Made by a program: the position numbers and the translations under genes
Shown: one piece after another, positions 1 to 62,885 of the stretch
How positions within the stretch are numbered: position 1 is the first letter of the stretch
How the letters are laid out: each line of letters starts with the position of its first letter
Source of the DNA: Patescibacteria group bacterium
GTDB lineage: Bacteria > Patescibacteriota > Patescibacteriia > UBA1558 > GWA2-36-10
Length of the DNA: 62,885 nucleotides
Reading direction: 5' to 3'
Assembly: GCA_028718865.1 (NCBI GenBank)
Contig: JAQUKX010000006.1
Span: 1 to 62,885, forward strand
The notes under the pieces: model-generated
Databases searched by the model: none
The model's input: only the letters and a program-made list of their open reading frames with translations
What the model was told of the DNA's origin: nothing

Positions 1-636
1 AAAATGGACTCCACCAACAACGTCAGCTTTTTGGTTTATTTCCTCTTGATTGAAAGATTGATAATAAAGAGCACCACCTACCATTGCTTGGTCAGTTAAA
101 GAAATACCTTGCTCTTTTGACTCCCCCAAATAAAGATCAATATCGTCATTGACTTGACCACTAAGGCGAAAAGTCGCCAAAGCCGCCTCTACTTTTCCTT
201 GGACAATTCCTGACAGACTCAAAGACTGCCCAACAAAGCCAAGATGTCCCAAAACTGAAGCTTCTTTTTCTAAATAAAAAAACTGGCCCAGGGCAGATAC
301 ATTTCTACTAATTTCACTTTCCTCCAAGGTAATATATTGGCCGGCCAAACGCAAAGAGCCATTTATCTTGCCTTTGATTTTGATAGAATTAGCCGCAGCA
401 AAAATATCGCCATTAATGTTGTCGGAATCTATTTTGATGGAAGAACCAGCCAAAAACAAATCACCATTGACTGTGCCATAAATCTCAATATTGTTGCCAG
501 CCGCGTAATAGTTGCCATTTATTACTTCGTCAGCTCCCAGATAAACCACATCACCACTTTGAGTAGCTAGGGCAAAAATAGGTAAAGGAGCTAAAAAGAC
601 TAAAGACATTAAGAAAAAAATCAATTTTTTAGACAT
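1..636 (-). CDS. Partial (3'-truncated by window edge) exported/membrane protein with bactofilin/polymer-forming-cytoskeletal-like beta-helix repeats
   Basis: Not in the ORF track. Hand translation from ATG at 636 is open to position 1: MSKKLIFFLMSLVFLAPLPIFALATQSGDVVYLGADEVINGNYYAAGNNIEIYGTVNGDLFLAGSSIKI...INGDIFAAANSIKIKGKINGSLRLAG; signal peptide plus repeated G-x-V/I-N-G-D/S motifs. Confidence 0.75.
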   Translation of the reverse strand, partial: MSKKLIFFLMSLVFLAPLPIFALATQSGDVVYLGADEVINGNYYAAGNNIEIYGTVNGDLFLAGSSIKIDSDNINGDIFAAANSIKIKGKINGSLRLAGQYITLEESEISRNVSALGQFFYLEKEASVLGHLGFVGQSLSLSGIVQGKVEAALATFRLSGQVNDDIDLYLGESKEQGISLTDQAMVGGALYYQSFNQEEINQKADVVGGVHF

Positions 637-753
637 AGAAGTAGGCTAATTATTAAATATTTATGCCTGCATTTTAGCATAAAAAAACAAAAAAATACAA
701 CTAAAAATAGGGTTATTTCACCCTATTTTAGATTAATTTATATCCTTGATAAT

Positions 754-2667
754 TTATAAATTGAGCCTATAGCCTTGGCTGGGCACATTATCTTGATTGA
801 CCACAAACAGATAAAGGCCGTTACTTATATCTGCTTGGTTGAAACTGCCCAAATTAACGGAAATATTTATCTGGCTATTATTCCAAGTATCTTTGGGAAC
901 CTGAATCTCTCTGTGGCTAGTAGCATCCCAAGTGGCAGCATTGCCTATTTCCACTCGGGAAAAAGTATGGTCAACATAAAGCTCAGAAATATAATGACGC
1001 AAACGGGCACGGTTTGTCCCTTCATTAATTGCCCGCATATTGCCATTACGGAAATAATGACCGATAGCTAAAGTATCAAAAACTGAGCTTTCACAACCTT
1101 GAGTCAAAAAAACTCCGGAAATATCAGCTATTAAATCCAAATTATTGTAACCTCTACTAAAACCATTGGCATTGAGAGGCGTGCCCATGGTCACCATTCT
1201 TTCAATTCGCACCCAGCGACCGGTGTTATTACGATAAGAGCTACTTCTACTGCCTGCTGACTGGTTAAGATTACAATCTACATAACCGACTCCGCCGCTA
1301 CCAGTTAATCCATTGCCAGTACAACCTTCTCCTAAATCCTGACACCAATTCTCATCCCATCTAGCTTGCGGGTATTGGGGTTGAGGTCGATAATATAAAT
1401 TACCATAAATTTTTACATTATCAGATTGAAAAGCAGTATTGTCATAATCATCTTGATAGCCCCAATAAGAAACATACCAAGTTTGAGAAGGACTGCTTCT
1501 TACTTCAATAGCTTTATTATAAGCGCAAGAACTATCAATAGATCCATCTGATCGAGTAAAATAATCTATTGGGTTGTTGAAATCTTGTAGTAAAACAATA
1601 TCGCCAGACTTCCTTTGAATAGCGTTAGAGTAATAGGGTACGCGACAACTTCCTTGGGTGTCAAATGGACCAGCGTTAACCCCTCCTATATTTCTACCTA
1701 CATAAACATTTCCTGGTGTTCCATTTTGAAAATCATCCCAACGATAAGGAGCGGCCTGGCCAGTAGATTTAAATCCAAAATTACTACCAGTAATACTTAA
1801 GGTGGCGCCCTGAATTAAAGAACCAGAAACAGAGTTAATATGAGGATCATTTGGATTAGAAGGTGGCGGTGGGACTGGGTCTGGCTCTGGATCAGGATTA
1901 GGCTGCGGAGAGGGCGTTGGAGTTGGTGTTGGCTCTGGAGTTGGCTGCGGAGAAGGGTCAGTTGTACTACTGGCTGGTCGAGGAATAAAAGTATTAACAT
2001 AATTAGCTAAATCTTGCTCTGAAGAAGTAGCATCAGGATAACGAGCAAGATTGCTAAGCAAAATAGCATCTCCTTCTTTTAATCTATAAGCTGTTCGTAA
2101 GCTGGCGCTGTCTAAAGCTATTTTTTTGCCTTGAGCAATATAATAAAGGCGATTATTACTTTGAGCTCTTACCAAAGCGCCGCTGGGCAACATATCGGAT
2201 AAATTGGATCCTAGGCTATAGGTGGTAGCAAAAAAACCAGGCAAAACATCAATTACTCTGCTTGCCCAATTTAAACCAAAAAGATCTATAGCTATTTCTT
2301 CTGAAGGAATCCAGCGAGTCAGACCATTTGGTTCAAGGGCATAGACTCTGGCTGTATTTTGATGAGTAATTAATTTAGTGCCTTCTCTAACTGGCATTGC
2401 CCCGCCATCAGGATATTGATCCAGGATACTAGAAGCTACTTTTTTTACTTGGGAAAAATCATCAAACCAAGTAAAATAGGTTTTACTTTCTGGGAAAACA
2501 TATTTTTTCCCATCAGGAGCTATATAATAAACCGCCGAACCGCCAATGGCTGATAGCAAGGATCCTGGAGCATAGCTCTGAACTTGAGCTTTTATTTGAC
2601 TAGAGCTATTTAGTCCCAATAAAAGAGTAAAAAATAGGAAAATAGCGATAATATATTTAATACGCAT
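754..2667 (-). CDS. Secreted/surface protein: signal peptide, CPR-type repeat domain, Pro/Thr linker, C-terminal Ig-like plus putative glycan-binding beta domain
   Basis: Hydrophobic N-terminus; GSLL..VYYIAPDGKKYVFP..TYFTWFDDFS motif; PTPEPTPTPTPSPQPNPDPEP linker; GATLSITGSNFG start of the C-terminal module. Confidence 0.75.
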   Translation of the reverse strand: MRIKYIIAIFLFFTLLLGLNSSSQIKAQVQSYAPGSLLSAIGGSAVYYIAPDGKKYVFPESKTYFTWFDDFSQVKKVASSILDQYPDGGAMPVREGTKLITHQNTARVYALEPNGLTRWIPSEEIAIDLFGLNWASRVIDVLPGFFATTYSLGSNLSDMLPSGALVRAQSNNRLYYIAQGKKIALDSASLRTAYRLKEGDAILLSNLARYPDATSSEQDLANYVNTFIPRPASSTTDPSPQPTPEPTPTPTPSPQPNPDPEPDPVPPPPSNPNDPHINSVSGSLIQGATLSITGSNFGFKSTGQAAPYRWDDFQNGTPGNVYVGRNIGGVNAGPFDTQGSCRVPYYSNAIQRKSGDIVLLQDFNNPIDYFTRSDGSIDSSCAYNKAIEVRSSPSQTWYVSYWGYQDDYDNTAFQSDNVKIYGNLYYRPQPQYPQARWDENWCQDLGEGCTGNGLTGSGGVGYVDCNLNQSAGSRSSSYRNNTGRWVRIERMVTMGTPLNANGFSRGYNNLDLIADISGVFLTQGCESSVFDTLAIGHYFRNGNMRAINEGTNRARLRHYISELYVDHTFSRVEIGNAATWDATSHREIQVPKDTWNNSQINISVNLGSFNQADISNGLYLFVVNQDNVPSQGYRLNL

Positions 2668-2733
2668 AGATGATATAAATTAATGCTAATATAATCATAT
2701 ATTAGCATTTTTTAATAAAAGGCAAAATATAAG

Positions 2734-3423
2734 TCATTTTTTTCTTACCAGACAATTCAAGTTGAATTTTGTTCTATAAACTCCCTTGGGAGACAAATCA
2801 AAACCGGATTTTTTTAAAATACTCTTGAGTTCGCCAGCCGTAAAAGCATGATAATAGCGCCAATTGCCTTTTTTTACGTGATTGGAATCTAATTTATCGG
2901 AAGTAAGCTGATAAGGAATAAAAACATCATTAAATTCTTTTTTGTTTTTAATATTTTTAAAAAAATACTTCAGATATTTTTTCTGCCAAAGGTTCCAATT
3001 GGTCATAAATAAATATCCACCCGGTTTAAGCCAGCTGTTTATTTTTTTGAGTAGCTCTAGACGATTTTTGCGGTCATAGATATGATGAAAAGAAGCAATC
3101 ATAAAAATAGCGTCAAAACTAGCTACTGGAAAATCCATTTTTTCTATATCCTCTATTGTAAATTTATAACCGGGCCAATCTTTTTTGGCTTGCTCTATCA
3201 GCCCTTGGCTGAAATCAATTCCTAAATAATCAAAAGAAAAATCCAACTCGGAAAGAGTCTTGAGCAAACGGCCATTGCCACAGCCCAAGTCCAAGAGCTT
3301 GAAGCCCGGCTTGATATATGGTATAAAAACTTCCAGTTCTGGCCAAGGAAAAACTCGAGTAACCGAAAAATCACTGGCAATATCATCGTAAGTTTTTTTT
3401 AATTCACCTTTTATGTCTATCAT
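2734..3423 (-). CDS. Class I SAM methyltransferase, Trm9/ALKBH8-like (putative tRNA cm5U34 methyltransferase)
   Basis: YDDIASDFSVTRVFPWP, DLGCGNGR, IASFHH, DVFIPY and RYYH parallel yeast Trm9 motifs as recalled; overlaps the elp3 start. Confidence 0.75.
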   Translation of the reverse strand: MIDIKGELKKTYDDIASDFSVTRVFPWPELEVFIPYIKPGFKLLDLGCGNGRLLKTLSELDFSFDYLGIDFSQGLIEQAKKDWPGYKFTIEDIEKMDFPVASFDAIFMIASFHHIYDRKNRLELLKKINSWLKPGGYLFMTNWNLWQKKYLKYFFKNIKNKKEFNDVFIPYQLTSDKLDSNHVKKGNWRYYHAFTAGELKSILKKSGFDLSPKGVYRTKFNLNCLVRKK

Positions 3424-5056
3424 TGATAAAAAAAAGAAAAAAATATTAGAAGAAATAGTCTTAAAACTAGATAAAGAAAATTATAATAGCGAGCTTGATT
3501 TTGTCAAAAAATTCCGAAAAGCATTTTCTCAATCAGGCTTAGAGCCGCATTCTAAAGCTACACTGATTTCTATTTACCGTCAACTGCTAAAAAGCAAAAA
3601 AATCAAGGCTAATAAAAAATTTGAAGAGCTTTTAAAAAAACGAGCCGTCCGCACTCTGTCTGGAGTTTCGGTTATTACGGTTTTGACCAAGCCTTTTCCT
3701 TGCCCCGGTAAATGCCTTTACTGTCCGGCTGAGCCAAAAATGCCCAAAAGCTATCTTTCCAATGAGCCGGCTGCCCAACGTGCCAAAAGGAATCTGTTTG
3801 ATCCAGTCAAACAAGTAAGTATGCGCATCCAAGCTCTTTTAAACAACGGCCATAGTGTAGATAAGTTGGAGGTTTTGGTTTTGGGTGGCACCTGGTCAGC
3901 TTATCCAGAAATTTACCAAAAAAATTTTATTCGTGACTTATTTTATGCCGCCAATACTTTTCGTCCAGCCAGCTCGGGACAAATTGCCAAAAGAATAAAG
4001 CGAAAAAAATATACTCTGGTCAAAGAACAGAAAATAAACGAAAAAACCAAATACAAAATTATTGGCTTAACTTTGGAAACTAGGCCAGATTTTATCAATG
4101 AATTAGAAATAAAAAAATTAAGGGAACTAGGTTGTACCCGGGTGCAAATCGGCGTTCAACATACTGATGACAAAATACTACAAAAAATCCAACGCGGTCA
4201 CGGACTAAAAGAAAGCATCAAGGCTACCCAGCTACTAAAAGAAGTTGGTTTTAAAGTTGACCATCATTATATGCCCGACTTGCCCGGATCAAGTCCGGCC
4301 AAAGATCTCAAAATGTTTGAATATGTTTATAAATCTCCCGATCTGCAACCCGACCAGATAAAAATATATCCTTGCATAGTCAATCCTTATGCCCCCCTTT
4401 ACAAATTATATAAATCTGGAAAATATAAACCCTACTCGCCTAAACAGCTCATTGATCTACTTTTGAAAATAAAACAAATTACGCCGCCTTGGATAAGAAT
4501 AAACCGACTGATTAGAGATATTCCCAAAGAAAGTATAGCGGCTGGTAATAAAATAACCAATCTCCGTCAATATCTCCAACAGGAGTTAAAAAAACAAGGT
4601 AAAAGTTGCCCTTGTTTGCGTTGTCGAGAAGTAAAAAATGAAAATCAAAATATAGCTAAAGCCATATTAACTAAAAGGGAATATCCAGCTTCCCAAGGCC
4701 AAGAAATATTTTTGAGCTTTGAAAGCTCTGATCAAAAAAAAGTCTACGCCTTTTTACGTTTACGGTTTAATAAAAATAAAAAAGAAAATATTTTTGCTGA
4801 ACTAAAAAATTCTGCCCTAGTTAGAGAACTGCATGTCTATGGCCAGATGAAACCAGTTTATAAAGAAGATAGTGATGAGGAAATTGGCCAAACACAGCAT
4901 TTGGGATTAGGTAAAAAACTAATGGCTGAGGCGGAAAAGATAGTAAAAAGTAAAGGCTATCAAAAAATAGCCGTCATATCTGGCATAGGAGTGAGAAATT
5001 ATTATCGCCAGCTAGGTTATAAACTAGAAGGAACTTATATGACCAAAAACCTATAA
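3413..5056 (+). CDS. elp3: Elp3 family radical SAM/GNAT tRNA U34 carboxymethyltransferase
   Basis: CPGKCLYC (CX3CX2C), ETRPD, VRELHVYG, QHLGLGKKLM, ISGIGVRNYY. Confidence 0.93.
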   Translation: MSIIDKKKKKILEEIVLKLDKENYNSELDFVKKFRKAFSQSGLEPHSKATLISIYRQLLKSKKIKANKKFEELLKKRAVRTLSGVSVITVLTKPFPCPGKCLYCPAEPKMPKSYLSNEPAAQRAKRNLFDPVKQVSMRIQALLNNGHSVDKLEVLVLGGTWSAYPEIYQKNFIRDLFYAANTFRPASSGQIAKRIKRKKYTLVKEQKINEKTKYKIIGLTLETRPDFINELEIKKLRELGCTRVQIGVQHTDDKILQKIQRGHGLKESIKATQLLKEVGFKVDHHYMPDLPGSSPAKDLKMFEYVYKSPDLQPDQIKIYPCIVNPYAPLYKLYKSGKYKPYSPKQLIDLLLKIKQITPPWIRINRLIRDIPKESIAAGNKITNLRQYLQQELKKQGKSCPCLRCREVKNENQNIAKAILTKREYPASQGQEIFLSFESSDQKKVYAFLRLRFNKNKKENIFAELKNSALVRELHVYGQMKPVYKEDSDEEIGQTQHLGLGKKLMAEAEKIVKSKGYQKIAVISGIGVRNYYRQLGYKLEGTYMTKNL

Positions 5057-5136
5057 TCTTTGACAAAAAACCCAAAATATAATTAAATAGTCAAGGTTAG
5101 ACGATCTTTTTCATTCTCAACAAGAGGAGGCCTATC

Positions 5137-5940
5137 TTGTGCCAAAAAACAGTCTCCATCAGTACAAATAGGTCTGATGGAAAATTAGGAGTGGAATTTG
5201 ATTCTCCCCAAACCCTAGCTGCTTTTCTAGATTTCATTCTAGCCATAGATAAGCCCGAGTTAAGACACTTTGTGCCTGTTCTAGAAAATGACGGCATCCT
5301 GCCCCAAGACGATCCTGGTTTTGAAGACTACCTGAAGAAAATGGGCATAACACCCTGGACCATACCTGGGGATATGAGGGCCTATTTTCTCGTCAAATTC
5401 CAAGAAGATGCTAACTGGTGGGAAAATTTACCTCTAGACAAACGAAACGATTTGATTGCCAAACACCCTAGCCTTAGAAGGAGGCCGGTCATGAACCTGG
5501 AGCGCTTGGAAAAGCTCAGCTTGGATGAACTAGATTTGTTTATCCAGAACCTACGCGTCCGCTTGACCAAGGAGGACTTCAGTCATCCCAAAAATCTCTT
5601 CATCAGAGATGTCTGCCTGCCGATACTGGTGGCTCTGAGACAAGGACAAGGGTTGACGGCCGAAAGCTGGGAGTTGCTGGCTCTGGCTGAAAGCCGAGGC
5701 TTCAGCCGCCATGAAATCGAAACCAGCATCAACGATGCCTACGACCACTTCGTCCGGCCGGTGAACAATCAACAAGCTGCCAAGTATCTGGGGATTTCCC
5801 CTCGACACTGCCGGCGAGTGATCGCTCGCATTGCCAAGTTCAACGGCGATGCCCGCAAGTCCATCACCAAGAAACACTGGCTGGTACCGGTCTCAGCGCT
5901 GGATGACTGGCTACTGCGCCACCGCTTGCGTCTGTCTTGA
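5137..5940 (+). CDS. Orphan protein with C-terminal excisionase-like helix-turn-helix
   Basis: AGGAGG 6 nt before a TTG start; C-terminal NNQQAAKYLGISPRHCRRVI...WLVPVSALDDWL; own terminator. Confidence 0.65.
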   Translation: MCQKTVSISTNRSDGKLGVEFDSPQTLAAFLDFILAIDKPELRHFVPVLENDGILPQDDPGFEDYLKKMGITPWTIPGDMRAYFLVKFQEDANWWENLPLDKRNDLIAKHPSLRRRPVMNLERLEKLSLDELDLFIQNLRVRLTKEDFSHPKNLFIRDVCLPILVALRQGQGLTAESWELLALAESRGFSRHEIETSINDAYDHFVRPVNNQQAAKYLGISPRHCRRVIARIAKFNGDARKSITKKHWLVPVSALDDWLLRHRLRLS

Positions 5941-5952
5941 CAGATCTAGCTT

Positions 5953-5989
5953 CGGCCGGCTCCTCTTAGGAGCCGGCCGCACTTTTTTT
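5953..5989 (+). terminator. Rho-independent terminator
   Basis: CGGCCGGCTCCT-CTT-AGGAGCCGGCCG perfect 12-bp stem followed by T7. Confidence 0.85.
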
Positions 5990-6108
5990 CAATTAGATAA
6001 AAATATACTTTGATTTATTAAATAAATTAGAAAATCAATCTGTTTTCAAATATTGCTTAAAATTATTTAACAGGGTAAACTAAATAGCGTATTATTACCC
6101 TTATAATT

Positions 6109-7395
6109 ATGAAAAATTTAAATAAAATTGATCCTGCCATAGCCCAAATACTGGAAAAAGAGTTGTCTCGCCAAAGACTGGGAGCAGAAATGATTGCTTC
6201 GGAAAACTTTGTTTCCCTAGCTGTTTTGGAAGCTACTGGCTCAATCTTGACCAATAAATATGCCGAAGGTTATCCAACTAAAAGATATTATGGTGGCAAT
6301 GAATTTATTGATCAGGCGGAAAACTTGGCTATTGAGCGGGCCAAAAAATTATTCAAAGCTCAGCATGCTAATGTTCAGCCTCATGCTGGCAGTCAAGCCA
6401 ATATGGAAACTTATTTTGCTCTGGCTGAGCTGGGCGACACGATCTTAGGATTTTCTCTGGCTCATGGTGGCCATTTGACTCATGGCCATCCGGTTAATTT
6501 TTCCGGCAAATTTTATAACTTTATCCACTACGGCGTAGATGAAAAAAGCGAGTTGATTGATTTTGACCAGGTGCGCGCTTTGGCTAAAAAAAATAAACCA
6601 AAAATAATTCTAGCTGGCGCTAGTGCTTATCCTAGAAAAATTGATTTTAAAATTTTTAAAGAAATTGCCGATGAAATGGGCGCTTATCTAGTAGTAGACA
6701 TGGCTCATATTGCTGGGCTGGTAGCGACCGGACTTCATCCTGATCCTATTCCTTATGCTGATGTCGTGACAACTACTACTCACAAAACATTGCGTGGCCC
6801 CCGAGGAGCAATGATCTTGTCTAAGATTGAAGATAGGCTAAGACCAAACGACAACCCTTCGGCTTCGCTCATGACTAGAAAAAATTTGGCACAAAAAATA
6901 GACAGCGCTGTTTTTCCTGGTATGCAAGGCGGACCACTGGAACACGTCATTGCTGCCAAGGCCGTAGCTTTTGGCGAAGCTCTGCAGCCGGAATTCAAAA
7001 CTTATCAAGAACAAGTAATCAAAAACTGCAAAGCTCTGGAAAACAAATTCCATGAAGCCGAAATAAAAATGGTTTCTGGCGGAACTGATAATCATCTACT
7101 CTTGTTAGACGTAAGTAAAATTGGATTGTCAGGCAAAGAAGCCGAAAGATTGCTGGACAGCGTCCATATCTTCACCAATAAAAACATGATTCCTTTTGAT
7201 CAGCGAAAGCCAATGGATCCATCTGGCATCAGACTGGGCACAGCTGCTTTAACTACTCGCGGACTAAAAGAAAAAGAAATGGCAATTATTGCCAATATTA
7301 TTATTGACACTCTCAAGGGCAAACAAGCTAAAGACAGCAATAAGAAAAATGTCATGGAGCTGATGAAAGAATTTCCTCTTTATCCGGAATTATAA
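6109..7395 (+). CDS. glyA: Serine hydroxymethyltransferase
   Basis: [41 protein letters not shown]. Confidence 0.97.
6855..6875 (+). repeat. REP-like element remnant (CCCTTCGGCTTCGCTCATGAC) in-frame inside glyA
   Basis: Ends in ATGAC like the elements at 7458 and 11918; encodes PSASLMT in a loop region. Confidence 0.5.
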
Positions 7396-7406
7396 TATTT
7401 TGTTAT

Positions 7407-7430
7407 TTCGTCCGCCAGCTGACGGACGAA
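7407..7430. repeat. Palindrome of the CCGCCAGCTG-CGG family / terminator-like hairpin after glyA
   Basis: TTCGTCCG-CCAGCTGA-CGGACGAA; similar cores at 19624 and 23191. Confidence 0.6.
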
Positions 7431-7457
7431 AAATCTATATATAATATAACATTCAAA

Positions 7458-7483
7458 AGATCTCTCCATTCCGTCGAGATGAC
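7458..7483. repeat. ATGAC-ended REP-like element upstream of folD
   Basis: AGATCTCTCCATTCCGTCGAGATGAC, imperfect hairpin ATCTC...GAGAT plus GAC. Confidence 0.5.
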
Positions 7484-7494
7484 AATTAAAAACT

Positions 7495-8334
7495 ATGGAA
7501 AAAATACTAGACGGCAGAGCACTAGCTCAAGAAATTCAAAATAAAATAGCTCAGGAAATCAGAGCCAAAAAAATCCTTCCTGGACTGGCGGTGATTTTGG
7601 TTGGCGATGATCCAGCTAGCCATCTTTATGTCAATAAAAAGAAAAAAGCTGCCCAAGAAGTTGGCATTGATTTTCACCTTTATTTGCTGGCAGCTGACAG
7701 CTCGCAGGAAAAAATAATTGAAGTCATAAAATTTTTAAATCAGGACGAAAAAATAAACGCAATCTTGGTTCAACTGCCTCTGCCCAAGCATCTCGACACC
7801 AATACCGTTATCAAAGCGATTGCTCCCCAAAAAGATGTCGATGGATTCCATCCCAAAAACATCCAAGACTTTTTGGCCGACAAGGCCTTGATTACTCCTG
7901 GCCTGCCTTTGGGCATACTGCGCCTGCTGGAAAAAAGCGGCCAAGCTCTGACTGGCAAGCAAGCCGTGATAGTTTCCAAAAGCGAAATTTTCTTCCAGCC
8001 AATGGCAAAAATACTGGCTGACCGGCAAATGTCTGTGCTAAGCGTCAAGCCAGACAGCGCTGATCTGCAAAAACTATGCCAAAGCGCTGATGTTTTGATA
8101 GTATCCTGCGGACTGCCTTTTTTTATCAAAGCAGACATGGTTAAGCCCGACGCTATTATTATTGATGTGGGCACAAACAAAATAGACAACGATTATGTTG
8201 TCGGTGATGTGGATTATAGCGCTGTATTTGATAAGGTAAAATTTATCACTCCAGTTCCCGGCGGTGTCGGACCAATGACCGTGGCCATGTTGCTTTACAA
8301 CACCCTAAAATTGGCTGAAAATAAAAAAAATTAA
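7495..8334 (+). CDS. folD: Bifunctional methylenetetrahydrofolate dehydrogenase/cyclohydrolase
   Basis: ILVQLPLP, KDVDGFHP, IIDVG, ITPVPGGVGPMTVAML. Confidence 0.97.
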   Translation: MEKILDGRALAQEIQNKIAQEIRAKKILPGLAVILVGDDPASHLYVNKKKKAAQEVGIDFHLYLLAADSSQEKIIEVIKFLNQDEKINAILVQLPLPKHLDTNTVIKAIAPQKDVDGFHPKNIQDFLADKALITPGLPLGILRLLEKSGQALTGKQAVIVSKSEIFFQPMAKILADRQMSVLSVKPDSADLQKLCQSADVLIVSCGLPFFIKADMVKPDAIIIDVGTNKIDNDYVVGDVDYSAVFDKVKFITPVPGGVGPMTVAMLLYNTLKLAENKKN

Positions 8335-9143
8335 ATCAAGGTCTTTTGCCAAGAGCTCATCTGACCAACAGCCTGAGCTTTTTTTATTTTGTCTATATCA
8401 AAGACTCTGACTGCCCCTCGCAAATGACAATACGCTTTTACTTTGCCATCATAAATTCGCTGAATATCTATCTTTCGAACGCTATCATTGCCAGCCTCAT
8501 CCATATACTCTATTTCCAGCTGCTGACCATCTTTTAAAGCTTCTTTTATTTTTTCCGCAATGGTCTTGCCATTACCGTTAGCCCAGCGAGCCATTATTTT
8601 TTCCTTGCGACCGGCATTTTGATACCAAATATGCCCGTGCTCTCGACCATAATCATAGATTTCTTTGGTTACCTTGACATCGTCCAGACAATATTTTATC
8701 AAACTGTCCCAGTCTCCCTGCTTATAATAATAAATTGCGTCCAAGCCTTCGCCTGACTTGCCATGACCCAAAGTGCTCTGGGCAATGGTTTCCAGCTTCA
8801 AGCGATGACCTAGAGCATAAACCACTTCTTCCAAAATATCCAAATGATTAATGGAAAATAAGTCAAAATCCTTAAAATAAGGCTGGAGCACAGTAAAATC
8901 AAAACTCTTGCTATTGAAGCCGATTATCAATTTGCTGTTTTTGATCAGCTCCAAAAGCTCGCCGAACTCTTCTTCCTTGAAGCCGCGATATTTATCTTTA
9001 TTGTAAGAATAAACTCCCACCAAAGACACGCCCAAAAGATGACGGTTGTGCTGGCCGCCTACTTCCTCAAAAGTTTTTTTGGTTTCTAGATCTAAAACGA
9101 TTTTATCCCCGCTTTTTTCCGGGGCAGAATTTGTTGCTGACAT
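8331..9143 (-). CDS. RNase H-like DEDD 3'-5' exonuclease fused to C-terminal WYL domain
   Basis: VLDLET, FNSKSFD and YCLDDV exo motifs; C-terminal LEIEYMD..RKIDIQRI..VKAYCHLRGAVRVFDIDKI. Confidence 0.75.
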   Translation of the reverse strand: MSATNSAPEKSGDKIVLDLETKKTFEEVGGQHNRHLLGVSLVGVYSYNKDKYRGFKEEEFGELLELIKNSKLIIGFNSKSFDFTVLQPYFKDFDLFSINHLDILEEVVYALGHRLKLETIAQSTLGHGKSGEGLDAIYYYKQGDWDSLIKYCLDDVKVTKEIYDYGREHGHIWYQNAGRKEKIMARWANGNGKTIAEKIKEALKDGQQLEIEYMDEAGNDSVRKIDIQRIYDGKVKAYCHLRGAVRVFDIDKIKKAQAVGQMSSWQKTLI

Positions 9144-9173
9144 GGCTACTATTATAACAAATTTATTTTAGCA

Positions 9174-11174
9174 TTACCAATCGCTGACATCCGGCAAAAA
9201 ACTACCTTCTTCCGCTACGTATTGCACTCCGTCTTCACTGGCATAAGTGGCGCTGCGCGATAATTCATTGTGCTTGAAAAGCTTGCTGTCCACATCAAGC
9301 AAAAAAGGCGAAGCCTTCAGCGGCTTATACCCGTCATGGCGGAAATTGGCCAGGGCATAACTCAAGCACAAAAACCTGGCGGCTCGGGTAATAGCCACGT
9401 AAAACAAACGCCTTTCTTCTTCTTTTTCTTCTGGACGGACGCAAAAAGGATGAGGAAAGGCCTGATCAGTCAAATTGATGACAAAAACCGCTTCCCATTC
9501 CAAGCCCTTGGCCTGATGAACAGTGGACAAAACAATCGCTTCTTTGTCCGACTGGCGGCGGTCAGTGGCGCTATAGCTTTCTTGCAAGCTCATTTCATTC
9601 AAAAATAATTCCAAGCTCTGATAGTCTGCGGCAAAAATAGCCAGCTGCTCCAAATCATCCTGCCGGTATCTATAATCAGTGTAATTAGCCAGCAAATGCT
9701 CCTGATAATTCTCAATAATAATATTTAGCAAGCGAGCCAACCCTTGATCTTTGTGCTTTATCAAGTCGGTCAACAATTCATGTATTTTTCGCCAGCTGCT
9801 AGCAGCTTTGCTGGACAAGGACAAATCAAATTCCGCCAGCTGCTGCAAACTGTCTAAGGTCATTATCCTTTGATAAATCAGTTGCGCGCTTATTGGCCCA
9901 ATACCCTCATAAAGAGACGAGACTCTCAACCAAGATACTTCATCGCGAAAATTACCGATAATTTTCAAATAAGCCAAAACATCCTTGACATGGGCTCTTT
10001 CAAAAAATTTCAAGCCGCCGCGCATTTCATAAGAAATGCCCCGCTTATTTAATTCCATTTCCAGAAGCTGGCTATGGGAAGCGGCCCGAAACAAGACCGC
10101 GATGCTAGTCGGCGCCAGACCGCTATCAAGAAAATTTTCTATCCGATCAGCTACATAGCTGGCTTCTTGATGCTGGCTAAGCATTGCTGCCAGTTCCGGC
10201 TCAGCCAAAGCCGTAACTACAGCTTTGAGCTTTTTGGGAAACTGCTCTTTATTGGCGGCAATCACACTGTTGGCCAAAGCCAAAATCTCCGGCGTAGAGC
10301 GATAATTTGTCTCCAGTTTGTGCAGACGGCAAGCAACAAATTTCTCCGGAAATTGCAAAATATTTTTGATGTCCGCGGCTCGAAAAGAATAAATACTCTG
10401 AGCATCATCGCCCACGGCCACAATATTTTTATGCTCTTTGGCCAGATTGAAAATAATCTCGGCCTGAATAGAATTGGTATCTTGATATTCGTCCACCAAA
10501 ATATGCTGCCATTTAGCAGCCAGAATCTTGCCGGCTTCCGGATGCCTGGTCAGCTTGAGCCAACTGAGCAAAAGATCGTCAAAATCCAAAACATTGGAAA
10601 GTTCTTTTCTTTTTTTATACTCCGCCGCCACTTTTTCAAAATATTCCAGCATGGGCAGCCATTCGGGAAATTTATATTCCAAAGCGCTCTCTATATCTGT
10701 TTGCGAATTGGCGCTGTAGCTGATAGTTTCCTTAAATAAAGCCGGTGAAGGCTTGGTTTTGTCAGGAAAACCAGCTAGCATATCCTTGATAATCATTTTT
10801 AGCAAAGCTTGACTGTCATCGCTGTCTAGTATGGTAAACCCTTTATCAAGACCGATGTGCTGACCATAAATTTTGAGCAGACGATTGGCCAAGCTGTGAA
10901 AAGTCCCTCCCCAAAGAGACAATTTGGCATCACTTTTTAAACCCAAGAGCTTTTTGACCCGCTCCATCATTTCATTGGCAGCTTTGTTGGTAAAAGTTAA
11001 GAGTAATATTTTCTCCGGCGCTACTCCTTGGGCGATCAGCCAAGCTGCTCTATAAGTCAGAGCTCTAGTTTTGCCACTGCCAGCTCCCGCCAAAACTAAA
11101 TGAGGCCCACCAGAAGCAGTGACCACCTCATATTGTTCTTTATTTAGGTCTTTTTGAAAATTAAGCTGAGCCAT
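9174..11174 (-). CDS. pcrA: UvrD/PcrA family ATP-dependent DNA helicase
   Basis: AGAGSGKT, LVDEYQD, VGDDAQSIYSFR, NYRSTPEI, STVHQAKGLEW, EERRLFYVAITRA. Confidence 0.92.
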   Translation of the reverse strand: MAQLNFQKDLNKEQYEVVTASGGPHLVLAGAGSGKTRALTYRAAWLIAQGVAPEKILLLTFTNKAANEMMERVKKLLGLKSDAKLSLWGGTFHSLANRLLKIYGQHIGLDKGFTILDSDDSQALLKMIIKDMLAGFPDKTKPSPALFKETISYSANSQTDIESALEYKFPEWLPMLEYFEKVAAEYKKRKELSNVLDFDDLLLSWLKLTRHPEAGKILAAKWQHILVDEYQDTNSIQAEIIFNLAKEHKNIVAVGDDAQSIYSFRAADIKNILQFPEKFVACRLHKLETNYRSTPEILALANSVIAANKEQFPKKLKAVVTALAEPELAAMLSQHQEASYVADRIENFLDSGLAPTSIAVLFRAASHSQLLEMELNKRGISYEMRGGLKFFERAHVKDVLAYLKIIGNFRDEVSWLRVSSLYEGIGPISAQLIYQRIMTLDSLQQLAEFDLSLSSKAASSWRKIHELLTDLIKHKDQGLARLLNIIIENYQEHLLANYTDYRYRQDDLEQLAIFAADYQSLELFLNEMSLQESYSATDRRQSDKEAIVLSTVHQAKGLEWEAVFVINLTDQAFPHPFCVRPEEKEEERRLFYVAITRAARFLCLSYALANFRHDGYKPLKASPFLLDVDSKLFKHNELSRSATYASEDGVQYVAEEGSFLPDVSDW

Positions 11175-11259
11175 AAGTAGGAGTATTATAACGCAGAGGG
11201 AAAAATAAATCCAATAAGAAACCGAGCCCCAAAGGAGCTCGGTTGGAACGGAAAAGGCA

Positions 11260-11725
11260 TCAACTACGATTGAGATCTTTGGCTCTGTTTATGGTAATTA
11301 TAGGCCCCTGACTGACGTCTTGACCATAACCCGAGATAATGTAGCCTCCGGGCTGAGGATCTTTGTAATAATAGACTGCCCCCGACTCGGGAGCATAAGG
11401 CGGAAAGACCAGAGTCTGTCGTGGCTCAGTTCGACGACCACTAAAAGGATTTTTTCTTTCCACTCCCAGAAAATCATCCAAGTAGTGATCATAGCCCCCA
11501 GAGATAAAGTGGCACTGACCCACCGTTAAAAGAAGACCAGTCCTTTATTGCCCTATCAGTCAAGCGGGCAATAGACTTAACCGTCTCCTCTTTGGCCATT
11601 TTGTCCATGGCTCGGAAATTGGGAACAATAATGAAAGATAGAATAGCAATAATGCCCAAGATCAAAACTACTTCAACCAAGGAAGACCTGTCTGACTGCC
11701 TGTCAACACCCTGACTGTTTGCCAT
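11260..11725 (-). pseudogene. Type IV pilin-like gene split by a one-base frameshift in a G5 run (11495-11499)
   Basis: ORF 11725-11489 has a pilin-like N-helix (SLVEVVLILGIIAILSFIIVP); the +1 frame ORF 11523-11260 carries a pilin-like globular part (NPFSG..GAVYYY..YIISGYG); own TTGACA/TATAAT promoter and terminator. Confidence 0.65.
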
Positions 11726-11917
11726 GACTGACCCCTTTGTTTGGAGGAAGACGCCTAATTGACTACCAAGCCAGCTCTTTTCCGACTAGAAGTGCAATGA
11801 ACTAAAAATGAAGCTTATTATACAATAAGTTTGTTTTTTGTCAAAGAAAGAGAAATTGGTTAATAATTGCCTTTTTACAATCTTTATGATTTAATTTGTT
11901 CTGTATTTAAATTAAAT

Positions 11918-11944
11918 AGATTCCGGCTCGGAGACCGGAATGAC
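11918..11944. repeat. ATGAC-ended palindromic element (dRS3-like ATTCCG-N10-CGGAAT) upstream of ychF
   Basis: AGATTCCGGCTCGGAGACCGGAATGAC. Confidence 0.6.
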
Positions 11945-11956
11945 GAAAAAATATTT

Positions 11957-13018
11957 ATGTCATTTTCCTTGGGAATAGTCGGCCTACCCAATGTCGGCAA
12001 ATCCACATTATTTCAAGCACTTACTCGCAACAAGGTAGAAGCTAGCAACTACCCTTTTTGTACTATTGACCCCAATGTCGGCGTAGTACCAGTACCAGAT
12101 GAGCGTCTGGAAAAACTGGCTCAAATGTCTCAGTCAGCCAAAATCATTCCAACCGTGATTGAATTTGTTGACATTGCCGGACTGGTCAAAGGAGCCTCGG
12201 AAGGCGAGGGTTTGGGCAATAAATTTTTGTCCCACATCCGACAAGTGGACGCTATTGTTCAAGTTATCCGCTATTTTCAAGACGAAAATGTCACTCATGT
12301 CCACGGCCAAGTCAACCCCGAATATGATAAAGAAGTAATAAATTTGGAATTGATAATTGCCGATCTAGAAACTGTCCGGCGAAATCTGGACAAAATAATC
12401 AGCAAGCTCAAAGGACCGCATGATAAAAATGATGAAAAACAAAAAGAAGTTTTGGAACTGGCAAAAAAAACTCTGGAGGAAAACAAAATGCTCAATACTC
12501 TGGAACTGAGTTCTGAAGAGAAAAAAATCCTCAAACAATTCAATCTCCTGACTATCAAGCCGATAATCTACCTTTATAATGTCAGTGAAAAAGATCTGGG
12601 TAAAGATCTAAAATTGCCGGAAAATGCTCTGGCTATTTGCGCCAAAACAGAAGCGGAATTAGCTGAGCTTAGCCCTGAAGAAGCCAAAGAGTATCTCAAA
12701 GAACTAGGCATTGCCAAAAGCGGACTGGATAATTTAATCAATGCCAGCTATAGACTACTTAATCTAATAACTTTTATTACCACTGGACCGGAAGAAACTC
12801 GCGCCTGGACAGTAGAAAATGGCGCCAAAGCCCCTCAGGCAGCTGGTGTTATTCATACTGATTTTGCCAAGGGCTTTATTCGAGCTGAAGTTATAAACTG
12901 GCAACAGCTTCTAGATGATGGCGGCTGGAATCAAGCCAAAGAAAAAGGTCACATGAAAATGGAAGGCAAAGAATACATAATCAAAGATGGAGATACAGTT
13001 CATTTCCATTTTAACTAA
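11957..13018 (+). CDS. ychF: Redox-regulated ATPase YchF (start reassigned to ATG 11957)
   Basis: [50 protein letters not shown]. Confidence 0.96.
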
Positions 13019-13351
13019 TAAATAGTGCCTGCCCCGTGCGAACGAAGCGAGTCTACGGGATCCATTTCCACTTTAATTAACACTCATATTTCTTGGTCAA
13101 AAAACATTGTGCTATAATATAAAAAGCGTAAGAGTTCTTTTGCCTCTTTGGTCCAAAAACATCCAGCTCAACTAAAACGCGCCCCATAAAATAAAAGCGC
13201 AAAAAATAAAAAATAGTTGTCGGTTGCTTTTTGGCCAAATCATGACAACTGAATACAGAAACGTATGGAAGTTTTTTCAAGCTAAAGGGATCCCGCCAGC
13301 ATGGGGCAAGGCGGGATTTCTTTTTGTTGAAAATATATTTTAGAATCAAGA

Positions 13352-14392
13352 TTAAATGCGATTTTTAACAATCAACATCGCATCACCAAAAGAAAAAAAC
13401 CGATATTTTTTGGCAATTGCCTTTTTATAAACTTGTAAAATATTTTTTCTCTCTGCCAAAGCTGAGACCATAAAAAGAAGCGAGCTTTTGGGCAAATGAA
13501 AATTGGTAATTAAATCATCAACAAACTTGTATTTATAACCGGGATAAATATAAATATCCACCCACTTAGAGCCAGATTTTAATTGGCCTCTTTGGTCAGC
13601 AAAAGCTTCCAGAGTCCGCGCACTGGTAGTGCCAACAGTCATAATATTTTTGCCGGCTTTTTTTAGTTTGTTTAAAGAGTCAGCCGTTTTTTTATCAATA
13701 CTGGCCCACTCCTGATGTATCTGATGCTTTTTAATATCATCTACTTCCACTGGCGCAAAAGTGCCCAGTCCCACATGAAGAGTTACTTTAAAAATCTTTA
13801 CTCTTTTTTTTTCTAATTTTTTTAAAATTCTGTCAGTAAAATGGAGTCCGGCTGTTGGCGCCGCTGTTGAACCAGAAGTCCTGGCATAAATAGTTTGATA
13901 ATCTTTTTTGATAATTCTACTGTCTTTGGTCTTGATATAGGGCGGCAGTGGCGTATGGCCAATAGTTTCTATTAGTCTATCTAGCTCCGCGCCAGATTTG
14001 TTGAACTTAATCTGCTTTGTTTTGCCGTCTATGTCTTTTATAATTTTAGCCTGCCAACCCGACGGGTCGAAATAAATAACATCGCCTATTTTCAGGTTTT
14101 TCCCGCCAATCAGTGCTTGCCAACCCGACGGGTTAAGCTTCTTTGTTAACAACACTTCTACTTTGCCGCCGGTTTTCTTTTTACCATATAATCTAGCGGG
14201 AAATACTTTGCTTTGATTGACTACCAAAACATCATTGTCAGTTAAAATATCCGGTAAATCATAAAAATGCCGGTGACTAATCTTATTTTTTGCCCGATCA
14301 AAAACCAAGAGCCGAGAGCTGTCTCTCGGTCGAGCTGGTTTTTGAGCAATCAGCTCTTTGGGTAAATGATAGTCAAATAAATTTATGTTCAT
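13352..14392 (-). CDS. queA: tRNA preQ1(34) S-adenosylmethionine ribosyltransferase-isomerase (start at 14392)
   Basis: FDYHLP.ELIAQ, PLPPYI, YQTIYA..GS.AAPTAGLHFT, TLHVGLGTF, LITNFHLPKS, FFSFGDAM. Confidence 0.96.
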   Translation of the reverse strand: MNINLFDYHLPKELIAQKPARPRDSSRLLVFDRAKNKISHRHFYDLPDILTDNDVLVVNQSKVFPARLYGKKKTGGKVEVLLTKKLNPSGWQALIGGKNLKIGDVIYFDPSGWQAKIIKDIDGKTKQIKFNKSGAELDRLIETIGHTPLPPYIKTKDSRIIKKDYQTIYARTSGSTAAPTAGLHFTDRILKKLEKKRVKIFKVTLHVGLGTFAPVEVDDIKKHQIHQEWASIDKKTADSLNKLKKAGKNIMTVGTTSARTLEAFADQRGQLKSGSKWVDIYIYPGYKYKFVDDLITNFHLPKSSLLFMVSALAERKNILQVYKKAIAKKYRFFSFGDAMLIVKNRI

Positions 14393-14928
14393 AGCAATCT
14401 CTTTGAATAAACACAACCGCAATAATTCTGCCTATAAAAACCCTCTTCTTTGGCTAGCTGACAAGCTTGCTTGTAGCCATCTTGCTTTTTCCAATCATGG
14501 TCAACAAACTCCAGCCCGTATTCCTTGGACAAGCGCTGACCAATTTGGGAAATTGACTGATAATTTTTATGTGGAGAAATAGACAATGAAGTTGCCCAAA
14601 AAGCAAAATTATTTTCTTTGGCGTATTTTATAGTTTCAGTTAAACGAAACTCAAAACAAAGATCACAACGCTTACCCCGCTCTGGTTCTTTTTCCAAACC
14701 TCTGGTCAGCTCAAACCACTGAGCGGTGTCATAAGAACCTTCTATAAACTGACTGCCAATTTTGGCCAGATGTCTGGCTACTTCATCACGACGACGCAGA
14801 TATTCCAGGCGAGGATGAATATTGGGGTTAAAATAATAAACAGTTACCTGATAATTTTCAGCTAACTTTTTGATAACATTGATAACACAAGGACCACAAC
14901 AACTATGGAGCAATAATTTTGCTTTCAT
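14389..14928 (-). CDS. queH: Epoxyqueuosine reductase QueH (DUF208)
   Basis: [37 protein letters not shown]; ATGA overlap with queA. Confidence 0.92.
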
Positions 14929-15950
14929 GAAAATAAATTATTTTGGGATTCTCCGGGCTTCTTGATATTGAGATATTGATAGGTCTTGTCAGTAGCTATC
15001 CGGCCTTTGGCAGTTCTGGCCAAAAAACCCAATTGCATTAAATAAGGCTCAAAAATTTCTTCAATCGTACCAGCTTCTTCTTGGACTGCTGCTGCCAGAG
15101 TACCCAGTCCTACTGGACCACCGGCAAAATTCTCAGCAATAACTTGCAGTAGTCGTCTATCCAAGTCGTCCAAACCGTAGCGATCTATAGCCATCATATC
15201 CATGGCTTTTTGAGTTAAGTCAAAAGAAATATTACCATCGGCTTTTACCTGAGCATAATCTCTGACCCGCTTGAGAATACGATTGGCAATTCTAGGAGTA
15301 GCTCGGGAACGACCAGCAATTTCCTTGCGGGAATCTTTATCAATATTAACAGCCAAAATATTGGCTGACCTTTTGACAATTTCCGCTATTTCCTCTTCGT
15401 TATAAAAATCCAAACGGAAAGTAAGGCCAAAACGATCGCGTAAAGGTGAGGAAATAAGATTATATCTGGTAGTAGCGCCAATTAAAGTGAACTTGGGCAA
15501 ATCCAGCCTAAGAATCTGAGCCGAAGGGCCTTTGCCCAAGATAATATCTAGGGCATAATCTTCCATAGCTGGATAAAGGATTTCTTCAATAGTTTTGTTT
15601 AGTCGATGAATTTCGTCAATAAACAAAATATCTCCCTCCTGCAAATTGGTAATAATCGCTGCCAAGTCGCCTGCTTTGGAAATTGCCGGACCAGAAGTCA
15701 CTTTAATTCCCACTCCCATTTCCTTGGCAATAATGTAGGCCAAAGTAGTCTTACCCAATCCTGGCGGCCCAAAAAGCAAAACATGATCAAGAGGCTCTTT
15801 TCTTTTTTGAGCAGCTTCTAAAACTACTGCCAAATTTTCTTTGACCTGATTCTGACCGATATATTCAACCAAAGACTGCGGCCTGAGAGTCAAATCCCAG
15901 CTACGGTCGCTTTTTTGCTCTTGGGCTGATATTATCCTTTCTTCTTCCAT
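14925..15950 (-). CDS. ruvB: Holliday junction branch migration helicase RuvB (start at 15950)
   Basis: [48 protein letters not shown]...RT.KGR. Confidence 0.97.
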
Positions 15951-16080
15951 GTTGACTAATGGCTTATGGTTTATTGCATTAACTAAAAATTGATATATAA
16001 CAATAAAACTAATTAAATATTTATGTAAGACCAAATGACGATTCTTAATTCTCCGCTATTGACGATACGCTATAATCTAT

Positions 16081-18582
16081 TTAAACAAAAGTAGTGCTGG
16101 AGACCAAATCTCCGGCCTCGCGGAAGCGCATCAGTCTCACTCCTTGAGTAGCCCGACCCAACACGCTGACTGACTTGATAGGCAAACGGATTACTTGGCC
16201 TTTTTTGGAAATAATAATCATGTCTTCATTTTCCATCTTGCGGCTGACTATTCTGGCAGCAGCCAAATCACCGGTTTTGGTTGTCACTTGGGCGGTTTTG
16301 ATGCCTGAGCCCCCGCGGCCTTGCACCTTGTAAGCCGACAAAGAAGTCCGCTTGCCAAAGCCGTTTTCAGTCACTACCAGAAGTTGCTCGTCCTTGCTGG
16401 CTTGGCCATCGGCAATGATGTCCATACCGACTATCTGATCGCCTTTTTTCAGTCTGATGCCGCGGACGCCGGAAGCTGAGCGACCCATGGATCGGACGCC
16501 TTTTTCTTTGAAGCGTATGGACTGCCCTTTGCTAGTGGCCAAAATAATATCATCCTTGCCACTCGATGGCTTGACCCATTCCAATTGATCGTCTTTTTTG
16601 AGCTTTATTGCTATCAGACCGCTGCGACGGACATTGTGAAATTCACTCACCTCAGTGCGCTTGATAACGCCATTTCTGGTGAGCATGACAAAATATTTAA
16701 AAGCATTGAAATCCTCGCTCTGTAAAATAGAAGAAACTTTTTCTTCCGGCGCCAGCTGAAGGAAATTGACGATGTTTTGCCCCTTGGCGGTACGAGACTG
16801 CTGAGGCACTTCGTAGGCCTTGAGCTGAAAAGTGCGACCACGGGTAGTGAAAAATAACAAATCAGAGTGGGTGGAAGTAGTAAAGAATTCGTCCACCTCA
16901 TCCTGTTCTTTGGTGGTCAGCCCCATCACGCCTTTGCCGCCTCGGCCTTGCGTGCGGAAAGTTTCTGGCGCCAAACGTTTGATGTAGCCGTCTCTGGTCA
17001 TCATAATCACCGTGGCTTCATTGGGAATAAGATCCTTGACGCTCATCTGACCTATAGCTGATTTAATTACTTTGGTGCGGCGCTCATCGCCAAATTTCTT
17101 TTTGATTTCCAAGAGCTCATCTTTGATGATTTTTAGAACTTTGGTTTTACTCTTCAATATTGCTTCCAGCTCGGCAATCAGCTTTTTCTTTTCTTTGAGC
17201 TCGTTTTCAATCTTCAATCTTTCCAGGTTAGCCAAATTCTGCAACCTCATTTCCAAAATAGCTGTGGCCTGACGATCGGAAAGCTTGAATTTTTTGATCA
17301 AGTTTATTTTGGCGACTTCCTTATCTTTGGAAGCGCGGATAGTTTTGATAACCGCGTCGATTTTGTCTAGAGCTTTTTTCAAACCCTCTAGTATATGAGC
17401 TCGATCTTTGGCTTTGTCCAGATCAAAATTGGTTCTTCTGACTATTATCTCTTGCCTATGCTTGATATATTCTTCCAAAATATTGGCCAAGGTCAAAACT
17501 CGCGGCTGGATGCCGTCAACCAAGGCCAGCATATTGACATGGAATTTTTCTTCCAGCTGAGTATGCTTATAAATATTGTTGAGTATCTTGTTAGCGTAAG
17601 CGTCTTTTTTGAGCTCTATCACTATCCGGACGCCTTCCTTGTCTGACTCGTCGCGCAAATCTTTGATGCCTTCTATTTTTTTGTCTCTGACCAGTTGGGC
17701 GATTTTCTCCAGCAAAGTAGCCTTGTTGACCTGATAAGGCACTGAAGAGATAATTATTTCAAACTGACCGGGCTTATTCTCTACTATATCGGCTTCGCCC
17801 CGCATTACTATCGACCCCCGACCAGTAGCATAAGCCGCCTTGATATCATCAATATTATAAATCACTCCGGCAGTAGGGAAATCCGGCCCTTTGACAAACT
17901 CCATCAGCTCATCAACTCCAGCTTCGGGATGATCAATCAGATAAACACAGGCATCAATGATCTCGCTTAAATTGTGCGGCGGGATATTGGTGGCCATGCC
18001 GACCGCAATGCCAGTAGTGCCGTTTAAAAGCAAATTGGGTAGCTTGGCCGGCAATACTCTGGGCTCTTTCTGGGAACCGTCGTAGTTAGGAGAAAAATCA
18101 ACTGTATTTTTTTCTATATCAAAAAGAATTTCTTCGGCCAAAGCTTCCAGCTTGGCTTCCGTATAACGCATGGCCGCGGCGCCATCGCCGTCCATGGAAC
18201 CGAAGTTTCCTTGGCCATTGACCAACCGGTAGCGCATGGCAAAATCTTGGGCCATTCTCACCATAGAATCATAAACTGCCGCATCGCCGTGCGGGTGATA
18301 TTTACCCAAGACTTCACCGACCACTGTGGCCGATTTGCGGAAGCGGGAGCTGTGTTTCAGTCCTAGCGTCCACATAGCATAGAGGATGCGGCGATGTACT
18401 GGCTTGAGTCCATCGCGGACATCAGGCAAGGCGCGGGAAACTATGACACTCATGGCATAGTCGATATAGGAGGTCTCCATTTCCCGCACTATAGACAGCG
18501 GCTCAACCCGACCGAACTTGACTTGAGTGTCTGGCATATTTTCTTTACCCGGCTTTTCTTTTTTGACTGATTTTTTTGGCAT
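16081..18582 (-). CDS. gyrA: DNA gyrase subunit A
   Basis: [31 protein letters not shown] catalytic Tyr, GyrA-box QGRGGKG. Confidence 0.97.
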
Positions 18583-18602
18583 AAAAATTTATTTGGCTAT
18601 CA

Positions 18603-18947
18603 TTAATCAATTGTTTGCACTTCTGTGGAAGTAACGGTCGTGGTAGCGGCTCTTTTTTCTTCCAGATAAATTCTGGCCGCAGCCACTAATTCCTCTTTTT
18701 CCTGCTCTTTTTTGAACTCTTCTTCTAAGACGGAAAAGTCCAAATTAAAATCCGGCAAAATTGTTTCTAGACCTGCCCGCTCTTGGGAAACTGTCTGGTT
18801 TATCTGCGGCAAAAGCGTCAGCGGACTGGATTCAATCCTGCCAAAAGGATTTATTTTTAAATACTGATAAACAATAAATCCGACGGTCAAAAAAACTGCC
18901 AGAAAAATAAAAATCATCTTGCGCTTATTTTCTTCAAAAAAAATCAT
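18603..18947 (-). CDS. Small single-TM hypothetical protein
   Basis: N-terminal hydrophobic helix; 4-nt overlap with the upstream gene; directly precedes gyrA. Confidence 0.6.
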   Translation of the reverse strand: MIFFEENKRKMIFIFLAVFLTVGFIVYQYLKINPFGRIESSPLTLLPQINQTVSQERAGLETILPDFNLDFSVLEEEFKKEQEKEELVAAARIYLEEKRAATTTVTSTEVQTID

Positions 18948-19528
18948 GAGTCACTTTTTAAAACTACCAGCTTCATCTCGTCTTGAGGTAGGTCTTTTTG
19001 CTTGATGCTAAATTTGTCTCCAGTCTCGGGCTTCAAGCCTATTTCTTTGACAAAGTCAGCCAGCTGCCCCGAATTAAAACAGCTAGGAATAATGATCCTT
19101 GGTTCTACTTGGCGAATTATTTTGCCTGCTTCCTTAGCACTGGTGAGCTCACCGCCAGCAATAGGCAAAATTAAAATATCCGAACCTTCCAAAAGCTCTA
19201 GGTTATGATTACTCAATTCATCATGGCCGTACTCGCCCAAAAAAGCAATTTTGATTTCTTCAATAATCAAATTATAAATTATCTTACCATTTATCTGGCG
19301 ACCGTAGACAAAGACACCGCCAAACTCGTATTCGCCCGGTGAGCTGATGACAAAGCTGGATTGGTCGAATTTGGCTTCGGCCATGCGGCTGGGATCACTG
19401 AAGAGTATCAGCTCAGCTTTGGCCTTGGCGGCTTTAGATTTTTTGCTCAAACTATAAGGATTGAAAATAAGGGAAATAGTACTGGTTTTACACTTAAAAT
19501 AATTGTCCCCCTGCCAAGTAATAATCAT
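18944..19528 (-). CDS. MBL-fold (Lactamase_B_3-like) protein with degenerate metal motifs
   Basis: ITWQG.NYFK, SSPGEYEFGGVFV, DILILPI.G, IRQVEPRIIIP pattern. Confidence 0.7.
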   Translation of the reverse strand: MIITWQGDNYFKCKTSTISLIFNPYSLSKKSKAAKAKAELILFSDPSRMAEAKFDQSSFVISSPGEYEFGGVFVYGRQINGKIIYNLIIEEIKIAFLGEYGHDELSNHNLELLEGSDILILPIAGGELTSAKEAGKIIRQVEPRIIIPSCFNSGQLADFVKEIGLKPETGDKFSIKQKDLPQDEMKLVVLKSDS

Positions 19529-19684
19529 ATCTTTTGCCTTTTTTTAGCTCTTTAAAACGTATGAATTTTATCACAAAAAAGGGCAAAAGTAAAGATAAAA
19601 AGTAGCTCCAAAATCAGCTGAAAAGCCGCCAGTTGCGGCCAAAAGCAGGCCTTGATTTTTTATCAGCTTTGTGCTAGAGTAAGA

Positions 19685-19791
19685 CGACTGCTTAACAGGC
19701 AGCTTAACTAATCAATCCGGGGTTAGTGATAAACTCCGGAGCTTATTCCTCCTAAAATCAGAAAGGCATAGGCTAAATAGCTAAAAATTAA
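19685..19791 (+). promoter_or_regulatory. Structured 5' leader of rpsA
   Basis: TTGATT...TAGAGT promoter just upstream; hairpins CTGC/GCAG and TCCGG...CCGGA; A-rich, SD-less region before ATG. Confidence 0.45.
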
Positions 19792-21087
19792 ATGGCAACA
19801 GAAAACACCAGCCAGATCAAAACTACTGGCCACCCCATGGACGAGCTGCTCGATAAAGAAGCAGCTATTAAAATACCCAAAATCGGCGATTTAGTGACCG
19901 GTAGGGTAATCAGCATTTCCAAAAACGAAGTGTATTTGGACCTAGACGGCGTAAATACTGGCATAGTGCGCGGCCGGGAGATCTATGACGAGTCAGATGA
20001 ATTCTCCAATTTAAAAATCGGCGATGCCGCCAGTGCCACTGTCATCAACCTAGACAATGAAAACGGCTACATGGAATTATCTTTCCGCGAAGCTGGGCAC
20101 AAAAAAGCCTGGGACAATTTGGAAAAAATGCACAAAGAGGGCATTTTGGTGGAAGCCAAAGTAATTGACGCCAACAAAGGCGGTCTGATGATCAAAATCG
20201 GCAATGTAGTAGGATTTTTACCGGTCTCTCAACTGACCATCGAGCATTATCCTCGCATTGAAGGTGGCGACCGCAACAAGATTCTTTCCCACCTCAAATC
20301 TTTCATCAACCAATCTCTGAAAACAAAAATCATTGATGTCGATGAAAAAGAAGAAAAACTAATAGTCTCGGAAAAGGCTGCTTGGGACGACAAGCAAAGA
20401 AAAGTCGTCTCCAAGTACAAAGTCGGCGACAAGGTCAAAGGCCGAGTAACCGGCGTAGTGGACTTCGGCGCTTTTGTGGAATTCGGTGAAAACCTGGAAG
20501 GCCTAGTGCATATCTCCGAGCTGGCTTGGCAGAGAATTGATAATCCTCGCGACATTATCAAAGTCGGCGATGTGGTAGAAGCATCTATTATTGAAATTGA
20601 CGATACCAAGATTTCGCTCTCTATTAAAAAATTGCAAAAAGATCCTTGGGAAGAAGTAACTAAAAAATATCAAATCGGCCAAAAAATCAAAGGCACGGTT
20701 CTCAAAGTCAGTCCTTTTGGCGCATTTGTCGAGCTTGATGACGATATCCACGGCCTAGTGCATATCTCTGAATTGAGCGACAAAAAAATCGCCAATCCCG
20801 AAGACATAGTCAAGCCAGGTGAAAAATATGAATTCCTGATATTGAGCATTGAACCCAAGTATCACCGCCTTGGTTTATCGCTCAAAGCTGCTGATAAAAA
20901 AGCTGCTGAAAAGAAGACCAAAACTGACTCAACTGATAAGCCAAAGGAAAAACCGGCCAAAGCCGAGCCAAAAGCCAAAGCGGAAAAAAAGACCAAAGAA
21001 GCCGAAGAAAAAACTGAAGGCAAAAAAACCGCTTCGTCCAGCGAGACTGAAGCTGCGCCAGACAAAGAAGCGGCTCCTAAAGAATAA
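19792..21087 (+). CDS. rpsA: 30S ribosomal protein S1 (about 4 S1 domains plus Lys/Glu-rich tail)
   Basis: Repeated FGAFVE..EGLVHISEL S1 motifs. Confidence 0.92.
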   Translation: MATENTSQIKTTGHPMDELLDKEAAIKIPKIGDLVTGRVISISKNEVYLDLDGVNTGIVRGREIYDESDEFSNLKIGDAASATVINLDNENGYMELSFREAGHKKAWDNLEKMHKEGILVEAKVIDANKGGLMIKIGNVVGFLPVSQLTIEHYPRIEGGDRNKILSHLKSFINQSLKTKIIDVDEKEEKLIVSEKAAWDDKQRKVVSKYKVGDKVKGRVTGVVDFGAFVEFGENLEGLVHISELAWQRIDNPRDIIKVGDVVEASIIEIDDTKISLSIKKLQKDPWEEVTKKYQIGQKIKGTVLKVSPFGAFVELDDDIHGLVHISELSDKKIANPEDIVKPGEKYEFLILSIEPKYHRLGLSLKAADKKAAEKKTKTDSTDKPKEKPAKAEPKAKAEKKTKEAEEKTEGKKTASSSETEAAPDKEAAPKE

Positions 21088-21161
21088 TTAAACCAATTAA
21101 ATTAGAAAGCATCTTCTTTATCTGCTATAATTGTAATACAACTAGCTTCTAAACAATTGCC

Positions 21162-22967
21162 ATGAAAAATATAATCAAAAATTTTGCTGTCTTTTTTCTT
21201 ATTTTTGCCCTTATCGCCGCCATTTTCAGCTTCTTTGACGCTGACCGGCAATCCAGTGAAGAAATCAGCCTGGATAGACTGGTAGAGCAAATTAACCAAG
21301 ACGCCGTGAGCCGCATAGAAGTGCGCGGTAATGAGCTGTCTGTATTTCTCAAAAACGGCGAAGAGCAAAAAAGCAAAAAAGAAAACAACGAATCACTGGT
21401 AGCGCTGCTACGCAACTATGAAGTGCCTGCTGAAAAAATCCAGGCTGTGGAAATAAACATTGGCGATGAGCCCAGTCCCAGTATTTTTCTGACTATCTTG
21501 CCTTTTCTCATTCCTATCTTATTCATAGTCGGCTTGATATTCTTCATGATGCGCCAAGTACAAGGAGTAAATACCCGAGCCATGAGCTTTGGCCAGAGCG
21601 GCGCCAAGCTGGCTGACCGCCAGAAAAACCGCGTTACTTTCAAAGAAGTAGCCGGCGCCAAAGAAGCTAAAGAGGACTTGCTGGAAGTAGTGGAGTTTCT
21701 CAAACAGCCGCAAAAATTCATCAACATCGGCGCCAAAATACCCAAAGGCATCTTGCTCTTGGGCTCGCCCGGTACTGGCAAGACTCTAATGGCCAGAGCC
21801 GTAGCCGGCGAAGCCAATGTGCCTTTTTTCCATATCTCTGGCTCGGAGTTTGTGGAAATGTTTGTCGGCGTGGGCGCTTCCCGCGTGCGCGACTTGTTCA
21901 AAAAAGCCAAAAAGGCCTCGCCTTGCATTATCTTCATCGATGAAATAGACGCGGTCGGTCGCCAGCGCGGCGCCGGCTTGGGTGGCAGTCATGATGAAAG
22001 AGAACAGACTCTCAACCAAATACTAGTGGAGATGGACGGCTTTGACAATCAAACCAATGTGATAGTGCTGGCCGCCACCAACCGACCCGATGTCTTGGAT
22101 CCGGCTCTACTACGTCCTGGACGCTTTGACCGCCAAGTAGTAATAGACTTACCTGATATCAAAGACCGAGAAGAAATCCTCCATATCCATGCCCAGAAAA
22201 AACCTCTGGCCAAAGATGTGGATCTCAAGCTAGTGGCTCAGAGAACTCCGGGTTTTTCTGGCGCTGACTTGGCCAATGTCCTAAACGAAGCAGCTATTTT
22301 GACTGCTCGAGCCAACGCCAAACAAATAAATCAGCAAGCTATCTTGGATTCTATAGAAAGAGTAATGCTGGGCCGGGAAAGAAAAAGTCATATCCTCTCC
22401 CCTAAAGAAAAAGAAATCACTGCTTATCATGAAGCTGGCCATGCTCTAGTAGCCCATGTCCTGCCTCATGCTGATCCTGTCCACAAGATATCGATTATTT
22501 CCCGCGGCCGAGCAGCCGGCTATACCATCAACTTGCCCAAAGAAGACAAAAAGCTTAAGAGCTACTCCGAGTTTATTGACTCAATGGCTGTACTGCTGGG
22601 TGGCTATGCTGCCGAAAAAGTATTTTTCCATGAGCTGACTACCGGTGCTAGCAATGACCTCAAGCGCATTACTGAAATTGCCCGCCGGCTGGTCACTCAA
22701 TTCGGCATGAACGAGAAAATGGGTCCCCGCACTTTTGGTGAAAGAGAAGAAATGATTTTCTTGGGCAAAGAAATCCATGAACGCCGCGACTACAGCGAAA
22801 AAACCGCTGAGCTAATAGACGAGCAAGTTTCCCAGTATGTCAATCAAGCGCTCAAGACCGCTATGGATCTAGTCAGTAAGCACAAAGATAAAATGAAAAA
22901 AATTGCTGATGTGCTCTTGGAAAAAGAAACCATAGAAAAAAACGAATTTGAGGCTTTGATGGCCTAA
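21162..22967 (+). CDS. ftsH: ATP-dependent zinc metalloprotease FtsH
   Basis: Two TM helices, [34 protein letters not shown]. Confidence 0.98.
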
Positions 22968-22996
22968 AAAAATCCCGCTACTTCAGCGGGATTTTT
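22968..22996. terminator. Bidirectional terminator after ftsH
   Basis: AAAAATCCCGCT-ACTTC-AGCGGGATTTTT. Confidence 0.8.
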
Positions 22997-23325
22997 ATTT
23001 ACAAAGACAATGATTTTTTGACCTAGTATTTAAGTAATTGCGTTAAAAAGCCAACAAAATTTAAGAGGCTCCCTTACGAGAGCCTCTGTGATACAAACTT
23101 CAGACAAGTGGCGTGGCCGAAACTTGAAGACGACGCTTATCTCCGTAAACCTGTCTCTGCTTGGAAAACAGGCAATGAAAGAACTTGTTGCCGCCAGCTG
23201 GCGGATTGCTCCTAACCAAAAACAAATCAATAAAAATACATCCCTACGGAAATAAGACTTTTATTTTATCAAAAAATATTGTATAATATAAATAGTTAAA
23301 TAAAAATAAATAATAAAATAAAATT

Positions 23326-24294
23326 ATGTTCTATCGCAAAGTCTATCCCCAGTCCATCAAAACTATCCGCCAATATCCAGCTTTGATTTTCTTTGGACTG
23401 TTTGCCTCAATTTTGGGATTTAGCGAAATAAAAACAATTTTTAACCTTACTGACGCTGTGCCTGATTTTATCGGCTCCATGGCTATTTATTGGGCTGAAA
23501 TTTCCATGCTCTTTAGCTATAGCAGTTTTGGCTGGAGCCAGCTACCCGATTTGTTTGCCCTGATGGGATTGTTTATTATCTTTTCAATAGCTACTATCTT
23601 GGCTATATCTTCCCAAGGAGCGCTGATAAAAGCCTCGGTCAATGGTAACGGCAAAGGCAAAAAACCCAGCTTCACTGACTATCTCAACAACGGACTGGAA
23701 AAATTCTGGCCGCTATTGGGACTCAATGTCATCAATACTCTTATCGGCTACTTCTTCATCATGCTGGTAATAGAGCCGATCATTTACTTCTTGGTGATAA
23801 GCGACAAAGTATTTGTTGATCTGCTGCTGGCGATCTTGATATTTTTCGTGCTGATACCGCTGGTGGTAGTGATTTCTTTTGTCACCCGCTACGGCGCTGC
23901 TTATGTGGTTTTAAAAAATGAAAAACTACCGGCGGCTTTTATCCAAAGCTGGGAGCTCTTTAGGGTCAACTGGCTGCTGACCGTGGAAAATGCCTTTGTT
24001 CTGACTCTGGTAACTGTCTTTTACTTTTTGATCTTGGCTTCGCTTACTGCTTTGATTTTTATTCCCTTTTTACTCTTTGGCCTACTGATGGCGCTGGGCA
24101 ATTTCTTCTTCTGGCTGATAATTGTCTTAGGGGTAATCGCCGCTACGATTATCCTGATTCTGGGCACCGCGCTTTTTGGCGCTTTCTATAATATAGTCTG
24201 GGCCAACATCTGGAAAAATCTCACTACCCCAGGCAAAAGCCAGAGCAAAATACAAAGATTGAGCCATAAACACCTCCCCGGCCTAAATCGTTAA
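23326..24294 (+). CDS. Multi-pass membrane hypothetical protein
   Basis: About 6-7 hydrophobic segments; own TATAAT upstream. Confidence 0.7.
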   Translation: MFYRKVYPQSIKTIRQYPALIFFGLFASILGFSEIKTIFNLTDAVPDFIGSMAIYWAEISMLFSYSSFGWSQLPDLFALMGLFIIFSIATILAISSQGALIKASVNGNGKGKKPSFTDYLNNGLEKFWPLLGLNVINTLIGYFFIMLVIEPIIYFLVISDKVFVDLLLAILIFFVLIPLVVVISFVTRYGAAYVVLKNEKLPAAFIQSWELFRVNWLLTVENAFVLTLVTVFYFLILASLTALIFIPFLLFGLLMALGNFFFWLIIVLGVIAATIILILGTALFGAFYNIVWANIWKNLTTPGKSQSKIQRLSHKHLPGLNR

Positions 24295-24423
24295 TATATT
24301 TTTTCAATAGTCTGCCCCTAGCTAATCACTAGGGGTTTATGTTTGCTTAAAAAAGCTGAGCTAGTTTAAATTGACTTTAAAATTAAGCAAAAGTATAATA
24401 TATAAAGAATTAAAAAATACTTT

Positions 24424-26151
24424 ATGGACAATACTCCCGCCTCCTCCACTCCTTATACTCCGCAAGAAAAACTCAGCGGCAAAATCGCCGAGCTGGAGCT
24501 AAAAGAAAAAGAAAGACAAACCAAAGCCCAGGCCGACGAGCAGGGCCTGCCTTATATCAATCTGGACAAATTCCCGATTTCCCAAGAAGCCATCAAGTTG
24601 CTGCCAAGAGATCAGGCCGAAGCCCTGCAGACTTTATGTTTTCTCTACAGCGGTGATGAAATCCGTCTGGCTTCGCTCAATCCCAATAATCCGCAGCTGA
24701 GCCACCTGAAAAAAGAGTTGGCCGACAAGCTCCACGCCAATGTCAAAATATATTTTATTTCCGAAAACAGCCTTCAAATAGGCTTGGCTGTCTATGAAAA
24801 AATCCCCCAGATTATCCACTTAGAAGGTGTACAAATCAAAGAAGAAGACCTGCAGCGCTTTGAAAAAGAGCTCAATACTTTTGAAAAAGTCAATCAAGTA
24901 GTGCAAAAAATCGGTCTAAGCGAAATCGTCACTATCATTATCTCGGCTGGCTTGCAATTTAGAGCTTCTGATATCCATATTGAAGCTGAAGAAAAAGATG
25001 TCAAAATACGCTTGCGCATAGACGGCGTCTTGCACGATGTCGTTGTCCTGCCCAAAGACGCCTGGCCCAAGATAAACTCCCGCATCAAACTGCTAGCTGG
25101 CCTAAAAATCAACATTGAAAACAAGCCGCAGGACGGCCGCTTTACTATCAATTTGAGCAAGGATGTTGTCGATGTCCGTGTTTCTTCTATTCCTTCGGCT
25201 TTTGGTGAAAGCATAGTGCTAAGATTGCTTAGAGCCTCGGCCGTGGGTCTAGAATTCGAAAGCTTGGGATTACGAGGCAAGTCCTTCAATGATCTCAAAA
25301 ACGAAATCGATAAACCCAACGGCATGGTGCTGGCCACTGGACCGACCGGCTCTGGTAAAACCACTACTCTCTACGCCATCTTGAACAAAATCAACAGCCC
25401 AGACACCAAGATAGTCACCCTGGAAGATCCAATAGAATACAAGCTTCCCGGCATAGTCCAGAGCCAGGTACAAAGCAGCGATGGTCAGAGTGGCTCAGAA
25501 TCAACTGAAGGAGAAAGCAGGAAAAAAGATATCTATACTTTTGGACGGGGCATCAGGGCTATGTTGCGCCAGGATCCAGATGTAGTGATGGTAGGAGAAA
25601 TCCGCGACCTAGAAACTGCCGACACCGCTATCAATGCCGCTTTGACCGGCCACTTGATGCTTTCCACTTTGCACACCAACTCAGCGGCCGCTACTATTCC
25701 TCGACTGCTGGCTATGGGGGTCAAGCCTTTTCTGCTGGCTCCCTCTCTCAATGCTATTATCGGCCAGCGCTTGGTCAGACGGCTTTGCCAACACTGCAAG
25801 CAAGAGGATAATGAAATAGACAACAAGACCATGACGGCTATTTTAAACGCTCTCAATGCCATTGCGCCCGAATCCGGCTACAAGCCCGATCTTAATAATC
25901 TCAAATTTTATAAATCCCCAGGCTGTGAAAAATGCCAAAAAATCGGCTACAAAGGCCGTGTCGGTATCTATGAAGTAATGTTGATGACACCGGAAATTGA
26001 AAAAATGATTCTTTCCGGCCAAGCTTCTGAATATGAAATAGAAAAAATAGCTGTGGCCAACGGTATGATCAATCTTCTTCAAGACGGCTTGCTCAAAGCG
26101 CTGGAAGGCGTCACTTCAATATCAGAAATTATCTCCAAAGTAAAAACTTAA
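24424..26151 (+). CDS. pilB: GspE/PilB family type IV pilus/type II secretion ATPase
   Basis: ASDIHIE, PQDGRF, GPTGSGKTTT, TLEDPIEY, LRQDPD..MVGEIRD, ALTGHL..STLHTN, CQHC/CEKC, GYKGRVGIYE. Confidence 0.9.
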   Translation: MDNTPASSTPYTPQEKLSGKIAELELKEKERQTKAQADEQGLPYINLDKFPISQEAIKLLPRDQAEALQTLCFLYSGDEIRLASLNPNNPQLSHLKKELADKLHANVKIYFISENSLQIGLAVYEKIPQIIHLEGVQIKEEDLQRFEKELNTFEKVNQVVQKIGLSEIVTIIISAGLQFRASDIHIEAEEKDVKIRLRIDGVLHDVVVLPKDAWPKINSRIKLLAGLKINIENKPQDGRFTINLSKDVVDVRVSSIPSAFGESIVLRLLRASAVGLEFESLGLRGKSFNDLKNEIDKPNGMVLATGPTGSGKTTTLYAILNKINSPDTKIVTLEDPIEYKLPGIVQSQVQSSDGQSGSESTEGESRKKDIYTFGRGIRAMLRQDPDVVMVGEIRDLETADTAINAALTGHLMLSTLHTNSAAATIPRLLAMGVKPFLLAPSLNAIIGQRLVRRLCQHCKQEDNEIDNKTMTAILNALNAIAPESGYKPDLNNLKFYKSPGCEKCQKIGYKGRVGIYEVMLMTPEIEKMILSGQASEYEIEKIAVANGMINLLQDGLLKALEGVTSISEIISKVKT

Positions 26152-26156
26152 AACAA

Positions 26157-26200
26157 TCCCGCCCGCCTCGCCCTGCGGATGCAGTAGCGGGCGGGCGGGA
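26157..26200. repeat. GC-rich nested palindromic repeat, copy 1 (between convergent pilB and valS)
   Basis: TCCCGCCCGCCTCGCCCTGCGGATGCAGTAGCGGGCGGGCGGGA; near-identical to 43489-43531. Confidence 0.85.
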
Positions 26201-26212
26201 TGATAAATTGAA

Positions 26213-28747
26213 TTATAATTTGCCTTGAGCTTCTTGAAGCTTTTTTTTGGTTTGCTCGATTATTTCTGCCGGAGCATTATCCAAAAAACTTCTATTTTTG
26301 AGCTGAGCCTCTAGGCCTTTAATATATTTTTGCAAATCTTGCTTTTCCTTGGCGCTCATATCTTTTTTTAGATTTATCCAAATACGGCTGCTGCCTATGG
26401 CCAAAGGCTCCAAATCAAGCTTGGCCGTAGCAAGTTTGACTCTGGCCAAACGAGCGGCTAATTCCAAATAACTTTTATCCAAAACGCTGTTTTCAATATA
26501 GCAATCCGGAAAGTCTGTTGGCAGAATTTTGTTTTCTGCTTTGAGATTGCGCAAAGACACTACCAGTTCCCGCAATTCACTGAAGTCGGAAATGACCGTG
26601 GCGTCAAAATCCTGCGCCAGCGGCCAGCTGGCTACCATCAGTATCCCTTGATCAAACTGCTGCCAAATCTGCTCGCTGACAAAAGGCGTAAAAGGATGAG
26701 TCAAGATCAAAAGCTTCTGCAGAATATAAAGTAAAATATCGTCTTTGTCACCTTCTATTTTGGCAATTTCCAAATACCAGTCAGCCAGCTTATTCCAGGT
26801 AAAATCATAAATTTTTTCTCCGGCTGAAGAAAAACGAAAATTATCCAAATCATCAGTCATTTGTCCTATTAGCTTGTGCATTTCCGCCAAAATCCACTGA
26901 TCAGCCAAAGTTTTGGCTGTTGGAGTTTTCTTAATTATTTCCACTTTTTTAACACTAGAAAAAATATAGCGGGAAATATTCCAAAGCTTATTGACAAAAT
27001 TCCTATAACCGGCAATCTTTTCTTCATAAAGACGCGAATCTGCTCCGGGAGCTGAACCAATAATCAAAGACAAGCGCAGAGCGTCCGTACCGAATTTTTC
27101 TATCATGTCTATCGGATCAATGCCGTTGCCAATTGACTTAGACATTTTTTTACCGTCTTTATCTCTGACCATGCCGTGCAAATAAACTGTCTCAAAAGGA
27201 TTTTCTTTGAGCAAATACTGACTCATGATTATCATCCTAGCCACCCAGAAAAAAATAATATCATAACCGGTTTCCATCACCGAAGTAGGGTGGAATTTTT
27301 TTAAATCCTGAGTTTCTTGAGGCCAGCCCAAAGTGGAAAAAGTCCACAGAGCTGAAGAAAACCAAGTATCCAATGTGTCTTGATCTTGGGTCAGCTTCTG
27401 GCCTTTGGCTTGTTTTTGGGCCTGCTCAAGACTGGCCGCCACTATCACTTTTCCGTTTTCAGTATAATAGACCGGAATGCGATGCCCCCACCAAATCTGG
27501 CGAGAAATACACCAGTCATGAAGATTGTTTATCCAATGAAAATAAATTTTGGCAAAACGCTCCGGCAATATTTTTATTTGGCCGCTTTTGACTGCCTGAA
27601 AAGCCAGCTCTTTGAGACTCTGGTTGCGACCGGGAATTTTTTTATCTACTGCTACAAACCACTGTTTGGATAAAAGCGGCTCAATAGGCGTCTGGCAGCG
27701 ATAACAAACTGAAAGATTATTTTCCAAATCTTCTAATTTGACCAGTTGACCGGATTTCTCTAGATCTTTAAGCAAGGCCGCTCTGGCTTCAAGAGTTGTC
27801 AGTCCCTGATACTGGCCGCCTGAAGGCAAAATCTTGCCTTCTTCATCTATCAATTTGATAATTTCCAAACCATGCTTCAGGGCAAAATTATGGTCAATAG
27901 CACTATGCGCCGGCGTAACACCAATAGCCCCGGAGCCAAAATCTTTGTCCACTTCTTTGTCGGCAAAAACTTTGACCTTTAGCTTGTGGCCGGCTAGAGA
28001 GACCTCCAGCTCCTGACCGATATAGGCTTTGTATCTTTTATCATAAGGATTGACGGCCACGCCCGTGTCAGCCAACTTGGTTTCTGGTCTAGTGGTCGCT
28101 ACCAGCAAAGACCCATATTGGATATAGTAAAGCTGAGCAATCTGAGGCTGATATTCCACTTCATCGTCAGCCAAAGTGGACTGACAACGCGGGCACCAGT
28201 TGACTATGCGTTCGCCCTGATAAATCAGCCCATCCTGATACATCTGAATAAAAGCCTGATTGACAGCCACTGACAAAGCATCGTCAAAAGTATAACGCTC
28301 ACGCGACCAATCGCAGCTTGAGCCCATTTTTTTTATTTGCCGTCTGATATTGCCTTGGGAGTTGGCGACAAATTCTCTGACTCTGTCCAAAAATTTTTCC
28401 CTTCCTAACCGATGACGATCCGTGCCTTCTTTGGCCAAAATTTTCTCTACTTTGGTTTGAGTAGCAATAGAAGCATGATCAGTTCCCGGCAACCAAAGAG
28501 CTTGGCGGCCTTTGAGCCGCTGGTAGCGTATCATCAAATCCTCATAGGCTAACCCAGCTGCGTGTCCTAGATGTAAGACGCCGGTAGCATTGGGTGGCGG
28601 CATGGAAATAACAAAAGGCTGGCCGTCTTTAGGCAAATTATCAGGATTGAAAAAGCCGGATTTTTCCCAAAGGTCATAAATCCTGTCCTCGCACTGCTTA
28701 GGATCATAAGCTTTATCCATAACTGACAATTTTTCCGGCTCGGGCAT
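26213..28747 (-). CDS. valS: Valine--tRNA ligase
   Basis: PPPNATGVLHLGH, GTDHASIATQ, DWCISRQIWWGH, KMSKS. Confidence 0.97.
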   Translation of the reverse strand: MPEPEKLSVMDKAYDPKQCEDRIYDLWEKSGFFNPDNLPKDGQPFVISMPPPNATGVLHLGHAAGLAYEDLMIRYQRLKGRQALWLPGTDHASIATQTKVEKILAKEGTDRHRLGREKFLDRVREFVANSQGNIRRQIKKMGSSCDWSRERYTFDDALSVAVNQAFIQMYQDGLIYQGERIVNWCPRCQSTLADDEVEYQPQIAQLYYIQYGSLLVATTRPETKLADTGVAVNPYDKRYKAYIGQELEVSLAGHKLKVKVFADKEVDKDFGSGAIGVTPAHSAIDHNFALKHGLEIIKLIDEEGKILPSGGQYQGLTTLEARAALLKDLEKSGQLVKLEDLENNLSVCYRCQTPIEPLLSKQWFVAVDKKIPGRNQSLKELAFQAVKSGQIKILPERFAKIYFHWINNLHDWCISRQIWWGHRIPVYYTENGKVIVAASLEQAQKQAKGQKLTQDQDTLDTWFSSALWTFSTLGWPQETQDLKKFHPTSVMETGYDIIFFWVARMIIMSQYLLKENPFETVYLHGMVRDKDGKKMSKSIGNGIDPIDMIEKFGTDALRLSLIIGSAPGADSRLYEEKIAGYRNFVNKLWNISRYIFSSVKKVEIIKKTPTAKTLADQWILAEMHKLIGQMTDDLDNFRFSSAGEKIYDFTWNKLADWYLEIAKIEGDKDDILLYILQKLLILTHPFTPFVSEQIWQQFDQGILMVASWPLAQDFDATVISDFSELRELVVSLRNLKAENKILPTDFPDCYIENSVLDKSYLELAARLARVKLATAKLDLEPLAIGSSRIWINLKKDMSAKEKQDLQKYIKGLEAQLKNRSFLDNAPAEIIEQTKKKLQEAQGKL

Positions 28748-28753
28748 AAAAAA

Positions 28754-29176
28754 TTAAGAAAAAATGATTTTACGCTGATTATTATCCACTATTTCCAAAT
28801 GCACCTTGATAGCATCTTTGGGCAAGTTGACAATTTTGTCAGCCCATTCAATAGCTACTATTATATTGTCATAATTAAGATAATCACCCAGCCCAATGTC
28901 AAAAAGGTCTTCTTGTCCCCGCAAACGATAACAATCAACATGAACAAATTTATTCACTTTTTTATAAGCAATATCATAAACTTTCAGCAGAACAAAAGTC
29001 GGGCTGTTTATTTCCTCTTTGATGCCAAGTGCCCGAGCCAGCGCTTTAACAAAAGCAGTTTTACCAGCCCCCAAATTGCCGCTTAGAGCTATCAACTCGC
29101 CGCCTTTGAGCGAAGACGCCAAATTTTTGGCTACTTTTTCCGTTTCTTGAAGATCTTTGACTATGTATTGTTTCAT
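28754..29176 (-). CDS. tsaE: tRNA threonylcarbamoyladenosine biosynthesis ATPase TsaE
   Basis: LSGNLGAGKT, INSPTFVL, HVDCYRL, IEWA. Confidence 0.95.
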   Translation of the reverse strand: MKQYIVKDLQETEKVAKNLASSLKGGELIALSGNLGAGKTAFVKALARALGIKEEINSPTFVLLKVYDIAYKKVNKFVHVDCYRLRGQEDLFDIGLGDYLNYDNIIVAIEWADKIVNLPKDAIKVHLEIVDNNQRKIIFS

Positions 29177-29239
29177 TTTGATTTTTTGTTTTATAATTTA
29201 TACCTTTATTATACAATGACTAGCTGAATATAACAAAAA

Positions 29240-30280
29240 CTAGCCTAGCCGCCAGTTGGACTGCACAGCCAAAGACAAAACTCGTCGGCCTTTGAGCACA
29301 GAAGAGGGTTGATGCAAATACTGATAATAAGCAGCCGTGGCGATCATAGCTGCATTGTCTCCGCTATACTTGACGTCTGGAAAGAAAAACGGCAATCTGC
29401 TTTGCCGGCACTTTTCAGCCAGAGACTGTTTGAGGTCTTGATTGGCTGACACTCCGCCCGATAGCATCAAAGATTTGACTCCCAGCCTTTTGGCGGCAGC
29501 CATTGACTTATAAGTTAAGACTTCAATTACAGCCTCCTGGAAAGAAGCGCAAATATCATTGATATCCTGTGCGCTGATATTTTTCTTTTTTTCCAAAGCA
29601 TAGAGCACAGCAGTTTTTAGTCCAGCAAAAGAAAAATCAAAATTATTTTTGGTCAGCATTGGCCGAGGAAAATTATATTTACCAGCCTCTCCTTTTTGCG
29701 CCAGCTGGCTGACTATAGGCCCGCCCGGATAACCCAAGTTGAGCAGTTTGGCTACTTTATCAAAAGCTTCGCCAACAGCATCATCAAGCGTCCGGCCTAT
29801 CAGCCGGTATCGGCTATGGCCTTTAATGAGTAAAAGTTCGCTGTGCCCGCCTGAAACCACCAAAGCCAAAGCCGGCAAATATTTTTTTTCATTTTTGACC
29901 AAGGCTGGATGGCTAAGCCAGTTGGAATAAATATGACCGGCAATATGGTTAACCGGCACCAGCGGCAGCTGATTGGCATAAGCCAGCGTCTTGGCCAGGC
30001 TCACTCCCAAAACCAAAGAAGTCACCAGTCCCGGACCAGCTGTCACTGCCAGACAATCAATGTCTTGAAGCTTTTTTTTGCCCAACAAGTTATCCAAAAG
30101 CGGTACCATAGCCTGCAAATGCTCCCGAGCAGCCAATTCCGGCACTACACCGCCATATTTATGATGCAGATAAGCCTGAGAATACAAAAGGCTTTTTTCT
30201 AATTGCAAAGCAGAGCCCCTGCCCTTTAAAACAGCCATCGCGCTTTCATCACAAGATGTTTCTATAGCCAATATTTTCAT
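29240..30280 (-). CDS. tsaD: tRNA N6-adenosine threonylcarbamoyltransferase TsaD
   Basis: ILAIETSCDE, GGVVPELAAR.H, NHIAGH, SGGHS, DDAVGEAFDKVA, DNAAMIA. Confidence 0.97.
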   Translation of the reverse strand: MKILAIETSCDESAMAVLKGRGSALQLEKSLLYSQAYLHHKYGGVVPELAAREHLQAMVPLLDNLLGKKKLQDIDCLAVTAGPGLVTSLVLGVSLAKTLAYANQLPLVPVNHIAGHIYSNWLSHPALVKNEKKYLPALALVVSGGHSELLLIKGHSRYRLIGRTLDDAVGEAFDKVAKLLNLGYPGGPIVSQLAQKGEAGKYNFPRPMLTKNNFDFSFAGLKTAVLYALEKKKNISAQDINDICASFQEAVIEVLTYKSMAAAKRLGVKSLMLSGGVSANQDLKQSLAEKCRQSRLPFFFPDVKYSGDNAAMIATAAYYQYLHQPSSVLKGRRVLSLAVQSNWRLG

Positions 30281-30429
30281 GATTGTTATTATAACAGATT
30301 GCTATATTTTGAGGAAAATATGACCAACTGTCAATATTGACCAATGAGCCAAAAAATGCAAAGATTTGATTGTTTTTTGTTCGTTGACAGCTCAAAGTAT
30401 AATATCCTTCCCAAGAAAGGAGGTGAGCC

Positions 30430-40151: not shown

Positions 40152-41420
40152 ATGGCTCAAAATAATCTAGCTGCCGCCATCAAACTGGTCTGCGAAGAAA
40201 AAAACCTAAGCGTAGAATCAGTCATCGCCGCTATTGAAGCGGCTCTGGCCGCGGCTTATCGCAAGGAATTCGGCGCCAAAGATCAAAACATCAAAGCTGT
40301 TTTTAATGCTGACAACGGCCAAACAGCTATTTTTGACGTCAAAACAGTAGTAGAAAATGTGGACTTAGAAGAACAGGAAAAACTGGTAGAAGAACAAAGA
40401 CAGCGCAAAGAAGAGGGCGAAGAAATCCCCGAGGAAGAATTGATAAAAAAATTCAATCCCCGCTCGGAAATAATGATCACCGATGCCCAGCAAATCAATC
40501 CCGAATACAAAATCGGCGACATTATTGAAACCAAGCTGGAAGTACCGGAAGAATATGGTCGCATGGCCGCCCAGACTGCCAAACAGGTAATAGTGCAAAG
40601 GTTAAGAGAAGCAGAACGCGACAATATCTTTTCCCTATACAAAGACAAGGAAGGCGAACTGGTTTTGGGTACTATCCAAAGAAAAGAAGGCCGCCGCTTT
40701 ATAGTGGACTTAGGTCAAGCCAGTGGCATACTGCCGCCAGAAGAGCAGATAAAAAGAGAAGGCTACAACATCGGCACTCGCCTCAATTTTTATATTGTAG
40801 AAGTAAAAATGGGCAACAAGGGCCCGGAAATAATTTTGTCTCGCACGCATCCGGAAATAGTCCGCGAACTTTTTGCCAATGAAGTGCCAGAAATCGCCGC
40901 CGGCACAGTAGAAATAAAAGGCATTGCCAGAGAAGCCGGCTCACGCTCAAAAATCGCCGTCCATAGCCAAGAAGAAAATATTGATCCGGTTGGATCATGC
41001 GTCGGTCAAAGAGGATCACGAGTGCAAACGGTCATCAATGAATTGGGCGGCGAAAAAATAGATATTATTGAATGGAACGACGACCCTAAAATATTCATCG
41101 GCAACGCGCTATCACCGGCGGAAATCAAAGAAATCGAAATAAATGAAGAAGAAAAAAACGCTACAGTCAAAGTGGGAGAAGATCAGCTCTCTCTAGCCAT
41201 AGGTAGAAACGGACAAAACGCCCGCCTAGCGGCCAAACTGAGCGGTTGGAAAATTGACATTGTTTCTTTTGAAAAAGGTAAGCCAGTCTCAGTTGAAGAA
41301 GGCGGCGAAGAAAAAAAACCAAGTGAAGCAGGAGAAAAAGATGAAGCAAAAGAAGAGGTTGGAGAACCAGAAAAAAAGACCCCGAAAAAATCCAAAAAAT
41401 CTCAAACTAAAAAAGAATAA
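40152..41420 (+). CDS. nusA: Transcription termination/antitermination factor NusA
   Basis: [54 protein letters not shown]. Confidence 0.97.
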
Positions 41421-41437
41421 TTAACCAATCAAAAATT

Positions 41438-43468
41438 ATGAACGCAGTATTTTTTGCCATTATAAGCGGCCTAGTATCTATCCTGTTTGGCGTTGTGCTT
41501 ATCAAACGAATAAGTAAAAAACCGGATGGCGACGACAAAATGAAAGAAATTGCTTTAGCCATTCAAACTGGCGCCAAAGCCTACCTGCTCCGTCAATATA
41601 AAACTATCTCCTATCTAGCAATTGCCTTATTTATAATTCTTGGCTTTGCTATCAACTGGTCCACAGCTCTGGCCTTTATTATCGGCGCTGTTTTATCAGC
41701 TTTGGCCGGTATTATTGGCATGAATGTCTCGGTCAAGACCAATGTTCGCACAGCCGAAGCTGCCAAATACGGAATTGGCGCTGCTTTCAAGCTGGCAGTG
41801 CTGGGTGGAGCTGTTACCGGTATGCTGGTAGTCGGACTAGCCTTGTTGGGAGTAGCCGGACTCTTTGCCCTGCCTTTTATTGAAGTACAGCACCTGATAG
41901 GCTTGGGATTTGGCGGCAGCTTGATATCGGTCTTTGCTCGACTGGGCGGAGGTATTTTTACCAAAGCCGCTGATGTCGGCGCTGACTTGGTCGGCAAAAT
42001 AGAAGCCGGTATTCCCGAAGACGATCCTCGCAACCCAGCCGTGATTGCTGACAACGTCGGCGACAATGTGGGTGACTGCGCTGGCATGGCAGCCGACTTA
42101 TTTGAAACTTATGCTGTTACTCTGGTAGCCGCGATGTTTTTGGGATTTTTACATTTCAAAGGAGTAGAGAATGCGGTGCTTTATCCTCTGGCTCTGGGAG
42201 CAATATCAATATTTTCCTCTTTAATTAGCCTGCTCTTTATCCGTTTGCCCAAAAAACAATCTTTGGAAGAAATAGAAAAAAAAGGCACTATTATGAAAGC
42301 TCTCTACAAAGGGCTACTAGTTGCTGGACTGCTATCGGCTGGCGGATTCTACTTAGTGACCAAAAACATGATGTCCGATCTTATCAGCGCTTCCGCCAAT
42401 GATATTTTCTATTCTAGCTTGGTGGGCTTGGTAGTGACTGCTTTGATAGTTTTTATTACCGAATACTATACCGCTACCAAATACAAACCAGTCAGATCCA
42501 TTGCCAAGGCTTCAGAAACCGGCCATGGCACTAATATTATCCAAGGCCTGGCTGTCAGCATGAAATCCACTGCTTGGCCTATACTAGTGATAGTAGCTGG
42601 TATTATTGCTGCTTACCTTTTTGCCGGACTATACGGCATTGCCATTGCTGCTATGAGCATGCTTAGCTTGACCGGTATCATTGTCACTATTGATGCCTAT
42701 GGCCCGATTACCGACAATGCCGGCGGTATAGCCGAGATGTCCAACTTGCCCAAAGAGATTCGCGACATTACCGATCCTCTGGATGCAGTCGGCAACACCA
42801 CCAAGGCCGTAACCAAAGGCTATGCTATTGCCTCAGCTGGACTAGCGGCACTGGTTCTCTTTAGCGCTTATACCGAAGACTTGCTTGCCAAAAATATAGA
42901 CCTTAGCTTCCAACTAGACAATGCCTATGTTATTGCCGGCTTATTTATCGGCGGCCTACTTCCTTATATATTTGCCGCTCTGTCTATGGAAGCGGTCGGT
43001 AAAACCGCCGGATACGTAGTCAAAGAAGTACGACGCCAATTCAAAGAAAAACCAGGAATAATGACTGGCAGTGAAAAACCAGATTATGGCGCTACTGTTG
43101 ATATTGTCACCAAAGGAGCGCTCAAACAAATGATAGTGCCGGCACTGATCCCGGTTTTGGTGCCAGTGCTTATCATGTTGATTTTCCAAAGCAATGGCTG
43201 GCTAGTTTTGGGCGGCGTTTTGGTAGGCTCTATAATCACCGGAATTTTTGTGGCTATTTCCATGACTTCCGGCGGTGGCGCTTGGGACAATGCCAAAAAA
43301 TATATTGAAAGCGGCAATCACGGCGGCAAGGGCTCAGAAGCTCATAAAGCAGCTATTACCGGTGATACAGTCGGCGACCCTTACAAAGATACAGCCGGAC
43401 CGGCCATCAATCCAATGATCAAAATTCTCAATGTGGTTGCTTTGCTTCTAATCGCTGTCTTGCTATAA
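41438..43468 (+). CDS. hppA: Membrane-bound pyrophosphatase, K+-independent H+-pumping type
   Basis: [43 protein letters not shown] (Lys at the K+ site), [10 protein letters not shown]. Confidence 0.95.
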
Positions 43469-43488
43469 GTATTTTATTATTTTCCCCC

Positions 43489-43531
43489 TCCCGCCCGCCT
43501 CGCCCTGCGAATGCAGTGGCGGGCGGGCGGA
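43489..43531. repeat. GC-rich nested palindromic repeat, copy 2 (after hppA)
   Basis: TCCCGCCCGCCTCGCCCTGCGAATGCAGTGGCGGGCGGGCGGA plus T-run; 2 substitutions and 1 indel versus 26157-26200. Confidence 0.85.
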
Positions 43532-43619
43532 TTTTTTTCTCAAAGAGCCCTTTATTTACAATTGACTGACAAAACTATTTTGGCTATACTGCCACTAATT
43601 GTCTTAAAAATTCAAATTT

Positions 43620-44906
43620 ATGCAAATAACTAAAAAAGAACTAGAAAAATCCCAAATAGAGTTGGCCATTGAACTAAGTGAAGAAGAAGTCCGGCCGCAG
43701 CTGGAAAAAGCTGCTCAAGCTCTATCAGCTCAACAAAAAATCCCCGGCTTTCGACCGGGTAAAGTACCCTATGATTTGGCAAAAAATAAATTTGGGGAAA
43801 TGACTATTTATCAAGCCGCCCTTGACGCTATTATCAACGACAGTTTTTATAAAGCCATAATCAGAGAAAATCTAGAGACAGTTGGTCAGCCAAAAATTGA
43901 TGTAGAAAAAATAGCCCCGGGTAATCCAATAATCTATAAAGCTACAGTGTCTATTTTGCCCAAAGTGGTCCTAGGTCAATGGACGCAAATTCAAATTCAA
44001 AAAAATAAAGTCGAAGTAAAAGAGGAAGACCTAGCTAAAACCATAACCCAGCTACAAAGCATGCGCGCCGAAGAAAAGCTAGTTGACCGAGCAGCCAAAA
44101 ATGGCGACAAAGTAGAAGTTGACTTTGAGGTGCTGATAAACAAAGCAGTGATAGAAGGCGGCAAAAGTCAAAAATATCCTCTGATTATAGGAGAAAAACA
44201 AATGATACCTGGCTTTGAAGAGCAACTAATAGGCCTCAAAGCTGGTGATAAAAAAGAGTTTGAACTCAAATTTCCAGAAAAATATTTTCAAAAAAATTTG
44301 GCCAATCGTCTGGCTACTTTTAAAGTGACTTTAGCAGCTGTCTATCAGAGAAATCTAGCGGAAGCAAATGATGATTTTGCCAAAAAACTAGGCTTTGATA
44401 ATTTGGCAAAATTAAAAGAGCAACTGCAAGAAAATATCAAACAAGACAAGGAAAATAAAGAAAACCAGCGCCTGGAAACAGAAATTATCAAAGAGCTGAT
44501 CAAAATTTGCCAAATAGGCGAACTGCCGGAAAACCTGATTGATAATGAAATCCATAAAATGATCCATGAGCTGGAACACAATATCAGCCGCCAAGGTATG
44601 GACATGGCCGGCTATCTCAAGTCTCTCAACAAAACCCACGATGACCTCCATCAAGATTTTCGAGCCCAAGCCATAGAAAGAGTGCAGGCTGCTTTGATCT
44701 TCAAGCAAATTGCCAAAGAAGAAAAAATCCAAGCAAGCGAAAGCGAAGTAATGGCGGAAATAAAAAAACAAGAAGATTTTTACCGGCAAATCAACAATGC
44801 TCAAGCTCTACAAAATATCCAAAACCCTCTTTACAAAAATCAAGTTGCTTCCTCGCTGATAAACAGCCGAATTATCACTCGCCTAAAACAGGATATTATC
44901 AAATAA
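43620..44906 (+). CDS. tig: Trigger factor
   Basis: IPGFRPGKVP ribosome-binding motif; FKBP domain IPGFEEQLIG. Confidence 0.96.
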   Translation: MQITKKELEKSQIELAIELSEEEVRPQLEKAAQALSAQQKIPGFRPGKVPYDLAKNKFGEMTIYQAALDAIINDSFYKAIIRENLETVGQPKIDVEKIAPGNPIIYKATVSILPKVVLGQWTQIQIQKNKVEVKEEDLAKTITQLQSMRAEEKLVDRAAKNGDKVEVDFEVLINKAVIEGGKSQKYPLIIGEKQMIPGFEEQLIGLKAGDKKEFELKFPEKYFQKNLANRLATFKVTLAAVYQRNLAEANDDFAKKLGFDNLAKLKEQLQENIKQDKENKENQRLETEIIKELIKICQIGELPENLIDNEIHKMIHELEHNISRQGMDMAGYLKSLNKTHDDLHQDFRAQAIERVQAALIFKQIAKEEKIQASESEVMAEIKKQEDFYRQINNAQALQNIQNPLYKNQVASSLINSRIITRLKQDIIK

Positions 44907-45003
44907 ATACTTGGCTCTGGCTTTGGCAAAAAGGCAAAAAATGCTATAATTTCACCATACTGCTTGAAGAATAGCCCGCCAAACAAAACAAGCTTAATCT
45001 CAT

Positions 45004-45792
45004 ATGTACAAAAAAGAATTAACCATTGCCAAAAAAGCCGTTCTACAAGCCGGCGCTATGCTCAAAAAAGAATTTTTAAAGAAAAAAAATCCGTCTTTGC
45101 AATTTAAAAAAAACAACGAAAGAGTAACTGCCTATGATAAAAAAGCGGAAAAAATTATTTTGAGTATCTTAAAAAAAGAATTTCCCAACTATCAAATACT
45201 GTCTGAAGAAGGCGGAGGTAATAAAAATCCAAATGATCTTTGCTGGGTAATAGATCCCTTAGATGGCACTACCAATTTTACTATTAACCATCCTCTATTT
45301 TGTGTAGCCATTGCTCTATTTAAAAAAAATGAGGTAGTCTTGGGAGTAATTTATAATCCTATTCTTGATGAGCTTTATTGGGCTATAAAAGGTCAAGGCG
45401 CTTTTAAAAACAAACAGCGCTTGAAAGTGTCTAAACAAAAAGATTTGAAAAAATCCGTTTTGACCTACTGCCACGGATCAGGGGAAAAAAATACCCAAAA
45501 AGCCTATAAGCTCTACCAGCGCTTTCACAATCTTTCCCGCCACTGCCGCCATTTTGGCTGTACTCAGCTGGAATTGGCCATGGTAGCTGCTGGTAATACT
45601 CAGGCTCATCTGGTAAGTGGTGGAAAAATCTGGGATATAGCTGCCGGCGCCCTAATAGTCAAAGAAGCTGGCGGAACAGTGACTGATTGGCAAAATCGCC
45701 CTTGGAACAAAAAATCTAGTAGTATTTTGGCGGCTCCTAGCCAAATACAGCGCCAATGCCTGCGGGAATTAAAAAAACTGAAGTTGAGCTGA
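45004..45792 (+). CDS. suhB: Inositol monophosphatase family protein
   Basis: ILSEE, WVIDPLDGTTNF, WDIAAG.LIV.EAGG. Confidence 0.88.
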   Translation: MYKKELTIAKKAVLQAGAMLKKEFLKKKNPSLQFKKNNERVTAYDKKAEKIILSILKKEFPNYQILSEEGGGNKNPNDLCWVIDPLDGTTNFTINHPLFCVAIALFKKNEVVLGVIYNPILDELYWAIKGQGAFKNKQRLKVSKQKDLKKSVLTYCHGSGEKNTQKAYKLYQRFHNLSRHCRHFGCTQLELAMVAAGNTQAHLVSGGKIWDIAAGALIVKEAGGTVTDWQNRPWNKKSSSILAAPSQIQRQCLRELKKLKLS

Positions 45793-45843
45793 TAGCATTG
45801 ACTTTTTAGCTTATTTCTATATAATAGTTATGCTGAAATTCAA

Positions 45844-45920
45844 GCGAGTGTAGTTCAGTTGGCTAGAACGTTTCCTTGCCAAGGAAAAGGTCGCCGGTTC
45901 GAATCCGGTCACTCGCTCCA
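45844..45920 (+). tRNA. tRNA-Gly (GCC)
   Basis: GCGAGTG...TTTCC-TTGCCAA-GGAAA...CCGGTTCGAATCCGG-TCACTCGCTCCA; TTGACT/TATAAT promoter upstream. Confidence 0.95.
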
Positions 45921-45936
45921 TTAAAATAAAAAATCT

Positions 45937-45983
45937 GGAAAAGGTCGTCCAGCCCTTCGCGAAGGGCTGGATCACTCGCTCCA
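45937..45983 (+). repeat. Partial 3' copy of tRNA-Gly with the T-arm replaced by a 24-nt palindrome
   Basis: GGAAAAGGTCG + TCCAGCCCTTCGCGAAGGGCTGGA + TCACTCGCTCCA. Confidence 0.85.
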
Positions 45984-46077
45984 GTACTTTTCGACAGGCT
46001 CCGGCTGGCGAAGAATGCCTCCAAATAAATTCCTGAGCTTACGAGAGATTGTAGTCGGAGGACTACATTTTATTTTT

Positions 46078-46141
46078 GCCGGCGTGGTGCCCCGCTAGTC
46101 AGCGGGATCTTCGTCTCGCTACGCTCGACTACGAGAATGGT
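46078..46141 (+). repeat. Partial 5' copy of tRNA-Leu interrupted by 45 nt of palindromic repeats
   Basis: GCCGGCGTGGTG + insert 46090-46134 + GAATGGT. Confidence 0.7.
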
Positions 46142-46197
46142 GCATTGATAATAATACTTTAAAAACTAAAACTTTAATTCACACTTCATAATGCTAA

Positions 46198-46282
46198 GCC
46201 GGCGTGGTGGAATGGTAGACACGCAGGACTTAAAATCCTGTACCCATTGGGTGTGTCGGTTCAAGTCCGACCGCCGGTACCA
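46198..46282 (+). tRNA. tRNA-Leu (TAA)
   Basis: GCCGGCG..CAGGA-CTTAAAA-TCCTG, long variable arm, GTCGGTTCAAGTCCGAC, ACCA. Confidence 0.95.
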
Positions 46283-46295
46283 AAATTTACTCAGC

Positions 46296-46338
46296 AAAAA
46301 AACAACCCAGCCCTTCGCGAAGGGCTGGGTTGTTTTTT
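46296..46338. terminator. Perfect palindromic bidirectional terminator between convergent tRNA-Leu and tRNA-Cys
   Basis: AAAAAACAACCCAGCCCTTCG|CGAAGGGCTGGGTTGTTTTTT. Confidence 0.88.
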
Positions 46339-46347
46339 ATTTTCTGA

Positions 46348-46422
<75 letters not shown>

Positions 46423-46443
46423 TTGTTTTTCTTTGTTTTTATC

Positions 46444-46503
46444 TTGCAGGCCTCTGCCTGGCCCCTGTCCCGTACTTGTGACGGGAACGCCAGCTACTTG
46501 GCC
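46444..46503 (-). repeat. Partial 5' copy of tRNA-Cys with the D-loop replaced by a hairpin
   Basis: GGCCAAGTAGCT + GGCGTTCCCGTCACAAGTACGGGACAGGGGCC + AGGCAGAGGCCTGCAA, versus tRNA GGCCACGTAGCC-AAGTGGTA-AGGCAGAGGTCTGCAA. Confidence 0.8.
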
Positions 46504-46617
46504 TTATTTTCCCTAAGAAACAAAAAAGCTCCTAAAATTTAGCAGATTTTACAAATATTTTCAAGGCACTTAAAACTTTATTTTATCCTCCAAAAATGCT
46601 ACAATCACCCTACAAAT

Positions 46618-49347
46618 ATGTCAAAAAAACAGGAAAAATTAGTATTAATTGACAGTCATGCCCTACTCCATAGGTCCTGGCATGCCATCCCGCCTTTAAA
46701 CACCAAAGACGGCCTGATGGTCAATGCTGTTTTTGGCTACAGCTCATTGCTCTTAAAAATAATTCAAGAACTAAAACCAGATTATATTATTGCCACCTTT
46801 GACTTGGCGGAAAAAACTTTTCGCCATCAGAAATACTCAGACTATAAAGCCCAGAGAGTCAAGCAGGCTGATGAATTTTATAATCAAATCCCTTTGGCTT
46901 ACAAAGTGCTGGAAGCATTTTCTATACCCATTATCAGCCAATCGGGATATGAAGCTGATGATATCATCGGCACTATTACTGAAGAAGTTTGCCAAAAATA
47001 CCCCCATATTCAAACCACTATCATCACCGGGGATTTGGATACTCTACAATTAGTCAACGATAAAGTAAAGGTTTTTACTTTAAAAAAAGGCCTAAGCGAT
47101 ACCATTACTTATGATTTGACCGCCGTCAAAGAACGCTATGGTCTAAACCCTGGCCAATTAGTAGATCTCAAAGCTATCCAAGGAGATGCCTCTGACAATA
47201 TCAAAGGAGTAAAGGGTATAGGCGAAAAAGGAGCCAATGATCTTATTAGACAATTTGGCTCTTTGGAAAATCTTTATCAAAAAATAGAAAAAGCTGATCT
47301 AAAAGAAAGAACCAAGCAACTGCTTTTAGAACAGAAAAAGGAAGCTTTTGCCAGCAAAGAACTTTTGACTATAGTCAAAGACGTTCCTTTAAATTGGCAA
47401 TTAGAAACTGCTCGCTTTGAAAATTTTGATCCAGAAAAAGTCTATCAAATTTTTCAGGAATTGGAATTTAGATCTCTGATTAACAAAATTCCTCAGCAAA
47501 GCGCTATTTTAAACTCTCAAAATCAAGACTTAAAAATAAATGACGCTAATTATAAAATAATTGCTGATCAAAAAAGTCTAACTGATTTTTTGGCCGAATT
47601 AAAAAAACAAAATATTTTTGCTCTAGATAGCGAAACTTCCGGCTTGGATGTTTTGCAAGCAGAAATTTTGGGCTTGTCTTTTTCCTGGCAGGAAAAAAAC
47701 GGCTATTTTATAATTCTCCAAGAGGAAAAATTCCGCGCTTTAGCTCTTAAAGAATTAAAGCCTGTTTTGGAAAATCCGCAAATAACTAAAATCGGTCATA
47801 ACCTCAAATTTGATTACAAGGTTTTAAAAATTTTAGGAATTGATCTCCAGGGCATTATTTTCGACACTATGCTGGCTGCTTATCTGATAAACTACAGCCG
47901 TGGCCTGAAATTGGAAGAACTGGCTTTTAGTTATTTGGGCTACAAAAAACTAAAATTAGCCGATCTCCTGGAGGAAAAACCTAAAGGAAAAAAAGAAATA
48001 AAAGTCAGCGATATATCCATGGATAAATTGGCTTGGTATGGCGCTGAAGATGCTGATATTACTTTTAGGCTTTATCAAAAAATTCTACCCCTTTTAAAAA
48101 GCAATAAAAATTATGACCTTTTGCTAAAAATGGAAATACCGCTACTGCCGGTTTTAGCAGAAATGGAATTAGCCGGCGTAGCCCTAGATTCCACTTTTTT
48201 GAAAAAAATGTCCAAAGAGTTTGATAAAGAAATAAAAAATCTGAACAAAAAAATATATCAGCTAGCCGGACGAGAGTTCAATATTGCCTCCCCTCTGCAA
48301 CTAAAAGAAATATTATTCAATGATTTGAAAATCAATCCTCAGGGAATCAAAAAAACCAAAACCGGACTTTCCACAGCTGCCTCTGAACTGGAAAAAATGA
48401 GAAAAATCCATCCAATAATCAACTTAATTAGCGAGCATCGAGAATTAAGTAAATTGCAGTCAACTTATATCAAAGCCCTCCCCCAAATAGTCAACAAAAA
48501 AACTCAAAGAGTCCATACCAACTTCAATCAGACTATCACTGCTACTGGTCGCTTATCTTCTTCTGATCCTAATTTACAAAATATCCCTATCCGAACTGCT
48601 TTAGGTAGGAAAATACGTCGCGCTTTTGTCGCTCCTGACAAGCACGTCCTTCTCTCGGCTGACTATTCCCAAATTGAACTGCGACTGGTAGCCGCTCTTT
48701 CTCAGGATCCCAAAATGATAGCTAGCTTTAAAAAGGGCGAAGACATTCATGCTCGGACTGCCGCCGAAATACACAAGATAGCTCTAGAGGATGTTAGTAA
48801 AGACATTCGTCGGACTGCCAAAGAAATTAATTTTGGCATTTTATACGGCCTAGGATCTTTGGGTTTATCGCAAAGAACTGACTTAAATAGAAACGAAGCC
48901 AAAGAATTTATTGAACGCTATTTTTCCATCTACAAAAAAATAAAAATTTATATTGAGCAAACCAAAAACTTTGCCCGCCAAAACGGCTACAGCCAAACTA
49001 TTTTTGGTCGGCGGCGATATTTGCCAGATATCAATTCGTCCATGCCTATGCTCAGAGCCGCTGCCGAACGTATGGCAATAAATATGCCTGTCCAAGGCAC
49101 AGCTGCTGATTTGATGAAATTGGCAATGGTAAAAATATATCAAGGCTTGCCAAAAATCAGCCAAGCTTCTAAGATAATTCTACAAGTTCATGATGAATTA
49201 GTTTTGGAAGTTCCCAAAAAAGACCTAAAAGCAGTGGCTCTTCTGGTTAAAAACACTATGGAAAATATTCACCAATTACCCGTACCCCTATCAGTTGATC
49301 TAGAAATAGGCCAAAATTGGGGCGAGTTGGAAAAATATGATTTGTAA
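46618..49347 (+). CDS. polA: DNA polymerase I (5'-3' exo, intact 3'-5' exo motifs, polymerase)
   Basis: YEADD, ALDSET, HNLKFD, YGAEDAD, TGRLSSSDPNLQNIP, DYSQIELR, QVHDELV. Confidence 0.98.
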   Translation: MSKKQEKLVLIDSHALLHRSWHAIPPLNTKDGLMVNAVFGYSSLLLKIIQELKPDYIIATFDLAEKTFRHQKYSDYKAQRVKQADEFYNQIPLAYKVLEAFSIPIISQSGYEADDIIGTITEEVCQKYPHIQTTIITGDLDTLQLVNDKVKVFTLKKGLSDTITYDLTAVKERYGLNPGQLVDLKAIQGDASDNIKGVKGIGEKGANDLIRQFGSLENLYQKIEKADLKERTKQLLLEQKKEAFASKELLTIVKDVPLNWQLETARFENFDPEKVYQIFQELEFRSLINKIPQQSAILNSQNQDLKINDANYKIIADQKSLTDFLAELKKQNIFALDSETSGLDVLQAEILGLSFSWQEKNGYFIILQEEKFRALALKELKPVLENPQITKIGHNLKFDYKVLKILGIDLQGIIFDTMLAAYLINYSRGLKLEELAFSYLGYKKLKLADLLEEKPKGKKEIKVSDISMDKLAWYGAEDADITFRLYQKILPLLKSNKNYDLLLKMEIPLLPVLAEMELAGVALDSTFLKKMSKEFDKEIKNLNKKIYQLAGREFNIASPLQLKEILFNDLKINPQGIKKTKTGLSTAASELEKMRKIHPIINLISEHRELSKLQSTYIKALPQIVNKKTQRVHTNFNQTITATGRLSSSDPNLQNIPIRTALGRKIRRAFVAPDKHVLLSADYSQIELRLVAALSQDPKMIASFKKGEDIHARTAAEIHKIALEDVSKDIRRTAKEINFGILYGLGSLGLSQRTDLNRNEAKEFIERYFSIYKKIKIYIEQTKNFARQNGYSQTIFGRRRYLPDINSSMPMLRAAAERMAINMPVQGTAADLMKLAMVKIYQGLPKISQASKIILQVHDELVLEVPKKDLKAVALLVKNTMENIHQLPVPLSVDLEIGQNWGELEKYDL

Positions 49348-49364
49348 ATTATAGATAAAATAAA

Positions 49365-50315
49365 ATGCTGTTTTTTTACTACGGCGAAGATAATTTTAGA
49401 GCCAGGGAAAAAGCCCTGGCTATTGCCGCCAAATTCAAAGAAAAAATAGACCCTAGCGGCCAAAACGTCTGCTACTTGGACGGAGAAAATCTGACTGCTG
49501 CTGATTTTTTTCCTGCTGTTTCCAGCGCTGGCTTTTTGGCAGAAAAAAAGCTAATAATCATCAAAAATATTTTTGCCAATAAAAAACTGACTAACTGGCA
49601 GGATGATCTGCTGACTTTTTTAAAAAAACAAAAAAACAGCGTTGAAGAAAACTATTTGATTTTTTTGCAAGACAGCAAGCCGGACAAACGCAGCAAACTC
49701 TACAAAACTTTATCAGCCCTGAAATTTGCCGAAGAATTCAACCCGCTTAGTCCCCTGGAGCTGAAAAAATGGATAAGCAATCGGCTAGAAAAACAAAACA
49801 AAAAAATCAGCCCTGACGCCCTGTCGCTTTTAGTTGCTTTTGTTGGCAGCGACCTCTGGCAAATGAGTCAAGAAATAGACAAGCTAGTCAACTATACCGA
49901 TAAAGAAATAAATAGTGATGATATCAAAAAAATAGTCCAAGCCAAAATAGATGACAATATTTTTTCACTGATTGATGCCTTGGGCAAAAAGGATAAAGCT
50001 TTGGCTCTCAAGCTCTTGGAAGAAAAACTGGATTATGGCACTAGCCCTCAATACATCCTGGCAATGATCGCCCGTCAATATCGTCTGCTGATAAAAACCA
50101 AAGAGCTTACCGGCCAAATCAAATACAGCGGCGCGCTAATCCAGGTTTTAAAAATCCCCAAGTTTGCTGCTGACAAAGCTCTAGAGCAAAGCCGGCTCTA
50201 CCAAGCAGACGAGCTGAAAAAAATCTATGGCCAACTGCTGGAGTTAGATGAAAAATTCAAATCCGGCCAAGGCCAGGAAAAAATCCTGTTTGCCAAGATG
50301 ATTAACCAATTATAA
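49365..50315 (+). CDS. holA: DNA polymerase III subunit delta
   Basis: FFYYGEDNF, FLAEKKLIIIKN, PDKRSKLYK, GSDLWQMSQEIDKL. Confidence 0.9.
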   Translation: MLFFYYGEDNFRAREKALAIAAKFKEKIDPSGQNVCYLDGENLTAADFFPAVSSAGFLAEKKLIIIKNIFANKKLTNWQDDLLTFLKKQKNSVEENYLIFLQDSKPDKRSKLYKTLSALKFAEEFNPLSPLELKKWISNRLEKQNKKISPDALSLLVAFVGSDLWQMSQEIDKLVNYTDKEINSDDIKKIVQAKIDDNIFSLIDALGKKDKALALKLLEEKLDYGTSPQYILAMIARQYRLLIKTKELTGQIKYSGALIQVLKIPKFAADKALEQSRLYQADELKKIYGQLLELDEKFKSGQGQEKILFAKMINQL

Positions 50316-50341
50316 AACCAGCCCTAACTAGGGCTGGTTTT
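50314..50341. terminator. Bidirectional terminator between holA and rpsT
   Basis: AAAACCAGCCCTA-AC-TAGGGCTGGTTTT. Confidence 0.85.
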
Positions 50342-50351
50342 CTATTAGAAT

Positions 50352-50666
50352 TTATTTTTTATCTTCGGCTTTAGCTGGAGATTTTATTTCTTTGATAGAG
50401 GCGCCGGATTTTTTAAGCATTTGGGCAAATCTGGCCTTTTTACGATTAGCGGTATTTTCTTTGAGTATTTTGACCTTAACTGCTTTATCAATGGCTTTTT
50501 GCAAAGCATGCATCAAGCTATTGGCCTCATCTTTGAGTGTGCCTTTGGTAGCAGCTTTTTGGCCACGTTTGATGATTTCCTTGATATTTCTTTTAACCAA
50601 AGCATTGCGCTCGGTGCGTTTGACAGTCTGGCGAAGATGCTTAATGGCTGATTTCTTGTTTGGCAT
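50352..50666 (-). CDS. rpsT: 30S ribosomal protein S20
   Basis: MPNKKSAIK.LRQ..KR..RN, IDKAVK..ILK.NTANRKK. Confidence 0.93.
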   Translation of the reverse strand: MPNKKSAIKHLRQTVKRTERNALVKRNIKEIIKRGQKAATKGTLKDEANSLMHALQKAIDKAVKVKILKENTANRKKARFAQMLKKSGASIKEIKSPAKAEDKK

Positions 50667-50766
50667 AAATTATAGTTGCTGATAAATAATATTAAGACTT
50701 TGGGGATATTAACATATTTTACTGGTTTTTGTCAATGGCAAAAACAAAGAAATAATTAAAGTTATT

Positions 50767-51873
50767 TTATTGATTCTTCTCCCAAGCCCACTGATTAATC
50801 CTGCTTATCGCCTCGGCTGGGTTTATTCTGGATTTGGCCAGAGACACAGGACTGACTTTGGCAAAAGGCAAAGCATCTTGAATTTTAAAATCACCTATAG
50901 CTGTCCGGCGCAAATCAGCCAGAAGCGCCCCTGTGCCCAAAGCTTCTCCCAAATCATGAGCCAAAGAGCGGATATAGGTGCCAGCTGAGCAGCTTATTGA
51001 CAACTCCAATTTTGGATAAACAAAGCTTTTTATTTTCAAATCATATATTTCTATATCCGTGGCCGGCCGGACAATTTTTTTGCCGGCTCGAGCTAGCTGG
51101 TGCAGCTTTTGGCCTTGGATTTTTTTGGCCGAATAAGCTGGTACAATTTGTTTTTGCTGTCCCAAGAATTTTTTTAAAGTTTGCTCCAGGTCAGAGCAGC
51201 TGAATTTTTTGGCTTTTTCATTTATCTCTACCCTACCTTCCAAATCATAGGTGTTTGATCTCTGGCCAAAGACAATATCAGCCTGATAAGTTTTGGGCAA
51301 AATATGAAACCAATCCAAAAGGCGAGTAGCTCTTCCAGAGGCCAGAATCATCAGTCCGCTAGCCAAAGGATCGAGCGTACCAGCAAAGCCCACTTTTTTT
51401 ATTTGCAAAGCTTGACGCAAAATAGATACTGCTTTAAAAGAATGCTCGCCTTTAGGCTTATCCAGAAGATAAAGACTAGACTGAGAATCCTCCAGAATTG
51501 CCGCTAGCCGGCTGCTTTTGAAAAGCTGGGGCTGATAAGGTGGCAGGACTTCTGTTTGAAAACTGCCCCAACCGCTAAACATCTCCTGCAAAAGCTCTTG
51601 ATCATGACCTAGACACAAAATATCGGGACTAAAAATACCTATCAACTGTCGGGCGTCTTGGCTACTTCTGAGAAAAAGCTCCAAGCCAAAAGGCTGGAGA
51701 TTTTTTAGCCGGATTTTTTCATTTTGATAAGGCGTGTAGTTTTTGAATTTTTTTATCAGCTTGTCTGACTCTACTACAGCCGTCACCTTGCCCCGAGTTT
51801 TGGCTTGTTTTATCAAAAAAATATGGCCCGGATGGATAATGTCAAATTTACCAAAAATCAAAACTTTTTTCAT
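50767..51873 (-). CDS. truB: Fusion: N-terminal cytidylyltransferase-like (RibL FAD synthetase-like) domain plus tRNA pseudouridine(55) synthase TruB
   Basis: FGKFDIIHPGH, PDILCLGHDQ, FKSS; then LLDKPKG, AGTLDPLASG, QIVPAYSAKK, CSAGTYIRSLAHDLG. Confidence 0.85.
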   Translation of the reverse strand: MKKVLIFGKFDIIHPGHIFLIKQAKTRGKVTAVVESDKLIKKFKNYTPYQNEKIRLKNLQPFGLELFLRSSQDARQLIGIFSPDILCLGHDQELLQEMFSGWGSFQTEVLPPYQPQLFKSSRLAAILEDSQSSLYLLDKPKGEHSFKAVSILRQALQIKKVGFAGTLDPLASGLMILASGRATRLLDWFHILPKTYQADIVFGQRSNTYDLEGRVEINEKAKKFSCSDLEQTLKKFLGQQKQIVPAYSAKKIQGQKLHQLARAGKKIVRPATDIEIYDLKIKSFVYPKLELSISCSAGTYIRSLAHDLGEALGTGALLADLRRTAIGDFKIQDALPFAKVSPVSLAKSRINPAEAISRINQWAWEKNQ

Positions 51874-51878
51874 TAGCC

Positions 51879-54821
51879 TTATTCTTCAATATTGACGACA
51901 ATGCCGGGCACAGTCAGCAGATTGCCTGTTTGATCTTTAACCATCAAATAAAGCTTGTAGACTCCCGGGCTCAAGTCTCGATCCAAATTGATAGAAATAT
52001 TTTCACTGGCAAAAGATGATAAGTAGCCGAAAAAGCGTGATTGATTGTTGGTATCAATATAGTAAAAATCAATTTTTTGGACAGACTCTGGCTTGTCTAC
52101 TCTCAAGTTGAGCCGAAAAGGCCGTTGGCTAAGTTGCAAAGTATCGCCGTTTTGCGGATCAAGCCAGAAAATATTAAACTCTCTAGCGCTGCTATCTAGC
52201 TGAAGATTGATGCTTATAATGCTTTGGCGGAAATTTTCCAGATCATCAAAAGCAATGGCTTTGAGCTCACGCTGGCCGTTGTTGGTAAAAGGATTTATTT
52301 GATAGGAAAAATCAAAAGGCGCTTGGCGGCTCTCGCCGATTTTTAAGCCATCCAGGAAATACTCTACTCGCGCTACCCCCAAAGGAGCATCGGTTTCTAC
52401 TGACAAAGTCAAATTGGTCTGATTGATAGTTTGGCCACTGGCTGGATAACGCCAAGATATATTGGGACGCAAATGCGGCAAATGAATATCATCGTATTCA
52501 GTCGGCGGCCGCTCTATAGTATAGCCTTCATCTTCAGCGTAGCGCCTGACTGCTTCTTCCCAGGCATTATACTGCGGATCGCTGGCGGGATTATCCGGCA
52601 TAGAGCCCAAAGGATCGTTTTTGTTGACATAATGAAGAATGCTATGGAGCTCAATAAAATTCTTTTCTTCAATTGTAGTATAAGGCGTGTATTCAGTGGC
52701 TAATTTACCCGACATCCTGTCTATAGCCACAGCCTGGCCGCCAGAGAGCTCGCCACAAACCATGGGCTTATTACAAGTCGGCAATTCATGCTTGGCAAAA
52801 GCCTCCACTGCCAAATCTTTGGTAACCTCTCTCATAAAAGCCTGCCAAATCGGCGCTGCCACAATAGAACCGTCAGCTCCTCGACCCATTTCTGTCCGGT
52901 TGTTGCCTACCCAAACACCGGTGGCAATCTGCGGCACAAAACCCATGGTCCAAGCATCACGATAATCATTGGTAGTACCGGTTTTGGCTGCTACCGGTCT
53001 ATCTGGCAAAGTCAAACGGTTATTTTCGCCAAAAATATAAGCACGGGCGCTATTATCAGACAAAACATCATTGACTAACCGAACCAAATCTCTTTCCATC
53101 ACCCGCCGGCCTTTATTCTCGCCGACTTTTTCTATAACCTTGCCTCTGGCATCTCTTATTTCCAATATTACTACTGCGTCTTTATGCACTCCTTCTCTGG
53201 CCAAAGTAGCATAAGCATTGGTGTGCTCCAAGAGTCTGACTTCAGCACCGCCTAGCACCAAAGACAAGCCATAGCGATCTGGATCAGTCAAACTGCTATA
53301 GCCAAAATCTCTAGCCATAGTGACTGTATCATTTACTCCGGCCAAATAAAGCGTCTTGACTGCGGGAATATTGAGCGAGCCGGCCAGCGCTTGGCGCATG
53401 GTTACTGGTCCATGCTCTCTGCCGTCATAATTTGGCGGTTCATAAGGCGTACCGTCAGCTCTGACGCCAAATTTAGTTTTCAAATCAAACAAAATTGTCT
53501 CCGGCCTGTAGCCTTTTTCAAAAGCCTTCAAATAAACAAAAGGCTTGAAAGAAGATCCAGGCTGGCGCAAAGCCAAGGCCACATTGACTTGGCCGTCAAT
53601 GCTATCATCAAAATAATTTCTAGAACCGACCATGGCTCTTACCTGGCCACTATCAGTATCTATGGCCACCAAGGCGGCATTGCCAGCTTGATAAGTTTCC
53701 AAATTACGAGGAGCAACTTCATTGATAACTCTTTCTGCAGTCTGCTGCATATCCCAATCCAGAGAAGTGATAATTTCCCAGCCGCTTTGCTCAACCAGAG
53801 AAGCGGAATATTCTCTTTCCAAAAGCTCGCGGATATACATTACAAAATGCGGGGCTTTTATCTGCTCGGCTCGGCGCTTGAAGACCAGCTCCTGGGCTTT
53901 GGCAATATCAGCTTCCGCCCGACTGACATAACCCTGATCAACCATCAAATCCAAAATATACTGCTGGCGGCCAATAAGCAGGTCCTTGTTGTTGCCATAA
54001 GGCGAATAGCGAGTCGGTCCTTGCGGCAAAGCAGCCAAAATCGCTGCTTCAGCCAAGCTGATATCCTGGACATTTTTATCAAAGTAATAATTGGCTGCCG
54101 CCTGAACGCCATAAACTGCGCCGCCATAAGGAATTTCATTAAGGTAAAACTCCAATATCTGGTCTTTTTCAAAACGGCGCTCTATTTGATAGGACAAAAT
54201 CCATTCTTTAATTTTACGAGAAACTTTTCTCTCGCTGGTCAAAATGGCATTTTTGACAAACTGCTGGGTCAGAGTAGAACCGCCCTGAGCGCGGCGGCCT
54301 TGCAAACGAGGCACCACTTGAGCACGAACTATGCTCCAGAAAGAAATGCCGCGGTGGCTATAAAAATTTTTATCTTCTATGGCAATAGTGGCATTTCTAA
54401 CATGCGTCGGGATATCATCCAGAGAAACAAGGGTTCTTTTTTGGTCGCCGTGTATTTCATAAAGCAGGACTTCTCCACTGCGATCATAAATCTTGGTGCT
54501 TAGAGCAATGGATCGGTCAATGATTTTGCCCGGCTCAGGTAGATCGCGAGAATACCAAGCAAACAGACTGACGACAAATATACCGCCTAGAAAAAACAGA
54601 GCCAAAACATAAGGCCATAGCCGCCTGATAAGACGCCAAAAAAAACGACCCGGTTTTTTGGAACTGCGATCTTTTTTGCTAAAAATAAAAATACGCTTGG
54701 GTTTTTTCTCCCTCGCCGGCGCAACGGCGGAAACTTCATCTATTTTTCTATAAGAAAAAGCGGGCTTATTATCGCCGATTTTTCTGCGTTGAAAATTGGA
54801 TTTGAACTGAGGTATAGGCAT
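51879..54821 (-). CDS. Class A penicillin-binding protein (transglycosylase/transpeptidase) with C-terminal Ig-like domains; start 54821 (alternative 54845)
   Basis: One TM; IEDKNFYSHRG, GGSTLTQQFVKN, YLNEIPYG; RQPGSSFKP, SLNIPAV, AAKTGTT. Confidence 0.93.
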   Translation of the reverse strand: MPIPQFKSNFQRRKIGDNKPAFSYRKIDEVSAVAPAREKKPKRIFIFSKKDRSSKKPGRFFWRLIRRLWPYVLALFFLGGIFVVSLFAWYSRDLPEPGKIIDRSIALSTKIYDRSGEVLLYEIHGDQKRTLVSLDDIPTHVRNATIAIEDKNFYSHRGISFWSIVRAQVVPRLQGRRAQGGSTLTQQFVKNAILTSERKVSRKIKEWILSYQIERRFEKDQILEFYLNEIPYGGAVYGVQAAANYYFDKNVQDISLAEAAILAALPQGPTRYSPYGNNKDLLIGRQQYILDLMVDQGYVSRAEADIAKAQELVFKRRAEQIKAPHFVMYIRELLEREYSASLVEQSGWEIITSLDWDMQQTAERVINEVAPRNLETYQAGNAALVAIDTDSGQVRAMVGSRNYFDDSIDGQVNVALALRQPGSSFKPFVYLKAFEKGYRPETILFDLKTKFGVRADGTPYEPPNYDGREHGPVTMRQALAGSLNIPAVKTLYLAGVNDTVTMARDFGYSSLTDPDRYGLSLVLGGAEVRLLEHTNAYATLAREGVHKDAVVILEIRDARGKVIEKVGENKGRRVMERDLVRLVNDVLSDNSARAYIFGENNRLTLPDRPVAAKTGTTNDYRDAWTMGFVPQIATGVWVGNNRTEMGRGADGSIVAAPIWQAFMREVTKDLAVEAFAKHELPTCNKPMVCGELSGGQAVAIDRMSGKLATEYTPYTTIEEKNFIELHSILHYVNKNDPLGSMPDNPASDPQYNAWEEAVRRYAEDEGYTIERPPTEYDDIHLPHLRPNISWRYPASGQTINQTNLTLSVETDAPLGVARVEYFLDGLKIGESRQAPFDFSYQINPFTNNGQRELKAIAFDDLENFRQSIISINLQLDSSAREFNIFWLDPQNGDTLQLSQRPFRLNLRVDKPESVQKIDFYYIDTNNQSRFFGYLSSFASENISINLDRDLSPGVYKLYLMVKDQTGNLLTVPGIVVNIEE

Positions 54822-54843
54822 AATTTTAGAGACCAAAACGGCC

Positions 54844-54883
54844 ATATTCAAATTATAGCAAAAATAAGCTATAATTTGAATAT
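54844..54883. promoter_or_regulatory. Perfectly palindromic bidirectional sigma70 promoter (PBP / tyrS)
   Basis: ATATTCAAATTATAGC-AAAAATAA-GCTATAATTTGAATAT; TTCAAA-17-TATAAT on both strands. Confidence 0.7.
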
Positions 54884-54911
54884 AAAAGAGATTAATTTTT
54901 TGACAAAAAGT

Positions 54912-56117
54912 ATGACTAAGATTAATACAGATGAGAAAAAAATTCAAGAGATTATGGAGCGGGGCACAATTGTCGAGGTTTTGCCCAGTAAAGATGAATT
55001 TGTAAAAAAACTGCTCAGCGGTCAAAAGCTACGCTTTTATATTGGTTTTGATGCTACCGCCCCAACTCTACATCTAAGCCATGGTAAAAATTTTATGCTA
55101 ATGGAAAAATTTCGCCAACTGGGGCATGAGGTGATAATACTATTTGGAGATTTTACTGCCCGAATTGGCGATCCAAGTGGAGAAAGTAAATCTAGAAAAC
55201 AACTGAGCCGAAAAGAAGTAATGACTAATGTCAAAACTTGGCAAAAACTGGTCAAACCGCTAATGGATTTTTCTGACAAAAAAAATCCGCCAAAAATTAT
55301 GTATAACCATAGCTGGCTGTCCAAACTTAATATGGAAGATTTGATAAATTTAGCTGGAAATTTTACTGTTCAACAAATGATTGAGCGCGATATGTTTCAA
55401 AAAAGACTTAAAGAAAACAAACCAATACACCTTCATGAATTTTTATACCCTCTAATGCAAGGTTATGATTCGGTAGCTATGGATGTAGATGTAGAAGTTT
55501 GCGGCACTGACCAAATTTTCAATTCTCTTGCCGGCAGAACTTTGCAGAAAAAAATAAACAACAAAGAAAAATTTGTTGTGGCCGTAACCTTAATGGAAAA
55601 TCCTAAAACCGGCGAACTAATGAGCAAAAGTAAAGGCACTGGAGTCTTTCTAGACACTAGCGCTAAAGATATGTACGGCCAGATTATGTCCCAACCAGAT
55701 GAGATGATAGAGATATTATTTGTAAACTGTACTTGGCTCTCTCTTGATGAAATAAAAAAAATAATGAAATTGCCAAATCCACGCGATTCAAAATCTAAAC
55801 TAGCAATGGAAGTAACCAAAATGTTCCACGGAGAAAAAGTTAGCAATAAAGCCGCTCAAGAATTTGCCAATGTTTTTCAAAAAGGTGGTCTGCCCGACAA
55901 AATCAGCGAATATGCTCTAGCAAACAAAAACATCAATCCGGTTGATCTACTACTGACCATGAAACTAGTCAGCTCAAAAAATGAAGCCAGAAGGTTGATT
56001 GACGGCGGCGGAATGAAGCTAAATCAGAAAAAAATAAACTCTTGGAAAGAAAATATAACTTTAAAATCTAGCGACATAATCCAAGCTGGCAAAAGAAAAT
56101 TCGGCAAGATTAAATAA
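54912..56117 (+). CDS. tyrS: Tyrosine--tRNA ligase (start at ATG 54912)
   Basis: YIGFDATAPTLHLSH, TARIGDPSG, FLYPLMQGYD, GTDQ.FN, LMSKS, S4 domain ending GKRKF. Confidence 0.96.
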   Translation: MTKINTDEKKIQEIMERGTIVEVLPSKDEFVKKLLSGQKLRFYIGFDATAPTLHLSHGKNFMLMEKFRQLGHEVIILFGDFTARIGDPSGESKSRKQLSRKEVMTNVKTWQKLVKPLMDFSDKKNPPKIMYNHSWLSKLNMEDLINLAGNFTVQQMIERDMFQKRLKENKPIHLHEFLYPLMQGYDSVAMDVDVEVCGTDQIFNSLAGRTLQKKINNKEKFVVAVTLMENPKTGELMSKSKGTGVFLDTSAKDMYGQIMSQPDEMIEILFVNCTWLSLDEIKKIMKLPNPRDSKSKLAMEVTKMFHGEKVSNKAAQEFANVFQKGGLPDKISEYALANKNINPVDLLLTMKLVSSKNEARRLIDGGGMKLNQKKINSWKENITLKSSDIIQAGKRKFGKIK

Positions 56118-56129
56118 AATTATAGGCAA

Positions 56130-56813
56130 ATGAAAACAACTATCTATACTGAAAGATTCTTTAAAGAAAATAGCTCCTACTCTTTAAAATCTGCTAAAGT
56201 TATGGTTCCTTTGATCTTAAAATTACTCCATCCTAAAAGCATCGTTGATGTTGGCTGTGGCACTGGAGATTTTTTATATATATTTCAAAAAAATGGAGTG
56301 AAAGATATATTAGGAATAGACGGAGACTACGTTAATAAGAAAAAATTATTAATACCAAAAAAGCTATTTTTAGAGACTAATCTTGAAAAGCCTTTAAACT
56401 TAAAAAGGAAATTTGATCTGGTTATTTCCCTAGAAGTCGCTGAACATCTATCGGAAAAATATGCTAAACAATTTATCAAAACACTCACTAACCTTGGTTC
56501 AATCGTCCTTTTTTCTGCTGCTATACCTCTACAAGGAGGTACTCATCATATCAATGAGCAATGGCCTGAATACTGGGTAAAAATATTTGCGCGAAGAAAT
56601 TATCTAGCTATAGATTGTTTCCGAAAAAAAATATGGAATAACAAAAAAGTAAGTTTTTGGTATGCTCAAAATACTCTCTTGTTTGTCAAAAAAGATTTGC
56701 TTCAAAAAAATCTTATTTTAAAAAAAGAATTTGAACTAAATAAAAATTCTATTTTATCAGTTGTTCATCCTCGTCTTTTTCTCTTTAAATTAAAACATAA
56801 AAAAACATTTTAA
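56130..56813 (+). CDS. Class I SAM methyltransferase (glycan-modifying type)
   Basis: VDVGCGTG, FDLVISLEVAEHL, FSAAIP.QGG.HHINEQWP.YW. Confidence 0.85.
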   Translation: MKTTIYTERFFKENSSYSLKSAKVMVPLILKLLHPKSIVDVGCGTGDFLYIFQKNGVKDILGIDGDYVNKKKLLIPKKLFLETNLEKPLNLKRKFDLVISLEVAEHLSEKYAKQFIKTLTNLGSIVLFSAAIPLQGGTHHINEQWPEYWVKIFARRNYLAIDCFRKKIWNNKKVSFWYAQNTLLFVKKDLLQKNLILKKEFELNKNSILSVVHPRLFLFKLKHKKTF

Positions 56814-57913
56814 TGATAGCCAAAAAAATAACCATAGCTATTTTATGCGGCGGAAAATCAGCCGAACACGAAGTGTCTTTGCAGTCAGCCAAAAATATCT
56901 TGGCAGCTTTGGATCGCAAAAAATATAGTCCCCTAGTAATTATCATAGACAAAAAAGGTCCTTGGTTTGTCAATAAAAACAATGACTTCTTGAAACAATC
57001 AAATTATCAAACAAAGATAAAAGTGAATAAAGGCTTTCAAGAAGTAGTGCTAGCAGCTGACAGCCGCAGCCAATTATTATTTTTGAATGGCAAAAAACCA
57101 GCCTTAAAAATAGATGCTGTTTTTCCAATACTGCACGGCACCTATGGTGAAGACGGCACTGTCCAAGGGCTGTTGAAACTGGCTGATGTCCCTTTTGTCG
57201 GTGCCGGTGTCTTGGGATCAGCTGTAGGCATGGACAAAGATGTAATGAAACGACTTCTAAAAGAAGCTCGGTTGCCTATAGGCAAATTTATAACCCTTGC
57301 AGACTATCAGTCTTTGCCTGATTTTAAAAAAATTAAAAAAGAACTAGGACTGCCCTTTTTTATCAAGCCGGCCAATATGGGCTCTTCAGTGGGAATAAGT
57401 AAAGTCAAAAACAACTCTCAATATTTACCAGCAATTAGAGACGCTTTTAGCTATGACAATAAAATAATAATTGAAGAATTCATTGACGGGCGAGAAATAG
57501 AATGTTCGGTTTTGGGAAATGACCAAGTAATGGCCTCGCTTCCCGGAGAAGTAAAATCCAATCATGACTTTTATTCTTATCAAGCTAAATATCTGGATGA
57601 AAAAGGAGCAATTTTAGAAATTCCCGCCAAATTGGAAGTTAAAAAAACAAAAGAAATACAAAATCTGGCTCTTAAAACTTTTCAGGTCTTAAATTGCCAA
57701 GGTTTGGGACGGGTAGATTTTTTTCTCAAAAATAATGGCCAAATTATCATCAATGAAATTAATACTCTGCCCGGCTTCACTCAAATCAGTATGTATCCCA
57801 AGCTCTGGGAGCAAAGCGGTTTGTCTTACTCACAACTGATAGATAAGCTGATTCAGCTAGCTATAGAGCGTCATCAAAAAGAAAAAAAATTAAAAACTAA
57901 TTATTTTAATTGA
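56813..57913 (+). CDS. ddl: D-alanine--D-alanine ligase
   Basis: CGGKSAEHEVSLQSA, LHGTYGEDG, KPANMGSS.G, YSYQAKY, NEINTLPGFT..SMYP. Confidence 0.96.
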   Translation: MIAKKITIAILCGGKSAEHEVSLQSAKNILAALDRKKYSPLVIIIDKKGPWFVNKNNDFLKQSNYQTKIKVNKGFQEVVLAADSRSQLLFLNGKKPALKIDAVFPILHGTYGEDGTVQGLLKLADVPFVGAGVLGSAVGMDKDVMKRLLKEARLPIGKFITLADYQSLPDFKKIKKELGLPFFIKPANMGSSVGISKVKNNSQYLPAIRDAFSYDNKIIIEEFIDGREIECSVLGNDQVMASLPGEVKSNHDFYSYQAKYLDEKGAILEIPAKLEVKKTKEIQNLALKTFQVLNCQGLGRVDFFLKNNGQIIINEINTLPGFTQISMYPKLWEQSGLSYSQLIDKLIQLAIERHQKEKKLKTNYFN

Positions 57914-57937
57914 CAACTTGATTTTTACTGCTATAAT
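57910..57937 (+). promoter_or_regulatory. sigma70 promoter of the trp leader
   Basis: TTGACA-16-TATAAT with TG extension; predicted start site coincides with leader ATG 57944. Confidence 0.75.
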
Positions 57938-57943
57938 AAAAAT

Positions 57944-58000
57944 ATGAAAAATAACAAGCTACAATTAATTTCTACTTGGTGGGAGGCCGATATTTTTTAG
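57944..58000 (+). CDS. trpL: trp leader peptide MKNNKLQLISTWWEADIF
   Basis: Tandem TGG TGG at 57977-57982 upstream of trpB, coupled to attenuator segments. Confidence 0.85.
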   Translation: MKNNKLQLISTWWEADIF

Positions 58001-58057
58001 GCGGCCTTTTTTTATTTACATTTTTTAATAAACGCGCCGCCAAAAGGCGGTTTTTTT
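57984..58057 (+). promoter_or_regulatory. Ribosome-dependent transcription attenuator
   Basis: 1:2 AGGCCG/CGGCCT; 2:3 GGCGGC(58000-05)/GCCGCC(58036-41); 3:4 CCGCC/GGCGG plus T7. Confidence 0.85.
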
Positions 58058-58063
58058 ATTTTT

Positions 58064-58117
58064 ATGAAAAAATTTATTTATCACAATTTAGCTACATTTT
58101 ACTGGCGAGGCAACTAG
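58064..58117 (+). CDS. Second Trp-containing u[20 protein letters not shown]
   Basis: Hand translation; TAC TGG CGA near the stop; small GCGA/TCGC hairpin follows. Confidence 0.45.
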
Positions 58118-58157
58118 TCGCTTATTATTGCTATTTAAAAAATTAAATGAAAAAAAT

Positions 58158-59375
58158 ATGAAAATTAATTATAAAAACAGCCCAGACAATAAAGGTTACT
58201 TTGGACGCTATGGTGGCCAGATTATTCCGCCGGAGCTAAAATCTCTTTTTGACCAAATCGCCCAAGAATACGAAAAGGCCAAAAAAGATCCTCAGTTTAT
58301 AAAAGAATATAAAAATCTGCTCAAAAACTACGTGGGTCGGCCATCGCCTTTATACCTAGCTAAAAATCTTAGTCAAAAACTAGGCGGAGCCAAGATTTAT
58401 CTCAAACGAGAAGATCTCAACCATACTGGCGCTCACAAAATCAACCATACGATAGGCGAAGCGCTCTTGGCCAAAAGAATGGGCAAGAAAAAATTGCTGG
58501 CGGAAACTGGGGCTGGTCAACATGGCGTGGCTCTGGCTACAGCCGCAGCTCTAGTTGGTCTGGAATGTGAAATACACATGGGCGCCATTGATATCAAAAA
58601 ACAACAACCCAATGTCAGTCGTCTGCGATTGCTAGGAGCCAAAATAGTGTCCGTCAATTCTGGAGGCCGTTGTCTTAAAGATGCGGTTGATAGTGCTTTT
58701 AACGCTTTTTTAAAAGATCCCCAAAATATATTTTTCGGCATTGGCTCAGTGGTCGGGCCTCATCCTTTCCCCATGATAGTGCGAGACTTCCAGTCTATAG
58801 TCGGCCAAGAAGCCAAAGAGCAAATCATAGAGCAAGCTGGACGTTTGCCTGATTATCTGATTGCCTGCATCGGTGGTGGCTCTAATGCCATTGGTCTTTT
58901 TCACGAGTTTTTAAACGACGATGTCAAAATGATAGGCGCCGAACCAAGTGGTCGCAGCTTCAAAGACGGCGACCATGCTGCTACTTTAACCTTGGGTAGT
59001 CCAGGAGAAATCCATGGCATGTTTACCTACCTTTTGCAAAACAAAAAAGGCGAGCCTATGCCAGTTCACTCTATTGCCTCGGGCTTGGATTATCCAGGTG
59101 TCGGCCCTATTCACGCTGATCTCAAAGACAAAAAACGAATAGACTATGTCACTATCAGCGACAGCGAAGCTCTGGAAGCTTTCCAAATTCTAACTAAAAG
59201 TGAGGGAATAATTCCCGCTCTAGAAAGCAGTCACGCTTTGGCTCAGGCCATTAAGTTGGCACCTCAATTAGAACTGGACAAAATTATCATTGTCAATTTG
59301 TCCGGCCGAGGAGATAAAGATTTGGATTATGTGGAAAAAATCTTAAAACAAAAAATTGACAAACCAAAAAAATAA
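58158..59375 (+). CDS. trpB: Tryptophan synthase beta chain (start at ATG 58158), no adjacent trpA
   Basis: [51 protein letters not shown]. Confidence 0.96.
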
Positions 59376-59423
59376 GGCTAGTTTATTAAAGTTACCTTGT
59401 TACTTCAATCTGGAGGTCAAAGC

Positions 59424-59810
59424 ATGTTAAATCCGCCAACTGAACCCTCACCCTTAGGTCAATTTTTCGGTCTTAAGTTAGGAGAGTTTGATCCCTGGAA
59501 AAAAACTTATAGCGTTGAATTCTTGCCCACCAAAGCAATGACCAACTTCTTCCGTACTGTTCATGGTGGTGCTCTGGCAGCCATATTTGACGAAACAATG
59601 GCTATGTTGGCCTATTTCCTCCATGGTATCAATTCAGCAGTTACTGACCAAATAAGCGTCAGCTACTATAGACCCCTACGGCCACTGAGGCCTATTTTAG
59701 TGGAAGTCTGGCTGACATCTGAAGGCCAGTATTCTCTATTTATCCGAGCCAAAGCCAGCAGGGCCGGCCAACTGATCGCTGAAGCTTCCAGCCAATGGCA
59801 AAAACGCTGA
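59424..59810 (+). CDS. PaaI/hot-dog fold thioesterase (start at ATG 59424)
   Basis: GGAGGT SD; N...VHGGALAAIFDE; ISVSYYRP. Confidence 0.8.
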   Translation: MLNPPTEPSPLGQFFGLKLGEFDPWKKTYSVEFLPTKAMTNFFRTVHGGALAAIFDETMAMLAYFLHGINSAVTDQISVSYYRPLRPLRPILVEVWLTSEGQYSLFIRAKASRAGQLIAEASSQWQKR

Positions 59811-59910
59811 AACAGAGGAGGTCGCCCAAAAGCGACCTCCTAAAATTTTCCAATAAAAAAAGAGGGTCCTAGACTTGAACCAGGGCCCCCGAGATAGACG
59901 CTATCCGCGC

Positions 59911-60123
59911 CTAACCGCCGAATTGCGGTAGCAGTTTGTCGGCCTTGTAGGCCACCAGAGTGGCCCAACCGGCCGTGGCCAATAGGACCACCAGGCCGGT
60001 GTAAAGCAATGCCCGCTTGAGGCGCTCACTGCGCCTCTGGCCGAAGAGCTCTCCCTGCCGACGCGGGGAAAGTTGCCGAACCGGCCGGCGACGACGGGGA
60101 TGCTTACGAACTTGCTTGCCCAC
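59911..60123 (-). CDS. Small Arg-rich, single-TM protein
   Basis: AAGGAGG SD plus GTG; promoter TTGACA-17-TATATT (60219-60191); C-terminal hydrophobic helix. Confidence 0.7.
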   Translation of the reverse strand: MGKQVRKHPRRRRPVRQLSPRRQGELFGQRRSERLKRALLYTGLVVLLATAGWATLVAYKADKLLPQFGG

Positions 60124-60273
60124 GGCTATCCTCCTTGATTAAGGTTGATTTTTGCTGGCAAAATGCCAGATGGGGAACCAAAAACATTTAAATATAGCAG
60201 ATATTTGCTTTTTTGTCAATAAAAACAAGGGGGAGCACTGCTGTCCTCCCCCTAGGCTAGTCGAGCGCTTGGT

Positions 60274-60393
60274 TCACCTCCCGAAAAAAGCAATAGCCAA
60301 AGCGGCCAAGCCGACAATGGCAATGAAGGTGCCCAGGAGCCTGGCTCCCTGATTGGGACGCTTGCGGTGTTGCAAGCTGCTGCGGTTCTCCAT
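60274..60393 (-). CDS. 39-aa basic, single-TM microprotein MENRSSLQHRKRPNQGARLLGTFIAIVGLAALAIAFFGR
   Basis: Not in the ORF track; AGGAGGT SD; TTGACA-17-TAAGTT promoter; terminator 60252-60221. Confidence 0.7.
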   Translation of the reverse strand: MENRSSLQHRKRPNQGARLLGTFIAIVGLAALAIAFFGR

Positions 60394-60497
60394 GTCACGA
60401 CCTCCTGCTTATGTGGGGTTGCTTAAAACTTAGTACCAAAAATAATTTTTGTCAACCAATATTTGACTTGACTGATAGAGCAAGATAAAATAATAAT

Positions 60498-60734
60498 ATG
60501 AACTGGAAAATTTTAGAAAATAAATTAAGCAAAGAATTTATACTGACTGATTTTAAACAGGCAGTAAATTTTGTCAACAAAATATTGCCCTTGGCAGAAG
60601 AAGCTGATCATCATCCTGATATTCTTATTCATTCTTACAAAAAAGTAAAAATTATTCTCTTTAGCCACAGTGAAAATAAAATAACAGAAAAAGATTATCA
60701 GCTGGCTAAAAACATAGACCAATTAATTGCCTAA
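60498..60734 (+). CDS. phhB: Pterin-4a-carbinolamine dehydratase
   Basis: LSKEF...DFKQAVNFVNKI..LAEEADHHPDI, SH..ITEKD. Confidence 0.88.
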   Translation: MNWKILENKLSKEFILTDFKQAVNFVNKILPLAEEADHHPDILIHSYKKVKIILFSHSENKITEKDYQLAKNIDQLIA

Positions 60735-60774
60735 AAACCCGATTAAAAAAGACCCGCGCCAAGCAGGTCTTTTT

Positions 60775-61719
60775 TTATTTTAATCCTTGACGATAAAATT
60801 CAGCAGCGTCATCGGGATCAATAGGATTGATGATCAAGCCCGAGCCGATTTCCACTCCGGCCCAGATAGAACCGCGCGGCGCTATTTTCATATAAAGATG
60901 CTGATCGTTGTCATTGATAATTTGGTGAAAATAAAAATTATACGGCAAGTCCAGCTGACCGATTTTTATCAAAATATGCTTGAGAATTTTGGCAAAAGAT
61001 TTTCTTTCTTTGGCATCTAATTCAGTGATGTTGTCACGATGAGCAAGCGGCATTATCCAAATCTCATAATTAAACATGGAAGCATAAGGAGTAAAAGCTA
61101 CAACATTTTTATCCCGATAAACTAGGCGCGGACTTTTGGACTCTCTAGCTATTACATCGCAATAAACACAGTGGCCGTTTTGCAGCTTATAGGCCTGCTG
61201 GCGCTGAGATTTGTCAAAAAGATGGGGTGGCAAAAACTGGGTGGCAAAAATCTGGCTATGGGCATGTTGTAAGCTGGCGCCGGCTACGCCACCGTTGTTT
61301 TTAAAGATTAAAATATACTCGATTTTTTTGTCTTTGGATATCTCCTGAGTACGGATAGCATAAGCTTGCAAAAGGTCGGCAATATGATTGATAGTCAAAT
61401 CCTCCAGCTCCAAAGTGTGATCGCCGCTTTCTATTACTACTTCCTGACGACCATAGGCTTTGTTATTATCCAAGCTTACTGCTGGATATTTATTTTTAAT
61501 AATATTGATGTTCCAATTACTTTTGCTACCTTGACGATACAGACTGGGTACAGTCTTGAGATTTTGGGGACAAAAAATACAAGAAGTGACCATTTTCTTT
61601 TTGTGATAAGCATGCTCAGAAATAGTGTCATGCGGCCGCTTGCCCCTTTTGGGAGCAATGATTACATATTTATCCTGAATATAATCTTTTCTAATTTCTG
61701 GTTTTTTCAGTTTGCCCAT
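60775..61719 (-). CDS. galT: GalT-like (HIT) nucleoside-diphosphate-sugar uridylyl/adenylyltransferase
   Basis: CIFC, NKYPAV, YGRQEVVIE, KNNG..AGASLQHAHSQI, CVYC. Confidence 0.82.
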   Translation of the reverse strand: MGKLKKPEIRKDYIQDKYVIIAPKRGKRPHDTISEHAYHKKKMVTSCIFCPQNLKTVPSLYRQGSKSNWNINIIKNKYPAVSLDNNKAYGRQEVVIESGDHTLELEDLTINHIADLLQAYAIRTQEISKDKKIEYILIFKNNGGVAGASLQHAHSQIFATQFLPPHLFDKSQRQQAYKLQNGHCVYCDVIARESKSPRLVYRDKNVVAFTPYASMFNYEIWIMPLAHRDNITELDAKERKSFAKILKHILIKIGQLDLPYNFYFHQIINDNDQHLYMKIAPRGSIWAGVEIGSGLIINPIDPDDAAEFYRQGLK

Positions 61720-61725
61720 AGCTAT

Positions 61726-62885
61726 TTACTTTAATTTTTGATAAAGCTTCAGATACTGCCGAGCTGATCTTTCCCAAGAAAAATCCTCCTGCATAATCTT
61801 TTTTACCATTTTCTGACAGCGGCTTTTTTGGCCGTAAAACTTCAAAGCTCTGACCAAAGTTTTTTCCAAATCTTTGGCTTGATAATTTTTGAAAACAAAG
61901 CCGGTCTGATTGTCTTTGACCGTGTCTTTGAGGCCGCCGGTCTGCCTGACCAGCGGGATGCTGCCATAGCGCATAGCGATCATCTGCCCTAATCCGCAAG
62001 GCTCAAAACGCGACGGCATCAAGAAAAAATCACTGCCGGCATAAATTTTTTGCGCTAAAGGGGCATCAAATAAAATATTGCTTTTTACTTTTTGAGGATA
62101 CTTCTTTTGTAGCTGTTTGAAATCCCGCTCTATCTCAGCGCTACCTGTGCCCAAAACCACCAGCTGAAAATCATAATGAGGCAAAAGGCTTTCCAATGAA
62201 TCCCTTAATATGTCTAATCCTTTTTGAGCTACCAAGCGAGTAACAATCCCGAAAACCGGCACATCTTTTTTGGGTAGCCTAGAGACCGCTTGCAAATCCG
62301 CCTTATTTATTTTCCTGGCAGTGAAAAAATTTTGAGCATTGTATTTCTTTTTGATATATTTATCTTTTTGGGGATTGAAAAAATCAATATCAATACCGTT
62401 TAAAATACCGGACAGATGTTTTTTTCTTCTAAGTAGATACTCTTCCATGCCGGCACCGTATTCTTTGCCTAAAATCTCTTTGGCATAATTGGGACTGACT
62501 GTATTAACCAGGTCGGCTGATAAAATCCCTATTTTCATCAAATCTATTACCTGGCCGTCCTGATCATAATAATCTTCCATAATTGCTGGCGTCAAATGCC
62601 GACTCAAAGAAGCATAGTCTAAAATATCTAAGCCCACTATGCCCTGATTAGCTAGATTATGAATAGTATAAAGAGTTTTGATGTTGGCAAAAGAAGCGTA
62701 TTTGAGACTGTATTCATCGATAAAAGTGGGAATAAGCGCCGTGTGCCAATCATGGCAATGCACTACATCCGGCCTTATTTTCAAATCTTTGATGGCTGTC
62801 ACCACGGCTTAGGAAAAAAATACAAAGCGTTCTACATTACTTAAATCTCTTTTACTCCTAGGGAAATGGCCTTGAGTAACATCAA
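61726..62885 (-). pseudogene. glgA: Glycogen synthase (GT5), 5'-truncated by the window, with an in-frame TAA at 62811-62809
   Basis: HCHDWHT, TIHNLANQG, NTVSPNYAKEI, GILNGID, PSRFEPCGLGQMIAMRYG; the upstream frame reads ...NVERFVFFS*AVVTAI. Confidence 0.75.

Follow-up and report, generated by a model that had tools for sequence, protein, structure and literature searches.

Results

Elp3 and methyltransferase genes diverge from overlapping start codons

The DNA analyzed here, which we refer to as the window, is a single 62.9-kb contig from the genome of a member of the Patescibacteria (candidate phyla radiation, CPR), an ultra-small bacterium. On its plus strand, an elp3 gene (positions 3413–5056) encodes a 547-amino acid, stand-alone Elp3 with radical-SAM and GNAT/KAT domains, recognized from the open reading frame (ORF), the NCBIfam model TIGR01211, Pfam, and matches to solved structures. 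On the minus strand, a trm9-like gene (positions 2734–3423) encodes a 229-amino acid class I SAM methyltransferase that profile comparisons predict to be a cm5U34 carboxyl methyltransferase. The two genes are positioned head-to-head, and their ORF coordinates and the underlying sequence place both start codons within an 11-bp overlap (positions 3413–3423). The first-pass annotation had located both ORFs and their overlapping starts exactly, but it described them as fused, which was the wrong wording: because the start codons overlap on opposite strands, these are two separate, divergent genes.

Codons 23–32 of elp3 contain a promoter-like site on the minus strand (positions 3480–3507), located 57 nt upstream of the ATG that starts the methyltransferase gene, that matches the σ70 consensus TTGACA-16-TATAAT at 12 of 12 positions. 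A 12/12 match occurred in one of 1580 control windows of 120 nt. The site is not conserved in other loci, with matches of at least 10/12 in 9% of loci versus 4% of controls and matches of at least 11/12 in none, and we therefore propose a promoter function for this genome only.

ARAGORN located tRNA-Glu(UUC) (positions 35941–36015, minus strand) and tRNA-Leu(UAA) (positions 46198–46282, plus strand) in the window, both of which the first-pass annotation had named. Both carry U34 and, by analogy with the known eukaryotic targets of Elp3 and Trm9, are candidate substrates. Among 30 of the larger ORFs of the window, NCBIfam models identified QueA, TsaD, and TruB as the only tRNA modifiers; MnmE, MnmG, and MnmA were not found among these ORFs, which is an observation on one contig and says nothing of the whole genome.

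The Elp3 ORF contains the radical-SAM, zinc, and acetyl-CoA motifs

Archaeal and bacterial Elp3 proteins act alone, without the other subunits of Elongator. Judged by its sequence, the ORF at 3413–5056 is a complete Elp3, in keeping with its initial description as intact. It scores 545.3 bits against TIGR01211 (cutoff 350), with residues 57–547 covering model positions 38–522 of 522. Pfam assigns Radical_SAM and Radical_SAM_C domains, together with a weak match to Acetyltransf_1 (20.0 bits, slightly below the cutoff of 20.7); in the PDB search, the GNAT region aligns with the Elp3 structures up to their C-terminal ends. The best matches in this search were Methanocaldococcus infernus Elp3 (6iaz; 1.6e-109) and Dehalococcoides mccartyi Elp3 (5l7j; 5e-107), placing the protein about equally near the archaeal and the D. 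mccartyi structures. The cysteine triad that binds the radical-SAM [4Fe-4S] cluster is present (CPGKCLYC, residues 97–104), as are a zinc motif (CPCLRC at 399) and the acetyl-CoA-binding Q/RxxGxG motif (QHLGLG at 495).

The protein begins with a lysine-rich extension of about 75 amino acids, with 23 lysines and arginines within residues 1–85. An N-terminal extension of Elp3 has been tied to tRNA binding (PMC6367351), and by analogy with archaeal Elp3, the lysine-rich N-terminus probably binds tRNA here as well. D. mccartyi Elp3, the sole characterized bacterial Elp3, is likewise stand-alone and shares the domain architecture. By contrast, it lacks the N-terminal extension (its alignment begins at residue 76 of our query) and shows weak activity in vitro (PMC7663514) and reduced affinity for tRNA (PMC6367351, PMC7663514). 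The archaeal enzymes of M. infernus and M. jannaschii, which work without Elp1, Elp2, and Elp4–6, resemble the CPR protein in their extended basic N-terminus; the cysteine-rich zinc motif is common to bacterial and archaeal Elp3.

The divergent gene pair is conserved across Patescibacteria

The first-pass annotation had proposed to follow the synteny of the two genes across Patescibacteria. In a tblastn survey of 85 related loci, 76 had a divergent Elp3 gene upstream, on the other strand, and the arrangement is thus not unique to this genome. The linkage persists down to about 37% identity between methyltransferases and 45% between Elp3 proteins. Where the junction could be measured (69 loci), it spanned at most 200 bp in 62; the starts overlapped in 34 loci, 22 of which share the tetranucleotide CATG, and a further 15 had gaps of 0–50 bp. 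Differences in the flanking genes, as between loci L005 and L001, leave the head-to-head junction intact. One scan returned 505 relatives. We discarded locus L084, labeled Actinomycetota (Ca. Humimicrobiia), as an example from outside the CPR, since its GC content of 27–33% led us to distrust the label. The genes glyA and folD are also conserved neighbors, with no obvious functional link.

The methyltransferase resembles Trm9 over its full length

The first-pass annotation had described the methyltransferase as Trm9-like, and profile comparisons in both directions favor this reading over a generic Methyltransf_11 protein. When the profile of the methyltransferase family was searched against the PDB, Trm9 of Yarrowia lipolytica ranked first over its full length (5cm2_Z; 2.2e-25, 92.7 bits), with the next chain at 78 bits; in a single-sequence phmmer search, the Yarrowia protein was the only full-length PDB match. 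Reciprocally, a profile built from 14 fungal Trm9 proteins gave the methyltransferase 98.3 bits and 25 family members 63–115 bits, versus 41.8 bits for the best PDB chain that is not a Trm9. Alignment of the two profiles with hhalign (probability 99.94%, E 8.5e-37) extended over 204 columns, from the N-terminal helix to the C-terminal hairpin. The Trm9-like motifs that the annotation had cited are real and align with fungal Trm9 in both HMMER and hhalign. Together, these sequence comparisons support the assignment of the protein as a Trm9-type enzyme. Because the comparison set consisted of fungal Trm9 and PDB chains, membership in a Trm9 clade rests on profile scores rather than phylogeny.

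The likeness extends to the arrangement of the motifs. Like fungal Trm9 and animal ALKBH8 in its methyltransferase domain, with which it shares the class I fold, the CPR protein has the N-terminal helix motif Y..IA..FS.TR...WP, the HH, W...Q, D(V/F)x(V/I)P(W/Y), and RYYH motifs, a C-terminal asparagine, and a variable insertion at the same site, between the PW and RYYH motifs. It differs from these proteins in being bacterial and in its compact single-domain build; the AlkB and RRM domains that ALKBH8 carries are missing from it.

Motif I (DLGCGNG) occupies residues 45–51. In yeast Trm9, mutation of R29, D72, H116, W145, W168, R241, Y243, or N271 inactivates the enzyme (PMC4678810). The corresponding residues in the CPR methyltransferase are R23, D70, H114, W143, Y171, R189, Y191, and N221, and Y12 and H113 are equivalent to yeast Y18 and H115. 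Across 25 family members, R23, H114, W143, R189, and N221 are invariant. D70, the acidic residue at the end of β2, is an aspartate in 21 and a glutamate in four. Position 171 (W168 in yeast) is always aromatic (W/Y/F), with tryptophan in 21 of the 25 and tyrosine, a conservative replacement, in the protein described here. Position 191 (Y243 in yeast) is a tyrosine in 17 of the 25 and an isoleucine or valine in one subclade.

We also considered a role of the CmoM type (yielding mcmo5U) or of the CmoA/CmoB type. The CmoA and CmoB models scored 20–26 bits, far under their cutoffs, and the Trm9-specific termini oppose such a role, which we rejected.

Polar residues replace the Trm112-binding surface

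Fungal Trm9 presents a hydrophobic patch that is covered by its partner Trm112. The core of this interface in Yarrowia Trm9, formed by V59, F78, and A110, corresponds to K42, D65, and D97 in the CPR methyltransferase. These three columns are hydrophobic in 93–100% of fungal Trm9 sequences versus 0–4% of the CPR family, in which they hold K/D, N/D/S, and D/N/S, respectively. The replacement of this surface by polar and charged residues suggests that the family is independent of Trm112, which we regard as plausible. Rather than speaking against Trm9-type catalysis, the polar interface argues for a Trm112-independent variant of such an enzyme. The first-pass annotation had seen no Trm112-like gene in the window; a pattern scan of its 62.9 kb for small zinc-knuckle ORFs likewise returned none, a weak test since Haloferax Trm112 lacks the cysteines.

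Discussion

A predicted two-step pathway to mcm5U34

We consider it likely that Elp3 and the methyltransferase form a two-step module for wobble-uridine modification of the archaeal and eukaryotic type, with chemistry that we infer for this organism from that of the known enzymes. In the first step, Elp3 would use a 5'-deoxyadenosyl radical generated by its radical-SAM domain, together with acetyl-CoA, to carboxymethylate U34 at C5, yielding cm5U. In the second step, the Trm9-type methyltransferase would transfer the methyl group of SAM to the carboxylate of cm5U, yielding the methyl ester mcm5U34. The methyltransferase would act through its single domain and probably needs no Trm112 partner. 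Its likely substrates would be U34-containing tRNAs that read NNA/NNG codons, such as the tRNA-Glu(UUC) encoded in the window.

Among other readings of the locus, the one that survives best, improbable as it appears to us, is that the methyltransferase partners Elp3 but yields a product other than mcm5U, by modifying another U34 side chain or base atom or a derivative other than cm5U. The tyrosine in place of W168 and the isoleucine or valine in place of Y243 in a subclade would fit such a divergence, as would the fact that no measured bacterial end product is on record (PMC7663514, PMC7694415); for yeast, the order of the steps around Trm9 is itself debated (PMC3110198). Against this, every residue with a role in placing the cm5U carboxylate and the uracil in the Trm9 model is invariant (at positions equivalent to R29, H116, R241, N271, and Y18), and the alignment to Trm9 is full-length.

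It is more improbable still that the protein is a generic methyltransferase acting on a small molecule, a protein, or rRNA, with its adjacency to Elp3 reflecting nothing but the conserved gene order of small CPR genomes. Pfam and NCBIfam indeed return generic families (Methyltransf_11/25 at about 1.9e-19; weak matches to BioC, UbiG, and UbiE), none above an equivalog cutoff. In a Foldseek search with an AF2 model of the protein (pLDDT 88), 3sm3, an uncharacterized methyltransferase from M. mazei, came first and Trm9 just below, with many class I methyltransferases close in score; because such a search does not discriminate among class I methyltransferases, we gave it little weight. The conservation of glyA and folD as neighbors would also fit a gene order without functional meaning. 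However, the family scores 63–115 bits with the Trm9 profile versus at most 42 for other solved methyltransferases, it keeps the F-S-x-T-R-x-x-x-W-P motif that is specific to the N-terminus of Trm9 and, toward the C-terminus, R-Y-Y-H and the asparagine, and the head-to-head junction survives changes in the flanking genes.

Least probable of all is that CPR Elp3 acetylates proteins or is a radical-SAM enzyme of another kind rather than a tRNA cm5U synthase, in which case the substrate of the pair would be something other than tRNA: the weak in vitro activity of D. mccartyi Elp3 and the lack of any detected xcm5U in bacteria (PMC7663514) could be read this way, but the CPR protein has all cofactor motifs, a basic N-terminus, and a Trm9-like partner enzyme.

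Relation to known systems

The mcm5U34 module that we favor has precedents in Archaea. An Elp3-Trm9 gene cluster occurs in Sulfolobus, and Haloferax has an active HvoTrm9-Trm112 complex (PMC6144793). The CPR locus resembles that of Sulfolobus solfataricus in the clustering of the two genes and departs from the archaeal pair in its strictly head-to-head orientation, its overlapping starts, and its bacterial host. The tested archaeal Trm9 works in complex with Trm112 (PMC6144793), unlike what we predict for the CPR methyltransferase. From fungal Trm9 (S. cerevisiae Trm9-Trm112 and the Y. lipolytica structure 5cm2), the CPR methyltransferase differs in its altered Trm112-binding surface.

The functional analogue in Bacteria is the MnmE/MnmG pathway (with MnmC) for xm5U34, which targets the same C5 of U34, probably in the same set of tRNAs. 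Its enzymes and chemistry are unrelated to those of Elp3: MnmE and MnmG work with GTP, FAD, methylene-THF, and either glycine or ammonium; the Elp3 pair would instead rely on radical SAM and acetyl-CoA chemistry, followed by O-methylation. It is conceivable, and we advance it only tentatively, that much of the CPR uses a self-sufficient Elp3 and a Trm112-independent Trm9 to make mcm5(s2)U34, from a compact head-to-head module, in place of the MnmE/MnmG route that bacteria otherwise have almost universally. If true, bacteria would be seen to make mcm5U for the first time, and a core system that tunes translation would have been swapped across a whole lineage.

Implications

According to one review, no bacterial homologues of Trm112-dependent methyltransferases are detectable (PMC5372719); a second presents bacterial Elp3 as an oddity of Dehalococcoides alone, with no evidence for xcm5U (PMC7663514), and a third credits cm5U and mcm5U to Archaea and Eukarya only (PMC7694415). 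Neither modification has biochemical or mass-spectrometric evidence in any bacterium (PMC7663514, PMC7694415). Our literature search on bacterial Trm9, on Elp3 in the CPR, and on wobble-uridine modification or MnmG/MnmE in the CPR returned nothing that describes the pair. The Elp3-Trm9 pair in the CPR challenges the statements of these three reviews. Whereas D. mccartyi Elp3 figures in reviews as a rare exception, the CPR pair is widespread, and its retention across hundreds of CPR genomes predicts mcm5U-type wobble uridines in bacteria.

For biochemistry, the pair offers a bacterial Elp3 that is compact and probably active, alongside a Trm9 that may be naturally independent of Trm112; both would be of use, given the difficulty of producing eukaryotic Elongator and Trm9. 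The pair also bears on the origin of the Elongator pathway, by vertical inheritance or by transfer between Archaea and the CPR, and on how symbionts with reduced genomes keep decoding accurate.

Two divergent genes with overlapping starts

Both genes lie where the first-pass annotation had placed them, within 2734–5056: ORF calls return elp3 (547 amino acids) at 3413–5056 on the forward strand and a Trm9-like methyltransferase gene (229 amino acids) at 2734–3423 on the reverse strand. They had also been described as fused, which they are not; they are two separate, divergent genes on opposite strands. In the window sequence their ATG codons overlap, by 11 bp. Because neither gene has a nearby alternative in-frame start, and because homologues of both proteins align from residues 1–13, we take this overlap to be real.

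The Elp3 protein is intact, as first claimed. It matches NCBIfam TIGR01211 at 545 bits (cutoff 350) over nearly the full model and carries the radical-SAM cysteine triad (CPGKCLYC at 97), a further cysteine cluster (CPCLRC at 399), described as a zinc site that bacterial and archaeal Elp3 share (PMC6367351), and the acetyl-CoA motif (QHLGLG at 495). Among solved structures, it matches Elp3 from M. infernus (1.6e-109), D. mccartyi (5e-107) and eukaryotes (~1e-98). The alignment with the D. mccartyi protein starts only at residue 76, and the first 85 residues of the window's Elp3 contain 23 lysines and arginines. Archaeal Elp3 requires its extended N-terminus to bind tRNA, and D. mccartyi Elp3, whose tail is short, shows only weak activity (PMC6367351, PMC7663514). 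With its extended basic N-terminus, the window's Elp3 thus resembles the archaeal enzymes, unlike D. mccartyi Elp3 with its short tail.

The window is an entire contig of an AT-rich genome (33–45% GC) that includes the housekeeping genes gyrA, valS, polA, ftsH, nusA, tig and glmS. Three other tRNA-modification genes are present (queA, tsaD and truB), and MnmE, MnmG and MnmA were not found among the 30 larger ORFs scanned on this one contig. The TruB model (TIGR00431) covers just residues 134–337 of its 368-amino-acid ORF (50767–51873, reverse strand); either the true start lies further downstream or the protein has an unmatched N-terminal extension of ~130 amino acids.

The methyltransferase groups with Trm9

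Pfam and NCBIfam return only generic class I SAM methyltransferase domains for the methyltransferase; no Trm9-specific model was returned from either, and no equivalog cutoff was reached. This says little, since annotated fungal Trm9 proteins show the same generic Pfam domains only (precomputed annotation). Five independent lines of evidence place the window's enzyme with Trm9.

Among all PDB chains, the sole end-to-end phmmer match is Yarrowia lipolytica Trm9 (5cm2_Z, residues 22–214, E 1e-13); the two matches that outscore it, plant phosphoethanolamine methyltransferases, cover the Rossmann core only. A profile of 25 Patescibacteria (CPR) family members finds Trm9 as its top PDB match (92.7 bits, E 2.2e-25; next chain 78 bits). 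For the reciprocal test, 14 fungal Trm9 proteins were combined into a profile: against it the 25 family members reach 63–115 bits and the window's protein 98.3 bits, and no non-Trm9 chain in the whole PDB exceeds 41.8 bits. Aligned to each other, the two profiles match with a probability of 99.94% (E 8.5e-37); the 204 aligned columns begin in the N-terminal helix and extend into the final β-hairpin.

Residues important for catalysis are also retained. Mutagenesis of yeast Trm9 showed that R29, D72, H116, W145, W168, R241, Y243 and N271 are needed and that H115 and Y18 contribute (PMC4678810). Their equivalents in the window's protein are R23, D70, H114, W143, Y171, R189, Y191, N221, H113 and Y12, respectively. 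R23, H114, W143, R189, N221 and Y12 are invariant across the 25-member family, and the D70 column holds D or E. Position 171, a tyrosine in the window's protein, is tryptophan in 21 of 25 members; position 191 is tyrosine in 17 of 25, and isoleucine or valine in one subclade.

In the AF2 model (overall pLDDT 88), the poorly predicted loop at residues 177–185 coincides with the site of a variable insertion in fungal Trm9 proteins. In a Foldseek search with this model, an uncharacterised Methanosarcina methyltransferase comes first and Trm9 second (E 1.6e-13, TM 0.82 on target); class I methyltransferases cannot be told apart by their fold alone. JGI automatic annotation names two family members (P0027 and P0107) 'alkB family protein 8'. 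Taken together, the reciprocal profile scores, the full-length profile-profile alignment and the conserved Trm9 residues argue for a Trm9-type enzyme over a generic Methyltransf_11 protein, as the first-pass annotation had proposed.

Conservation of the pair and its junction

The methyltransferase family comprises 688 matches with E < 1e-5 among word-sharing candidates. When one genome per GTDB species was scanned, 505 loci emerged, nearly all under titles of Patescibacteria lineages, among them Parcubacteria, Nomura-, Komeili-, Uhr-, Falkow-, Nealson- and Portnoybacteria, as well as Gracilibacteria, Peregrini-/Peribacteria and Saccharibacteria. Many TPA assemblies titled 'uncultured Gammaproteobacteria' (for example, those of loci L008, L009 and L016) carry loci 55–60% identical to the window's pair, and the record of L084, titled Candidatus Humimicrobiia (Actinomycetota), has 27–33% GC and a CPR-like elp3/trm9 locus. 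Given these loci and their GC content, we do not consider such titles credible.

Searching with the window's Elp3 (tblastn) found Elp3 in 76 of 85 related loci, always upstream of the methyltransferase gene and on the opposite strand, which shows the pairing to be conserved across Patescibacteria. It is kept even where identity has dropped to ~37% for the methyltransferase and ~45% for Elp3. In two of the nine loci lacking Elp3, the methyltransferase gene sits at a contig edge; one homologue outside the 85 (P0100) has no adjoining Elp3 gene. The flanks vary between loci, with restriction-modification and type IV secretion genes in L005 and glyA/folD and bactofilin in L001, identifying the pair itself as the conserved unit.

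Start codons overlap at 34 of 69 measurable junctions: in 22 both starts share the palindrome CATG (2-bp overlap), and in the other 12 the overlap is 8–41 bp. Gaps measure 0–50 bp in 15 junctions and 51–200 bp in 13. With starts so close, each promoter must lie within the partner gene, and where the starts overlap so must both ribosome-binding regions. In the window, a perfect TTGACA-16-TATAAT occurs on the reverse strand at 3507–3480, inside Elp3 codons 23–32; the methyltransferase ATG follows 57 nt downstream of it. We treat this promoter-like site as a local feature because the other related loci contain no comparably strong match.

Further genes surround the pair. Downstream of elp3 on the same strand (6109–8334 in the window), glyA (serine hydroxymethyltransferase) occurs in 32 of 85 loci and folD follows in 19 of 85, the 4-kb flanks limiting the latter count; the order elp3-(x)-glyA-folD is kept down to ~40% methyltransferase identity. 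This linkage may reflect one-carbon and SAM supply or conserved gene order only. Between elp3 and glyA lies an ORF of 267 amino acids (5137–5979; called as 249) that is GC-rich (0.53–0.58 over 5500–5950 versus ~0.33 in its neighbours), matches HTH_17 only weakly and at its C terminus, matches neither PHROG nor plasmid entries and has just three homologues among 5.8 billion proteins. Because relatives occupy the same place in L001, L002, L010, L012, L013, L020 and L086, it is a lineage-specific gene that is resident at this place, not newly inserted. Its stop codon is followed by a perfect, GC-rich inverted repeat of 12 nt (5953–5964/5968–5979). On the other side, downstream of the methyltransferase gene, a predicted secreted protein of 637 amino acids (754–2667, reverse strand) has a Pro/Thr/Glu-rich linker and matches TIG weakly, and tblastn detects no relative of it in the 85 loci; its neighbour, a bactofilin/DUF8173-like gene (1–636), is conserved in 15.

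A polar surface at the Trm112 interface

Yarrowia Trm9 has a hydrophobic patch formed by V59, F78, V102, A110, P112 and F116 that is covered by Trm112 in the complex of the two, and this accounts for the insolubility of fungal Trm9 when Trm112 is absent (PMC4678810). In the hhalign register, the window's protein has K42, D65, T89, D97, P99 and F103 at these positions. Hydrophobic residues occupy the V59 column in 100% of fungal Trm9 versus 4% of the CPR family, the F78 column in 93% versus 0%, the A110 column in 100% versus 4%, and the V102 column in 93% versus 40%. Thus, fungal Trm9 has a greasy, buried surface facing Trm112, whereas in the CPR family this surface is charged or polar, as expected for an enzyme that works alone. 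It is therefore plausible that the CPR enzyme would be independent of Trm112. The 62,885-bp window contains no Trm112-like zinc-knuckle ORF.

A predicted wobble-uridine module in bacteria

In eukaryotes, it is established that Elp3 leads to cm5U, which Trm9-Trm112 or ALKBH8 converts to mcm5U. The archaeal pathway is backed by the activity of M. infernus Elp3, active HvoTrm9-Trm112 and mcm5U in Haloferax, and an Elp3-Trm9 gene cluster was noted earlier in Sulfolobus. For bacteria, one review reports no detectable homologue of Trm112-partner methyltransferases (PMC5372719), another confines bacterial Elp3 to Dehalococcoides, with xcm5U lacking evidence (PMC7663514), and cm5U and mcm5U have been assigned to Archaea and Eukarya only (PMC7694415); a 2026 paper places Elp3 in 'numerous bacteria'. 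Our full-text literature searches found no description of a bacterial Trm9 or a CPR Elp3-Trm9 pair.

The window's pair is likely to constitute an Elp3/Trm9-type wobble-uridine module, for which tRNA-Glu(UUC) and tRNA-Leu(UAA), both encoded in the window, are candidate substrates only. The module might also replace MnmE/MnmG, as the first-pass annotation proposed. Both proteins are ordinary members of known families and in all likelihood catalyse the known reactions. What is new is that the hosts are bacteria, that the pair is so widely distributed, that its arrangement is strictly head-to-head and that dependence on Trm112 has probably been lost. The predicted module contradicts the review statements on bacteria and is tractable by experiment; it would carry an established pathway into another domain of life, the mechanism itself not being new.

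Follow-up and report, generated by a model that had tools for sequence, protein, structure and literature searches.

What is the 47-nt element at positions 45937-45983, and how did a piece of a tRNA gene come to carry a perfect palindrome where one of its arms should be? The stretch of DNA analysed here, which we call the window, is 62,885 nt long and comes from a genome of the ultra-small, Komeilibacteria-like Patescibacteria (G000; 877 kb in 24 contigs, 40% G+C, 98% complete). It holds a working tRNA-Gly gene followed closely by a partial second copy of the same tRNA; we call such partial copies ghosts. We believe this ghost is a relic of tRNA gene replacement driven by a homing nuclease, and that the tip of its hairpin was later overwritten by a local terminator palindrome. 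We give this reading a probability of about 0.6. Some retained function of the ghost, taking both function-based alternatives discussed below together, we regard as unlikely without being far-fetched.

Half of a tRNA-Gly gene with a palindrome for a T-arm

The element is nt 39-49 of tRNA-Gly(GCC) joined to nt 65-76, CCA included, with nt 50-64 swapped for a 24-nt palindrome. The first piece, GGAAAAGGTCG, stands at 45883-45893 in the working gene and has its second copy at 45937-45947. The second piece, TCACTCGCTCCA, stands at 45909-45920 and again at 45972-45983. The T-arm between them in the tRNA is the 15-nt CCGGTTCGAATCCGG; in the ghost its place is taken by TCCAGCCCTTCGCGAAGGGCTGGA (45948-45971), which is palindromic without a mismatch over all 24 nt. 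The ghost begins 16 nt past the CCA of tRNA-Gly and its order is GGAAAAGGTCG / TCCAGCCCTTCGCGAAGGGCTGGA / TCACTCGCTCCA. Both G49 and U65 are kept in the copy, which places the swap exactly at the foot of the T-stem. An earlier note, made from the letters alone, had described a tRNA-Gly ghost in two pieces of 11 and 12 nt, the second with CCA, and a T-arm exactly swapped for a perfect palindrome; both descriptions are accurate to the nucleotide.

Shuffling the 300 nt downstream of the tRNA 20,000 times gave an exact 11-mer of the tRNA in 68 shuffles and a 12-mer in 18. The chance of both pieces jointly and in the correct order is ~3e-6, so chance resemblance does not account for the ghost. An assembly artefact is unlikely because an independent assembly from the same genus has the same ghost 15 nt past its tRNA-Gly. 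A simple tandem duplication of nt 39-76 with the spacer is ruled out, since the 16-nt spacer does not recur past the ghost.

The ghost is not recognised as a tRNA. Rfam cmscan with permissive filters over 44500-47500 reports only three working tRNAs and ARAGORN does likewise; neither makes a call at 45937-45983. The ghost gives no cloverleaf above the gathering threshold of RF00005, and no other Rfam family matches it. It is not a split or intron-containing tRNA gene either: nt 1-38 occur nowhere but in the working gene, and nt 50-64 are missing. Splicing could not restore a tRNA from a sequence that has neither the 5' half nor the nucleotides of the T-arm. The parts of the locus are as follows.

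45798..45825, + strand: sigma-70-type promoter of the tRNA-Gly unit, TTGACT-16-TATAAT, with 11 of 12 consensus matches; homologous to the tRNA-Gly promoter of relatives
45844..45920, + strand: working tRNA-Gly(GCC) with encoded CCA (ARAGORN; Rfam tRNA, 71.3 bits)
45921..45936, + strand: 16-nt A+T-rich spacer from tRNA to ghost; the spacer of G001 is 15 nt and 56% identical
45937..45947, + strand: ghost segment A, nt 39-49 (3' strand of the anticodon stem, variable loop, G49); 11 of 11 identical in G001
45948..45971, no strand: 24-nt perfect palindrome in the T-arm slot (for nt 50-64), with its 22-nt core at 45949-45970
45972..45983, + strand: ghost segment B, nt 65-76 (U65, acceptor 3' strand, discriminator, CCA); 12 of 12 identical in G001
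45984..46049, + strand: trailer with hairpins (TTTCGAC...CGAAGAATGCC, TCCTGAGC), resembling modules directly 3' of the CCA of working tRNAs in relatives
46050..46077, + strand: intrinsic terminator of the Gly unit (TGTAGTCGGAGGACTACA plus T-run), homologous to the hairpin before tRNA-Leu in G017
46078..46141, + strand: 5' ghost of tRNA-Leu(UAA), consisting of nt 1-12, a 45-nt hairpin insert and the D-loop remainder GAATGGT, at the place where the Leu gene of relatives starts
46198..46282, + strand: working tRNA-Leu(UAA) (ARAGORN, Rfam), with its own promoter-like site at 46125-46152
46297..46338, no strand: bidirectional terminator between the convergent tRNA-Leu and tRNA-Cys genes, its tip a second copy of the 22-nt core (46307-46328)
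46348..46422, - strand: working tRNA-Cys(GCA) (ARAGORN, Rfam)
46444..46503, - strand: 5'-half ghost of tRNA-Cys, consisting of nt 1-11, a hairpin for the D-loop and nt 22-37, ending in the anticodon loop

Three ghosts, of Gly, Leu and Cys, thus lie within the same 660 bases of the window. No integrase-sized ORF is present between the inositol-monophosphatase-like gene that ends at 45792 and polA at 46618. The terminator scan makes two calls on the + strand, 46050-46067 and 46297-46338, and the ghost hairpin is not among them; the first call, a hairpin with a T-run, is the first intrinsic terminator on that strand. Given the promoter at 45798-45825 and this terminator, the ghost is predicted to lie in the 3' trailer of the tRNA-Gly transcript.

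As RNA the palindrome would form an 11-bp stem with a 4-nt loop, and the whole ghost alone is predicted to fold into an extended hairpin of -25.3 kcal/mol (z = -4.7). The earlier note had also suggested that the second acceptor 3' strand could pair with the 5' strand of the real tRNA in the precursor. This stands as feasible on paper and goes no further than an energy tie. In the unconstrained minimum for 45844-45983 the 5' acceptor strand of the tRNA does pair with the 3' strand of the ghost, stacked on the palindrome, at -51.9 kcal/mol, against -51.0 kcal/mol for the native cloverleaf with a separate ghost hairpin. The pairing is thermodynamically possible in a model of nearest-neighbour energies that leaves the tertiary contacts of the tRNA outside it. 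The native 3' strand is transcribed before that of the ghost, which counts against reading the tie as evidence for pairing. The minimum-energy fold of the full precursor contained implausible long-range pairs and was set aside.

The palindrome has relatives of its own in this genome. Its 22-nt core, CCAGCCCTTCGCGAAGGGCTGG, is identical to 46307-46328 at the tip of the Leu/Cys terminator, an identity that the earlier note had pointed out and for which 100 shuffles of the window give an expectation of zero matches. Further exact copies lie at C1:4268 and C2:15162, and a variant with 2 mismatches at C1:67170, making 4 exact copies and one variant in the genome. Several copies are found in G023 and G036. 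In all three genomes the core tops terminator-like hairpins with varied lower stems. It was not found in G001, and a phylum-wide scan found it in just 1 of 400 other genomes, which rules out a widespread element.

The same slot in relatives

Twelve genomes of the family share synteny at the Gly-Leu locus. Six of these 12 relatives have a bare operon of promoter, tRNA-Gly, short spacer and tRNA-Leu, so we take the bare operon to be ancestral and the ghost to be derived. The same promoter and leader precede tRNA-Gly, or its 5' ghost, in 11 relatives, and the working tRNA-Gly of the window stands at the ancestral distance from the ancestral promoter. The Gly version of this ghost occurs in 5 of the family's 39 genomes. 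When all species genomes and the metagenome contigs were scanned by pattern, the only orthologues added were G017-like and G001 records; the remaining matches were spurious and fell in high-G+C coding sequence.

The earlier note had proposed a comparison with the orthologous locus of relatives. G001, the sole other species of the genus (g1) that was compared and 69% complete, has both a 5' ghost and a 3' ghost at the Gly locus. Its 3' ghost is the same ghost in the same place, GGAAAAGGTCG-TCCCGCTCTGTGGGG-TCACTCGCTCCA, 15 nt past its tRNA-Gly, with a 15-nt hairpin in the slot where the window has its palindrome. CCA is retained in the ghost of both species. We call this hairpin T*. Its form is TCCCGC-NNN-GYGGGR and its length is that of the T-arm it replaces (nt 50-64); together with G49 and U65 it makes a 17-nt unit, a 7-bp helix with a 3-nt loop. 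The palindrome of the window keeps the outer T-CC...GG-A of T*. Because the slot holds T* in G001, these outer bases are kept, and the core is absent from G001, a two-step history is the simplest. The T-arm was probably swapped in two steps, judging from these sequences.

T* is not confined to one tRNA. A pattern search of the order's 86 genomes recovered 9 in which ghosts of tRNA-Gly, -Pro or -Asp have it precisely in place of nt 50-64, while a reversed-pattern control in the same 86 genomes found none. Its loop varies and its stem does not, though the census pattern itself fixes the stem and covariation therefore cannot be read from the census. There was no true match in the slot in 215 other genomes of the class; the one extra match class-wide was a false positive in a high-G+C coding region.

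The architecture of the Gly ghost differs by lineage: a full-length tandem copy without CCA, a nested copy, or the 3' half only. The ghosts of G017, G053 and G054 are nt 1-49, then T*, then nt 65-72 (to nt 73 in G017). That of G017 is a full-length tandem ghost upstream of the working gene, nt 1-49, TCCCGCGTTGCGGGA and nt 65-73 without CCA, and its anticodon is mutated from GCC to GCT. In G008 and G014 the ancestral promoter is followed first by a 5' ghost and then by the working Gly gene. The Gly-Leu spacer of G017, TCTCACTCGTGGTC, was considered as an acceptor-strand ghost and rejected, since the same trailer module follows tRNA-Thr in G001; a looser variant of this module lies 3' of tRNA-Leu in G050.

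Which copy is the old one? The clearer evidence comes from genus g12. There the lone Gly gene of G050 and of G051 has the family-typical acceptor GCGAGTG. G053 and G054 have a T* ghost with GCGAGTG at the ancestral promoter, followed by a working gene with GCGGGCG, an allele found otherwise in G052, which lies outside their clade in a PolA tree. It is the broken copy that holds the old place, and the working copy looks like an imported allele. At the locus of the window, the Leu 5' ghost aligns with the start of the working Leu gene of G017, and the hairpin with T-run on the 5' side of the ghost aligns with the hairpin that precedes that gene, so the Leu ghost marks the old position of Leu. 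The trailer past the CCA of the Gly ghost likewise resembles modules past the CCA of working tRNAs in relatives, with a homology that is clear for its 3' part and moderate for its 5' part, and this bears with moderate weight on which Gly copy is old.

The Gly ghost is one of many. About a quarter of the tRNA genes in this genome (~12 of 47) have partial self-copies on the same strand no more than 400 nt away; hairpins occupy D-loop, anticodon-loop or T-loop positions in them. The 5' pieces lie upstream of genes and usually consist of nt 1-12 or 1-13, a G+C hairpin insert and the remaining D-loop; the 3' pieces lie downstream and are broken in the T-loop or at the T-arm. A second T-slot ghost, ATGAGGTCG / TCCCGCTTTGCGGGG / TCACCCCGACCA at C14:1619-1649, is directly 3' of tRNA-Pro(GGG), and its sequence is of the tRNA-Pro(UGG) type. 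Between G000 and G001 the orthologous Thr(UGU) ghosts differ both in their inserts and in where these sit, a sign of turnover. A twin hairpin module, TCCCGCC...GGCGGGA plus CCCCGCC...GGYGG, enters ghosts of Gly, Lys, Arg, Asp, Thr and Ser in their D-loops and anticodon loops; it does so exactly at T^CA, in either orientation, and leaves the target unduplicated. Insertion this precise means that the hairpins behave as copy-and-paste units. The CCCGC hairpins of the ghosts were also set beside the integron-like arrays of the genome, and the likeness is a 5-6-bp stem alone.

A probable nuclease relic and its rivals

The proposed driver is a multi-copy family of free-standing GIY-YIG nucleases of ~88 aa. 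At C12:6658-6395 an 88-aa GIY-YIG ORF (Pfam E = 5e-17) lies between a Lys(CTT) ghost and the working tRNA-Lys(CTT), and its stop codon is inside the working tRNA gene. In that ghost nt 24-31 are replaced by TCCGCCAACTGGCGGA. The whole cassette of ghost, nuclease and Lys gene, with the same hairpin, recurs in G052 (88% amino acid identity), G054 (84%) and G010 (65%). PolA is ~71% identical within the genus (G000-G001) and also between genera g12 and g17. A cassette that outscores a housekeeping protein in this way points to spread between genera. Of the 86 genomes of the order, 74 have small GIY-YIG ORFs, in up to 15 copies, and a second copy in this genome, at C14:1157-924, adjoins the C14 tRNA operon that holds the Pro ghost. 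Their presence is uninformative as a correlate of T*: all 9 T* genomes have such ORFs, but so do 65 of the 77 others. Nuclease ORFs sit beside the affected tRNA genes on C12 and C14, and at Gly-Leu-Cys there is no GIY-YIG gene or remnant, so the Gly ghost is at most a relic without its nuclease or a product of one acting in trans.

The analogy that makes this family a candidate is SegB of phage T4. This homing endonuclease, free-standing and of the GIY-YIG type, is encoded within a cluster of tRNA genes; the site that it recognises includes the conserved T-psi-C stem-loop motif of such genes, and it drives the non-reciprocal inheritance of itself and the neighbouring tRNA genes (PMC2330249). 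By this analogy the history would run as follows. Throughout the order, tRNA genes would have been repeatedly duplicated or replaced as nucleases cut them; repair would have copied in a cassette carrying a working tRNA, and a redundant old copy would persist as a ghost, with a loop or arm substituted by a small G+C-rich hairpin module. Old copies would last only with the target arm gone. A T-arm replaced by a hairpin would no longer hold the nuclease site, which would offer a rationale for the arm substitutions in the ghosts that survive. In an ancestor of the genus the T-arm would have become T*, and in this lineage the tip of T* would then have become the 22-nt core of the palindrome family that caps terminators, with the outer T-CC...GG-A kept. 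The 5' part of the old copy was probably lost through recombination between repeated 5' segments. What is left, the 47 nt, would derive from nt 39-76, the 3' half of a tRNA-Gly copy that was either older or a duplicate, and would be no working RNA gene. The resulting order is promoter, working tRNA, 16 nt, ghost, trailer and terminator; the ghost would be co-transcribed within the 3' trailer and probably removed during 3' maturation.

Besides the lack of a nuclease gene at the locus and the uninformative distribution of the ORFs, further points count against this relic model. We know of no exact, same-length swap of an arm for a hairpin as a product of double-strand-break repair. Another point is conservation. 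The tRNA-derived segments of the ghost are identical at 23 of 23 positions between G000 and G001 and at 58 of 58 between G053 and G054, while in the same pairs the neighbouring spacers are 39-59% identical and PolA 71-76%. A neutral relic that old should have decayed, so the relic model either needs recent horizontal spread or gene conversion, or is incomplete. The conserved positions in g12 include acceptor bases that differ from those of the adjacent working gene, and therefore conversion from that gene cannot account for them. Three readings remain: recent spread of ghost-bearing blocks between lineages, a course that the Lys cassette apparently took, selection on the ghosts, or both. A single block that spread recently is a poor fit to the spacers that separate ghost and working gene, since these vary from species to species.

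Selection on the ghosts is the substance of the strongest rival, in which the ghost is a maintained, functional tRNA-derived RNA, its T-loop zipped into a stable helix, that is co-transcribed with the working tRNA. It could serve as an alternative partner for the 5' strand in the precursor, as a modulator of processing or folding, or as a decoy for a tRNA-binding factor. We consider this rather unlikely, although the conservation just described speaks for it: the tRNA segments are fully kept amid randomised spacers, and the g12 acceptor bases were not copied from their neighbour. The exact T-arm length of T*, a loop that varies on a stem that does not (given that the census pattern fixes the stem), the CCA retained in both species of g1, the place of the ghost inside the predicted Gly transcription unit, and the modelled pairing with the real 5' strand, isoenergetic with the cloverleaf, are all in keeping with a function. 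However, most relatives do without the ghost, which only 5 of 39 genomes in the family have. Its architecture changes from lineage to lineage and the anticodon has gone from GCC to GCT in G017. T* has been overwritten here by an unrelated palindrome, and the Thr(UGU) ghosts of G000 and G001 show that the inserts turn over.

A broader version takes in all the T-slot ghosts, and we hold it to be similarly doubtful. They may be selected, order-specific tRNA-derived RNAs, either scaffolds or 3' halves, in which the T-loop has become a 7-bp helix of the same length; or an undescribed DNA mechanism may exchange hairpin tips between folded sites. Selected T-slot ghosts could compete for the acceptor 5' strand or could act as decoys immune to nucleases that recognise the T-arm, or to other tRNA-binding factors.

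It is improbable, in our opinion, that the hairpin was co-opted to work in the trailer, where it would pause transcription, terminate it in part or shield the tRNA-Gly precursor from 3'-to-5' exonucleases, with the tRNA pieces incidental. The idea has some appeal, since the same core caps the bidirectional terminator 358 nt downstream as well as terminator-like hairpins in G023 and G036, and the hairpin is very stable and lies between the mature 3' end and the 46050 terminator. Yet the hairpin is followed on the + strand by TCACTCGCTCCAGTAC in place of a U-run, the terminator scan passes it over, and the real terminator comes 67 nt later. This explanation also leaves the hairpins in the exact arm slots of the ghosts of three tRNA species unexplained.

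Integrases that target the anticodon loop of a tRNA leave identity blocks that run from there to the 3' end, and the copy begins right past the anticodon loop and extends to the 3' end. An integrase element could have entered there and later been deleted, leaving an attL/attR-type remnant. The genome even has a conventional case on C5, where a 24-nt copy of the tRNA-Ser(GCU) 3' end lies 3.8 kb downstream. We nevertheless find this very improbable for the Gly ghost. Just 16 nt separate tRNA and copy, no remnant of an integrase or element lies between the inositol-monophosphatase-like gene and polA, and the copy is non-contiguous, its T-arm replaced, where an att site would be a contiguous tRNA 3' repeat at the far end of an element. 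None of the 86 genomes has an integrated element between tRNA and an intact nt 39-76 at this locus, and the 5' ghosts of Leu and Cys cannot form in this way at all. Chance resemblance and assembly artefact are negligible, given the joint chance above and the orthologous ghosts in independent assemblies.

Known systems and what this locus adds

The nearest known system is SegB (PMC2330249). The likeness is a small GIY-YIG gene among tRNA genes, here the 88-aa ORF between the Lys ghost and the working Lys gene. However, SegB belongs to a phage and our case to a bacterial chromosome, there is no nuclease gene at the Gly locus, cleavage is here predicted by analogy, and SegB homing has not been reported to leave hairpin-substituted partial tRNA copies.

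The partial tRNA duplications of attL and attR share with the ghost a repeat of the tRNA 3' end downstream of an intact gene, starting at the boundary of the anticodon loop. They differ in that the ghost has a 16-nt spacer with neither element nor integrase, a replaced T-arm, and companions that are 5' ghosts.

The REP/REPIN sequences mobilised with RAYT proteins and the palindromic elements of Rickettsia are, like the palindromes here, short, multi-copy and G+C-rich; some act as terminators, some insert in palindromes or genes, and insertion of REP-type palindromes inside small target palindromes is on record (PMC3733652). The 22-nt core is a multi-copy, dispersed, mostly intergenic palindrome as REPs are, and this genome, like the hosts of REP/RAYT systems, encodes a RAYT-like Y1 transposase. 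This lone Y1_Tnp ORF (C17:9850-10422, 30.1 bits) is flanked by copies of a different palindrome, AACCCGTCGGGTT, which has 17 copies, one of them inside the ORF. Neither the core nor T* flanks this RAYT-like gene. We reject RAYT as the source of either, since the RAYT-like gene has its own REP; insertion exactly into the arm slots of tRNAs is also undescribed for REPs.

The disrupted, split and multi-intron tRNAs of archaea and red algae have interruptions in the D-, anticodon- and T-loops, sometimes nested (PMC3978253, PMC3728597), and in this they resemble the ghosts. Unlike the ghost, which has neither 5' half nor T-arm, tRNAs with BHB introns are complete once the splicing endonuclease has acted (PMC3978253, PMC3728597).

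Genes for tRNAs are usually taken as the most static parts of a bacterial genome. Here about a quarter of them have their own hairpin-substituted wrecks beside or around them, with small mobile nuclease genes at some of the ghost sites. If the nuclease model is true, the single-copy, essential tRNA genes of minimal genomes would be contested by selfish DNA and would let genes pass from one genus to another, annotation pipelines would go on missing or misreading such loci, and the exact swaps of arm for hairpin would point to the DNA features that the nucleases recognise. Ghosts that turn out to be selected RNAs would instead represent a new class of tRNA-derived regulators.

A full-text search of the literature found no description of partial, hairpin-substituted tRNA gene copies in Patescibacteria, and the pattern of wrecked tRNA genes in these bacteria is apparently undescribed. 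It is important to realize that tRNA gene turnover associated with homing endonucleases, and remnants of tRNA genes, are known already. What this work adds to them is the module T* in the T-arm slot, restricted to a single order, the probable origin of the palindrome swap in two steps, the allele evidence from g12, and a puzzle about conservation that any account of these ghosts has to meet.

Twin hairpins and nested tRNA genes

Several ghosts (partial tRNA gene copies with a loop or arm replaced by a hairpin) carry a module of two hairpins, first TCCCGCC-loop-GGCGGGA and then CCCCGCC-loop-GGYGG, called the twin hairpin. The ghosts of six different tRNAs hold it in the D-loop or the anticodon loop. 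It is inserted precisely, at T^CA, in either orientation and without target duplication, and at the Arg locus the copies of the source genome of the window (G000) and of its same-genus relative G001 are 91% identical. Nested tRNA loci also occur.

Twin-hairpin module and nested loci (C-numbers are contigs, of the source genome unless stated; L-numbers are loci)
L062, L059, L061 and L067 (G001) and C7:35540-35612: twin-hairpin module
C2:37750-38000, minus strand: nested tRNA-Thr(CGU)
L035 (relative G005, C2, around 176109): nested tRNA-Asp

On C2 of the source genome a complete tRNA-Thr(CGU) occupies the D-loop of another Thr(CGU)-like gene that is otherwise complete as well. This outer gene has a T-arm and an acceptor stem of its own, the stem being perfectly paired (GCCGAGA/TCTCGGC), and two further hairpin inserts. 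The sequences on either side of the inner tRNA are complementary to each other. The outer Asp ghost of L035 has a twin hairpin in its D-loop, a hairpin in its anticodon loop and T*, the 15-nt hairpin TCCCGC-NNN-GYGGGR, in its T-slot. Leader and trailer around this ghost are perfectly complementary over 15 bp, GCGCGCCTGCCTGTG ... CACAGGCAGGCGCGC.

Nuclease and transposase genes

Nuclease- and transposase-associated features
C12:6250-6810, minus strand: Lys(CTT) ghost-nuclease cassette (counterparts L071, L072, L073)
C14:1160-1359, minus strand: tandem 54-nt repeat, 3' of tRNA-Asn
Window 14122-14134 and C17:9700-10440: REP-like palindrome and RAYT-like locus

On C12 an 88-aa GIY-YIG nuclease ORF is flanked by a hairpin-substituted tRNA-Lys(CTT) ghost and by the working tRNA-Lys(CTT), within which its stop codon falls; an additional D-slot ghost lies farther upstream. 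The same cassette adjoins tRNA-Arg(TCG) in three further genomes from two other genera, with protein identities of 65-88%. Between a second small GIY-YIG ORF (C14:1157-924) and a six-tRNA operon, after tRNA-Asn, a 54-nt unit (tgaaccgtcatggttcatggcggagccaaaacttcgccattgaaaagtagatca) is present three times in tandem.

The source genome contains 17 copies of the REP-like palindrome (C)AACCCG[T/A]CGGGTT(G). A RAYT-like Y1 transposase gene (190 aa) has four of these copies in and around it, one being in frame within the ORF. Gene and palindromes together resemble a REPtron, here in a member of the Patescibacteria.

Trailers and the Gly locus

Features 3' of or opposite to tRNA sequence
C4:89475-89530 and C2:80890-80947, minus strand: two-hairpin trailer
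Window 45925-45952, minus strand: terminator-like hairpin and T-run

The 3' CCA is encoded in 46 of the 47 tRNA genes predicted across the whole source genome. Directly 3' of it, tRNA-Thr(UGU) and tRNA-Lys(UUU) have a common two-hairpin trailer (TCCTTCGCTTRCGAAGRATGTCGTYCG...GCGTAGGACGACA). Other tRNAs in relatives are followed after CCA by different hairpin trailers, which likewise start with a TTCG motif.

Read on the minus strand, the first segment of the Gly ghost makes a terminator-like hairpin with the left arm of the palindrome, and a T-run comes after it (CTGGACGACCTTTTCCAG ATTTTTTATT). At 45844-46422 the window has Gly(GCC), Leu(UAA) and Cys(GCA) as a linked trio, and the linkage is shared by relatives. 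The glyW-cysT-leuZ operon of E. coli consists of the same trio, and its 3' spacer acts as an sRNA sponge.

Follow-up and report, generated by a model that had tools for sequence, protein, structure and literature searches.

The window, that is, the whole stretch of 62,885 nucleotides analysed here (contig JAQUKX010000006.1 of a Patescibacteria group bacterium), carries a stand-alone trpB gene of the TrpB1 type at 58158-59375 on the plus strand. Its 405-aa product scores 560 bits with TIGR00263 against a cut-off of 392, whereas the TrpB2 models TIGR01415 and PRK12391 give 186 bits versus 519 and 190 bits versus 366, respectively. The catalytic motifs (PLP-Lys, Glu, and Asp) are intact, GLDYPG is conserved, and the best PDB matches are TrpB chains, headed by that of the reconstructed LBCA TrpB (5ey5_B, 537 bits). 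The gene lies between ddl upstream and a hotdog thioesterase gene downstream, in agreement with the initial annotation, which saw no trp genes on either side and also named glyA as a possible source of serine; glyA is present within the window at 6109-7395 (609 bits). TrpB1 enzymes usually require TrpA for full activity (PMC11917138), and the poor activity of a typical TrpB1 without TrpA is a point against reading this locus as a salvage system. The 'Res6' residues associated with stand-alone activity were dropped as a predictor, because the window TrpB is identical at only one of the six positions.

Between ddl and trpB lies a sigma-70 promoter (57910-57937, plus strand) with TTGACA at 57910-57915, a 16-nt spacer, and an extended -10 element, TGcTATAAT, whose hexamer occupies 57932-57937. 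It matches the consensus at 12 of 12 positions and has the extended -10 TG in addition. Six nucleotides separate the end of the -10 hexamer from the ATG (57944) of a leader ORF, ORF1 (57944-58000, plus strand), which has 18 codons for the peptide MKNNKLQLISTWWEADIF, tandem Trp codons UGG UGG at 57977-57982, and a TAG stop at 57998-58000. The same 6-nt gap is found in about 14 related loci, that of Leucobacter among them, and the ORF1 mRNA is probably leaderless because this spacing is conserved across loci. The missing Shine-Dalgarno site is uninformative in this respect, since the whole genome makes no use of such sites.

Three alternative pairings follow, all on the plus strand. Hairpin 1:2 joins 57981-57989 with 58001-58009 (RNAfold, -11.1 kcal/mol) and is followed by U7 at 58007-58013; by analogy with E. 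coli trpL, it is likely to be a pause hairpin or a 'no-translation' terminator. Antiterminator 2:3 joins GGCGGCC at 58000-58006 with CGCGCCGCC at 58033-58041 (-12.7 kcal/mol). Intrinsic terminator 3:4 (58036-58057, -10.9 kcal/mol) consists of GCCGCC at 58036-58041, an AAAA loop, and GGCGGU at 58046-58051, with a T7 run at 58051-58057. The initial annotation had described a leaderless Trp-Trp leader with complete 1:2, 2:3, and 3:4 pairings; every element was found where it had been placed, apart from shifts of 1-2 nt, and the leaderless part of the claim is probable on the spacing given above. When a ribosome with a +10-nt footprint is modelled on the Trp codons, the MFE structure is antiterminator 2:3 and the terminator is gone; shuffling of the spacer 57993-58035 reproduced this loss in only 4 of 500 cases. 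In the window, the antiterminator and the terminator have almost equal energies, and the outcome of the model varies with the footprint chosen: with +13 nt the in-silico switch flips, leaving the terminator ahead by about 0.5 kcal/mol. An Rfam scan of 57000-59500 at E <= 10 gave nothing relevant (the best matches were unrelated sRNAs with E of about 1), and the Trp_leader covariance model RF00513 had no match in the window even at that threshold. The predicted element is trpL-like in its working but lies outside the RF00513 family. In silico it possesses the features of a trpL-type attenuator, namely a tandem-codon ORF, a terminator, an alternative antiterminator, and an architecture conserved with compensatory changes.

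Each of the 10 trpB-bearing relatives has a Trp-Trp leader and a terminator ahead of trpB, and such leaders also precede trpB in most of the CPR-type metagenomic loci (dozens). The arm sequences differ among the relatives (GGCGGCC, GGGUAG, UAGGCGGU, GCUGGCG, and GUGGGUAG) while the switch is the same, and the predicted attenuator is conserved with compensatory changes. With a simple ribosome-position model, 26 of 30 distinct loci lose the MFE terminator when the ribosome sits at the Trp codons and keep it when the ribosome is at the stop codon, the other four failing to switch. Spacer-shuffled versions of the related loci rarely switch (mean fraction 0.16, three non-switching loci counted in). 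Beyond one genus group, the trpB loci have no flanks in common, and the thioesterase gene downstream occurs in only 3 of 37 genomes and takes part in no shared synteny. An empty-site comparison therefore gave no clean insertion site. The putative trpB cassette occupies different genomic contexts.

Other kinds of Trp-specific control are predicted at the orphan trpB loci. A TrpR-family gene (PF01371, 68 bits) is present in the relatives L005-L007, L010, and L018, and in some relatives it comes with a palindromic operator. At L020 there is a weak T-box-like element, scoring 32 bits against a threshold of 93 and therefore sub-threshold; a T-box at L026 was rejected, since it has no match to the model even though the GGUGGCACCACG motif is present. 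A scan of 20 related loci at the Rfam gathering threshold returned only tRNAs and one SAM riboswitch. Trp-specific control thus appears, from the TrpR family and the weak T-box-like element, to be a recurring theme at orphan trpB. No TrpR-like gene was found in the genome of the window, where the best tblastn match (E = 0.1) is a UvrC-like ORF. The trpS gene, on the minus strand of contig C11, has neither a leader peptide nor a T-box.

This genome is an 877-kb MAG in 24 contigs with a completeness of 98%. At that completeness, trpA (PF00290), trpC (PF00218), trpE (PF00425), and trpF (PF00697) were not found in its contigs, and the trpD model has a sole match, of 42 bits (cut-off 199), to an ORF of about 500 aa, which we take to be a paralogue of the nucleoside/AMP-phosphorylase type. 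Across the order, 61 genomes were covered and none has trpA, not even a trpB-bearing genome in one contig. A TrpA partner for an alpha2-beta2 complex was accordingly found neither in the window genome nor in any of these 61, and what could have overturned the indole-salvage reading of the initial annotation, a full trp operon or a partner trpA elsewhere in the genome, has not turned up. In the phylum sample, trpA is also present in 22 of 26 trpB-bearing genomes; by this gene content, trpB without trpA is no general trait of CPR, and most other trpB-bearing Patescibacteria have trpA too.

The phylogeny of TrpB, suggested with the initial annotation as a check on TrpB1 versus TrpB2 and on the donor lineage, places the window protein, a TrpB1 by its model scores, inside a cross-phylum clade of orphans. 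In trees that are quick searches supported by SH-aLRT only, one clade (SH-aLRT 99) holds every one of the 71 TrpBs whose genes have no trpA beside them (28 from CPR, 41 from other phyla, and two from the phylum sample), and all 18 TrpA-linked TrpBs fall outside it; the screen for TrpA relied on motif scans and whole-genome family searches. The window TrpB is 57-93% identical to the orphans versus 48-55% to the TrpA-linked copies, and the Actinomycetota orphans group with those of CPR (98). An Asp, Asp178 in the window TrpB, is invariant in the orphan clade where TrpA-linked enzymes have Asn; we map this position to Salmonella beta-171 in helix H6 of the COMM domain (PMC11917138; PMC9512447). 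The orphan-clade enzymes also have an invariant Ser at one 'Res6' position, at which this residue accompanies stand-alone activity (PMC11917138; PMC9512447). Orphan trpB copies of free-living bacteria often come with a WW or WWW leader of their own, as in Leucobacter and Desulfovibrionaceae, where terminators are present too; the Leucobacter leader is MHIVIQWWTA with a -10 box 6 nt before its ATG. Judged by these comparisons, the window TrpB is a member of a dedicated orphan TrpB1 clade that spans phyla, and its gene is not the relic of a decayed operon.

On this evidence, the region 57910-59375 is probably a self-contained tryptophan-salvage cassette, in which an attenuator controls an orphan TrpB1 that makes Trp from indole and serine, and the indole-salvage reading of the initial annotation is supported. 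We infer that readthrough depends on Trp through ribosome stalling, in the following way. The transcript would start at or beside the A of the ATG at 57944, and the ribosome would load straight onto this leaderless 5′ end. Under a shortage of charged tRNA-Trp, it would stall at UGG UGG and cover segment 1, so that segment 2 (58000-58006) could pair with segment 3 (58033-58041); no terminator would then form, and RNA polymerase would continue into trpB through a second short ORF, ORF2. When Trp is plentiful, the ribosome would reach the UAG that abuts segment 2 and mask this segment, whereupon the 3:4 terminator (58036-58057) would form and transcription would end. Without translation, hairpin 1:2 with its U7 and hairpin 3:4 would both form. 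ORF2 would be translated as well, adding a further regulatory or translational-coupling step. The TrpA-independent TrpB1 would finally condense indole from the host or the community with L-serine to yield L-tryptophan in vivo, and glyA on the same contig could provide the serine.

It is also conceivable, if improbable, that the attenuator is real and that TrpB serves mainly for indole detoxification, serine deamination, or beta-substitution with another nucleophile. Isolated beta subunits are known to catalyze side reactions. Two trpB genes are found in 8 of the 10 free-living carriers of an orphan copy, and trpA adjoins the other copy; since the orphan copy coexists there with a full TrpAB, it is not needed for de novo synthesis in these organisms. 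In the two single-copy carriers, trpA is absent. Against such a function, however, the tandem Trp codons, the TrpR-family repressors, and the T-box-like element indicate that Trp supply is what selection has favoured, the protein has the catalytic residues of a bona fide TrpB1, and no other path to Trp was found in the window genome.

A second conserved upstream ORF, which does not figure in the initial annotation, lies between the terminator and trpB. This ORF2 (58064-58117, plus strand) encodes 17 aa with a single Trp codon at 58103-58105, and its homologues occupy the same position in most CPR loci with the consensus M-x-K-F-I-F-K-x-H-C-T-E-F-W-R. The entropy is 1.28 at the third codon position versus 0.86 and 0.94 at the other two, the synonymous share of single-nucleotide codon differences is 0.565 versus 0.184 expected, and the best-conserved frame of the region is the true reading frame. 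Such a substitution pattern indicates that ORF2 is conserved as a peptide. Two further candidates in this region were rejected. First, a hairpin after the Trp codon of ORF2, with a stem beginning in GGCG, recurs in roughly every second locus, yet its stem is weak and does not surpass those of shuffled sequences. Second, an ORF2-like regex match on the minus strand at about 58020-58069, opposite the terminator, lacks a start codon and arises merely from the sequence of the hairpin.

The conservation of this peptide raises the question whether the decisive control lies at ORF2, through nascent-peptide arrest or a translational attenuation that gates trpB translation, with ORF1 being an accessory. 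ORF2 is under peptide-level constraint, it is retained at L020 and L026, where a T-box-like leader replaces ORF1, and in L025, L022, and L019 it runs up to or into the start of trpB. We nevertheless give this little credence, for the orphan trpB loci outside CPR, in which ORF2 is absent, have ORF1-type attenuators; moreover, the distance from the Trp codon of ORF2 to its stop is not fixed (2 to 34 codons), the hairpin behind that codon is weak and inconsistent, and the mechanism is not derivable from sequence alone. As for what ORF2 itself does, we suggest very tentatively, and with more doubt than confidence, that it represents a new family of nascent peptides that regulate in cis and belong to the orphan trpB of Patescibacteria alone. 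While the peptide is in the tunnel, free tryptophan or indole might cause the ribosome to dwell at the single Trp-Arg codon pair, or the peptide might sharpen the response to uncharged tRNA-Trp. If this is true, ORF2 would be a second sensing tier behind the ORF1 attenuator, which senses tRNA charging, and the single-ORF leaders that also occur, NLxWWKDFxxWR and NWWTTSLWR, would be fused versions of both tiers.

That TrpB has an unseen partner, either a trpA that the assembly does not contain or an activator not homologous to TrpA, for which the ORF2 peptide is conceivable, seems to us quite unlikely. The genome is after all a MAG in 24 contigs, the usual dependence of TrpB1 on TrpA (PMC11917138) would call for such a partner, and the peptide-conserved ORF2 adjoins trpB. 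On the other hand, trpA is missing throughout the order, even from the one-contig genome with trpB, the orphan clade is separate from the TrpA-linked TrpBs, and ORF2 is absent from the orphan loci outside CPR and therefore is no general activator of the clade. Finally, a chance combination of a Trp-Trp ORF with hairpins that terminate ddl, leaving the trpB promoter unregulated, can practically be dismissed: although the fold of the whole leader is unremarkable against shuffles (z = -1.35) and AT-rich genomes are rich in small ORFs (7182 ATG ORFs of 10-30 aa in these 877 kb), of the 57 small ORFs that contain WW, ORF1 alone combines a promoter with a terminator, the perfect promoter between ddl and the hairpins places the hairpins within the trpB transcript, and comparison reveals more than 40 loci, of varying sequences and neighbours, that have a Trp-Trp leader and the same switch.

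The predicted mechanism of the salvage cassette is that of a textbook trp attenuator and thus no new principle; in the literature library searched, no description of leader-peptide attenuation in CPR/Patescibacteria was found. A tightly Trp-regulated route from environmental indole to tryptophan would be a concrete, testable link in the dependence of some of these ultra-small bacteria on hosts or neighbours. Stand-alone TrpB activity for biocatalysis currently comes from directed evolution or ancestral reconstruction (PMC11917138). The orphan TrpB1 clade, as a natural TrpA-free lineage across several phyla, would offer ready-made stand-alone TrpBs and bears on both tryptophan synthase allostery and biocatalysis. 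ORF2, for its part, is a candidate new regulatory nascent peptide.

In the trpL leader of E. coli and other enterobacteria, a tandem-UGG leader ORF is followed by hairpins 1:2, 2:3, and 3:4, which exclude one another, and by a U-tract terminator; whether transcription ends there is decided by the position of the ribosome. The window resembles trpL (RF00513) in its tandem-UGG leader, three alternative hairpins, and U-tract terminator. It differs in that the leader is probably leaderless instead of being led by a Shine-Dalgarno site, in that it precedes a single orphan trpB instead of trpEDCBA, and in that a second conserved upstream ORF follows the terminator. Arrest peptides of the TnaC type are encoded by a short upstream ORF of a Trp- or indole-related operon, are conserved in amino-acid sequence, and bear the signature W12-D16-P24. 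ORF2 is likewise conserved in amino-acid sequence, not only in codons, beside a Trp/indole-related gene, but it lacks the TnaC signature (W12, D16, and P24-stop) and a fixed distance to the stop and is a candidate only.

The trp attenuators of Actinobacteria (Corynebacterium and Streptomyces) have WW or WWW leader peptides, GC-rich poly-U terminators, and conserved complementary triples (Seliverstov et al., 2005, PMC1262725), and the same architecture is found before the orphan trpB of Leucobacter. The attenuators described there precede biosynthetic operons and trpS2, unlike the orphan trpB here, and CPR lie outside the coverage of that study. In mycobacteria, leaderless polycysteine short ORFs act as attenuators that tune the downstream operon by amino-acid supply (bioRxiv 10.1101/834739), the amino acid sensed being another than that of the window leader. 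No conserved terminator hairpins were found for the cys leaders of Mycobacterium (Seliverstov et al., PMC1262725), in contrast to the textbook intrinsic terminator and antiterminator of the window.

Chlamydia trachomatis, with its trpRBA operon and TrpL leader, combines a reduced genome without the upstream part of the pathway, indole salvage, and Trp-dependent control (PMC7755916; PMC8376405). The order trpR, Trp-codon leader, trpB recurs in the relatives L005-L007, L010, and L018. Chlamydia retains TrpA as an allosteric activator of TrpB, unlike the window lineage, which has no trpA, and the window genome, having no TrpR-family gene, differs also from the trpR-leader-trpBA arrangement. Indole salvage has been ascribed to the TrpB2 of Thermococcus kodakarensis (Hiyama, 2014, as cited in PMC11085991), whereas the window protein is a TrpB1. 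LBCA-TrpB and the TrpB of Pelodictyon luteolum are stand-alone enzymes, of which plTrpB still has a TrpA partner (PMC11917138). The window protein is like these stand-alone enzymes in being a TrpB without TrpA, in having LBCA TrpB as its best PDB match, and in sharing the orphan-clade Ser at the 'Res6' position.

In the window, an entire 62,885-bp contig of an 877-kb genome (24 contigs, estimated completeness 98%), a TrpB1-type trpB gene (58158-59375) lies downstream of ddl (56813-57913) and upstream of a hotdog/4HBT thioesterase gene (59424-59810). The cassette opens with a sigma-70 promoter carrying an extended -10 element (TTGACA at 57910-57915 and TGcTATAAT ending at 57937; 12/12 consensus matches), and 6 nt beyond the end of the -10 hexamer begins the WW leader ORF, ORF1, of 18 codons (ATG at 57944, stop codon at 57998-58000; peptide MKNNKLQLISTWWEADIF). 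Next in element order are hairpin 1:2 with U7 (57981-58013), a GC hairpin with U7 representing terminator 3:4 (58036-58057), and a second small ORF, ORF2 (58064-58117), between the terminator and trpB. WW codons occur in 57 of the 7182 small ATG ORFs genome-wide, and ORF1 is the only one with both a promoter and a terminator; the leader has no Rfam match. When the leader was folded in three states, both 1:2 and 3:4 were present in the ribosome-free form. When a ribosome with a +10-nt footprint occupies the second UGG, segment 2 (GGCGGCC, 58000-58006) is predicted to pair with segment 3 (58033-58041), abolishing the terminator; when the ribosome is instead placed on the stop codon, the terminator is the sole hairpin predicted to form. 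Loss of the terminator upon ribosome occupancy of UGG was reproduced in just 4 of 500 spacer shuffles. The WW leader and the alternative 1:2, 2:3 and 3:4 pairings before a lone trpB, noticed in the initial annotation, are confirmed, and the proposed attenuation mechanism is classical. The isolated helices are almost isoenergetic (-12.7 kcal/mol for 2:3 vs -10.9 kcal/mol for 3:4), and in the model a footprint of +13 nt narrowly favours the terminator over the antiterminator, so thermodynamics by itself does not settle the outcome, and the order of folding during transcription must be invoked: 2:3 would form before 3:4, the same reliance on folding order as in E. coli attenuation. Hairpin 1:2 directly precedes seven U residues and looks like a second terminator or a pause site acting if the leader is untranslated.

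The prediction that this leader is leaderless is favoured by the conserved -10-to-ATG geometry, a real argument, with a TAnnnT -10 box 6 nt before the leader ATG in about 14 loci. The missing Shine-Dalgarno (SD) sequence at the leader is uninformative in this respect, because the whole genome does not use SD; an SD core precedes 26 of 434 long ORFs vs 25 at control positions inside genes, and genes starting at 6109, 19792, 40152 and 56813 are examples in the window. The thioesterase ATG at 59424 has a clear GGAGG 8 nt upstream (region 59397-59810), though the genome is otherwise without SD. Of 37 related genomes, only 3 carry the thioesterase gene, so it may have been acquired recently.

TrpB was found in 10 of 60 related genomes, and all ten have a WW leader and then a terminator before trpB; further CPR (Patescibacteria)-type loci from GTDB genomes and metagenomes share this arrangement. 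The hairpin arm sequences are wholly different among clades and the three-state switch is retained: among 30 distinct loci, 26 lose the modelled terminator when the ribosome sits on WW and keep it when the ribosome has moved to the stop codon, behaviour that shuffled spacers of these loci seldom show. Two CPR-type trpB loci, L020 (281-473) and L026 (~2780-2830), have no WW leader and instead a T-box-like sequence (GGUGGCACCGCG); L020 gives a weak 32-bit match to the Rfam T-box, below the gathering score of 93. The record titles of loci L013, L015, L018 and L020 name Bdellovibrionales, Flavobacteriaceae, Pseudomonadales and Bacteroidota. All four have CPR-like trpB, leaders and low G+C and cluster within the CPR orphan clade, and they are likely mis-binned contigs or wrongly labelled.

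The window TrpB scores 560 bits against TIGR00263 (cut-off 392) with conserved PLP-lysine, Glu and Asp motifs, and TrpB2 models fall far under their cut-offs. The closest public proteins bear Patescibacteria-group names, e.g., Falkowbacteria, Magasanikbacteria and Parcubacteria, and the closest non-CPR homologues (55-68% identity) come from Leucobacter, Propionibacteriaceae, Desulfovibrionaceae, Spirochaetota, Marinilabiliaceae and others. These are likewise isolated, with no adjoining trpA; eight of ten such genomes have two trpB genes, the other copy being directly adjoined by trpA, and both single-copy carriers lack trpA. In a tree of 71 orphan TrpBs (TrpB1 without adjacent trpA) and 18 TrpA-linked TrpBs, including the canonical copies of these two-copy genomes and ten TrpA-linked CPR TrpBs, all orphans form one clade (SH-aLRT 99) excluding every linked copy, within which the orphans of CPR cluster with those of Actinomycetota (98). 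Identity to the window TrpB is 57-93% for orphans and 48-55% for linked copies. Of the questions left by the initial annotation, TrpB1 or TrpB2 is answered as TrpB1, and that of phylogeny by membership of a cross-phylum orphan clade that also contains Actinomycetota. Separate Trp leaders are frequent at orphan copies outside CPR: WW/WWW leaders with terminators precede the orphan paralogues of Leucobacter (leader MHIVIQWWTA, -10 box TACACT 6 nt before the ATG), Maridesulfovibrio (leader MNISSSNFTLCNWWWRM), Desulfomicrobium and a Marinilabiliaceae strain; non-CPR loci with such leaders are L061 (2800-2935), L059 (2800-2990), L074 and L084. Asp is invariant in orphans at window D178, and Asn is found there in linked TrpBs. 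By the K87/E109/K167 register, D178 would correspond to Salmonella beta-171 in COMM-domain helix H6, which contacts TrpA loops (PMC9512447). Also invariant in orphans is a Ser (window S197; S187 of LBCA, a reconstructed ancestral TrpB) at one of the six 'Res6' residues tied to stand-alone activity, where Ser favours such activity (PMC11917138). Only one of the six is identical in the window TrpB, so these residues are no guide to its TrpA-free activity. As judged from its sequence, the window trpB belongs to a distinct TrpB1 lineage that would be naturally TrpA-independent. Three different sub-clades in unrelated genomic contexts within the window family, together with the 10/60 distribution, indicate repeated transfer of the whole cassette. 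One genome of the order (locus L011, G053:C21) has, in place of the orphan TrpB1, a divergent TrpB-like gene (34% identity, E = 1e-38) whose branch in the tree is very long.

The lone state of trpB extends to the genome. trpA and trpC are absent from this 98%-complete genome, and trpE and trpF from it and from nine other trpB-bearing relatives tested. The single trpD-model match (42 bits, cut-off 199) is an ORF of ~500 aa, presumably a nucleoside/AMP-phosphorylase-type paralogue. No trpA was found in 61 genomes of the order, including a one-contig genome bearing trpB (G026). Neither a trp operon nor a partner trpA elsewhere therefore stands against the initial reading, a Trp-regulated lone trpB for indole salvage, which is supported at the sequence level. 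The proposed serine source remains a possible one, as glyA for serine hydroxymethyltransferase (6109-7395; 609 bits) is on the same contig. No leader was found at trpS (contig C11). Among 401 evenly drawn Patescibacteria genomes, 26 have bona fide trpB and 22 of these have trpA too, usually adjacent; lone trpB thus characterises this order and a small number of other lineages rather than the phylum.

In nearly all CPR loci the terminator is separated from trpB by a second small ORF that contains a single Trp codon, commonly of the form M-x-K-F-I-F-K-x-H-C-T-E-F-W-R. When 32 distinct ORF2 sequences are aligned at this codon, entropy is highest at third codon positions (1.28 vs 0.86 and 0.94), synonymous changes make up 56.5% of single-nucleotide codon differences vs 18.4% expected, and amino-acid identity is highest in the real frame. 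These features indicate selection on the ORF2 peptide itself, although the sequence pairs compared are phylogenetically non-independent. ORF2 is retained in L020 and L026, where the T-box-like leader replaces ORF1. In one clade (NLxWWKDFxxWR) and a few metagenomic loci it forms a single ORF with the WW leader, and in the phylum sample it likewise precedes orphan trpB (L194). It is absent before TrpA-linked trpB and the non-CPR trpB loci examined. Its stop position varies among loci, and the small hairpin after its Trp codon is weak. A regulatory nascent peptide and a translational-coupling device are candidate roles.

Leader-peptide attenuation in Patescibacteria was not described in the papers searched. 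The window genome has no TrpR-family repressor. In five related loci, L005 (1060-1365), L006, L007, L010 and L018, a TrpR-family gene (PF01371, 68 bits) lies directly 5′ of the WW leader, the ATG of which overlaps the stop of this gene. Upstream of the TrpR-family gene is a near-perfect palindrome of 24 bp with CTAG at its centre (TACTATTATACTAGTGTAATAGTA). The arrangement suggests joint control by repressor and attenuator in these relatives, the gene order of which resembles the trpR-leader-trpB order of the Chlamydia trpRBA operon (PMC7755916).
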